A DNA stretch of 60,751 nucleotides, counting the filler, from Hausera hauseri (Eukaryota): NCBI GenBank assembly GCA_046269625.1. It is 12 parts of 12 records of this genome, joined end to end, with 100 filler letters (N's around TTAATTAATTAA, not from the genome) between each part and the next. Parts side by side here need not be neighbours in the genome. Positions count along the whole stretch, not along the records: positions 36,161 to 40,744 come from JBJURY010518126.1; 11 more parts are not named here. One strand, 5' to 3'. The notes beneath the pieces are model-generated. The model worked only from the letters and a program-made list of their open reading frames with translations. It was not told where the DNA came from and ran no database searches. The stretch's first letter is position 1. The number at the start of each line of letters is the position of its first letter. Of the stretch, positions 1 through 60,751 are shown piece by piece. Both the position numbers and the translations under genes were made by a program.

Positions 1-1054
1 TTCATTTAAAAAATATTCCTTCCAATAACTTCAGTCAGAACCGTCTTAGCGCCATTGAGGATACCTATGCAAAATAAAAGTCAGCCATCTTGGATGTTTC
101 CTTATCACGTCGTTTTTTCGCATCTCCTCAATGATCGCATATAACAAGCTTTTAAGGGTAAGGGGCCCTGTTTCTCTGACCATGTCTTCTTTTTAAATAT
201 GTGTTCTATGTAATGCTGTTTCTATTTTGTCCTTAGTGTGTCTAGTTTCTATGATATGCACTCTTTTTTTTAATGCTTTCACGCTTATCCTCTTACAAGT
301 CCTTTCTTTGTTTACATCAGCGGTTCTTTTCGGCATAACTAATGGTTCTCGTCTAGTAAGTGTCTCATCTTACTTCGGTTATCTCTCATCTGTTTTGCTA
401 GGTCTTGTTCATCCATTTCTTTTTTCTTTAACCTTCACATGTAATAATAGTGCATGTATTACACTTCGCTGTTATTTTATAGTGTTTCATATACTTAATT
501 TCTCACTTATAGGAACTTCCCCTTTCGTTCTTCACCCTCTGTGGTTCCTTTCTGCATGCCTCTATCTTACACCCACGCTTTCCCCACTTGCACTACCCTT
601 TTAGGTCAACGTCTGGTGAGGGCCTGCTCTCTCTTTTTTTTTTTTCTCCCTCCCGTCGGCTTTTTGCCCTCTTAGCATCTCCTGTTACCAGGCCCTTTGC
701 GTTTCAATTTCCCTTCCATTCCCCGTCTTGCTATCTAGTAACTTTTTTTTTCCCCTCCACTTCACTAGGTCCTTCATGTAATTCTTTTCTTTTTCTCCCT
801 TCTCACTTGTCAGTTGGTCAGAAATAGGGGCTCATAAACCCATGAGGTGTCTAGCAGCATCTGTGTAAATTTCTGTTTATTGTGCTTATAACTAACTTTG
901 CACCATGTGTTTACATAGAGTCGTGTGGATCTGAATCAGACGTGTGTAATATCGCTCCGATGACCGGCTAAAAAACAGCGTTAAAGGGACTTATCACATC
1001 GTGAAGCTCCGTATCTCCATCAGCATCCCTTGGTTCCTGCATATTTTTTCTTAA

Positions 1055-2578
1055 ATGGAAACCACGCTAACATCAACACCTAAAACCTCTAAGATCAACA
1101 CACCAGCTGCGTCTCCCCTGCCTCCAGTTCTAACACCGCAGACAGCAGATGTCTCACGGAGGCTAGACCACTTTGCACAGCTGCAACAGCTACTGCAAAA
1201 TGCAACGACTCTGCTGGATATGTTAGATATCCCAGACACACCATCCAACCAACGTGTCAAAAAGACTCTTGCTCAGCTCTTCAAGGACACAAAGAACCTC
1301 GTCCAAAGGCAGCAACGCCTCTACTCAGGACTCCACGCAGAACATCAGAAAACGAACCTCACCTCAGCAACAGTTTTCCCAAGTGACTCTTCATCATCGC
1401 TTTCAACCATCTCCACAAACATCAAGAATCTAACCGCAAAGCTGGACACACAACTGAACACTATCAAGGACAACCTAATCTCACTAGAGCAATCAAACCA
1501 AACAATAATAACCTCTCTCAAGGTACAAGCGGCTCCCACAACGGGACTAACGCTTTTTCCAACACAGCCACAATCAATTCTTTCCACAAATCCATTGATC
1601 CCGAAATCACCATCCCCGGGTGTCATCGTCTCCTCCAAGAAAGAAGACCTAACCACAGCCCAACTGACAGAGCATCTCCAGAAATCGTCAGTCAACCCAG
1701 ACCTGGTGCTTCGCACTCAGCCGCTCTCGAACGGCGTCCTCATCCACTGCGCCACAAAGTACGACGAATGTGCCCTTAGGGAAGCTATCAACACTGATCC
1801 AGACCTCTCGGATAAAATACTTCTCCAGAACAAAGAACTGCCCAAACTCAAACTTATCGTATTAAACTTACCTGCAACAATAGTGGAAGCTGACATTCAT
1901 TCAGCCATAGCACGTTCCCTCAGCCTTCACCTGGAAGAAGTCCCAATAACGTTTCTGGAAACAAAGCTCTCCAAGTCAAAAGGAACACAGGAACTTTATC
2001 ACTGGGTTTTTGAATTACCAACTTTTCAAGCAAGGGCCTTGGGCCGTTTTTCATCTCTACAAATAGGCTTCCACAAATATACCACCCGAAAATACACAAA
2101 ACTAATCCGCTGCAACAACTGCCAGGTATTCGGGCACAGACAACAGGACTGCACGAATCCCACCTACTGTGCACAGTGTGGTGCATACGGCCACTCTTCA
2201 GAATCTTGCCACTCCAGAAGACAGCACTGCATCAACTGCGAACTCTCAAACGCAACTTTTCATACCAAATACATCCTAAAGCACGCAGCATCGGACCCTT
2301 TCTGCCCAACCTTCAGGGACGAAAGAAAATTTCAGAGTAAAATTGTGACACAAACGTATTGGGATTACTCAGAAACTCATAGCTCACTTAACTGCAACTC
2401 CTCTTACACTATTGCAAACACCCACACGGCAAGTGAAGCTCTGACCACAAGAAGATACTCAGTTTTCTCCGAAGGGAGTGTCACCCAGCAAGGCACGTCA
2501 ACACCCCAGCGGCCAACCTCACCAAAGAATTCATCACCCACATCACTGGCCACAACACCATGCAAAAAACAGAAATAA
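1055..2578 (+). CDS. Non-LTR ORF1, gag-like nucleic-acid-binding protein
   Basis: 507 aa with a coiled-coil N-terminus and three Zn knuckles: CNNCQVFGHRQQDC, CAQCGAYGHSSESC, CINC...HAASDPFCP. Confidence 0.93.
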   Translation: METTLTSTPKTSKINTPAASPLPPVLTPQTADVSRRLDHFAQLQQLLQNATTLLDMLDIPDTPSNQRVKKTLAQLFKDTKNLVQRQQRLYSGLHAEHQKTNLTSATVFPSDSSSSLSTISTNIKNLTAKLDTQLNTIKDNLISLEQSNQTIITSLKVQAAPTTGLTLFPTQPQSILSTNPLIPKSPSPGVIVSSKKEDLTTAQLTEHLQKSSVNPDLVLRTQPLSNGVLIHCATKYDECALREAINTDPDLSDKILLQNKELPKLKLIVLNLPATIVEADIHSAIARSLSLHLEEVPITFLETKLSKSKGTQELYHWVFELPTFQARALGRFSSLQIGFHKYTTRKYTKLIRCNNCQVFGHRQQDCTNPTYCAQCGAYGHSSESCHSRRQHCINCELSNATFHTKYILKHAASDPFCPTFRDERKFQSKIVTQTYWDYSETHSSLNCNSSYTIANTHTASEALTTRRYSVFSEGSVTQQGTSTPQRPTSPKNSSPTSLATTPCKKQK

Positions 2579-5500
2579 CAGTTCTTCAATGCAACCTGCA
2601 CAAAGCGAAAGCCGCAAATGCCCTGACAGCGAAGTACATGCAGGAGAATAAAATCGACATCGCCCTTCTCCAAGAGGTCCATCTCAGTAAGGAAGATATA
2701 CCAACAAGCTTCCCAAGCTCCTGGAGAATGTTCTCCTCGGGAAACAAAATGGCATGGATCATACAAGCAAATACGTCTATCTCAACCAAAGAATCCGTCA
2801 CCACAGAGTCCAGTGTCTTCATTGGTAGCCAGATGGAAGCAGGACAAGCCATCCTCGGCTCACAATACATCTCCCCAACTGCGGACATAGATGAAGCTCT
2901 GGATGAGTGGCACCATGCCATAACCACAAAAATCCCTTTCTTCCTGTCTGGAGATCTGAATGCAAGATCAGAACTTTGGGGCGGCGACCACGAAGACCGC
3001 AGAGGTACTGCAGTGATTGAACACCTCTCAGCTAATCTCCTCACGATCTTAAACACAGAAGACAGCCCCCCGACGTACCACAACGCAGGAAGACGAGGAT
3101 GGCCAGATCTGACCATAACAAACAACGAAGGTTACCAAATCGCCAACAACTGGAAAGTTCTGGACGTTTTCAATGCATCCGACCACAATTACATTACATA
3201 TACACTTCTGGCAGCACCACAAACACCGAGCAGAAGACGCTACAAAACTAAGTACGGTAACCACGCGAAGTTCAAAAAATTCCTTGAGCCAAATCTGGTT
3301 ACCTTGGCGGAACACCAGCCACAAACCACCGAAGAATTGGAGGCCCAAACAGAACACCTGATACACAGCATTAAAGATGCTAGTCGCAGAGCCTATGCTC
3401 TAAAAGGCATTACAAAACAAGCAAAATTCCGCTGGTGGACACCTCAACTTAGAAGAGAAAGGAATCGCCTAACAGCATTAAGGCGTCTGCTGCCAAAGCT
3501 ACCCGAAGAGGAAGCAATAAATCAAAGAATCCAAATAAGAAAACTACAAGCACTATACAGAAAAAATCTCAATCGAACAAAAGAAAAGGCATGGAAGGAC
3601 TTCTGCTCCACTCAAAAAGACACGTACGGCGTGTGCTTTAAACTCACGCATGACAAGCTCTTTACACCACCTGAATTGAAAGTCAAATGGGACGACCAAC
3701 ATATTGACAAGAAAAACCAATACATCCGACTTACAGAACATCTGTTTCCAACCGCACCGATACAGACCCAACAGCAAGCACCGACCATGCCAATAGATGA
3801 CCCACTGACATACACAGATTCACCATTCACCAGAGAAGAAGTTCGTCACGTCTTGTTCAAACAAAATGTAAACAAAGCACCAGGTCCAGACGGCATAGAC
3901 TTCCGCATCCTCCGTGAAGCTTTCAAACTAAACCCGGATTTCTTCACAAAATGGACGAACGCCTGTTTAAAGCTGGGCTACTTTCCCAAATGCCTGAGAC
4001 AGGGAGAGGTTGTCTACTTCCACAAGTCTGGTAAAGATCCATCGCAGCCGGAATCGTACCGCCCAATCTGCCTACTTCCCACACTGAGTAAAGTCTTGGA
4101 GAAGCTAACTGTACAACGTTTAACATACCATCTCGAAATAAACAACCTCCTCAGCGAAAGGCAGTACGGTTTCCGGGAAAACAACTCCTGTGAAAAAGCT
4201 CTCCATCATTTGATAAAGAAAGCCAGAAGTCATATTCAAGATCAAAGATACATCTCCATTGTCTCAGTAGATATCAAAGGTGCTTTCGACAACCTCCCCT
4301 GGTGCTCCATCAATCAGGCATTAGTACGTCTCAGAACACCCAGCAATATCAGAAGGGTCATAACATCATACCTACAGGACAGGTCGATACTTATCAACTG
4401 GGGCACAGGCACGCAATCACACCCCCTGTCTCGAGGATGTCCTCAGGGCTCCTGCGTCGGACCCGTCCTGTGGAACATCGTAGCAGATGACATAATAAAG
4501 AAAGCAACATTGAATGGAGCTGAGGTTTATGCATACGCGGATGACATGACCTTCATATTCACAGGCAATGCTATAAAAGAACTACAGAACAATGCTAATA
4601 AACACCTTACACAACTAGAAGAACATCTACAACGACACAATCTCAAGTTATCAGAAGGAAAGACTCAGGCCCTTACGTTGGCACTCAAAACCAAAACTAA
4701 ACCACCTATTAGATTCGGCAGTAGTTCGGCCAAACAGGTCAAAAAACTGAAACTGCTGGGACTAACGCTGGACCCACGCCTCAACTGGATCCCACATATT
4801 GAGGACCTTAAAAAACGTACAAGCCATAGACAGCTCGCCATTCATAGAGTTGCGACAAGAACCTGGGGCATACCCAGCCACCTGTTGAGAGAATGGTACA
4901 TGTCAGTCCAAGAGCGGCAATTGGTCTACGCCGCGGGGGTATGGCATCCAGGTCTGACAAAGGCAGCCAAAAAGAAACTTGAATCAGCACAGAGAACCAG
5001 CCTGCTGGGCATTGCCAGAGCTTATAGAACAACATCTACAGCAGCCCTACAAGTCATCACAGGCATTCCACCTATCAACCTGACAGCCGAAATGGAAGCT
5101 CTGAAATTTGCAGTTTTACACGGCGAAATACCCCCACAACAGTTACCGACAGAACTCCGCGATATCACAATCACACAAAAAGCACCCTCATGGAAGATCC
5201 ACCCAGGCAAAGACTCCGAGGATAGACAATTTAAGCTTATGAAATCAAATTACAAAAACACAAATGGCTACAAAATATACACAGATGGCTCGAAAACCCA
5301 GAATGGGGTCGGTGCAGCCTTCGCAGTCTTTGAAGACGGCATGCAGCAGGACAAATGGTCCTCTACACTATCTGCGCACAACTCGGTCTTTCAGGCAGAG
5401 CTGTGCGCCATCGGCAGTGCCCTAGACTGGGTACAGAGCCAAGATAAGCCCAATGTCAACATCTACACTGACAGCATGTCCAGTCTTCAAGCTTTAAAAT

Positions 5501-6084
5501 CTCATCGCTCCAAAAACCCGCAGGTTCAAGATATCAAAAATAAACTACACAAACTACGCCATAAAACAAGACTACATTACATCCCAGCTCACCAGGGATA
5601 CAGCGGGAATGAAGAAGCAGATAGATTGGCGAAGGCAGCAGCGAGAAAATCTCAGACAGACACCGTAATACCAGCACCCCTTTCTTACCTACGCAAGGTC
5701 TTGAAAAATCGCAGATGGACAGCATGGCAACGGAATTGGGACGATGGCGACACGGGAAGGTATACCCACCAACACCTTCCAAAAGTACAGCATCCAAAGT
5801 TAAGGCTCACTTCCGAAGTGACAGCTTTCCTCACAAACCATGGTCCCTTCCCCAAATACCTGCATCGATTTAAATGTCGAAACACAGACCTGTGCCCATG
5901 CGGCTCTTCTGGAGATGCCACGCACTACCTGTTCGACTGCTCCCTCACGAAGGAGTGGCATGTCAAACGTCCCCATGCAGATCATTACGCAAAATGGACA
6001 GAGCAAGTAGCTGGAGTCTCTCTTCTAGTTAACAAACTCAGGGCAATTTACCGCTTCTTGCAAGACCTGAAAAGGCTGACTTAA
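2560..6084 (+). CDS. Non-LTR ORF2: apurinic endonuclease, reverse transcriptase, RNase H
   Basis: 1174 aa, uninterrupted. APE motifs LQCN, LLQE, GDLNA, SDH; RT motifs APGPDG, YRPICLL, QYGFR, DIKGAFD, GCPQGS, YADD; RNase H motifs YTDGS, AEL, YTDS, HQGYSGNEEADRLAK; C-terminal CPCG..HYLFDC. Overlaps ORF1 by 19 nt. Confidence 0.97.
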   Translation: MQKTEITVLQCNLHKAKAANALTAKYMQENKIDIALLQEVHLSKEDIPTSFPSSWRMFSSGNKMAWIIQANTSISTKESVTTESSVFIGSQMEAGQAILGSQYISPTADIDEALDEWHHAITTKIPFFLSGDLNARSELWGGDHEDRRGTAVIEHLSANLLTILNTEDSPPTYHNAGRRGWPDLTITNNEGYQIANNWKVLDVFNASDHNYITYTLLAAPQTPSRRRYKTKYGNHAKFKKFLEPNLVTLAEHQPQTTEELEAQTEHLIHSIKDASRRAYALKGITKQAKFRWWTPQLRRERNRLTALRRLLPKLPEEEAINQRIQIRKLQALYRKNLNRTKEKAWKDFCSTQKDTYGVCFKLTHDKLFTPPELKVKWDDQHIDKKNQYIRLTEHLFPTAPIQTQQQAPTMPIDDPLTYTDSPFTREEVRHVLFKQNVNKAPGPDGIDFRILREAFKLNPDFFTKWTNACLKLGYFPKCLRQGEVVYFHKSGKDPSQPESYRPICLLPTLSKVLEKLTVQRLTYHLEINNLLSERQYGFRENNSCEKALHHLIKKARSHIQDQRYISIVSVDIKGAFDNLPWCSINQALVRLRTPSNIRRVITSYLQDRSILINWGTGTQSHPLSRGCPQGSCVGPVLWNIVADDIIKKATLNGAEVYAYADDMTFIFTGNAIKELQNNANKHLTQLEEHLQRHNLKLSEGKTQALTLALKTKTKPPIRFGSSSAKQVKKLKLLGLTLDPRLNWIPHIEDLKKRTSHRQLAIHRVATRTWGIPSHLLREWYMSVQERQLVYAAGVWHPGLTKAAKKKLESAQRTSLLGIARAYRTTSTAALQVITGIPPINLTAEMEALKFAVLHGEIPPQQLPTELRDITITQKAPSWKIHPGKDSEDRQFKLMKSNYKNTNGYKIYTDGSKTQNGVGAAFAVFEDGMQQDKWSSTLSAHNSVFQAELCAIGSALDWVQSQDKPNVNIYTDSMSSLQALKSHRSKNPQVQDIKNKLHKLRHKTRLHYIPAHQGYSGNEEADRLAKAAARKSQTDTVIPAPLSYLRKVLKNRRWTAWQRNWDDGDTGRYTHQHLPKVQHPKLRLTSEVTAFLTNHGPFPKYLHRFKCRNTDLCPCGSSGDATHYLFDCSLTKEWHVKRPHADHYAKWTEQVAGVSLLVNKLRAIYRFLQDLKRLT

Positions 6085-6174
6085 ACCTTCACGCACAAAG
6101 AATTCTCCTGTGTTCCTCCTGACTCTGTACCGTATATATTGCCCCACCTAGGGCAATGTAAATCGGCGTTGTAC

Positions 6175-6830
6175 GTTTATCTTTATAGAAAATTTTGCTC
6201 CCCTTGTTCATATTTCTTAGAGGTACCTTCCTGTTCTAACTTACCATCTACTTGTAGCATTTTTGTTGTATCACAATGTATTTAATCAGTCTCTATCCTG
6301 GCATCATCTTCCTTTTATAGTTATGTATTATCCCAACCTGGATAACGGAAATCTATCATCGATCGTAGTATCACAGTGTTTATTTTTAGTTTCTATCCTG
6401 GCATCATATTCTAATAGTTATGCCATTATCCCAATTCGAGTAATGAAAATCTGTCTTGGAAATATATCTTTATAGCATAAGTTGCTCTCCTGTACATAAT
6501 TCTTAGAAGCTTCATCTTGTTTTAACTTGCCAATTCCACGTAGTATTATTGTTGTTGAAAATCTGTCATTCAATTCATTGCTGTCTCACAGTGTTTACAT
6601 TTTGTTTATATCCCGCCATCTTTTTCTACATATAGTCACGATTGTATCCCTACCAGGGTATTGATTTTCCGTCTTGGAAGTCTATTTTTAAAGTATAACT
6701 TGCTCCCCTGTACATATCTCTTGTATTTTTACTGTTGCAGCACAGTGTTTGTATTTTGTTTCTTACTCCCTTGTTTTCCTGGCATCATACTGTTGTTTTA
6801 ATTATATCCTAGCATCCTTATATTCTCCAG
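6175..6830 (+). repeat. Degenerate ~100-bp tandem repeats in the putative 3' UTR of the non-LTR element
   Basis: GTATCACA at 6268 and 6368, and TATCCTGGCATCAT at 6294 and 6394 (period 100). A TTGCTCYCC(T)TGTWCATA-like motif recurs near 6195, 6482 and 6700. Confidence 0.7.
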
Positions 6831-7766
6831 CAAGTCCCAGCATGTAGTTTATAACGTTTTTTCTCTCTTATTATTTCTGTTAACTTACGTTCTCCGCAGT
6901 AATTAACTTGTGTGTTTATTGTTTAATGATACTCCTTAGCAAACCCTAGGTTTATACTCAACTTATCATGCTGGTATCATTTGAAATCCACTTTAGTTTG
7001 TCCACCATTCTGCCTTCTACAAAACCCTAGTTCTATTCCTCATAACGTAGCTGTTTTTTTTTTTTTTTTAAGTTTATTAATCCCTCTTTCGCCAGGCTCT
7101 TTCCTTTTTTTTTTTTTTTTTTTTCTCTTTTCCAAATTGCCTCCTCATCGCATATTCGCATTCTCTCTGTAATATTGGCATCTCTCATCATAGTCTCATA
7201 CTCCCATCCCTTTTCTTAATCCTGGCATTTTACGCATTTGTGTGTTGTTTAGTCTTGTCGAGTTCCTTACCTTTTTTGGTAATCCTGGCATTTCCCCCTT
7301 TTTGATGTTGTTTCAACATGTTTTTGCACTCCTTTCTTTGTTTTTAAATAGGTCGCAAAATTCCTCTTAATCTTGTGTTTCAACTCCTGTACTTGTTAAA
7401 TAGCGAGCACTTGTAAAGGGATGATGCCTCTGTGAAGGTCAGCTCCCTCGCGTTCTCGCTTGGTGTTGTCCTTTGTAGGGGCGCTGCCCATTCCTTTTTT
7501 GTATCCCTCTTTTGTTCATGGTGTTCCTCGTGCGAACGTTGCGCTACCGTCCGGTAGCCGGTCCGTCTCGCTCCTGGCGCGTTTCTTTCTGAAAGTCGGA
7601 GCCTCTGGCTCCGTCCCCGGGACTGGCGTGAAAAGCTACAAACTGGGTCTCCGGCCAAGTTAGCTGCCAGTTTCCGGCCTCTACCCTCTACCTACCTGGA
7701 ATGCCATTGTACGTTCATGCTTAGTCATTATGTCACATGTTAGTGCTACATGTCTGAAAGTTCTTC

Positions 7767-7866
7767 NNNNNNNNNNNNNNNNNNNNNNNNNNNNNNNNNN
7801 NNNNNNNNNNTTAATTAATTAANNNNNNNNNNNNNNNNNNNNNNNNNNNNNNNNNNNNNNNNNNNN
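7767..7866. other. Artificial contig spacer (44 N + TTAATTAATTAA + 44 N); first of 11
   Basis: Identical 100-bp spacers at 7767, 11914, 16328, 22134, 26349, 31596, 36061, 40745, 45280, 49785 and 56529. TTAATTAATTAA puts a stop in all six frames. Confidence 0.99.
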
Positions 7867-8975
7867 AATGCAATGCATTGAACTTATTGAGACAATTCTC
7901 AATGACTTCAGTGTTCATAACAAAATCGCTTTATCAGTGATGAAAATTGTCGAGCTTTTGAATTCGTTTTCCTCACTGGAATATCAAGGTTTTATAAGTC
8001 GCTTCAAATTACAGATAACGAATGTTCAGTATTTAATGCAGTAGCAGTGGCTTAAAACCATGGGATTGAAAATAGAATCTGGAATAAGAAAGCCTGGATA
8101 TTCACTTATTGGGCATGGAAGCGGTTTTGAATGGGAACTTAGTCCAGAATATTTCACAAGACGAACGAATCTGGTTAATAAATTGAAGAAACCTTATGTT
8201 TCTTCCACTCATTTTTTTGGTAGAAGACAAGTCAATAGACTGAACTTTCTTTTCGGATTCGTTGGTGTCGTTGCATTTGTTTATTTCCTTTACAACTGAA
8301 CGCATCACATGAGAATTCGACGAAATGCCGGTATATTTATTGCGCTTAATATAAGAATCGATTAGTTTTGTTAAAGGTTTCGATGATTTAATTGTTTTGT
8401 AACTAAGGACGATCGTTGAACATTTGACATGAGCTTATGATATCTATCAGAATACTTCGTTCTACCACGGTACTCAGCACTGTCCAATGAACATAATTCT
8501 TTTCTTTGGATCCGTGTATTCATAATGATGACTTCTATACTGTTTAAATAATTATGATTCATTGACAGCGTGATTTTTCTTCGGAATTATAATAGTACTT
8601 GGATTTCCAGCTATTGATTCGTGAATCCGCTCTGTAGAAATCCTTGAATATTTTCGAAGATCGTGATCTACATCTTGAACGAGTTCTTTTGCGATCATAA
8701 TCAGATTGATCTTTTGAGCTTGCTTCATTTCTTGATCGTTTATTACGCGAATCGATTTTGTCACATGAAAAATCCGATGAAGATTCTGATGAATACTTTT
8801 ATCTTTTGTAATACCGATAATTTTCCTTTGAAACATTTATTCGTGTTCGTTTTAACAATATAGAAGATGTCGATTTGAAATAATCACAGTTCTTTATTGA
8901 TGAAGGATTTGGTGATTTCCAGCCTTTGGTACGATTGGCCTGGTCGCGCGGAACGGTAATTCGGACTTCAAATCG

Positions 8976-9112
8976 TTTCCGTAAGTCAATTCCTGATTTA
9001 AGTGTTTCGCATACAATTTCATCCTGAGGATTCGCTTGTACGTGTTTTTCTACTTCCTCAATTTGTATATCATCTGATAAAAGTCAAAGTCGTCACAAAA
9101 TTCATTAGACAT
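8976..9112 (-). pseudogene. VPS52: N-terminal fragment of VPS52 (GARP complex subunit), frameshifted
   Basis: Manual translation MSNEFCDDFD/SDDIQIEEVEKHVQANPQDEIVCETLKSGIDLRK resembles my recollection of the VPS52 N-terminus (SDEFILDEVDVHIQANLEDELVKEALKTGVDLRH). Similarity stops abruptly. Confidence 0.7.
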
Positions 9113-9346
9113 TAGGCTTCAAAAAATAAACAAATATTCTCAACGNNNNNNNNNNNNNNNNNNNNNNNNNNNNNNNNNNNNNNNNNNNNNNNNNNNNNNN
9201 NNNNNNNNNNNNNNNNNNNNNNNNNNNNNNNNNNNNNNNNNNNNNCGGGGAGTAGGACCCGACTATCGATCCGACGCGGCGACAGCGGACGCCCGGGCGT
9301 GCCCAACCAAATGGGCCACAGGACACCGGACGCGATGGGCACCACA
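9014..9346 (-). repeat. 233-bp direct repeat, copy A (LTR-like start plus VPS52 5' end), interrupted by a 100-N gap
   Basis: Near-identical to 10112-10344. On the minus strand it starts TGTGGTGCCC after purine-rich AGGGTGTGA. Confidence 0.85.
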
Positions 9347-10111
9347 TCACACCCTGTGGCAAAATGAAAACTATAAACAGCTGAACAGACGGAAAGAAAA
9401 ATCGCCAAACAAAAAATGTATGTGTAGTTGGTCTTAGTGTGAAAAAGTCATTGGGTGCCTTCTACTGATTTTTCCTTGCTATACTTGCTAAACGTGACTC
9501 TGAATGTTTTGGCTTTATGCGGTGTGTTTGCTTGCAGAGGTTGAAATTGGGGAAAAAATTGTCAGATTTTGTTGTGAGTGTTGTGCCGTGCAAAGACGAG
9601 TCAGAACGAAGCGAAGAAGAAGGTAAAGAAGGGAAAAAGATTGTTGGAGACGGATGGTTAAAGATATTCAAGAGAGTGTTAGAAGACGAATTAGTGACAA
9701 AAGGTGAAGTAGTGGATGAAGAAGAAGAGATGAGAATTGAAGTAGAAATTGAAATTGTGTTAGGCGAAAGAGTAGAAGTAGAAGATGAGACTAAGGGAGC
9801 GGTAGAGAAAAGGAGAGAGATATAGGAATAAAAGTAGGTGTGGAGAATGATGAAGTAAAATTTGAAGCAGAAGGAGAAGTTGAAACTGGTGCAGCAACAA
9901 ATAAAGGAACAGCGGGAAATGTAGGAGTGAGAAAAGAGGTTGTCGTGTCGATTGGTGAAGTGTCGTCGACAAAGAAGGCGGGCTTTAAATTGGTAATATG
10001 TACTGTAAGTTCTTTGCCGTCTTTAGAGATAACAGCATTATGTGAATGCAGCTGTATTAGTTTATAGGGTCCCACATACCGCGGCTGAAAACAGCACGGT
10101 GTTTGATTTTT
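9347..10111 (-). mobile_element. Gypsy integrase C-terminal (GPY/F) fragment and 3' region
   Basis: FQPRYVGPYKLIQ...VHITNLKP motif, then a Ser/Thr-rich tail and a PPT-like tract before repeat copy A. Confidence 0.8.
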
Positions 10112-10344
10112 CAATTTCATCCTGAGGATTCGCTTGTATGTGTCCTCCTACTTCCTCAATTTGTATATCATCTGATAAAAGTCAAAGTCATCACAAAATT
10201 CATTAGACATTAGGCTTCAAAAAATAAACAAATATTCTCAACGCGGGGAGTAGGACCCGACTATCGATCCGACGCGGCGACAGCGGACGCCCGGGCGTGC
10301 CCAACCAAATGGGCCACAGGGCACCAACCGCGATGGGCACCACA
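10112..10344 (-). repeat. 233-bp direct repeat, copy B (LTR-like start plus VPS52 5' end)
   Basis: Near-identical to 9014-9346 once the gap is removed. Encodes SDDIQIEEVGGHIQANPQDEI. Confidence 0.85.
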
Positions 10345-10779
10345 AGTGTTTTCGGATTATCCATTTTTATGGTGTATTTTTATAATGTTAATACAACGTT
10401 TACAAATTGTGCATTCACTTCAGATGTATTTATTGTCTGATTTTATAATTGTGCTACCTGTTTCACAGAATTTACAACCAAAATTATTTGAAGCCATGCG
10501 CATTGTATATTTTTACAATTGAAATGTTGGGAGTAGTAATAAAAGGGCTGGTGTAGGTCGGTTTTTGAAATTTTTAGAAAATGTTTATGAACGAGTCGTG
10601 GTTGCGGGTGGGTGAATAAAATTTTTTTAATTTGATGGCCCGGCCTAATCCAATCTCTTTATAACTGCTGGAGCAATGCATTTAAGCAGGCCAAAAAAAT
10701 CAATAAGGTAAGTTGTAATGAGTGGCCTTTTCATTTTTAATCATTACATTATGTAATGTAGATATCTTATTATTTTAGT

Positions 10780-11642
10780 GAACGGGCAGGAGAGTTGGCG
10801 ATATCCAGAACAACTTTGTGGAGATTGATGAAAGATCTGAGCTACAAGAGTTTGAAAGCAGTAGATGTGCAATTTTTAAGTTATGAAGGTCATGAAAACC
10901 ATATTTACTTCTGTCAGCGAATCCTGCAAAAATATGAGAATAGCTGACGTGGGGAGAACTTTTTTTCACTGTCGAACGTGCACTTTATGCAGAATGCAAA
11001 ACAATTTGCAGGTATGCATGTGGAGTAAGACCAATCCTCATTTTTATGAGCAAATTGCACAACATCCTCCCACTATCATGACTTGGGCAGCCATGTCTGC
11101 AAAGCACTTGATTGGCCCATTTTTATTGATCATTTTATGAATACTGACAATTATATACATTCACTAAATTCACACAATTATATAACTTCACTAAATTCTA
11201 AAGGTCTTCTTTATGTGGCACATTTCCAACAAGATGGAGCCCCATTTCACACAGCCATTAATACAATAAATTTTTTTAATCGGCATTTTCCTGACCGTTG
11301 GATAGGGAAATTTGGCCCTGTATCATGGCCTGCCCGTAGCCCAGATATTTTCACTTGTGACAATGCACTGTGGGGAATGATGAAGCCAAAAATCGTCAGG
11401 AAAAAAGTGAAATCAAAAGAAGAACTGAAAGTTGTCATTCAACAAGTCTTCGAAGAATTTCCATTAGCAGTGTTACCATTTATTCACAATCGCACATTCC
11501 GTCGATTTCACCTTTGCATAGAAAAAGGTGGCATACAAGTTGATCCTTTTGACCAATGACCTACTACTGTACTGTACACATGCTGTTTCTATTGCTTGCA
11601 CTATTATAATAAAAAGTCGTTGTGACTTATGAAACGTCTGTA
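10780..11642 (+). mobile_element. Tc1/mariner DD41D (rosa/Visitor-type) transposon, 5'-truncated and frameshifted
   Basis: FQQDGAP...WPARSPD..CD with 41 residues between the second and third Asp; TWAAMS..LIGPF. Right TIR-like end ...TTATGAAACGTCTG followed by TA at 11641-11642. Confidence 0.85.
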
Positions 11643-12013
11643 TATTAGCAAGTTACACATTACATAATTATCCAATTGAGAAATTTAATAAAACCGAGTA
11701 CGATGAGTAAATTTTATTTTTGTGATTTCACTATATGTAGACAACATTTAAATAATAATTATAAAATTAAAAATTATCTCATTTTCACTCTTTGTGCAAT
11801 TATACTCGCTTTTTTACTATATTTTTACCCAGTAAAATTAAAACTTACCTGGTTCGTAGTGTTATTTAGAATTGATGCTAGTGACTTAAATTTATTAATA
11901 AATTAAGAAATAANNNNNNNNNNNNNNNNNNNNNNNNNNNNNNNNNNNNNNNNNNNNTTAATTAATTAANNNNNNNNNNNNNNNNNNNNNNNNNNNNNNN
12001 NNNNNNNNNNNNN

Positions 12014-13626
12014 TGGCTGAAGGGTGATAAAGTAGTCATCGCTTTTTCTATTCCCTCGGTTTTGAGGAAGCCAAACAATCGTGTGAATTACTTCTGCATG
12101 ATACCACCAATTTCAGGGGTGCATCACAAGGAAGACAAAGTGGACAGAGGCGCATCCTACATTCCATTTGCTTTCCGACCAATTCCTCTTGGAGAACGAC
12201 TTTTCGTTCCCAAACCCCCAAGGGACTTTTCCATTGAAAACGAGAGAGATGAATCAACCACGGATTTTCCTGAACCTTCTACGTTTGCCATAGTTCATCA
12301 TAAGCACCACATATTCTAAGCAGAGAGGAATTAAACAATTCGTGATCTTGAACTGCTAAAGGCCATTGCGGAATTATTAGGTTCAAGACTTCAACAATGG
12401 AATCTTGTTCAAGAAATTGTTAGTGTGGCTGTTTGGTAATCGTTATAAGTTGTTGATGCTACTTACGAAAGGAAAAAGAGTTCGTGTTCTGTTGCGATGT
12501 TGCTGGCCTACTTAATGACATCGGAACCAAATATGACCCACAATCATGACTACTATTTTTGACTCATCAGAACTCAGTCTGAAGGCCATGTTGTATAATG
12601 GTAACCAGCTGCCATCTAATGCAGTCGAGCATGCTGTATGCATGAAAGAAACCCATGACAACATGAAGCAATTGTTCGTGAGCGGAAAACAATAATGCCT
12701 GGCAAGTCTGTTGTAACTTAAAGGTTGTGTCCATACTTGTAGGTCTGCTGTCCGGATATACAAAGTATTGCTGTTTTTTTATGTGAGTGGGACAAGATAG
12801 CAAAGACTTGTACACTGTGTATAGAGAAACTGGCCTCTGGAGAGAATAATGTGCAGCAATAATCCGTGGTAGAAATACACACAATACTAATACCTTCCTT
12901 GCACATCAAACTAGGGCTGATGGAAAACTTTGTAAAAGGCATGGACCAGACATCACCAGCTGTTACGTACCCGAATACCAAATTTCCTCGACTCAGCAGA
13001 GCTAAAATTAAAGATGAAGCTTTTGTGGATTCTCGGATTCGTGAGCTCTTCAACGACAAGATATTCGATGACCTATTTCAGAGTGATGAAAAAAAAATGC
13101 TTGGGGCGCTTTCCGTTTGGTTTTAACCAGTTTCCTTGGAAATCTCGGGACAGAGAACTGCAATGAACTGGTTGAGGATATGTTTTTTCGGTACCGTATC
13201 CTTGGCTGCAGTGTGCCCATGAAGATTCATTTTCTTTAGTCTCACTGCATTTTTTCCCTCTGACAACTGTGGTATGTTCAGTGATGAAGATGGTGAACGT
13301 TTTCATCAAGAAGTTGCCATGATGGAGAATGGACATTATAAGTCTGATTTCATGCTTGTTGACTACTGCTGGGCAATTGGCAGAGGCGTTTCCAAGCACC
13401 TTGAAGCGGCAAGCAAAGCCACGGAATGAGAAGAGCATTTAACACCCGTAATAGTAACAGTACGCTGTTATAATGTATAGTAAAGTACGTTATTGTGGAT
13501 TTTTGAGGAACCGTAACCATGTGGCATTTTCATTGTCATCTTCGTATCCAGCACGCCAAAATCATTAGGAAAGGACAATTTGCATTCAATGACGTAACTT
13601 TTGTCAAAATTTGTTACGTCACTGTG
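12014..13626 (+). mobile_element. Chapaev3-like (CMC group) DNA transposon remnant
   Basis: Frameshifted motifs (W)RKPNN..YFC, YTKYCCF.CEWD, LHIKLGLMENFVKGM, KFPRLSRAKIK, SDEDGERFHQ, DYCW. Ends ...TTGTTACGTCACTGTG at 13626. Confidence 0.75.
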
Positions 13627-14439
13627 AGGGACTGAAAATAATAGTATTAGTCTGAAGGTTTCAATACGTAAAAACTGAAACTGCTGCATTACATCAGACC
13701 CCCACTTTTTTTTTTTTTTTTAACTAACCATAAACGGAGTTACATAATAAATACTACAGATTAGTGTGATATTCTAAAGATTTCGTATCACAGAACCAAG
13801 CATTATAAAGTCATATGGGCCTTAGTGCCTTTATCACACCCCAGCCATGAAAAAAGGTCCAGAAAAATACCAGTTTAAAGCTTGACTGACCGAAACATAT
13901 TTATTTAAAAGTAGCCAATCCCCTCTTTTTGTGCTAGGATAGTCGTCACGACCTAGAGACTATAACCCCGTGATGAAGTTGAAACTTGAAATATCTTATT
14001 TGACAGTTGAGCAAATCTGCTGTTTTAACATATGAAGTGGCTTATTTCTTGTCCATATGAGAACTTGAAAATATTGTCACTGCTATTAATTTTATACATA
14101 CCTTAGAATAATAATTATTACGACAAAGACCCGGTGGTAGCAGAACGTGAAAGGAAAACAACTCCTTCAGTTTGATAATTATATTTATACGGGACGAAAA
14201 AGTATTTGTTACTAAATGTGTACAGGTAATTTATGAGGGTCACGAGGTAAGCTGTTCGCATAGGGTGATAAGGGTTCGAGGTTCAAATCCTGCTGCCATA
14301 GCTACTGCTTCTTTTTTTCCTCTTGAATCTAATTGTTATCATTTACCCACAGAAACTGTACTTCAACCATTCATAATAAACGCTGAAAGAAGTGATAGTG
14401 ATGAAGATTCGGATGATGAGTTGGAAACTGGTCACATGA

Positions 14440-14595
14440 ATGGAACTGAAAATGAAGCGTATCCGGCCGAGAAAGTAAAGGCAATAGTTGAATATTGTAA
14501 AACCACAGAAAAAAAGAGATCACTGAAACAAGTACAACAGTATTGCAAAGTCACATCGAATCTCATGTATCGCTGGAAAAAACAATTAGACGGTG
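14440..14595 (+). mobile_element. Pogo/Tigger-like transposase N-terminal HTH fragment
   Basis: YPAEKVKAIVEYCK...SLKQVQQ..KVTSNLMYRWKKQL after an acidic stretch. No catalytic domain present. Confidence 0.45.
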
Positions 14596-14599
14596 AGTA

Positions 14600-15017
14600 C
14601 CATATATTGTTCAATACATGCGGGGAAACAGAACCCAAAACTGTTCGAGAAACAGAACTTAAACTCCTTGATCCCATAACGATTAAATTAACTTGAAGTT
14701 TGTCAATGGCCTTAAATATTGAATGATCTGGCCGGCCCCATAAAGTAATCCATTCACGATTTAATCTTCGTCTAGAACATTGACCCATAAAATAAGTTCT
14801 TAGTCCTCCTGTTTCATTTATACATTTTACAGTATCCGTGTCGTACTCATCATCTGTTAGCAAAACAATTACATGTGGCATGATCGTATGAAAAATAATT
14901 TATCTACTTTAAAAATGGATTACTATCTACATACCAATCAAATTCATGCGCCGATGCCATACTTCCATCTACAACAACTAGAACGTTCTTTGATTGAGTT
15001 GCACCACCCATACGCAT
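14600..15017 (-). pseudogene. Universal stress protein (UspA domain), intronless and frameshifted
   Basis: N-terminus MRMGGATQSKNVLVVVDGSMASAHEFDWY (ATG at 15017 or 15011); C-terminus GRPDHSI...LIVMGSRSLSSVSRTVLGSVSPHVL; frameshift near 14910. Confidence 0.85.
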
Positions 15018-16449
15018 GCAAGAAAATAAAATAAGAAACAATCATGATAACGAGCAAAATATCCACAAGTCAATTGTGATTAAACAAAAACTTGCTAAAT
15101 GGAGACAACAATTTTCAAACAGTCCGTTTTTTATTTGAATTATTAAAACAAAACAAAATTTCACACGCATATACTGTACAGAGTTTTTACAATAACTCCA
15201 ATTGCAACAGAACCTTTACAAATACAGCTTTATCTACATTTAAACATACTGTTAAGTAGTTCAATCAATTTTCAAGTATTCCGCATCGAGCATCTTCTGA
15301 TTTCATTTGCGGTTTTTCCATTGATGTCATGATCGTTGGAAACGACCCTATACTAACCCAAATGGAGAAACGGATCGTGTTGTTACTGATGAAAATTCAG
15401 TACTTGTAACTGTCGTATATTGCCTGTCTCAATATCGAAATAAAAAGCCGTGCTGCTCATTGCCACTACGTAAAATGACATTGTCACCAATTCGAACCAG
15501 CACGCCGTCCCGTGTATGCCGAATCGCCGGATAACAAGTGCATTCAACAAGATCTCGTTCGTTTGGGTTAAATATTGCTGAATTTGCTCTTGTGGTCGGT
15601 CGTAGTAAATAAACTTCATCAGAGAAATATGCAATTATTGTTCGGTATTAAATCTTACACCATCTTTTGTCAATGACAAATTTGGATTGCCGTAATTTGA
15701 TTGGTTATTGTTGGCATGTGTCCTTGCTAAATTTGCACGTAATGACATATTCGAGGTGTCAATTATTTGACCATCATTCACATTTGAAATATCCTTTATT
15801 CTATGGACTTCCATCTTGTGGCCATCTAAAAGAGGTGTTTTTTTCAGTGTCGACATTGCTCGTTAGTTGGAATCAACTTATATTCTTGTTGAAGTCCATT
15901 TGATTGCTTTGATTAATTTGAGAGCTGTCATTGCAAAGAGTATAAAAGGCATTTTAGTGAGTTTGCGTTTTACACGGTCATTAAAATAAAACACGTAAGA
16001 AAAAATGAACAAAATAAAGAACAAATAAAATTCCGAACATTTATTCTTTTTTATATCAGACTCGTCCACCGAAGCGTACGAGTCGTCGGTACTGGATAGG
16101 GAAGGTTCCGTCCTGATGAGTTGACGAGATGGAACCGGCTGATCGTCAGAGCCGGAATCGGTTGATCCTGCTCTCGTCATCTGTCGTCGGCGACGACTAC
16201 ATGGTATTGGCGAGTCCTGCGAGTTTGCGGTCCCCTGACGTTTCGGGATTAGCCGACTCTCCGTCGGAACCAGGGATTCGTATAGACGGTCCGTGGCCGT
16301 CATCAGCCGGAAGAACACCGGGAGAAANNNNNNNNNNNNNNNNNNNNNNNNNNNNNNNNNNNNNNNNNNNNTTAATTAATTAANNNNNNNNNNNNNNNNN
16401 NNNNNNNNNNNNNNNNNNNNNNNNNNNAATTTTTATTTTTATAAAAAAT

Positions 16450-17460
16450 TAAAATTTATTCTTGAGGTAAACAGTAGTATCTGATAGCCCAGATCTCCCT
16501 CTATAACCCATAAAAGATTTAGGTCGAAAATTATATGGTTATGTCATAAAACCAATTTGAATGAAGGTCTAAAATTTGTCCTAATTGAGAAATTACTGAA
16601 AATTCGACTATTTTTCAAAAGCAATTTTTCATATTTCTGAACATGCTAACTTGGGGAGACAATGGAATCTTGTAGCCCTGATCTTCATCTATCACCCACA
16701 AAAATCGATGTCGAAAATTACATCGCTAAGTCACAAAACACATTTGAATTAGGGTCTAAAATTTGTCAAAATTGAAGAATTACTGAAAATTTGACAATTT
16801 TTCAAAAGCAATCTTTTCATATTTCTGAACATGCCAACTTGAGGTAGACAACGGAATCTTGTAGCCCAGTTTCGCTTCTAAATTATAAGAAAATTTTTGG
16901 TCGAAAGTTGTATATTTAAGCCACAAAACACATTTGAATAAAGGTCTAAATTTTGTCAAAGTTTGTAAGCATTTATAAAATTCAAAAATTGTGAAATTTT
17001 ACATGAATTTGGACGATTATTGAACGCGATTTTTTCACATTTCTGAATATGCTAGATTGATGGAGACAGCGAATATTGTAGCTCTGTTTCACTTCTATAA
17101 CACATAAAAATTTAGGTCAAAAGTTGCATATTTAAGTCATAAATCCGATTTGAATGAAGGTCTAAAATTTGTCAAAATTTCTAAAAAATTTTCAAAATTC
17201 AAAATGAGTAAAATTTTACATAAACTTTGACGACTATTGAACGCGATTTTTTCATATTTCCGAACATGCTAAATTGGTGGCGACAAAGAAATCTTGTAGC
17301 TCAGTTTCTCCTCTATAAAATATAAAAAAATTTTGGTCGAAAATTGTATCTTTCAGTCATAAAATCGACTTGAATTCAGATCTAAAATTGTCCAATTAGA
17401 GAAATTAATGAAAATTTGACCAATTTTGAAAAGCGTTTTTTTTTCTTCATATTTCCAGGC
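16450..17460. repeat. Degenerate satellite-like tandem repeat, about 5 units of 188-218 bp
   Basis: Anchor CA(T/C)ATTTC at 16630, 16818, 17036, 17253 and 17448; TTTGAAT..GGTCTAAAATTTGTC recurs in the units. Confidence 0.9.
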
Positions 17461-17499
17461 TTTAGGAAGAAATGGGCAGTTAGTTAGCAGAACAGATCA

Positions 17500-20400
17500 A
17501 ATAAAGTAAGTCATCATCGAGTGAAAATCCACAGCAAACAAGGTTCACAGCACCACCCCCAGTTTGTGTTCAACAGGAGATTTCTGGGAAGTGTTTTCAG
17601 ACAACAAAACGGCACGACAAAGAAAAATGTTCCAAGATTTTCTTAAAATACCTCGCGAATCAAACATTTTAACTTTTTTTCGCTCAGACATCCAAGGAAG
17701 GAATGAACCATCTTTGGTCTTTCGACCTCTGGTGGAAACTGCGAATGGATGGAATAAACATCATCATAGCGAACAAACATCGTCCATCACTGACAGTTTA
17801 AAAACAGTTTTAAGTTTCTTTCTGTGTGAATGAAAAACTACCACCAATACACTTTTCATATGTACTTTCAAAAACTGGGTACAGCCAAAGAAAGATAGCT
17901 TAGTCTTGTTCTCTGATGTATTTACTGCATGAATGTTTTTGTCTGTAGGGTTGTCGTCCAGATCAGAAAGTTTAAATAAAGCTCGAATTGGAGTCCCAAA
18001 TAGTGCCTCGGCTGGAGCACAACCGGTAGTAATAGAGGGTGTGTTGCGTCACCCTAGTAGATCAAATGGTAGAATGGACGTCCAATTACGATGATTGTCA
18101 GCCAAGATTTTTAGAGAAATTTTATTGTTTGATGAAACCTTTCAAAAAAGCCATTCGCGTGAGGATGATATGGTGTTGTATAAAAATGGTATATCCCCAA
18201 GCGCTTGACAAGTGATTTGAAGAGTTACAATTAAAATTGTAGACCTTGATCCGTTATTATGTAACTTGGGGAACAAAAACGACTGATCCAGATTTTTATA
18301 AATGTATCGGCTACTGAATCAGTGTTCGTTGAACGGAGAGGAACGGCTTCAGGCAGCGAGAAGCACGATCCATCATAGTAAGGATATATTGATATCCGTT
18401 GTCAGCAAGTAAAGGACCAACGAGATCAAGATAAACCGTATGAAAACGTGATGTACAGGGGAAATGGTAGAGTGGAAGTTTAAGGTGTTTATTGATTTTG
18501 TATTTTTGACAGGCTACGCATTCCTTAACCCAGCCCTGTACATCTTTGCGCATTGATGACCAAACTATGTGACGTTGAAGCAGGCGAAAGGTCGCTTTCG
18601 AACCCGGATGATGGAGTGAATGCGTATGAAGGAAGGCTGGCTTTTGTAAAAGTGGAGTTAGAATGATCTTTTTGTTACCGAAATTCGACGTATCAAAAGC
18701 AATACCATCAATGATTTCGAAGGATTTGAAAAGGCTAAGAAAGTCAGCAGATGGTTGATTTGTCTTTAATACTTCGGATGAGAAAATCGGCTCAACTGTA
18801 ATGAAGCCAACCGACCTCGATAGAAAATCTGCTACCAAATTGTCTATGCCTGAGATGTATTCTAAAACAAAACTGAATGTAGACAGGTATGATATTTGTC
18901 GTTCTTGCCTCGGTGATGAATATTTTAGTAACATGATGTAAACGAGAGGCTTATGGTCGGTTTGAATGACAAATTGACGAGAGAGAAGGAGGTACTTGAA
19001 GAATTTTACTACCAAAACTGTGGCTAGTAATTCACGTTCAAAAGTGGAGTACTGTTGTTCTGGTTCCGTTAATTTTCTCGAGAAAAATTATAACGGTTTA
19101 TGAATTCCATTATGTATTTGGTGAAAAACTGCGCCTACTGCGGTAGTAGAAACATCAATTTACAGTACTAGCTCAGTTTAAGGATGGGAAAGAGCTAGCA
19201 TTTTGACGGCTTTCAAGTTTTCTTTGATATGGTCAGAATCATTGACAAGGCCGGCTGTACAGTGGATAGGCATTTTTTTCAAGCACTTAATGAAGCAAAC
19301 GGTGCAGTTAGAACGGAACAATGCGGTACGTACTTTTGTACAAAATGCAACGTGCCGAGGAAACTACGCATATCAGAAGCAGTGCGTGGGAGCTGGACAT
19401 TCTTGAGATGGACTAGTCTATCAGGCTTCGGTGAATGTTCATGAAGCGAAATTATATGCTCAGAAAATTGATGTATTTTTGGAAAAATGAGCAATTTTCA
19501 TAATTTATTTGTAGTTTATGTTGAAGTACTACTCGTAAATGTTCGGTATGCTGTCGTGGCGGCAGAGGTTGTAGAATATCACCAATATATATAAAGCGAA
19601 ATCCAAACCAGGAAGAATGGTGCCAGTATGGCGTTGGAAAGTTTGAGACGCAAAGTCAAAGGATATAAAGACGTATGCGAACAAACCAAATGGAGTAGTT
19701 ACAGCAGTTTTGGCGATGTCCTCTGGATTAACGCTATGGTGGTACGTTTTATGGAAGTCCAAAGAAGAAAATTGTGGATCCATGAAGGTGATTAAGAATA
19801 TCGTTTTAGGGCGGCAATGGGTATGTACCCATGATTGTTAATGTATTTAATTGACTGTAATCGCCTCAACGTCTGACTGTCGCGTCTTTCTTCGTGACTA
19901 TTTGAAGATGCTAGAACCAAGGAGATTTTGAGCGACGGATGATGCCTGCTTGTTCCCAGGCTTGAAATTCAGCTTCTGCATCTTTTCGCCGTCGACGGGA
20001 CGATGAAAGAACTTTTTGTTTGAATGGGTGTTGATATTCGGTGAAAATGTGGTGCAATCTTGTTGAAGATGATTTGAGGGATGAAACTTTTTATCGTGCA
20101 GAAGAATGATTCGGTAATGAAGGATTTTAGAGTAGCATCCAAGGATAAGAATGGTGGAAGTATGCTGTCATACGAAATGGTAGCTGTGATTGGCCGAAGA
20201 ACGACTGACATCGCCATTATCAACATTCACTTTGGCCCGTTGTTTTAAAATATATTTAAATTTGTTAGGTATTATAGAAGAGAAACATTTGTATTGGAAT
20301 CAGCGGGTGGATGCAACAAAATGTCCGTTTGACTGCCTGATAAATGTTTGTCAACTTTGTGATAAAATTTCTGCCCAGCAGACAGCCATACTTGCAATCA

Positions 20401-21305
20401 AGCAGCAGATCGTGTGCGGCTAGGAAGTCTGAACCCCTTATAGGAGAATTAATATTGGCGATATAAAATTTCCAGAAAAACTTGTCTAATAAGTTAGAGG
20501 TGAAAGCACGTTCTATGATGTATGAAATGCGCAAGGGTTGGCCACTGGCTGTAAAGAGTGAGGGATGGGAAATACTAGTAGAAGTAGGAAAAAAGGCAAT
20601 GTCAGAAGTGAAAAGGTGGCTCCTGAGTCGATGAGGAAGCCTATATATGAAGTTGTTAGAAAAGAGCGCAGCTTTCAACAGAAATACTGCATAGGCGTTG
20701 TTAGGACGGCCTGTAGATAGTGAAGTGTTGCCCATGCCACAATGTACCTTGGCACCTGGTGGCGTTATCAGTTTTTGGAGGACTGTTGAGAGGAAAAGAA
20801 GAATTGAAATTATTTTTATAGCGCTTACAACCCCGGAACGCACGATCGAGCTTACGACTGAAATTTTGTGCCATTTGCATAGTGTCCACTGCATAGCGTT
20901 CGTTGTAAAATCGACAGCCCAAGAGACACTTCTTTGCATCTCTGTAAAATTCATTATGATAATAACAAATCATTTGTCTACACGGATATTTGAATCTAAA
21001 TGAGTACCTGGAGGAACTGCGATTTCGCGAGGCACTAGGCTCATCTCGTCGAGCCAGAGTTAGATTATTTAGTGGGGCTATGTTGTGCTGTGTAATTAGC
21101 AAGGTTGTCATTTTCCTTAAATGAATTAAGGCAATCGTGTTCGACGAAGTTAACCGACATTTCGGGTGCCCCCACTCACCTCTGACGACCAAGTGTTTTG
21201 ACACCCCATTTTTTCGACGGTTAGTGGAATAGAGGGTTTAGAACATTCCTTCTAATAAAAGTTGTTCTTTATTCTCAAATTAGAGTATATTTTCGTGTAT
21301 CCACA
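17500..21305 (-). mobile_element. Decayed Gypsy LTR retrotransposon, CsRN1/kabuki-like (CHCC gag)
   Basis: Gag CYYH..F...AKKC..GC; protease FLIDSGATFS (20603-20638); RT KTAVTTPFGLF; RNase H TDHKPL...ADFLSR; integrase HSLHHPG...CVAC, LDLVGPL. PBS-like TGGTCGTCAGAGG near 21190; possible short LTR 21194-21305. Many frameshifts. Confidence 0.9.
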
Positions 21306-22379
21306 ATGGTAAAACAAAATCGTAATTCGCAGAATTAAGAAAATGCCTATAAACCCGTATCAAAATATAAAATTGAAATTGACAGTAAGAAATGTATTTT
21401 CAAGTGAATAAAAAATTGTCTGCAATGTTTTTCTTTTAAACAGTCAAACAAATCGTAGGCCGACTGAACATAAAAATTTCCAATGCCATCCGAAACTTAT
21501 TTTAAATTCACTCCTGCTCACAAAAATACACCGGCACTTTGTTTACAGTTATTCAATCCTACATGGAGTTTTGATGAAAAAATAAAAAATTGGCAAAAAA
21601 GGTGCGACTATTATGTGAGTAAACATAGTAATATTGCATTATAAGTGGGTCAGAAAAATATCGTCTGCTTTGAGCCTGTTGTGGTTCTTTGTTTATTTTG
21701 GTTGATGTTTTAACCAATATTCCAGCCCTACAGTCTCAATTATGTGGTTGTGGTGGGATCATCCTCCTTTTGTGTGTTTTCGGGCCGTGTTGAGGTGCTG
21801 TCACAGCATTTAAATGAGCATTTTGCTTCAGCGAGAATGAAGAGTTTTTGTCAGCCTCCACTCATCGAGGATGATTAGAGAAAAATGTCTACCCATCTTG
21901 ACTGGAGATCGCCACAGCTCCAGATAACATGCTGTGATTGAGAGCTGTGTCTTAAAGGCCTATATGTGTTCTCGCTGTGTGGCTTGGTGCTGAATGAAAC
22001 CTCGAGTGCTTTTCTTAAAAATAGAGTAATGGCACAATTGTTAAATGATTTACGCATTTCTTGCTTTTTAAAGGGCATATTTAATTCAAGGTACTTTACA
22101 ATATATCAGTGAAAGATGTGGACATACTAATGTNNNNNNNNNNNNNNNNNNNNNNNNNNNNNNNNNNNNNNNNNNNNTTAATTAATTAANNNNNNNNNNN
22201 NNNNNNNNNNNNNNNNNNNNNNNNNNNNNNNNNTGGGAAGCAGGTCACGGAACTTCCGTCTAGCCCCTCCCCCCCCCCCCCCCAATGTGTTCCACGACGG
22301 TTTGAATGCACCTTAGACATGTGATCGAGAACTGTCAGTCATTGCTCCCCGAGGCTCATGTTAAACTCATAATTTATCT

Positions 22380-22825
22380 GAGTTATGTGATGCCAGTGCT
22401 GCTGTATGGAGCACAGTCTTTGAGAGGAACTGAATACGAAATGTTGCCATCATTCCACACAACTTGCATACGAAACATTCACATAGGATTCTGGTCATAA
22501 AGCCATTAGTAGCTACAAATTCCTCGCCCAAAGGGAAGAAGACGTTTTACATACAGTGAGAAATAAAACGACGATGGAGAGACTAGACCAGTCTTCAAGA
22601 AGGACCCAGGCGACATTCCACAGAGCGTGATGCGCTGGACACAAGAGGCAAAGAGAAAAAGAGCAAAACCAAAGACAACCTGGAGTAGAACAGTGGAAGC
22701 GAAATTAAACAGCGCGCAGAACACCTGGGGCACTATGCAGAAACTGCAGACCGAGAGACGTAGAGAGCATCTGTTGCTGTCTTAAGAGATGCCACAGGGC
22801 ATACGGGACGAGGTTGATAATGATG
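22380..22825 (+). mobile_element. RTE-clade LINE 3' fragment
   Basis: VMPVLLYGAQS...SFHTTCIRNI and WTQEAKRKRAKPKTTWSRTV; TGATAATGATGA tail. Confidence 0.75.
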
Positions 22826-23149
22826 AAAGTTACAACACTGTGGCGGCAATTTGTTATCAAACGTTTTCTGAACAGGCATTGGGCGTGTAATAGGGAATAA
22901 TGTTCAACCTTGCGCTGTCGGTGAGTGAAAGATACCTGTCAGTCACCATGTCCCTAAGGATGGTTTCCCGAACCATCCGTCGAATCGTCCGTGCGAGAGA
23001 TTACAAGATATTTCAGTTTGCCTGGATTTTGTCCTGCTGTATGGTAGTTTTGCATGTTGGCCGTAATCAGCCCCCCCCCCCCCCTCTCCAATTCGGTTCT
23101 CAAACTATCAAAGCATGTATCAATGACCCCGACACATCGAAATAACAAG

Positions 23150-23790
23150 TAAGTCATCATGTGGCCTGTCTGCAGAACGTCGCCCTCATCACAGGTCTTC
23201 TGAAAGACTCTCTGTTTCTTGTCAGCTCGCCCGCCTCTCTCAAGCTCATATTTAAAGTTTCCTTGATGTCTTGTGTCCAGCGTCGTCTTGGTCTTCCCTT
23301 GCCTCTTGCTCCAGGAACAATACCTTCCAATACTAGTTTCTCCAGGCCATCATGACGTTTAATGTGGCCAAAATATTTTAGTTTTCGAGACATGATACTG
23401 TTGATGAGCCAGTTGTTCGTGATATTCAGATCTTGGAGTATATCTTTGTTTGTTCTCTTTTTAGTCCATAATATTCTCAGGACTCTTCTGTAGCACTTTA
23501 ATTCGAATGCGTTTATCGTTTTCCTTTTTTACTTGTGGGATAGTCCATGATTTACTTCCATAGGTCGCTACAGGGAAAATGCATGTTCTCAGAATTTTTA
23601 TTTTGATTGCGTTGTTGGTGTCATGCCACAGATTCTTCATACTAGTTAATCTCTGAATTGCTATGGTCAATCTCCTTCTGACTTCCTTTAAGCAGTCTCC
23701 ATTGTTGTATATTGTGGATCCCAGATATTCAAAATTTGAGAAATTCTCTATTTCTTCATTGTCTATGGTGATTTTGCGTTGGTGAAAAAG
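23150..23790 (-). mobile_element. RTE-clade LINE 3' fragment
   Basis: FEYLGS...EVRRRL, CIFPVATYGSKSW, KLKYFGHIKR..LEKLVLEG..PG.RGKGRPRRRW; ATG-repeat tail. Confidence 0.9.
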
Positions 23791-25761
23791 TAAGTATGAC
23801 ATTATAAATAAATTATTTGAAACATATGACACTTATAAGAAAATTACTAATGCCGGACGATTATTATCGGGACGCCATGTAACTGTTACGTCACGTGACG
23901 GTTAAACTATACAGCATTATGTATTAGAGTTGAATGTTATTATTAAATTATTGTTTACCTCTTTCCTTCGTTATGTTTTTTTCTTCATTTGTTGTACACT
24001 CTTTGCATGACGCCGCGATAGCGTTTTGATTAGAGTGCTCGCTTTCGATGGTATTATGTTGAATCCAAACTGTCGCGGTTTGAATTATTCTCATGAGAAC
24101 GACTCCATTGGTCCACCAACATAAAAAATTGGATACTTTCGTTGGTCAATAAAAAATGTGAATACTAACTCCACGAAATCCTATAGGTCTTTTATGCTCT
24201 TTGTGGTCGCCTGTTGATTTGCTTTACTGTAATTCTCACTAGTTGATTGTCATAAACAAAACTTTCAAATTCTCAAAGGGCTTTCCTACCCATATTATCT
24301 GTTAAGGGCATCGTTAGATATCACACATTTTCTTTTGCCAGTGACTATCCCTGAAAGTATAGTGACTTTTGAGTGGGACTTTGTGTGCTTAGTCTCCAGT
24401 GTCTGATGGAACAAAGAGTGGAGCATTTACGGGAACACTTCCTATACCGTGATGCTGGTTCCTAATCAACAATCAAGAATGAAGGATAGCACCTTACAGT
24501 CCATGACTCTTGACACAAGACCAAACCGTTATATTTTGAAGTTTGTATTACTGATCATCGCATGTCATTATTGTGTGTTTTCGTTTTGTATATCGCACAA
24601 CAACATTTATTATATAATTTACGTATAATTTATTATAAAGATCATTTTGAAGCAATTTCATTACACAAATTGCAAATAAATACAGCACGTCTTGTTTCAA
24701 ATGACACCTCAAAAATTTTCAATTATTTGCGTTTAAAATTACCCGGCTTTGTCATTTCTTGATTTTCTGGCTTATCCATTGTTGACATTTTATGAAATTC
24801 ATCGTTAAAATACAACGCTTGAGATATATCTATTGTGTATGGCTGGGGACGACAATAAACGTTACTCTTTTCTTTATTGAAATTTCTTAGTCAAGAAAAC
24901 GGATTAATAACTGATGTTTATTGTATAGTTTTTATTGTTTAGCCTGATAATAATATTCGCTTTTTCAATAACGTCTTTTTAAAATATATGTATTTATTTT
25001 TAATTATTGAAACAAGAAGAAAATAAAGTCTTCCGTTGTCATTTCAAACATAGGAAAATTAATATAAGGCATAGAGTGTTCTTTACAGTAACTTGTTTCT
25101 CGTGTTCTTCATGTCAGCTTTGCTAAAGCAGTTTTCATTATGCTTTGTCATTCTCCATTTCTTCCTGCCACACTGAAATTCTCAGATGTCACACTTAATC
25201 CTCTTGAAGAAAGTGCCATTCATTCTGAAGATATCAGAACTGTCGAACATATTTTTCTTGACGTGTAACACCGATGGCCATACATGCCTCAGTTATGTGC
25301 CATTTATTCAGAAATGTAAGATTGATATATCTTCCTTCGTCTTTCATTCTGTGAAACTCGATAATTATTAGTGGTCTAATGTCTACCTCATAATATTCAA
25401 CTTGTGACTTATTTCTATGATATTCTTTTTATTAACATAATCCCTTTAATGACCTGCCTTAATTTTTTAACCTGTCAAAGACGGACAAAAAGAGCACACG
25501 GAGAATAAGAAATAACAATTTCAGTCCCCAAAGCCAACAGACTGCTATGGCCAGCCATACCAAACAGAACAGAAGACAACAAGGGAAACCAAACAAGTCC
25601 GTTCAAGAGGAAATCCTAGAAGAAAATCAACAAACAGTGGAGAAGACCTCCAAGACTTAAGATCAAGAACCGAAAGAAAAAGACTAAAGACAGAGAGCAG
25701 AGAATCACCATAAGCTTACAAGGCTTGTAATCAAGATGAGAATAACAAATACATATAACCA

Positions 25762-26047
25762 CGAGCCGTGATGGCTTAGTAGTTAATGCACTCGGCTGCT
25801 GAACATGTGGCAGAGGGCTAAACCTCAACCGTATGGGGGTGCATTTTTTTTTACTAAAAATAATGGGGAAAACTGCGCCACTGTGCACTACTTAGAGCTA
25901 AAATAGTGAAAGCTACCCTGTAGGACCGAGTTTAACAAATCGTGAAAGCCCCTTTATGACAGAGTTAAAACAGTGATAACCCTTTACCATACCACCAAGA
26001 GCTAAATCATTAGCTCCTAAGTATTACACTACTTGGGACACAGTTTA
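25762..26047 (+). mobile_element. Degenerate tRNA-derived SINE
   Basis: Head GAGCCGTGATGGCTTAGTAGTTAATGCACTCGGCT with an A-box and a degenerate B-box, followed by ~32-bp imperfect repeats. Confidence 0.45.
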
Positions 26048-26448
26048 NNNNNNNNNNAAAAAAAAAAAAAAAAAAAAAACAGCGGCCTTAAAAGCAGATA
26101 TTTTGAACACAAGAAAATATCCGTTGTTTTGGTCACTGAACTTGTAAATCATGGAAACAACACAGAAAAATCGCAATCATTATTGTTATTAAAACGTTAA
26201 AAACATCGACACACATGTTAACAATTACACCATTACAAGTTCCTTCTCAAAAGAAAAGGCCAATCATTGTCAACTTTCATTTCAGTGCGCTCCACATACA
26301 AACTCCAAGTTGATATCCAACCTTCCAACTCTCTATCTAGAAATCCTANNNNNNNNNNNNNNNNNNNNNNNNNNNNNNNNNNNNNNNNNNNNTTAATTAA
26401 TTAANNNNNNNNNNNNNNNNNNNNNNNNNNNNNNNNNNNNNNNNNNNN

Positions 26449-26540
26449 TGGTCGTTGATTCGATCCCAACTTTTCGGCCAGTACGTCTCCAGGAGTTCAC
26501 CCAGCCTAATAATATAGGCACCTGCGAAATTCTAACTAAT
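26449..26540 (+). mobile_element. SINE remnant
   Basis: B-box-like GATTCGATCCC followed by a GTTCACCCAGCC...GGCACCTG core-like segment. Confidence 0.4.
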
Positions 26541-29500
26541 AACGTTGCTTACTTCAATGAACGACAAAGAAGAAAAAGTGATTTCAGAGTTAACACCAGA
26601 TTGTGTGGGGGTTCGATGGACCGAGGCTGTTACTGTCATTACAAAGATGGTCAGTAGGGCCGACCTCAGTCAAAATAAAGTCACGACAACCCTGGTCAGG
26701 ACAAAACAACTTGACCTCAGTCAAAGTGGTCAGGAAGAGATATTTTTTTTTTCGTCAAGCAAGGAAGCACGAATCATGAAGAAAAAAAAATATATGAGAC
26801 ACTAGAAGAAAATGCGAGGACGGAAGTGTTGTGTGGGCGGCAACCTACAACCGAACCTGATACACAGTGCCAGGGGTGACGAATCATAGTTAGCCAAGTT
26901 CGTCTGACCACGTCTTCGAGATCGACCCCGGGCAATGGGTGGAGGCTTGAGTTGGTTCTCATTTGAGTGGTGGGTCACTTCTAAGAGGCCAAGCAATGCA
27001 TTAAAACCTGGAGGACCTCGGCTCATCCTCCTAAACACCACCGGAACTTAGGAATACAACCCTTAACAGTGCTCATCCAGAAGTGCTGATGTTTGATGAT
27101 GTGGAGTTTGAATCATCAGTCAATCAGTACTGTTGCCAGACACGACCTAGAATATTTGTAATGACAGTTTCCACGATATAAAGTTACTCACAGATAGCCA
27201 TCATTTCTTCCATTCGTAATGAACTGTTTCCGGATCTTAGCAAACTACAGATAGATCTCTTGTACAATGTCTTCGGCTATGATATTGTTGTGTCCTAGCA
27301 CCATTTACCTATTCGGAGTCGATATCCATGGCCCGATTGCAAGAACTTGGTGTGAAGCAGGGTGCTGCTAGATATGAACGTCACTGTGGGAATAGGGGAC
27401 CCTTTGTTAACCAACACAGTACCGGAACTATCAGTCGTTACGTGCTGGCAGATATACTGAGGATGAAATTGGAGCACCTATGGACTTGACCCGTGTGCAT
27501 TGAAGATGACCTGACGACTAACTTACTAACATCCTTGATTACACTTGTGCATTTGTCACCTACTATTATTGTTCCAAGGTATGTAAATATATGAATGTTT
27601 CATTCTCTTTCGGGATTTCATCTTTAATTGATACCAGCACTATTTTCGCATGTCTGCTGTTCAGTTCTAGACCTCGTTTCTTTCTCGTTTACTTCCGTTT
27701 TTCTATCTCATGATGATCTAAGCATATAAAGAAAGGAAATCTGTTTACCTATACTGAAGCACAAATCTCATCAAACGTTGACTTTATTATAAAAAAAAAA
27801 ACAAAACAAAAAACCCAGTAAACAAAACATTTTCAAACAGCTGTAGAAGATAGTCTGCATTTAATGAAATGAATGATTATTGTTAATCAGTGGAGTGCAA
27901 TGACTAGCCTAGTCCCCAGACACTTTAAGTATTTAAATTAAATACAATTTAAAGTATGTGATTATATGAGATTCAAATATTAAACCTAGACCGCTTCGGT
28001 AGATCGGAATCACTCGGGTTATATCGGCTCTCTCCGACTTGGTTTAGTATATTGTTCACTCAAAACAATTCAACACGATAAGGTTGAAATGGGTCAGCTG
28101 ACAAGGCGTGGCGTTCGGAAGTCCCAGCGCTGTATCCTTGACAGAATTTTCACTGTAACTTTCGAAAGACTTCGGTTTTGAAGAAGAAAAAGAAATAATA
28201 TCGAAAGGTAGACATTGCAGTTAAAACAAAAATGAGAAACTGTAGGTGTTATTTCAAATCAGAGGTTTCCAGCCACATTTTCCACGTACCGATACTCTTT
28301 TTAAAATTCTACGAGGATCGCATTAACGTATAAATGAAATAAATAAGCACATATGTGTATGAACAGGGCACTCGATAGACCGAAAGAAGTAGATAAGAAG
28401 GAGAAGAAAAATAAAGGTTCATAGTTAAATTAGTGGCTAGACTGCTTGGCTTACTGCCGTTGCAAAGCGATGGCGCCTTTTCAGTGTACTTTGTCACATG
28501 TGAAATTTCATTTGTTAAGATAATTCTACACATCACATAGAAAAGGTCCTTTTTTAGCCTCTTACAGTATCATGGAAGCTAGTCCCCTACAAGGAAAGTC
28601 ACCGCAAGCCACTTTTGTTATATTATGTCAAGAGAGGGAATTATAAAAGACAAATCTCAGAACATAACAAAATTAGAAAACTGTCTTACTTCTAAACAGG
28701 TATCGATATGGCAGTAAAGTCTCTTACAACAGCCGCTGTTAGCGCCACATCTACACCCCACTCTCCCGCAAGCCTGGCAATGTGAAACATTTTTAAGTAG
28801 TTAGCTTGTTGTATAATTTCATCTTCATGTGGGAAAGTTGGTTGGTTGGTTAATGTTTCTGTCGTTGTGGGGGTTGGGGGGGGGGGTTCTCTTGGCAGTA
28901 GGTTCCACCATTATCTTTCTTGATGCACTCACCTTGTGGATAACGAAACGTACTTGCGATAGCTTTGACGCATCCCCGTCTCCATAAGGGTCCCACTCTC
29001 AGGGGCATTCGCAGAGTTCTTCTATCCCATGGCGATGATGCCGGCTGTAAAGCCTTCATCGCGGCTCCATTACTGCAAGGTACTGTAGCAATAATCTCAG
29101 TTTTGAACAGATTTTCTTCTGTTTCCATGACACACTACGTGGACGCACTGAGAGGTCTTAACCTGCGTGATGATCCTGGCCTTATTAAGCTCCCCAAGCT
29201 CTCTCAGTCTTAGTGTCCTGGTGTGGAAAAGTCAATTATTCATACGTCCCTTAAACAATATACCCCACGAACCCGCTGATGACACCACCCTCACATACCT
29301 CCATCAAATACTGTTACATAAAAATAAGTTCGACAAAAAGACCAGAAAAACTGTCTCGCCCTACTACCCTACTACCACCTGCTGACGACAGCCACATTTA
29401 TCAAATATCACATAACACAAAACATCTATTACCTAACAATTAATTAATAAAATTTATACAAAACACATTTACATAACAATTATCTAAATAAAATTAAAAT

Positions 29501-29899
29501 TATACAAAACAAAATTGCATAATTAGGTAATTAAAAACGCAATTACATAATTACGTAATTACAAAAATAAAAATTATGCACGAGTCGTCTCCCCTTACTC
29601 GACTGGAGTAATGGCGTAATTGCTCGCTTGCTTCCCCGTATTTTGCTATGCTCCCTATATACTCTTCCTTAAATGCGACTCCGTTTGTGCATTCTATACT
29701 ACTGCTGTCGTGCTAACTTCAGAAATATTTATGAGTAAAGACAAACGATTCGTGTAAGATAACTGTAACTACGTATGAATTCAGAAGTCGAACTGAGAAA
29801 ACCTCTTTCATGCAAAGGTGTACTGAGATAGTAAAGTAGTGCTTACCAGAGACTGTGATACAATTAATATCAATATCTAATTTTCCACCTCACATAGAG

Positions 29900-30620
29900 C
29901 TGAGAAATGCATGCACATTTCCTCCTTTCAGTGGTGCCTTCATTGTTGAAAACATACGCGCTGGAAACCATCTACCATTATGAAAATTTGATCCATGTTT
30001 ACAAAGATGGGTCAGTCTTTAAAGCAACAGTTAATGCAAAATACGGAATAGTGATCATTCATCAGACTCAGAAGAACCCATCAAAATATTAGGCCCTTTT
30101 GGTACATGTTGCACGTATTATGAACAAGGAGGTCGCCGTTAATGGTGTGATTAAATTCTTTGGTACAGTGCCAACGAGGGGAACACAATGCCCGGGATAG
30201 AACATCCATTAAGCTTGGCAACAGTAAAACAAATAATAAAAGACAGTTGTAGAGAATATTGGATGAATATTTGGACACAAGCTAAAACTGGGGGAAAAAA
30301 ATAAAAACTTTTTTCAGACACCTTACGCCCCCGGTAAGAAAGATGCTATCAACTAGGTTTAGCGAAAGTATGAAACACAAAACTTAGGTTAAGAAATGGC
30401 CATTACTACACTAAACACCCAAAGGAACAAACCAAGCCTGCAGACTAAGGCAAAATGCATGCATTGTATATACCAAAATGAGACAGTAGAGCATCACATG
30501 CTGACGTGCCCTATGCTTCAGAAACTAAAACTGCTTCTGTTACCATATAAACCAAACATAGACTGTGTCCTGTGTAGTGGTGCACAAAAGCTCGTTAGAA
30601 CAGCATCAAGAGCTGATTGT
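29900..30620 (+). mobile_element. RNase H-containing LINE remnant (I/Nimb/Ingi-like)
   Basis: IHVYKDGS (from YTDGS); C-terminal CMHC...ETVEHHMLTC knuckle. Confidence 0.6.
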
Positions 30621-31014
30621 AGATAATGACAAGACGGCTTCAGCTATTGTTGTCTTAAGTGGATTTACAAGTGATGCTACTCATCCCATCAGTAATGTGG
30701 TCAATATTTGCATGCTTGTATACACTCCATTATACTTGTCAGTTTTGAAGCTGCAAATACAGCATTTCTATTCTAACTTTGAGTTAACGTTTTCTTCAAC
30801 GTGTACTGTGGTTCTTTTAAAGACAGGTCTACGTGTTTTCTTTGTGTCTAGGAAGATTGTCACATGACTGTAATATAACTCCGCGTTGAATGTCGTATCA
30901 CTCTAGTTATGTGATGTTGTCTCCGTGGTCAAAATCCTTTTGTGGAAATGTCGGCTCAAAATATTCAAGACCTTGCGTCACGACCGTCTTTGTTGGTTTT
31001 CAGTATGTAAGAAT

Positions 31015-31350
31015 TTATGGCTGCGAATCTTGGATATTTAGTGAAAAATTGGAAAATATGGTTTCTCAGAAGAATGTTGGACAGCAAAGAGATCAAATGA
31101 AGATGTTTCAACCGAAGCAGACGCAGAAAGAACGCTTATCAGTGAGATCAGAAATAGACAAACATCTGGAGAGCTTGGTCACCAGATGCAAAATACCAGG
31201 AACTAGAAGTAGTGGACGACAGAGAATGGTGTGTTATGGATGGTTTACGAGAAATGCTTCGAAGTAAGTCAACATCAGAAATGACCAGACACCAGGAATC
31301 GCAAGAGATGGAGATCCATGACGACCTACGCTTCACCACGTGTCACCTGA
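31015..31350 (+). mobile_element. RTE LINE 3' fragment
   Basis: YGCESW and LESLV..KIPGTRSSGRQR. Confidence 0.7.
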
Positions 31351-31419
31351 GAGAGAGAGAGAAGATGAATTATTTCCATATAGGTAATGCTTCTTAGGAA
31401 TCTGGTCACTTTTTGAGCT

Positions 31420-31595
31420 CATCATCATCATCAAGTGCCCTGCCAAATAGTTGGCGATCATGTCTCTCCAAATCTCCCTATCGCTTGTGCTTGATATAAA
31501 AACTGTGGATATGTTTTTACCATGCCATGTTATCAAACCATCTATAATTTTCTGCCTCTGTCTTCCTTTGGCTCTCTTCAATTTTAGAGGTAGAT
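31420..31595 (-). mobile_element. RTE LINE 3' end with (ATG)n tail
   Basis: KRAKGRQRQKIID...DREIWRDMIAN followed by TGATGATGATGA. Confidence 0.75.
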
Positions 31596-31695
31596 NNNNN
31601 NNNNNNNNNNNNNNNNNNNNNNNNNNNNNNNNNNNNNNNTTAATTAATTAANNNNNNNNNNNNNNNNNNNNNNNNNNNNNNNNNNNNNNNNNNNN

Positions 31696-31878
31696 AATTC
31701 ATGTATACACTTATTCGGACTTGGACTATTCTATTTTATCCGCCAGATTAAGATTCCGCTGCTAGGGACGTTCGGCGTACTATTGAGAATTACTATTCTG
31801 GCGCAATGATCTAGTATTATTGCGAGACATGACGGCGTGGATACGACACGCGGTTGATTTTGTTTAAAGATATTAAAT
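31696..31878 (+). repeat. Partial LTR copy (3' part)
   Basis: Matches 33940-34120 with 6 substitutions and a 2-nt indel. Confidence 0.85.
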
Positions 31879-33446
31879 TTTCTTTTTACCGGTGACTTCG
31901 GAAATATTTCTCTTTCCTCTTCAAATATTTCTTGTAATATCTCGCAATCCACGACATCGAATCCTTCTTTGGGTTCCGTTTGTTCTGAGGAAATCTGTTT
32001 TGTTTATTTCCCTTTTGTTAAAGTAGCTTGCACGCCAAATTTCCACTGTAGTTCGATCATATATTTTCGGTTACGGTTCAATAAATCCGCAAAATCCTAT
32101 TTTTGTGAAGATCGGACGGGGGGGACTAATCGTATGTCTCAGTCATTCTTTTATGAGCTTCCATTGTCAGCTGTAGTCGTCTTGTGGTTGTGGTAGGAAA
32201 ATGCGGTAATTTCAGGAATTCTATCAGCTGATTTATTCTCTCGATTAGATTATCGATGTGTTAGGATTTGTTAATTGACAATTTGTTAGTTGGCATATGC
32301 CCAACTTATACCCCAAACCATCAGTCCAACAATCAATATATACGCAATCCCAAAATATTGACAAAAGTTATGATACAATTCTATGACCAATACAATATTG
32401 CAGACTGTGACAATGTGTATATTGTCGTAATAATTAATAAAACCTTGTATACATAATTGTCTTATGTTATTGTTGAACCCCCGATGGGTGTCTGTACTAC
32501 TCCTGTTTCGTGTACAGAATTTTGTTAACCAAAGCGGCTAAACAATTAGTAAATTCAGTAACGTTAAAAGACGGAAGTACAGACGGAATTCACAGTCTAA
32601 AAGAATGTATATATATTGAGATTCAAGATGCAAAGATATGTCTAGAAATGCTATAATAAAATTTTGGAATATATACATAAAGGAATGTGTACATAATTAG
32701 ATGTTTTATTGAAGAATAAATGGACTTGTTCAATTACGTAAACATGCACAGAAAAAGATGTTCATAAAAGAAATATTCACCCAAAACAAATTTTAAATAC
32801 TGAGAAATAAGCCCTTGCCCAAGCTAAATATCCCAATCAGACTTTATTATCACACCATTATCACAATCAAATTAGAATAACAGAAAGTTTGATTTCAGTT
32901 TACAGAAACACAGTTATACCTACCATATCAACCGGAGGAATAATTCTTTAAAAAATAAATCGAATTATCAACATAATAATAATAATTTCGCAGGATAAAA
33001 TTAGAAATTGACAAATTAACAATAATCTGGAAAATCCAGGAATATCACTGAATCACAAAATCATTCTGGAAATTTCATTTGGATTTTCCAAAACTAAAGT
33101 TAGAAATCTAGAAGCTAAGGCACACCGAGAAATAATAGAAAATAATTTAGCAAATCATCTTTTCAAATATTATTGGTTAGAATTCTGGAAATTCTAGAAT
33201 TCACTGCTATGACAGTATATATATATACAAACTGCCAAACGAGAAAATAACCATAAAATAATCACTTTAACTGAACCGGTGAGAGGTATGATGGCGCCGT
33301 TATGGGTGAGATAAAATTCAGAAGAGTTAAGTAAGAAAGAAATGAAGGTACGAAGAGTTGGAATATGTAAATGTGATGTACTGAATGTGTAAATATGTGT
33401 ATTATTGTGGAAAAGGAAAATAGAAGTAGTGCTCTTGGGGCCGCAG

Positions 33447-34126
33447 TGTGGGGCCGACGCGGAAGGCGCCGCTGTGGTTATGACATGCATTCAGCTTTAA
33501 TGTTAACCAGTAGAAACATGGATATTCTATAGGGAATAATAACTATCAATTAACTCCGTCTAACTAAGAATGACAAGTGGATACACAAAATGTCATTGTT
33601 ATCAAATAACACCCACATATCGCGTTCGATCGACGATAACATAGGCCGTCTGATGGTGATAATAGAAATATGACTGGTCAGGAACTGATGACACTGGAAA
33701 GGGCAATTGCGGCGAGTTGAGGTTATTGGGCCCTGATGTACTTGACATCCCGACAACGACATAATTCTACTAGATTTCAGGACAAGTCATCATCTAATTT
33801 TGTATTCACTAGGAAGAAATTTATAGATTATTCCTTCTATATAGGATGCATTAATTGGATTCGTAGATTATATCTACCCCGGAGGTAATGGTTATGTATA
33901 AATATTGCGATGTAGTAGAATGAAAGGGCGATTCAGATTAATTCATGTATACACTTATTCGGACTTGGACTATTCTATTTTATCCGCCAGATTAAGATTC
34001 CGCTGCTAGGGACGTTTGGCGTACTATTGAGAATTACTATTCTGGTGCAATGATCTAGTATTATTGCGAGACATGATGGCGTGGATGCGACACTCGTTTG
34101 ATTGTTTAAAGATATTAAATACCACA
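33447..34126 (+). repeat. LTR (680 bp, TGTGG...CCACA)
   Basis: 5-bp inverted termini; preceded by purine-rich GGGGCCGCAG; TATA-like GTATAAATA at 33896; partial second copy at the contig start. Confidence 0.7.
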
Positions 34127-36160
34127 CTTCTAGTAGTCGTGGTGCTTCGAGTATGATAATATTCATATATCATTATACAAGGGATATTACTGTCTCTGAC
34201 CCTACCTCCTTACTCTTGAATGTCTGTAAATTTTTCTCTTTATTAGTTGTCAATATTAGTGACATTACTCGGAAGCACGAATTGTGAATGACTTGCGATA
34301 ATAATAGTTGTGTTATGGATAGTGAATTGATACTACCAAATCGATCAAAGTAATGACCTCGGGTTTGACTTGTGCCGTAGTTTGTTGTGAAATGTCAATA
34401 TTTCAAAAATTTACCAAATGGTGAATTTGAAGGCGCAGAGTGATACTAATCACCGAACCGCCAAAACTCCCACCTCAGAAGTGAGGGTAAAGAAAGATGT
34501 ATTAAAGGAGTTTTATTTATTTCAGACAGTGAAGTCACATGTTATCTCTATGTCATACATATACCTCTTCAGAATTTGATTTGGGATTGTGAAGAATTTT
34601 ATTTTTCAGAATAATAAACTTTATCTGGTCTAATTAGTGTTTTAGTTGAAGTGTATCTTATTCACACTGACAGCAGGAATATAATCTGTTTAAAACTAAA
34701 ATCTGAAGTCAGGTCAGTGTGTGGACAGAGATGATTTATTTTTACTGTTCGCCACGAATTCAAGAGTTAAAACAGGTCAAACCAAGGGCAGTAGAAGGAA
34801 CCCACCCAGCATGCTTGTCATTTTTTACAGCAGGGAGCAGAGTCAACAGACAGCAAGAGTTGTGGGACCGAACGTGGGTTGTGTTACGTGATGAGGAGGA
34901 TACACATCTGGAGACAATTAGTGGATAAATGATTTGCTCAGCCCACAAGCTTTCATCAACATCATGCCCTCAAGATGATCAAGCCCACTTGAGGCGAGAT
35001 GAGTGAAGCACAGCCTGGTTTTCGAGCGAAGGTGCAACATTTAATTTCGACTCACAAGCACCTCAACGCTCTTCATTATTCCACCGTCAGATCGACTGCA
35101 GCTGCACGGCTCCATACATTCATTTACTGCCCATCATTAAGGTGCCTCTCAGGTCATTTATTATCATTTCCTTTATTGAGTCTGAAATTTTGTTTCAGAC
35201 TAAGTGAAATGAAATCAGTTCACAATATTCACACCAGTAATTTTCCCCGTGTGAAAGCTTATTTTTCTTTAAATCTAATTAAAAACAATGTTACATTTGA
35301 AACAATGTTATCAAAACAGAAGATAAACTATTTGTGAAAATTCTAAATAAATGAATTGTTGATAAGGTTAAAAAAAGAGTTACACTTGCACTTTTTATCC
35401 CCAGTTTTCATGTGTCACCTTTCTCTGCTGTCGGTTCAGCTTTTAACCTCTTTTTTTCATACAATACACCTGGTAACCACAAATTACAGCCAAAACCTAA
35501 TACTACTAAGGAAATAGCAAAAGAGCACAGGACAAAATTTCTCATTTATTAACTTCAAAACAGAGAAACATGCAAAGTGTTAGGTCCACTTTAGTTTAAC
35601 CAATAATGGGGATGAAATGTGCAAGACTTTGTTTAGAGTGGAATTAATAAAATGTACTGTGGGGCCCTGAAATGTTTCATGTGTTACATAACCACAAACT
35701 CAAATATTTTGGAGAAGACATTGGATCAAGGTTTGGAGAGTTAGATGTGTTTCAAATTTTAACAAAGTTATATCAATTATTGCATAAAAAATTAAAGTTA
35801 TAGATTTATGAAGTTTTAAAGAAAATCATGAATATGGGAACTTTCAACTGTGCAGTTAAAAAGACGAAAGCTGCCAAGTTAGTCTATGCAACAAAAGTAA
35901 CAATAGCCAAGTTTTGGAACAGGGGGAAAATGCTTGCAAGAACTTTTGGCATTATACCAACGAACATTTACTTTGGAGACAGTATTAAGTTATACAAAAC
36001 GTTTCTTATTGGTCAATGTAATTATGTAACTGTACATAGATCATAAACTCGGTATCGATTNNNNNNNNNNNNNNNNNNNNNNNNNNNNNNNNNNNNNNNN
36101 NNNNTTAATTAATTAANNNNNNNNNNNNNNNNNNNNNNNNNNNNNNNNNNNNNNNNNNNN

Positions 36161-36372
36161 ATCCTTCACGTTTATCCAAATGGTGAGAGTATTGGACGAA
36201 ATACTCATGTATCCGTTTTTTTTCGCACTTTGCAAAGATGTTGGTTAATGACGATACATTGATGCTAAAATTTGATTTGATTGAAACTTTACTACCGATA
36301 CCAATTCTACAGCCGGTATTTGATCGAAAATTACAACAGATGCTAAATCTTTACGGGAATATAAGGCTTTGA
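36161..36372 (+). pseudogene. TRAF-type MATH domain fragment
   Basis: LHVYPNGESIGRNTHVSVFF matches the TRAF motif xYxNGxGxGxxTHxSxF; NDDTLMLKF matches the last MATH strand. Frameshifted and internally shortened; AATAAA at 36436. Confidence 0.7.
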
Positions 36373-36501
36373 TAAATAGACAAAAAAATCTTGTGGCTTC
36401 TATGTATGTAGTTTTAGATAAGTAGTTGCAATGTCAATAAATCTTAGTGTTTTTAGTCTTGCTTTTTTTCTTCATAGAAAAAAATGTTATGAAAAAGTTT
36501 T

Positions 36502-36720
36502 TTATTTCAATGACAGATAGTAGTTAACACATAATAATTGTCCATCTTTAGTGTATATCGCAAAATATAGACTTGTTTTTATACATGTTGGACATGACGT
36601 ATAATCTTGCAGCCATTTGAGAATACATTCCAAGCAATATCTATGTGTACACCTAATCGGTCGAGCATTAATTTTCTGAATATCATTGAAACATATCACA
36701 TAAAAATTGTTTTGAGACAT
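36502..36720 (-). pseudogene. Small RING-finger (C3HC4) protein; first Cys appears mutated to Tyr
   Basis: YVICF...CTHRYCLECILKWL....CPTC; TATATA just upstream near 36756-36762. Confidence 0.8.
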
Positions 36721-36866
36721 AAACATTTTCGGTTTAATGACCAAAGTTTTGGAGTATATATACTCTTTTATCTCAAATTTGATTAGTTGAAAAGTAATAT
36801 AAATAAAGCTTCAAAATCATCCCAAAATCATTTCAAACTTTCAAAAATCTGCTAAAATCTGCTAAA

Positions 36867-39800
36867 ATGATTAATTGGATTTTCTTTTTTCTTTATTTAT
36901 AAATTCTAGATTTGCCACTTCAAATATTGCATCAATAAAGGTCATTCTGAAGAAAAATGCAACGACACGATGAACAAATATTATGGAGTGAAAGTCGACG
37001 GGCTCCAATTTTACATCTGCCCTACATGCGAGGTTGTATCTGGTCGACAATTCCCGGCATTCTGTAATCAGCATCGACACCATCTAACAATGTTTAATAA
37101 ACCAAAGAAAACCATACTGTAAGAACTCAGAGAAATGGTAAACATGACAAAACAGTTAGTATCACAGCAACGAATTCCGACAACTGATAAACCAGCTAAA
37201 CAGCCGATGAAACTAACAGAATCATCGCGTCACGCGGTTAAATGACAGATGAACCGAAACTCTGTTAAGCTAGCAAAGAATTCGAAAATGGATTCTGTGG
37301 AAAAGTTACGACTTAATGTTCAAACTATGATCGCTAATAATTATGTGAACCTTTGCTTTGGTGCTTCGCCTGACCAACTCATTTCTACTCGATAACCTCA
37401 GGAAATTCTGAATACTGTAGATGTGTACACTTCTAGGTTTTCTTCGTGTAAGATTCCATACAGACTGGAAATTCTGTTTGCAAATGCTGAAGTTGACTTT
37501 AAGGAGGCATATATTTCACGTCGAGATGTCCCTTATGAAAAGGCTTATCCGCAATCGGTAGCTGATACTTTGCGTGAGCCAGTTGAAAATTTTGCCGAAA
37601 TGAGTAGTGGTTGGAAGGTAGTGAAAATTGGAAAATACTGTTTTCATATAGTTAGAACTAGCCCACTAACTTATCTATCTGGAAAATCTACTAACACATG
37701 ACGCTTTAAATTTCGCAGAAAGTTATTAACGTGCAAAATGAGGATATTTTGTGTTTCTAATACTCTATTCTCCCAACGACCAAATGTTCTTCTATCGACA
37801 ATAATAGATATAGAAATAGAGTTAGCAGTTACATTCCTTATTTAAGCGAGCTGAAATATTCTTTGGATGATATGTCTATGAAGATATGCAGCATAAGTAA
37901 ATTTGAGAGGTAGAATCCACAGTTGTCAATTAATGTTTTCTTGTTTCACGATGTGGATGATGCGGATTTTGATGAGAATGTAGTGAAAAATCCATTCGTT
38001 GATATTTTGTATAAAAGAAAAATCTGAATGGTACTATAGTGACCTTGATGATTTTAGAAAATGACGGTAAGTTTCCCTATGTTGCAGTTCCTAATCTTAA
38101 TCGGTTGTTGAACATATGGCCTAACTCTATGAGAATTCAATGTAAGTATTGGTGTGAGAAATGTTTTCATGGCTTTAGGCTTGACACGGCTTAAGCTAAG
38201 CATTTACCAATGTGCACATCTTCTTCCAAATGCACAACTTTTTACAGAATGCCCGAAAACAAGTCTTTGCAAATTTTAGTCCTGAGCCAAATCTATAAGT
38301 CCTCATTTCGTCATATATTCTGACTTTGAATCTGTTCTGTGTCCTGATGATAAGGTTAAGCTTATTCATTTGCCTGCTGCAGCTAGTCTTTTGTTACTTT
38401 TATTAACGCGTATTCAATATAAACAATTTTTTGGTGAAAATTCTATTGTTGAGTTTCTGGCTTGTTTAAAGGAAATTGTGAAAAGCTTGGTTTTCTCCTG
38501 GTATGAAAGTTCGAAAAAGCCAGTGATTCCACTAACATCAGCTGAATGGTTTCAGGTCAAAAATTCCACATATTGCTACCTCCGTCATGAAAACGGTTCT
38601 TAATTGGTTCAAGATTACTGCCATGTTAGTGGTAAATTCTTAGGCCCAGCATGTAATAAATGTAACTTGGCTCGACAGATTAAGTACAATTTACCTGTTA
38701 TGTTCCATAATTTGCGCGGATATGGTCTTCATCATACTATAAAACACACATTAAGCAAATTCGGAAATTGGGAATTAAGTGTCATTCCGCAAACAACAGA
38801 GAAATTCATGACTAGGCAGGCAGTGATACAATTTTCAGGTAAAAAGTCTGTTTCATTTTGCTTTTTTGACACACTTCTGCTTTTATCTGCTTCACTGAAG
38901 ACACTTGCCTCTAATTTAGACTGTTATCCATTCATGAAATCAGCTTTATCAACTGATATCATCAAGAGTAAAGGCGTTTTTCCATACACTGCACCCAAAT
39001 CGTTTATTTACTTGCAGTCAGTTTCAGAATTACCACCAAAATGGGATGGCTTTAGTTACAACGATTATCAGGAGGCTCAACTTACCTGGCCAAGATGTAG
39101 ATGTAGCTCGCTTTTAGATTACATATTGGTATACATGAAACAAGATGTATACTTGTTAGGTTATATTTCTGAACGTTTTAGAAAGCAGGTTAAATTGGCG
39201 GATGGCTTAGAAGCGGTTAATTTCGTACCTATTTCCGGATTATCTTGGGCAACCGTGTTGTATTGAGCTCATTCACAATCCAGAAATGTATAGTTTTTTC
39301 AATCGGGTATTCGCGGTGGCATGACTTTTGTAAATAAGCATAGGATTACCACCAATGATAGCTCCACTATCATGTATATAGATGTGAATAATTTGTACTC
39401 CTGGGCTTTATCTCAACCTTGGCCATTTGCCAATTTAGTATGGATTTATGATGAGGATAAATTAAACAATCTGAATTCACTATTTCCTTTTGTCGACACG
39501 GTTACACAAAAACATGGTCTCGTCTTTGAAGTTGATTTCAGAATTCCTGCTGATAAACACGATAAGTTAGACGAACTGCCTTTAGCTACAATCAATGTCG
39601 TCCTGGTTTTCGAGTTAAGAAATTTCTGCTAAACATGAGCGAAAGTCCAACTATATCATACACTATAGGCTTTTGCAGCTATACATCAAGTTAGGGGCTG
39701 TAGTTGAAAAGGTACATCGGGCGATTGAATATGATCAAGGTTATATCTTTAAGGACTACATCAACCTTAATAGTGTAAAGAGGGCTGCTGCTAAAAATGC

Positions 39801-40570
39801 TTTTGAAAAAGACTTTTAAGCTGAAGAATCACAGTTTGTATGGAAAAACAATGGGAAATCTGATGAAACTGTCCAATTTGAGTCTTTGTAACAATGCAAG
39901 GAGGCTTGTAACATATGTCAGCAAAGCCCAGTTTAAAGAAAGTATCATTATTGCTAATGATCTGGTTTCTGTTCTCCTTGATAAGGACACAGTTACACTA
40001 GAAAGTCTTTCATACATCTGTCAGGCCGTACCTGATCTTTCCAAGTTATGGATGTATGAGCTTAATTACATCGAGTAGGATAAGCATAGACATCAGTTTA
40101 ATTGTGAGTTAAATATCATTGCTGGTGACACGGATAGCTTTTTTCGTGAGTGCCATGGAGTTAATTTAAGATCACAACTCTTACCAGCATTGATTTCTAA
40201 TAAAGAGTTGGACACATCGAATTATGATACTAACGACACTGTTTATTCCACTAGTTCCTCGGCTGTTATAGGGAAGTTTAAATACGAAAGCAAAGGCAGT
40301 GTCGAGTACAAAGAGGGAATTTTCCTAAGAGCGAAATGTTACGCGTTGAAAACACAAAAAAGTCCGTATTGAAAAGTCAAGATTTGCAGTTTGAAAACTT
40401 TCTCCACGCCTATGAAAGTGGTCATGGAACAACAGGCTACCAGGAGCGTATCGGAACAAATAATCATCAGCTCATGACAACAAGCAGCAAAAAGAAAGAA
40501 TTGGACCCGTTCGACGATAAGAGACAGTGGCTTCAGAAAAATCAGTGTCGCTTATGGCCATTACTGTATA
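36867..40570 (+). pseudogene. Protein-primed DNA polymerase B of a Polinton/Maverick/adintovirus-type element, decayed
   Basis: SGW, IYSDFES, DYCHVSGKFLGPACNKCNL (endonuclease VII-like), FHNLRGY, KGVFPY, IRGG, YIDVNNLY, KLKNHSLYGK, GDTDSF, GKFK.E, DDKR. Many stops and frameshifts. Confidence 0.92.
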
Positions 40571-40844
40571 TAATTTTGTACAATAAATATTTTAGTCTTA
40601 TTTGTTTTTTTATTCGTAGTAAATTTGTACAGTTTTAGTAATTGTAGTTTTACATTGTGGATATAGCTTTACGTTTGAACATTTAAAACATACTACCAGA
40701 TGACCGCACATTAGGAACACTGTATCCACTTTATTTTCTTTACANNNNNNNNNNNNNNNNNNNNNNNNNNNNNNNNNNNNNNNNNNNNTTAATTAATTAA
40801 NNNNNNNNNNNNNNNNNNNNNNNNNNNNNNNNNNNNNNNNNNNN

Positions 40845-43800
40845 TAGATGAAACTATCAGTATCCATATACATCATCTTCATGGACGTGAACTTGTGGAC
40901 CATTATATCGTAATGGAATTTGTACATCAAGGTCTTTGATAGATCCCATATTGCCATACCCACATATATGGGCTTATTGAATACCAATGCTGTTTTCAGC
41001 ATATGGATGCCTATCAAGATTTCAGTATATATGGTGCTGCTATGGATGTTAGGCTTGGCAATAAGCTTCTTTGCCCACTTCTAGTCACATACTAGCTCCA
41101 TGTTGATCCTATTACGGATATTCTCCATGGTCTTGCCAAAAACCGAGTTGTTGTAAAGCTTGAACTGGTACTTCTCAAAGTCGTTTTTGGCACTAGTCCG
41201 CAGCTTCGTATAGAGATCTATGTGTGAGTGAAGCCACATGGACTGGTTGAACTGCAGGGCTCTATGGATCTTAGTAATACGAAGTCCATGTCTAACTGCC
41301 TGCTAGAGATTGATGTAGTGGACTACATACCTATCTCTATTACCCCCATGACATAGCAGCTTACTCTGTTTTCCATGTGACGGGGGCCTGCTCTCAGTAA
41401 AGAAAGGAAGCTGGTTATGCCTTGCGTGGATGGAAGTCGGATATTCCATGTCCACCACCAGTATGTATCCCGTATCTCCAGTAGGATCCGAGTCCAATAT
41501 AGTGATGTATTCAGGATTTGCGACCCATTTGAAGTTATCATATGGCAATAGGGAGCTCATTGCCCACCCACACAAGTTGTTGGTATCCAGGTATGATATA
41601 TATGTGATTCCTTGGATCTATCATACTGGGTCATATACTTGTTGTTGGCCTCACTATACCGATGAATGGCGTGGAATATTCCGCATCTAATGCCTCTCTC
41701 AATCATAAGGATCATATCCTAATCCTTAATGATCTACAGCCTAATATCAGTATAACACAGCATTGCTGTCCAGCTCATCCCCGCAGCCGTAAAGAAATGA
41801 GCCGGATTCAATGCATGGCTCTTCGCTGTAACATCCCTGAAACTCTCAAGTACATCTGTCAGCAGCAGCACATCAGTTTGGCGATATATATATATATCAC
41901 TATATTCCTCTAACGTTTGGCATTGGAATGCATGCCAGACGTTCTGAGCATGATGATAGTCAGCATCACTGATATCGCAATCAGAGAGAATATTCTAAAA
42001 CTGCTTCTTGTCTATCAATGAGGTCTCATCCAATGTTTCCCATGAAGTTACGTAATCATAGGGAAACACGCCTTTCCTTTTAACCAGGTCAAATGTAGTG
42101 GGGAAGAAACGCTTCATCTCCTTGAGTTCTTCTGCAGAGAGGTTCTTTTTTACTAAACTGTCCAGTGAAGACGACATGAAACGAAAGCTGTCTATGAAGC
42201 GAAGTCGGATTTTTTCAGCATGCTTAGTAAAAGTGATATATTTCTCCTCACTGTTTAAAATCACATCTATATTACCATCATTGTTGCCTAATTCTTGGAC
42301 CATGAAATAGAAATCATAGCCACTGATATTGTGGAACACTACAGGCACATATGTACATGTTTTGCAGCGAAGATTGCATTTGTTGCATGTTGCCCCTCGA
42401 TATTTGCCTTTAAAATACAGCGATCCTTGAATTTATAATTTTCCTTGGTGAAGGACTTGTTGCACAAGTAACATGTTGTTGCCTTGCGCCATTCATCTCA
42501 TTGTTTCCACGACATGCTCATATTATCCTTATGCTGTTGCAGCACGTTTTCAAGCTTATGAACCATGTCTTCAAGTCGTTTCATGAAATGTGCTGCTGCA
42601 CTTGAAAGTCTAAATAGAAATGGTTTACTATCCCGTCCTGTGGCATACATACAATATGATGAGAGTTCATGATATTGGTATGACGTTTTACTGCTATGTT
42701 GAGGACTGTGAGTGCAGCTGTAAAGTGGCCGGAGAATAGCTTCAAAGTCGCAATAGATAACTATTGGGACCTAGACCTTCTTCTCGAACTCCTTGAATTC
42801 AATATAGTCCTCCTTGGGAAATTCTGGCCATATACTGTAATTGCTGCTAAAGAACATTTTGTGCTCTGCAAGCTTGTCCACTGAAGTATCACGACTGAAA
42901 TGAGACAGACATCGTTTACATATTTCTATTTATGCATGATGATTTGTAATTTTGGATCTGACTAGACGCTCAAAGTTCTTGATCCAAACAAAATGTTGCT
43001 TTTCTCCATTGTCTAGTAGGAGCAGATAGCCATGATCTTCCAATTCAACATCGCATATATGCAGGGGATAGAATTTGTCCTCATCATCCAATCCAAATAT
43101 GTTGGTTTATATGTTGTTGATTCGACTGAACTTCTTAATTTCATATAAGAATGGAGGGAATGTGATACGTTGGAAGTCATAGTTGTGCTGCACATTCTTA
43201 TATTGCCAAACTTGTGAAGCATTATGTTGATCCGGTACAAGTTTTAATAGAATGGCATACATGAAACACATGTTGTCATTATTACGGACATTGACACATG
43301 CTTTTTTATTAGCGATTCAATCAGGGAGCTGAATATATAAACTTCCTCGCATGGGGGAGAATCTGTGCACATACACAAGCAATTTTGTTATGATTGACAG
43401 ATTCCATCCGCTCTTCTTATCCTAGCTCTTATCAGTTTTACGGATCAGCTTTGCATGCACTTCATGCAGCCATCCTGATATATTGGTGGCTTCAAAAATA
43501 GGCATATTTTTGGTCTTGAATGCCCTTTTGGACTCTTCGCCATCAACACTGACGTATGTGGCCTCAAGTTTCATATTAGCCTTAACGGCCTTGAGCTAAG
43601 CTATGCTGTTCTGGAGAATTCCCTTTATTTCTTCTTCTGTGTACTCCAGGAACTTTTTGATGGTTGTTTGACCAGTTGCATCAATGTCATATTTGCGGCA
43701 TTTCCTCTTTAATGATGCAGCATTAACTGGACTTTGTCTTTTACTCCTTGATGGAGCCGGTACGCCTAATGCGCCTGATGTGCCTGATGCGCGTTTTTGT

Positions 43801-44384
43801 CCTGTATCTGGCTGTACTGCAGGCTGTGGTACAGCAAGGTGTGCAAATTGCTTATGTTCAATAAAGATGATCTTCTTTGACTTTGATGCAAAGTAAGTCA
43901 ATTGATGCCTGTGATCTTCATAAAACTGTATGTATTCGCCATCACATACAGCCTCACATCTTAGGCAGATATAATAAATGATACTATTGAATTAGTGTCC
44001 ATAATGGCTCCTCATGGTATTGTAGAAATTCTGAGGGTTGTGTATTGCACATGTACAATACACATATGAACTGCACACTGTATTTTCAATTGGCATGAAA
44101 GTCGTTATTGGCATATTGGTACTGAATATTTGTTTTTTCGACTTGGTGAATGAAATCAAGTGCTGTTTATGGACATTGTAAAATACTACATAATTGGTTT
44201 GGCACACTACCTCATATGTAGGACATATATGATACTGAACCCTGTTGTATAGATGGCCAAAGTACTTCTTCATAATACTGCGGCAATTTTTAGGCTCACG
44301 GATTTGAGCCAAACATTCGGTGCGAAGTTTGCACATCTATAAATCAACCAATTATTTGAGGAGCACAATTAAAAAACTCACCAT
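40845..44384 (-). pseudogene. Second protein-primed DNA polymerase B (Polinton/Maverick/adintovirus-type), decayed and truncated by the spacer
   Basis: [90 protein letters not shown]. Confidence 0.93.
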
Positions 44385-45379
44385 TCGTTGAAGTGATTTT
44401 GGAAATAATGAAAAATATAGCCATATCACCATGTACTGCCTCGCTTATTTATTGGTTTTAATGCGCTTTTGTTTTAATGAATCAATTAAATTAAATAGAA
44501 GGCGGCGCCAAATTTAAGGTTTCCGACTATGAGGAATAGAAAGACGTCATAAGATTCATCGAATAATGCATGCTTGACCGAATTTTTGAGCTTGAATTGC
44601 TAAGTATTTGACTTGTGAGCTCGAATTCGAATACCTGGTGCCATATTCCGGTTTATCATACATGACTTCCTACCCTGCCCCGCTTATAGATTTATCGATT
44701 TCCGCTTCACTGGGCTTTAAATGCACAGTTTGCTTAATTTGAAATATTTATTTTATGTGTATATAGTAAATTTACATGGAATAATTTTTATGAATAAAGG
44801 GGTTTTCATATATGAGGAATCGATTCCCGCTGTTAGATTTTTTGGGTAGTGTGATATTAGATGTTCCAGCTCAAAAATATTCGCATTTCGAATATCTAAC
44901 TCGAGATTCGAGATCGCCATACTCAATTTCCTATCTGTCCCCGCTAATTATAATATCGAATTTTGCTTTTGTAGGTCCTAAAAAACCTATGCGGGTTCTG
45001 CCTCAGTTGGGAATTATTCGAAAACCAATCAATATATTTAAATTCTAACTGCACATGCTCACAGTGCATCATGTTGGCTACCAATTGCATCCGGTGCCGT
45101 GCCCCAATAATCAATATTGGGAATATCGGAAATCCAATATTATTGATTTTTGCACACTTGCACGTGTGCTGCACACCTGCACTGTGCACAAATACATGCG
45201 CACTGAAGTGCACTATCGAGTAGCACTTTGTGCCGATCGATTCGATCAATACTGCACTGTGCAGCGATCGATTTGAGAANNNNNNNNNNNNNNNNNNNNN
45301 NNNNNNNNNNNNNNNNNNNNNNNTTAATTAATTAANNNNNNNNNNNNNNNNNNNNNNNNNNNNNNNNNNNNNNNNNNNN

Positions 45380-46075
45380 TTTTCATGGAAGGTGATAATT
45401 TGTTCTTCCTGCTCTTTCTTTGCTCCTTCTTTAGCTAACATATCAGCTTTTTCATTTCCTGGTATACCACAATGAGCTGGTATCCACTGCAGCATTACTC
45501 TTTTGTTGCTGTTCACTTCATGGAGGGCTCTTGTGAGTTCTGGCAACTTATCACTGTTGATGGTCTGCAAAAGTGACAATGCATCTGTGAAGAATACAAC
45601 CTGCTGGCATTGGTTCCTTGTATTTTTTATCATTTGTGCAGCAATGCTTAGGGCTTGTACTTCAGCAGCATAGTTTGAGCAGAATATTCCAGTTGCTGTG
45701 CTATTGGATTCACTTGCTTTGTCGGGGTATATCACATACACTCCTGCACCTCCATTCCTCACTGCTTTTGTTACAGATCCATCAGTATATGCATGGATCC
45801 AGGCTTCTCTGGGATATAGTTCTTCAATCATGCTGTAGGCAGCTGTTCTTTTTTTAAGAACGATTAGCTCTTCAGTGGGGCAGATGTTCATGGAGGTTAT
45901 TGTACTGAGTCCAGGAAGCTGTTCCCATGGACTTGGGAAGAGTGTTGGGGATATTTCTGTTGTGATATCTTGTAAGTCTTCGTTATACAGCCTACTCAGT
46001 CTTTTGGAACGATGTACGAAGTTGCTTTTCTTCAATCTTCCACTAGCTAAATCTTCGAATCTTGTTTTCATTGGA
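45380..46075 (-). mobile_element. LINE RNase H region (I/Nimb/Ingi-like)
   Basis: AYTDGS...GAGV, AEVQAL, FFTDALS, LQWIPAHCGIPGNEKADMLAK. Confidence 0.85.
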
Positions 46076-47886
46076 TGTGCAAGCTTTTCCCAGTTACTAA
46101 AGTCTATTTGAAAGTCCTCCATTGATGGTTTACAGACGTCTTTATATCTCATCTTTGGTCTCATTCTTGGCCTTGTCCCCTCTGACAACTCACCTAACAA
46201 AATCTGCCTGGGAATGCGGTAGTCACTCATTCTGCTGATATGTCCCAGCCATCTAAGTCTTCTATTACAAAGTAATGCCATTAGAGATGGTAGCTTTGCA
46301 CGTTGCAGTACTCCTGTGTTCGTCACTTCGACTTGCCATCTGATATTCATTGTTGTGCGAAGGCAGCGCATATGAAACCTATTGAGTCTCTTCTCTTGGC
46401 CTGCATAGGTTATATATATATCATCATCATGTCGCCTTTCCCTTGTATAACATCGCCTTTATCACAGCCCATCTGTGCCTTTCAGTATTTCAGTATAAAG
46501 TTGACTCTTCTTGTATTACCATTACAATTTCGAATTTGTTTAGAATGTTGTATTCTTATTGTATGGTTTTCCTTTGCAATTCGTTTGAGTCTGACTTTCA
46601 AATCTACAATTAGCAATTAATTGTCTGAGTCGCAATCTGCGTCTGGTAATGTCTTTGTGGCTGTTATACTTGACCTCCATCTTTGTTGCATTTTGAGGTA
46701 GTCTGTTTGATTCCTAGTATTGTCATCTGGCAAAGTCTATACACTTCTGATGGGCTTGCTTTAAAAGTGGGATTGCGACGCACAAGTTATTTTCTAGGCT
46801 AATTCCATTAGTCATTCGCCTCTTTCGTTTCTACGTCCTATACCAAATGTATCTCGCACTTTTTTCACCTACTTTCTTTGCCCAATTTTGCATTAAAACC
46901 CCCATTATAATTGTGATGTTAGCTTTCTTTACTTCATGTATAGTTTCTTGAAATTTGCTTATAAAATTCCATGATATCTCTGTCCTTTGTTGCTGATGTT
47001 GGTGCATTTATCTATATGACTGTGATGTCTCTTTTTTGCTCTTCAGTACAATTGATATTATACTATCATGTATTATGTTATATCCAATAAGTGATGATTT
47101 TTAATTTCTTTGTTAGAATGAAACAAAATCCTCCTTGTCTACTTTCCGTGAATATATGCATTTTCTCCCGAGATGGTTATCACTTCACTTTTTCCAGCAG
47201 ACCTGTGTTCAGCAATTCCTCGTATGTCTTGTTTGCTCTTGTGATTTGTTTAGTGAGCATTTGTAGTTTTCCCTCGTTTAGATTTCATACATTCCATGTA
47301 CCTATCCTTATGTTACTTTTCTTCTGTTTTAGTTTTTTTCATGCTTGGTTTATTTACACTCAGAACCGTCTCAGTGAAATACCGCTTTACCACAGTCGTG
47401 CTTTTGGCCGTCATCACAATTAATGGTACTATCTATGGCACTGTTCTCTTCAGTTAACGGATCTGCCTGGCCTGGGGGACTCACCATCAGATCTTTGTAT
47501 TATATCATTCTTTATTGTCATGAGTTTCTAGCATGAGGATGACTACTCGTATGATCAGTAGTTTGCCATTTCTTTCTGAAAGGCTCTGGTCGGTTACCAA
47601 CTTTGTCCCTGGTGCGCAATTAGCGCGTGGTTAGGCAGTTTCAGCCCCTGCTTTTGGAGTCGTTGTCGAACGAATCGATCTTCCGTCTCCTCCACCAGCA
47701 GCTATGTCTATATCTAAGGGGGAAACCCTTATAATTAATTCACTCACATAGTTTAGCCGTCCCGCCAAAACCGTTGCCAGGGAGATAATACTGACGTACA
47801 CAAGCACGCGCGTAGAGTAATTTGTGAGCTAGGCAGGTGTGGTGGAACAAAAACTAAAATTGAGGTGCATAGGTGTGTGGCTGCCC
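46076..47886 (-). mobile_element. RTE-clade LINE pieces: 5' UTR, decayed APE region and C-terminal region
   Basis: IGTWNV near 47300; RRLRWLGHISRM..RIPRQIL.GEL..G.RP..RPK.RYKD at 46100-46370. May be more than one element. Confidence 0.75.
47745..47886 (-). ncRNA. Candidate degenerate HDV-like self-cleaving ribozyme at the RTE 5' end
   Basis: P1 GGGCAG(C)/CCUGCCU with a G1-U wobble, P3 UGU/ACA, L3 UCCACC, J4/2 GGCUAA, P2 UAGU/ACUA. P1.1 and the P2-P3 junction are imperfect. Confidence 0.45.
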
Positions 47887-48899
47887 CTCACCGTGAGGAA
47901 CTATTCCTTACACACTCCTGCTCTATCTCCCATGTCCTATATATATATATGTATATATATGATGCTGTGTTTATGGACGGCGCATAGATGTCCGTCACCA
48001 ACGCAATCAAGGCTGAATTTCAGTATTATACCAAGATCCTTGCCTGGTTTCAAACGTTGAGTCCAAGGAACGAAAATGAAATCTTCTGGCTAAATGTCAG
48101 AGGAATGTTACAGTCTAAATCTTCCCTCAAAATCCCTTGACTTGATCTTACAGATCCACTGTCTTTTAGATCATACTTTGAGAAACACTGCTGTAGGATA
48201 ATAACACATTTACATTTAGGATTCATCAAGTAACATCTGTTCTTTCTTGATGTAATCTATTCTCGTGTCGCACTTCGTGTGCCTGCCTTGCCCCAGTAAA
48301 AGACGATTTGTTGAAAAGTGAGAGATTATTGTGCTTCGAGAACTCACACTGAGACATTTGACATCTCCTTACATTATTGCAATAATTATATATTTCTCAG
48401 TCTCTTTTATCACTTGTTGGCGTCTAATTGAAGAGCAACAGGTTTTGCTATTCATTGCTTTTTGGCATTTTTGTTTTGTCAGCGAAATGATTGTGTATCC
48501 ACATGAGTGTGTTTACTGATTGATCTAAATTATTTGTCAGCTGGAAGTTATTTACCATTTTCTTTGCATCATTTATGCGGAACATCATCATCACTTGTTC
48601 GTGGGCGAAGCTATCAAAGAAGACATCATCCATCACGTTATAGTGCCCTATCTGTGCCCCATATTGTTCACCTATGCTTTCACTGTTCTAACCTAGATTG
48701 TCCGTAAACACCCATTTCTCGTCTAATAACTTTGGTGTCCGTCGCAATTATGGATATATATATCCATGTGTAAAGATGTTGACCTATATCTAACCTAAAC
48801 TGTCTAACACTATTTCTTCTGTATGTCAGATGATGGTCAGTTCTAGTTGAAACTTTCAAGTCATCTTTCGGCTGTGAAAATATGTGTCCTATATCTATG

Positions 48900-49110
48900 C
48901 TAGGCAAATCAAGTAGGTATCGCATATATCATAAGGGTATACTTCGTACATCCAGTACAACTCGCATGGCTGCATTCTGAATGTTCTCAAGTCTTGTTAT
49001 CTGCGTCTGAGACACGTTGAGGAGACCATGACCGAAGACAATAACCGCCAGCACCAACATTTGCATACAGGTAAATATCATCCACTGTTGTGTTTCAGCA
49101 TCTGCCATCA
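48900..49110 (-). mobile_element. LINE RT C-terminal remnant
   Basis: RLENIQNAAMRVVL motif. Confidence 0.55.
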
Positions 49111-49165
49111 TTCCTTAATTTATAACGAAATGAAAAGAAACTGGTGTGAGACCACAAACACGAAA

Positions 49166-49712
49166 GTGCAAGTAGGAATAGAAAGGTAGGATAGGGTAAG
49201 TCTCACCTAACGAGGAGAAATGAAAAAAAATCTGCATTTGGCTTGATCCCCTTGGGTGCGATCTCTACTTCTCTCGCTTCCACTTATTTTCCTACTGCAC
49301 CACCCCTCGCACTTTTCTTTCTAAGGGAGCTTTCTTGCTCCTCTCTAGTCCTCTATCTCTCCATGGATAAACAACCCCCATCCCCTTTATTGTTAGTAGT
49401 GGCTTTGTTGATGCACACTCCTCATTCGTAGAATCTCCTTCTACCTCCTTCCGCCGTGTCGTCTTTTTCGAGACCGACAGCGAGTGGCAGAGGACATTAC
49501 CTCGGTTAAGTTCCATTTTCATAGTTTCTTTTTCCTTTGTTTCATCATGAAATCTTTGTTTTTGTAGGCACGTTTATTTGTGTGTTGTTTTGCATTGTGT
49601 TGTTTTGTGATTGTTCCTGATGAAGACCTAACGGTTGCAACGGAGTTTGTTTTTTTCATTGTCCTCCTTACCTGAGACTTACTCTACCTTTTCTTTGTAT
49701 TCCTACTTGCAC
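49166..49712. repeat. ~65-bp inverted repeat (49166-49230 / 49650-49712) with an adjacent degenerate hammerhead; Penelope-like
   Basis: GTGCAAGTAGGAATA...GTAAGTCTCA...GAGGA.AAATGAAAAAAA occurs on both strands. CTGATGA-AGACC-TAAC-GGTT-GCAAC at 49617-49641. Confidence 0.6.
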
Positions 49713-50219
49713 CTTCCTTGATTTATGTATGACATTGTCTACATATTTGTTGTAAGGCAGGGTTCTATTAAAGGAATCCCCAATNNNNNNNNNNNNNNNN
49801 NNNNNNNNNNNNNNNNNNNNNNNNNNNNTTAATTAATTAANNNNNNNNNNNNNNNNNNNNNNNNNNNNNNNNNNNNNNNNNNNNTTTTCGGGAAACCCCG
49901 CGACTATTACACACGTCACTGTTTGCCCGTTGGTGTACACTTGCCTTTTAACGGCCCAAATTGTTACACATCTGTCATGTCCAAAATGTGTAAAAAACCT
50001 GGATACGTGTTTTACCTAATTGGTTTAAATTGCTGCTACAGATTTTTTGATCATTTTAAAATTAAATGGTATCCTGCAATGGTCTATACCCTCGGTGGAA
50101 TATCATGTTGTTTTATTTTTATGGGTTTGATTTGCAACATCATCTGTCGGTTCATGATCGGTAAAGACAAATCAGATTCAGTTATCAATGAAGTATTGAA
50201 TATTGTACCAATTTTGGAT

Positions 50220-51893
50220 GAACACATTTTGATCGCTTGTGGATTTGATTGTTATTGAAATCTGACCGTTGTTATTGCATCAGAAGTCAGGGAAATTGCG
50301 TCGACTAAAATAGGATCTATTAATGCTATTAATATTATACACGGTAAACCCGACGAAGATGGATTATATAGTCCATATTTGGGACCAATTGAATCTCAGG
50401 AATATTGTAAAGTTTACAATTTACCATTTCTGGAATGCAATGGTCATTTTGGACGAACTGAATTTCCAAAACATTAATTAATCCACCTATGTTTGATAAA
50501 TTACTGTTCCTTCTGAAATGTATCTGCTTCCGATGTCATCGGATATGTATTCAGCAGAATACCGGAGAAGCCCTTTACGCGCTAAGTGACAAATATGCGG
50601 CGGACAGTATTCAAAATTACATGAAAATTGAGGAATTTCGTTATATGTCTGAGGTTTCAATATTGGACAAAGCAATTGGCATTTTACGTTCACAGAAAAG
50701 AACTCAATGTACACATTGTTCTGAAAATACCGTTCTCTTTAAGAGGGAAAATAAAGCGGAATTTTATTCCCATCAAGAAATGAAGATCAGAAAGAAAGTC
50801 AACGAACCAGGAGAAAAACGAATGAAAATGGATTCCGACTTTGATAATAATGAAAAATATATAACATTTTGTTCAAAATACACTTATAATGAGTTGGACA
50901 AAGTATTCAGTTCAAAGCCACGCTGGATTTCACCCAAAATCATTTGCGAAAATTTACGTTTCACATGGATCAACGAGAAACACAAAATTCTTAAGTTTTA
51001 CTCCATGGTAAACAATCCGATTTTCGAATTTGGTACTGATATATTCTTCACGGACAACATGTTAATAAACCCACCAATAAACAGATTGCCCAATAAAGTA
51101 AATGGGAGAATAACCACTAGCCCCGAAACGACAAACATGTCTAAAGTTCTCGAAAGCTGTAAACAACTTAAGAAGATTCTCGGAGAATATAAAAATGAAT
51201 CAAACGATACTTTACTTCAACAACATATTAAGTTGCTGCAGAAACATGTGAACATCTGTTACGATTCAAATGAAGATTCAGACGTTAGATACGCACAACC
51301 TGGTTTACGTCAAGTTGTCGATAAAAAGGAAGGAATGTTTCGAAGTAACATGATGGGTAAACGTGTAAATTATGCGTTCCGATCTGTCATCACTCCCAAT
51401 CCGAGTTTGGCAGTTGATGAAGTCGGCGTACCAGTAATTTTCTTAAAAAAATTAACATTTCTCGAACCTGTTAATGACCTGAACAAAGATTTCTTGAAAC
51501 AGTGTATCACCAATGGCCCATCGGTCTATCCGAACGCAGTTCGGTATGAGATCAACGGACAGAGCGTAGCAATAAATGATAATCGAGAAGGTGTAGCAAA
51601 TAAGATTCGATTATAATCCATCGACACGCTACTGCCGGAGACTATGCCATCATGAATCGACAGCCATCGTTGCACAGATTATCCATGCAAGCATTGCGAA
51701 TTGTTTCTCTGGCTAATCCACGCGTAAAACTCTCCAAATGAGTTATGCCAATTGTAAAACCTTTAATGCCGATTTTGACGGTGAAGAATATATAAAAATC
51801 ATAGTCAGTTCATGTTATCAATACAGTTCACCGAAAGACGGTGCCCCATTGGCCGGTCTTATTCAAGATCACGTTATAGCTAGAACGAAATTG
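50220..51893 (+). pseudogene. POLR1A: RNA polymerase I largest subunit (RPA1), N-terminal part; intronless, frameshifted and truncated
   Basis: [95 protein letters not shown]. Confidence 0.92.
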
Positions 51894-52160
51894 TGCCATG
51901 TAACATGGCAGTACATTGCAAATTCGGACTTTGTGTACACCTCACACGCCATCATTTCTATTATTTTATTCGATTCCGTGTTGCCCGTGTTGTTAACATT
52001 ACTGGCAAATCTCATTGTATATCAAGGATGGTATCAATCAATTGGTACTAAACAATCGATCCATTCTGCTAAAATGAAAATTGACATAGAACAGACAGCT
52101 AAAAACCACACTGTACACAGAACATTACTGATCCGATCACTAACGATGATTGTTTGTCAA
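51894..52160 (+). pseudogene. Possible GPCR TM5-ICL3-TM6 fragment fused in frame to RPA1
   Basis: C...[24 protein letters not shown], then a basic loop, then [12 protein letters not shown]. Pattern only. Confidence 0.4.
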
Positions 52161-52356
52161 ACTCAATTTATTATTAATAATACGGTTATTCTACACATAA
52201 ATTCTTATCATAAAAAATTATTGTTCGTCAAACGAATTGTGTTCGGGGGCATTATCGGTTCTTATTCGCGTCATTTGGCGTTTTCCTTTCGTATTACCTA
52301 TGTCTGGATAGATCTCCTCTATAACGTCATCGGTTTTTCACAAAAATAAATGTGGA

Positions 52357-53230
52357 AAAAGCGACTAGTTTATTACTTTTACAAAATATCTATAGCTACG
52401 TATGGCTGGCCCGCGAACATTATGTTTCCTGACAAAAGTGCATAAAAGAAAACATTGGGTTTTGATTTACGTTGCAAATACAATTCCAAACTTAGGAACA
52501 TAGATTGTATTTGTTTTCCACATAAAGAAAGTACGGACCAACCACATTTAATTGCTTATCTATATGGAAAATTTCGTATTTTTCACGAAAACATTACTTT
52601 ATCTTCTACCATATTGACAATAGAAAACTTATTTTTCTACCCAGTTACAATGATACATTTCTTGTGCCACTTTTTGTGGCTGCATCCCATGAAATTCATG
52701 TGGTAATTATTTCAATACGGGGCTCATTTTCTGTCGCAGTTCTTTTGATTGATTCGGATGTAACTTTGAGGGGATTTGAAGAAGGTCATCTGGTAGACTG
52801 CTCTGCTCATTCAGGAATTGTGCAAACAGCTTTAAACTTAAATAAAACACTTTTCGAATCAAATACTCTCATTGATACCTTTAAAACATATCCATATTAT
52901 TGTATGATTCTTACCGGTCAAAGTCTCTGAGCCGGGGTAGCACTTATGTCATGTCTTTTATCTAATAAATATCATTCTCTACAAAGTTATGCGTTCGGTC
53001 CTCCATTGGGTCTATTAAACTCCTCAGCGTCTCAGTTTTGTAAAAATTTTATTATAACGATTGTTAATGGATACAAATGGACCTTAAGGTTATTAGTCCC
53101 ATCATTACATACGGTAAAAAATCGCTTGTTGTCGAATCTTCGAAGATGTGATGACGCTAAATCCAAATTATATTCAACTGTTCCTGTTTGTAAACACACA
53201 TTGTACACCAATGATTTCTTTGGGAAATAT
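52357..53230 (+). pseudogene. Diacylglycerol lipase (class 3 lipase) fragment
   Basis: IATYGWP, PLFVAASHE..VIISIRGSFS, AHSGIV, ILTGQSL*AGVA (GHSLG motif with a stop), YAFGPPLGLL...CKNFIITIV. Confidence 0.85.
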
Positions 53231-53641
53231 TTTAGAAATTTTTTGCAACTTATGGTCAATATTAAACCAGAACATATGCTTTCTTACTTCAAATTTACTC
53301 GTTTAGCTGACTCTGCCACACAGGACTATCTACGACCAACACAATACTCTGCTGTACACCCATCGTCAACGATTTCCTCGCTACGACAGTTTGATTCATG
53401 TCAATCAACACCTACCTTTTCCTACCTATTCCTCCTGAATAACCACCATTTACCTACACATAAAATAATAAATGCCGTAGACGCATCCTATCTACACAAC
53501 TACGTACTTCATACCGCTAACATCACCGATTTTTATCTTAACTACAATAATCTTCCATTAAATAATACCATTCTTTGTAATATTTTTATCCCTCCAACCT
53601 GTTTTATCATCTTCCACATACATATTCGCATACGTGATAGA

Positions 53642-56528
53642 ATGGATTTACCACCCACCGAGAAACCTAACCCCAAAACTTCACATTTTATTTTTAATAA
53701 CAAATCATCTTCCAACACCACTTCACCTACCTCCACCAGCTACACATTTTCAACTGGACTAACCAAACACCTTTCTTCTCAGTGTACGGAATATTTTGTC
53801 GACCATGAAAAGTCCAGCAAAACTTGGCTGGGCTTTCATCGACTTTGGTTACAAGCTAACAACATTACCGATCCTTCAGCAAAAGATCACAGTTTGCTTT
53901 GTCTCCTACAGACAAATGTTGAAACTTCTATCCGTGATCTGTTAGATATCTTCCAACAATCAGATCCATACACCCATCTTTACAATGCTGTTTGTAAGCT
54001 CACTGAACCATCTATAGACTCAATAATTCATAGGTTTTTCAGTGACAATGCGATGGGGACGCAAAAGCTATCTGATTTCCTCAGATCGTCACTCGTGCAG
54101 TTACAAACACTTGGCGTGACCAAACAAAATAACACCGATCTTTTGCGACGGTACTTCCTGAATGCATTGCCCATACAAATTAGGGCCTTACTTACTGTCG
54201 TTGAAAAATCGAGAACACTTGATAAGTTGGCCGAACTGGCGGACAAAACGTATAAGGTTTTGAACGTACACACTCAACCATTTATTTCTGCAGCAGTTAC
54301 TACTAACATTGTTTTACTCAAAAAATCAGTTAAACGAATTACGCACCGAAAATGCTGCACTCCATCACACCATCAACTCTATCAATGAAAAATTGAATAA
54401 TTTTTATTTATAGCGTCGTAATGTGCCTTCGTCAAATCGAACATTTTCCCCTTCTAGAAATCGATCACCGTCACCTACGAGGTCTCTCGTATGCTACTAT
54501 CACACGAAATTCAATAACAACGCAAATAAGTGTTGCATAGGTTGTAAATATTATTCGTCCAATTTAGATTCAAGTAATATAATTTGCGTCTATCATTCAA
54601 AATTCGGTCCTAATGCTCGGAGCTGTATTACCGGCTGTACATACAAAACTAACAACAAATATTCCATCGACAGACATACCAACATTTCTAATAGCAGCCG
54701 TTCTAATTCACCAATCCAAAGAAACTGATTTCGCCGCCAGTATTCTCGGCAGATACTGGCAATGGCAGCCTATCTAATTCCTTTAGCAGACACGTTTCAT
54801 TTGACGTTTTCACATTAAAAGCTACTATTTCCACTCCTAACATTCAATTCATAGATTTTCTCATCGACACTGGTGCAGCGATATCACTGCTTCCATTTTC
54901 TTTTCCGGTTCAATATGCTTCACCTAGAATAAAACCGTTATACAATGCATCTGGTCAAGCTCTCCGTGTCGCCGGAACCTGCAAACTTGATTTCACTTTA
55001 CAAAATTTTCCCTCATCATTTCATTGGACGTTTACAGTCGCTAACGTCCAGACTGCAATACTTGGCTCAGATTTCCTTTCACATTACAATTTACTAGTTG
55101 ATTGTAAACGACGATGTCTGAAAGCAAATACATCTGCAAACCTTAATACAAAAATAGACAACATCACAACGACAACACAGTCCACGTTAAATAAGCCATC
55201 TATTTTAAAACAGTCGGTACTTCGTTCTAATCCCAATAACAATCTGGTATTTTCTGTAAAATCACTGAACACAAACACTTACTCAAACATGGTTCCGGAT
55301 CAGGCTATCCTACTTCAGGCTCCACTTGATTCCTGATCAACAACTAATCATCATATATCAAGTACTGCTAGCAATCTCGGTCCATCATCAGTTACAACAT
55401 TCCAACAACTACCCACAAGTTTACAACAATTCGTTCATACCTCTTGTCCTTGGATACTTCAGAAAGATAGGAATTTGACTCCTTTAAATAACACATAACA
55501 AAAGGTCCGTCCGTTGTCATCATGACGCAGACAAGCAATAGAAGCCGAATTTATGGAATTAGAACAATCAGGTATCGTCCGCAGATCTAAATCACCATGG
55601 TCCTCACCTCTCCACGTCGTACAAAAAAAGGTGGATCCTTCCGACTATGCGGAGATTACCGCCAACTTAATATGTTAACAACAATGGACGCATACCCATT
55701 ACCATTAATCAAGGACATATTACATCGATTTAATACTACCTCAGTTTATTCGACGATCGATTTAGCTAAAGCTTACCACCAAATTCCTGTCGCACCGGAA
55801 GACATCGAGAAAACAGCAGTCACCACACCTTTTGTACTTTACAAGTACTTATATATGCCTTTCGGTCTCCGGAATGCTGCGCAGACGTTTCAAAGACACA
55901 TCGATTCAATACTTTCAGACTTTACTTTTGCACAACCCTATATTGACGACATCTTGGTTGCCTTATCATTAGTTAAACAACACGAAAAACATCTACGATA
56001 TATCTTCAAACGTATTAACCAGTTCAATATACAAATCAATTTCGCGAAATGCAATTTCTTTAAAAAGCGAGTTAATTTCCTCAGACATCTTATCTCACCA
56101 GATGGCCACTCACCTCAACCTGATCGAGTTAAGACTCTTAAAAATGTCCAACTACCTAAGACAACCACAGAAATGAGCAGTTTCCTAGGTACATTACATT
56201 TCGTCCACAAATATATTCCGTATTATTCGAAACTCACAGCACCTTTCGCACACTTAAGTAGAGGAAAGAAACACCAGAAAGTCATGTGGACGCCACAACT
56301 GGTCAATGATTTCGACAAGTTACGCGAAGGACTGAAGACTGTGGAAATATTTGCATTCCCTAAACCCGATGCTGAGTTAATTTTAACTACAGATGCATCA
56401 AACACCGCAGTAGGAGCCGTACTACACCAGCTATACAAAGGAGACAATCAACCTCTAGAATTCTTTTCTAGAAAATTAACTCCACCAGAAACAAGATACT
56501 CAACTTTTGATCGGGAATTGTTGGCAAT
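53642..56528 (+). mobile_element. Gypsy LTR retrotransposon (CsRN1/kabuki-like) gag-pol, decayed and truncated by the spacer
   Basis: Gag with two CxxHx9Cx3C motifs; protease FLIDTGA (54858); RT RLCGDYRQLN, DLAKAYHQI, YIDD; RNase H TDASNTAVGAVL, YSTFDRELLA. Confidence 0.93.
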
Positions 56529-56628
56529 NNNNNNNNNNNNNNNNNNNNNNNNNNNNNNNNNNNNNNNNNNNNTTAATTAATTAANNNNNNNNNNNNNNNN
56601 NNNNNNNNNNNNNNNNNNNNNNNNNNNN

Positions 56629-56792
56629 CTTTGGCACTCCTCAAGTTGTTTCCCGTTATAAATTAACCGTTGTTGTTTTATCGGAATCCCTTCCTTTTCC
56701 TCGACTGCTAACTTTAACTCCTTTACTTTGTCCGACGTCTTCACTAAAACCGCAATTATTTTTCCCGAAATTGTTTCAAGAAATATCATTAT
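56629..56792 (-). CDS. NEDD8/ubiquitin-like protein, truncated by the spacer
   Basis: MIFLETISGK...DKVKELK..VEEKEGIPIKQQRLIYNGKQL; the C-terminal GG is not visible. Confidence 0.75.
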
Positions 56793-56932
56793 TTTTCCTT
56801 CTTCTAACTTTATTTTTCAATCTTGCACAATTTCCTTGAGGAGGAGTTCCTTTCTTTCGTCCTTTTCAGGTGACACCTGCGGTCCAAAACCCAGATGTTC
56901 AGACGCCAGATAGAAACCCATGAGCAAAGAAC

Positions 56933-59900
56933 GTGATTGGAACGAATAACGAACTATACCCAATCGGAGAGTTAAAACAGTTAGTCGAGCAGCCAGTTGG
57001 AACCACTGAAGTTATCATCAGCGGCTACAAGGTGTCCACGGTACGACATCCCAAAACAGCACCAAGGTATTACGGTACCGTAATCGAAGGTAGGCCTTTC
57101 GCAAAGATTCAGTTGGAAGATTGGGAAGTTTACGCATTAATAGATACAGGATCTGAAATATCACTGATAAAATATGATTCGATACCTCAATTCCTACGGA
57201 GACAATTGTACCCGCCTCCTACGACGGATCCAGGAAGCATTGGAGCTTTCGGACAGTTGTCGAAAAGTAAATTCCGTTGGAAAACAGAAATTCACATAAT
57301 GGGACAATCTTTTCGTCATGAATTCTCAGTAATGGAGAAATTGACGGATGATGTAGTGTTAGGGTGTGACTTATTGAGACAACTACCTAATTTAGCAATC
57401 GATTTCAATGCAGGCAAGTTGATAGAAATTGGCCCAATAAAGGGAGTTAAAACCACCAAAGATAGAAAATTCGGAGAAGTGTGGATCCCGGTAGATGAAA
57501 GCGTACCGCCCAGAACAGAAATACCCACATATGCTCAGATTCGTCAAGATAACGACCAGCCAGTATATTTTGAGCCAAAGGAATCGCTTAATCCAAACCT
57601 CGTGCTCAGCAACGTTCTGACAAGAGTATAAACGGGTTGCATGCCAATCAGAATAGCAAGTAACGCAACAACCCCTATCAAACTCTACGCCAATACCACT
57701 TTGGGACACACGTATAGGGTATCATCAATCACCATAGAAGAAAAACCATATAAGGGCGCCGAATTTCCACCCCACGTTGAGACTAAATTTTCATCGGAAT
57801 CATACTGCTGATTCTACGACTTACTTTGTCGTTATAGCTCGATTATCGCGAGAGATGAAGAGGATATCGGCCAAGCCAAAACCTTAAGACTCACGATTCC
57901 ACTTAAGAAGCCTGGCTCCAACGACGAAATAAATTTGGAAGATCAAAATATACCGAAGTGGTACCCTCCTCCACACTCGTTAAGGCCAGAAATAACTAAG
58001 GAGGTTGAACGGATGTTAAAAGTAGACATAATAAGACCAAGCTACAGATCTTGGTATTCATTGATACTCATAGTTAAGAAGAAAGGTACCAGTAAACATC
58101 GATTTTGTATCGACTATCGAGCATTAAATACACTTATGATGAAGGACTCTTTCCGTTACCATTGGTGAAGGAAGCTCTGGACAGATTTTCGGGAGCTAAA
58201 TGGTATACCACTCTTGACTTGCAATCAGGGTATTGGCAAGTGGTTATAGAAGAGGAAGACCGTTAAAATATGGCATTTAAGACACACGACGATATATATG
58301 AATTTAATGTTATGCCTTTTGAAATCACTACAGGACCAGCCATTTTCACCCGCATGATTAATAAAATGCTAATGGTACTGGAACATGCGTTCGCTTACTT
58401 GGACGACGTCATGATTGCGTCAAAAACGGAAAAGGATCATTTAAAGGACATTGAAGGTACACTCATGAGATTGGAGCAAGCTGGATTAAAGCTGAATCCC
58501 AAGAAATGCAAATGGGCTCAAAATGCCGTATCGTACTTTGGACATATAGTCGGAGAAGGAGGATCGAAAGCAGATAAATCATTATTAAGTAAGATATCGA
58601 ATTGTATGGAACCTCAAAATCAGAAGGAATTAAGACACTGGTTAGGTCTGTGTGGATATTATGCAACCTACGTACAAGATAACGCAAAGATAAAGGTACC
58701 TTTATATCGTTTACTTAAAAAAGGGATCAAATGGAAATAGACCGATGTCGAACAAAAAGCTTTTGATGAAGTGAAGAAAATTCTAACTAGTGAACCCGTT
58801 CTAAGGTATCCTGACTTTAACCTACCGTTTATAATGAAAACAATCGCCAGTAAAGAAGGCATCGGATACGAATTAGTTCAGAAATGAGAAGACGAGGAGC
58901 TAGAACACCCGATCACATACGGAGGACGTTCCCTAAATAGGCCGAGAAGAACTATTCTGTTACGGAGTGAGAAACATTAGCAGTGAAAGAAGCCCTGCGA
59001 CATTTTAACGTGTACGTCTATGGACAGAGAATTGTAATCATTACTGATCATAAGGCAGTCACGACCTTAAAAGGTAAAGCAAATAATCCCACCTGTAGAC
59101 TTAACAGATGGATTGAGGAAATTTTGCGTTACAATATTGAATTACAATATAAACCCGGGAAAAACATATCGACACCGACGCATTATTGAAACGTAAAACC
59201 AAAACAAGAGCAGTTACAGTAATAAGGAAATCACACATTGAAGATGTAATAGAAATACAACGAACTCTCATATTAGATAAGGCGTTAAAGATTGCCGTCG
59301 CACAGAGAAAAGACAAGGTTATACAGCAGATTATCGAGTTCGTTGATGCCAACATGACACCAAAGGGCCATCACCTACAGAAACACCTACGACTATATGG
59401 TCACAAATACTGCGTCGCTGGAGACTTATACCACGAAAATGTGTTATATTTCGAACTAAAAGGACAAAAATTAGTCGTCAAACCGAATGGATTACGAGCG
59501 GAAGTACTCATGGCCAAACATGATTTATACTTAGCCGGATACGTCGTGGAAAAATACATTGAAAAGGATATTAAATAAGTACTATTGGCCGAGCATATAT
59601 ATTGACGTGAGAAATTGGGTAAATGCTTGTGAAGTGTGTGCGACCAAGCAGAGAAAAGTGAAAAACTACGTTGCAGAGCTTAAGCCTATCGACGTGCCCG
59701 ATAGACCAATGCAAACAATGTCTATGGATATTGTAGGACCATTACCTACGACCCACAAGAATAACAAATATATTTTGACCTGTGTAGACAGATTCACTCA
59801 CTTCGTTGAACCTGTGGAGTTATTAGACCAAAAGGCCGAGACCTTGGCAGAAGCCGTAGTTCTGAAAATCATTTGCAGATACGGGCCACCCGAAGAAATT

Positions 59901-60751
59901 TTGACAGACCAAGGAAGAAACTTTACGAGGGAATTGTTCGATAAAATTACCAAAATTTTTGAGATTAAACGATTAACTACCACACCTTATCATCCACAAT
60001 TTAATGGAATGGTCGAACGAATGAACGCGACAGTTATACGAATCTTATCGACAGTAGTCGCAAAAGACCAGAAAAATTGGGATAATTTCTTTGAAGGTGA
60101 ACAGTTTGCCCTTAATACTATTCCACATCCTGCGACAGGATTCACTCCACTTTTTATAATGTACGGAAGAGAAGATGCGCTTCCTACAGATTTAGGACTA
60201 ATTACATATACAGCACAAACGGAGGATTTAGAACAAAATTTTGTCGAAGTATTACAGTCAAGATTGCACAATTGTTGGGAGATAGCCAAGAAATTATCTA
60301 AAGAATACCAGGAACAATTTAAGAAGCAATACAATAATAAAGCTAAACCTCACGATTTAGAACCAGGAAACTGGGTTTAAGTACACTATCCAGTAGCAAA
60401 GAAAAGCACATCTCTGAAACTTACTAGGACAGTCAGAGGATCTTATGAAGTTACTAAGATTACGCCAGCCACAGTTTATATAAATAAAAACGGCAAGGAA
60501 GAGGTTTTATCCATTTAGAAAGTAGTTAAAACGGAAATAAGACCGAATAAACGCTATAATTTGCGTTCGAATAAAGTCAATAAGGAAAGGAAAACATCGT
60601 CAATCGTAACCAGACCAATATCATATGTACAAATAATCCTTGCCCTATCGTTAATCGCTTCTTATGTACCCAAGGTGAAATCGTTAACTATAGCCGAAAA
60701 ACTACGATACGCGATGAAACGCAGGTATATCCAAAATATGAGTACACGATA
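56933..60751 (+). mobile_element. Gypsy LTR retrotransposon pol (PR-RT-RH-IN), decayed; a different family
   Basis: [43 protein letters not shown]...CEVC, MDIVGPLP, TDQG.NF, YHPQFNGMVER, RYNLR. Confidence 0.95.

Follow-up and report, generated by a model that had tools for sequence, protein, structure and literature searches.

We find that a module of ~70 amino acids at the N terminus of protein-primed DNA polymerase (pPolB) genes is a real, uncatalogued domain, carried as an accessory by elements of a known kind, and its conserved cysteines and histidines indicate that it is probably zinc-binding. The original prediction of a conserved, unnamed domain in this position is borne out: 37 relatives were found, the module is fused to the terminal protein (TP) domain, and it had no significant match in the databases searched.

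The window, that is, the whole 60,751-nucleotide stretch of Hausera hauseri DNA analyzed here, consists of 12 small scaffolds with N spacers between them, and annotation with Pfam profiles assigns most of its content to retroelement debris. The pPolB genes lie alone on two scaffolds of ~4.5 kb each: a decayed copy on the plus strand of scaffold 8 (36161-40744) and a second decayed copy on the minus strand of scaffold 9 (40845-45279), both matching PF03175 (DNA_pol_B_2; E values of 6.4e-8 and 1.6e-7). Both copies are dead. In one public run, all 30 bins of each of scaffolds 8 and 9 were covered, by 29,689 and 75,535 contig pieces, respectively; this run is possibly the source of the assembly and so does not count as independent support. 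The majority of these pieces are less than 99% alike, so both pPolB families are present as many divergent copies in one sample. Elsewhere in the window, an apparently unbroken LINE occupies 1055-6084 (+), with an ORF1 of 507 amino acids containing zinc knuckles and an ORF2 of 1215 amino acids containing endonuclease, RT, and RNase H. Scaffold 11 (50259-53300, +) carries intron-less, broken pieces of host-type genes directly ahead of a Gypsy gag-protease-RT region, namely, RNA polymerase largest subunit (PF00623, E 1.9e-19) and lipase class 3 (E 0.005).

On scaffold 8, module copy A occupies positions 36910..37119 (+) and retains all eight candidate ligands (C2, C7, H12, C17, C37, C40, H55, and H58); retranslation from 36910 gave exactly the residues quoted in the original prediction. 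The preceding segment (36867..36909, +) consists of a candidate start codon and a 40-nt pyrimidine-rich stretch running to an AG acceptor. Its ATG lies 43 nt ahead of this good acceptor and is not directly followed by a canonical donor; the segment is likely a decayed 5′ intron, judging from the matching arrangement at 44384-44337 and in the metagenomic locus L004. The module is followed by a low-complexity linker with two in-frame stops (37120..37302, +), which is continuous in the relative P0033, and by the TP (D1) region of pPolB lineage A, which contains one in-frame stop (37303..37689, +); the three stops lie at 37120, 37243, and 37393, as had been stated. The TP part matched a profile of 20 related pPolBs with an E value of 1.5e-6 and contains an SGW motif, in which we place a candidate linking Ser near 37606; the mapping is our own, and the motif is read following the accessible part of 10.1101/2024.03.18.585575. 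The rest of the gene (vOTU, exonuclease, and polymerase), broken by stops and frameshifts, was delimited at 37713..40537 (+) by tblastn with P0033, P0063, and P0003 (Pfam DNA_pol_B_2, E 6e-8). A frameshifted MATH-like fragment (PF22486, E 0.027) is located at 36161-36345 (+), ~550 nt upstream of module copy A, and represents either element cargo or flanking host DNA.

For the pPolB of scaffold 9, a single module had been proposed at 44336-43860. The module is indeed present there, as two tandem copies rather than one: copy B1 (44115..44336, −) is without two of the eight candidate ligands, and copy B2 (43854..44075, −) is without one and has an in-frame stop inside. Ahead of B1 (44337..44384, −), a start codon at 44384-44382 is followed by a predicted 45-nt GT-AG intron (44381-44337). 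The order of ATG, GTGAGT donor, short predicted intron, and module is common to scaffold 9 (45 nt) and L004 (51 nt). The TP and vOTU region of pPolB lineage B, with several stops, is located at 42900..43721 (−) and matched a TP/vOTU profile of 20 other pPolBs with an E value of 1.6e-83; SGW is found near 43412, and the candidate catalytic Cys and His are at ~43268 and ~42995. The rest of the gene (40847..42899, −), ended by the scaffold edge, shows 57-58% identity to P0063 in tblastn (Pfam DNA_pol_B_2, E 1.6e-7). A 9-nt TATA-like word, ATAAGCGAG, is found at 44448-44440 (−), its single occurrence in the window, and at 3562-3570 (+) in L004, 64 and 74 nt, respectively, ahead of the start codon of the module gene. 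The far end of scaffold 9 (45177-45276), ~800 nt upstream of the pPolB start, contains short imperfect repeats and palindromic words and is possibly the terminus of the element.

The three window copies were aligned, and the resulting three-row profile was searched against 1.84 billion representatives, yielding 37 relative proteins at a cutoff of E<=1e-3. A profile of the 37 outside relatives alone recovered copies A, B1, and B2 with E values of 1.9e-24, 5.7e-18, and 5.1e-15, and the next-best frame of the window had an E value of 1.2; this test is not fully independent, since the relatives had themselves been found with the window copies. P0033 aligned to scaffold 8 in frame and without gaps over 36970-37689, with 48.6% identity. 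In an unbroken relative, therefore, the module, linker, and TP share a single reading frame, which means that the stops in scaffold 8 result from decay and that the fusion is real.

Eleven of the 37 relatives continue into a TP domain. The TP/vOTU region was detected in eight with the profile of 20 module-less pPolBs, and TP was detected in three more with a lineage-A TP profile; one of the three, P0043, is partly circular because its cluster-mate P0066 is included in the latter profile, and P0066 also matched the independent TP/vOTU profile (E 4e-4). P0063 is a full-length pPolB of 1286 amino acids with two core module copies. In the other 26 relatives, the sequence is too short or stops too soon to reveal what comes after the module. 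About 11 of these stop right after it in G-K, G-N, or G-T plus hydrophobic residues, tails that, judged by eye from the protein, look like run-on into an intron at a splice donor.

All relatives with context are of Polinton type, and in unbroken ones, the order is one to three modules, low-complexity linker, TP, vOTU, and polymerase. SGW and the vOTU Cys/His were found in P0030, P0033, P0063, and the scaffold-9 copy. In the Polinton/adintovirus pPolBs described in the accessible parts of 10.1101/2024.03.18.585575 and PMC8502044 (Alpha PolB), the TP with SGW, the vOTU Cys/His, and the PF03175 polymerase that we assign here after the module are likewise present. What differs is the extra leader, in which an unnamed Cys/His domain occurs one to three times; the same parts of these two sources contain no mention that we could find of a zinc domain in front of TP. 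An Endonuclease_7-like Cys/His stretch is present in the exonuclease region of the polymerase in P0063 (585-626, E 8e-9) and P0033 (529-565, E 4e-5), and it occurs in module-less relatives too.

In an alignment of 40 rows, seven candidate ligand columns are strongly conserved (C7, 29/29; H12, 31/32; C17, 30/33; C37, 40/40; C40, 39/40; H55, 40/40; and H58, 38/40), as are P38 (38/40), F51 (40/40), L59 (36/40), F62 (39/40), and K66 (38/39); the column of the first Cys shifts among rows. The eight candidate ligands make up two candidate metal sites, C-C-H-C and a core CxxC-x14-HxxH. CxxC-x13/15-HxxH is found in 37 of the 40 rows and the C-C-H-C site in 25 of the 31 rows long enough to contain it. 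The latter site is optional, as tandem copies in P0055, P0058, P0063, and L004 retain the core alone. This ligand pattern is typical of zinc sites, and we predict one or two bound zinc ions per module. The AlphaFold model calculated from the alignment, a compact fold predicted with confidence (pLDDT of 95.6 and pTM of 0.81), contains a helix at 14-25, three short strands, a helix at 48-58, and a short last helix.

Comparison of the module with Pfam, NCBIfam, PHROGs, PDB, and BFVD returned no significant match, so the Pfam and Foldseek checks suggested with the original prediction left the domain without a name. The best Foldseek rows, nonsignificant, were DNA-binding C2H2 fingers aligned over 33 columns (Kaiso, E 1.8; TM by query of 0.34). 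It could be argued from these rows that the module is no more than a classical C2H2 finger that has diverged strongly and been extended at its N terminus, like those common on Polinton pPolB leaders. The C-terminal half of the model appears to be beta-beta-alpha with CxxC and HxxH, and classical fingers (PF00096), in which CxxC is followed by a helix with two His, fill the same slot in other pPolBs such as P0012. The module differs from them by its 14-residue spacer, HxxH, added N-terminal helix, hairpin, and C-C-H-C site; the C-x2/4-C-x12-H-x3/5-H spacing of C2H2 fits 1 of the 40 module rows, and none of the 40 matches PF00096 at E<=0.1. We consider such an origin unlikely.

A DNA pattern scan of metagenomes returned five loci, two of which, L001 and L004, are real. 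(Another, L002, of 8.6 kb, is a chance pattern match without relation to the module; it contains unusual ORFs with basic repeats as well as possible virion genes.) In L001, the module is located downstream of the pPolB stop, at the head of a separate gene (996-2188, +) with four predicted GT-AG introns of 40 to 45 nt and five exons, which give a 340-codon frame without internal stops. The module is followed by a disordered middle, a heptad-like helical tail, and a basic end; profile comparison revealed no TP/vOTU match in this gene, and its tail has no match among the other module carriers. The absence of TP here implies that TP is not needed for the module to be useful. Since the polymerase end of L001 is 55% identical to that of scaffold 8, lineage A uses the module both fused and as a separate gene. 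The original prediction was to be refuted by a match to an already named pPolB domain or by intact relatives with the module as a separate gene not linked to PolB. The second of these is partly the case: the module does start a separate spliced gene in L001, but TP fusion is found in at least 11 of the 37 relatives. The L001 module gene converges on protease and capsid-like genes. In L004, the module comes after ORFs resembling capsid, protease, and exonuclease genes, none of them with a Pfam match, and the contig ends within a second module copy. Both loci contain an adenain-like ORF, which in L001 matches PF00770 with an E value of 0.014, and ORFs without a Pfam match that we take to be putative major and minor capsid proteins; no integrase or terminal inverted repeats were seen. 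Between the protease and module genes of L004 lies an apparently spliced ORF (2908-3426, +) that, by its motif and with no Pfam match, looks like a small DEDD-type exonuclease; a piece of the same ORF is present at the end of P0023.

The module had also been proposed to define an undescribed Polinton/adintovirus subgroup, as an inherited marker of one clade. That every relative with context is of Polinton type is in line with this idea, and the common short introns and start-codon intron suggest one host group. We cut the modules away and built an N-terminal tree (LG+G4) from 610 columns of TP, vOTU, and exonuclease in 18 rows, with 14 of the 20 reference pPolBs included and near-duplicates excluded. 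Lineage B (scaffold 9, P0030, and P0063; support of 100/99) grouped with P0003, P0004, and P0005 (98/97), and lineage A, represented by P0033, fell outside that group on a long branch. Forcing the four module carriers together cost 28.8 log units (p-AU of 0.0019). A quick tree of 24 rows under a mixture model contained the same group of lineage B with P0003, P0004, and P0005 (SH-aLRT of 99). The C-terminal tree of 241 columns, largely unresolved, does not reject one clade of carriers (p-AU of 0.19). P0004 and P0005 have ordinary-looking fingers in the leader instead of the module, and the P0003 sequence is without a leader; a CxxC..H..H/C finger is present in the leader of 7 of the 20 module-less pPolBs. 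Carriers fall into two lineages in the N-terminal tree, and a single-clade marker appears quite improbable. Read most simply, these sequences look like a leader position whose content varies and an accessory domain that moves between polymerases; this agrees with the mosaicism below the gene level that the accessible part of 10.64898/2026.10.13.758929 reports for such viruses. The HNH and VSR insertions of nematode/oomycete pPolB2, as presented in the available portion of 10.1101/2023.08.22.554363, are also accessory domains gained by pPolB and are used as lineage markers. Those, however, are nuclease domains, whereas the module lies at the N terminus, shows no evident catalytic motif, and is not limited to one polymerase clade in the N-terminal trees.

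We tentatively favor, at somewhat less than an even chance, a role of the module as the DNA- or chromatin-tethering part of the genome-linked TP. One to three copies head the protein-primed polymerase of the two Polinton/adintovirus lineages. The authors of 10.1101/2024.03.18.585575, in the part of that paper accessible to us, argue that D1 is the terminal protein and put forward the hypothesis that the vOTU likely cuts the polyprotein right behind it. If so, the module, basic linker, and TP would stay covalently attached to the 5′ ends of the linear genome, and the module could anchor these ends on nuclear DNA or chromatin, the same role that classical C2H2-type fingers may have in that slot of other pPolBs. 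The domain itself would have been exchanged among elements that co-reside in one group of hosts, instead of descending with a single clade of polymerases. The linkers are low-complexity, and 15 of 16 contain a basic patch (at least 3 K/R in 7 residues, counted without a background control); adenovirus TP bears a nuclear localization signal, according to the accessible part of PMC8036708. Basic linkers, this signal, and a module left on genome ends make us favor tethering; a median net charge of +3 and the DNA-binding fingers among the best, nonsignificant Foldseek rows also speak for it. Against it stand the nonsignificance of the C2H2 resemblance, the modest size of the charge, and the presence of the module on the TP-less L001 gene.

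This five-exon gene without a TP/vOTU match is in line with a cleaved-off or separately expressed regulatory or host-interaction domain, i.e., a protein-binding, early gene product merely co-transcribed with the polymerase. The splice-donor-like ends just past the module, in about 11 of the 37 matches, point the same way, as does the presence in 4 of 16 linkers of a QxG[GA] motif, of which P0030 has four. This motif, read from an uncalibrated consensus, could be a viral-protease site at which the leader is released; it is absent from the linkers of both window copies, P0033, and P0063, and TP fusion is maintained in both polymerase lineages. Adintoviruses do have small, stand-alone Cys/His proteins comparable to the L001 gene: “Oncoid,” encoded by Cys-rich genes upstream of PolB (PMC8502044, accessible part), and “Ziftr” (PMC11071296, likewise). 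Of two Ziftr entries compared, among 24 occurrences, one contains a finger of the classical C2H2 type and the other lacks such a motif; the module is in neither. On balance, a released or stand-alone product is the main rival, somewhat less likely than tethering.

With tethering as the preferred role, a broader and, in our estimate, unlikely scenario may be drawn. Intron-bearing Polintons of a single, poorly sampled group of hosts would carry a new two-site zinc fold as a portable module for targeting. It would have passed between unrelated polymerase lineages, taken the place of classical fingers on the genome-linked TP, and been reused on a separate nuclear protein; both proteins would bind one common DNA or chromatin target and so direct the site of replication or integration.

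The surrounding system is already known, and accessory domains on pPolB are in themselves unsurprising. Beyond priming, Polinton TP may have roles in nuclear delivery, tethering, or integration-site choice, and no animal Polinton cycle is known to be well worked out. Gene callers overlook the tiny 5′ exons and the introns of 40 to 51 nt in these polymerase genes, so the annotation of pPolB leaders is probably incomplete. Being small, well-folding, and uncatalogued, the domain on the TP leader offers a direct way in for structural and binding assays.
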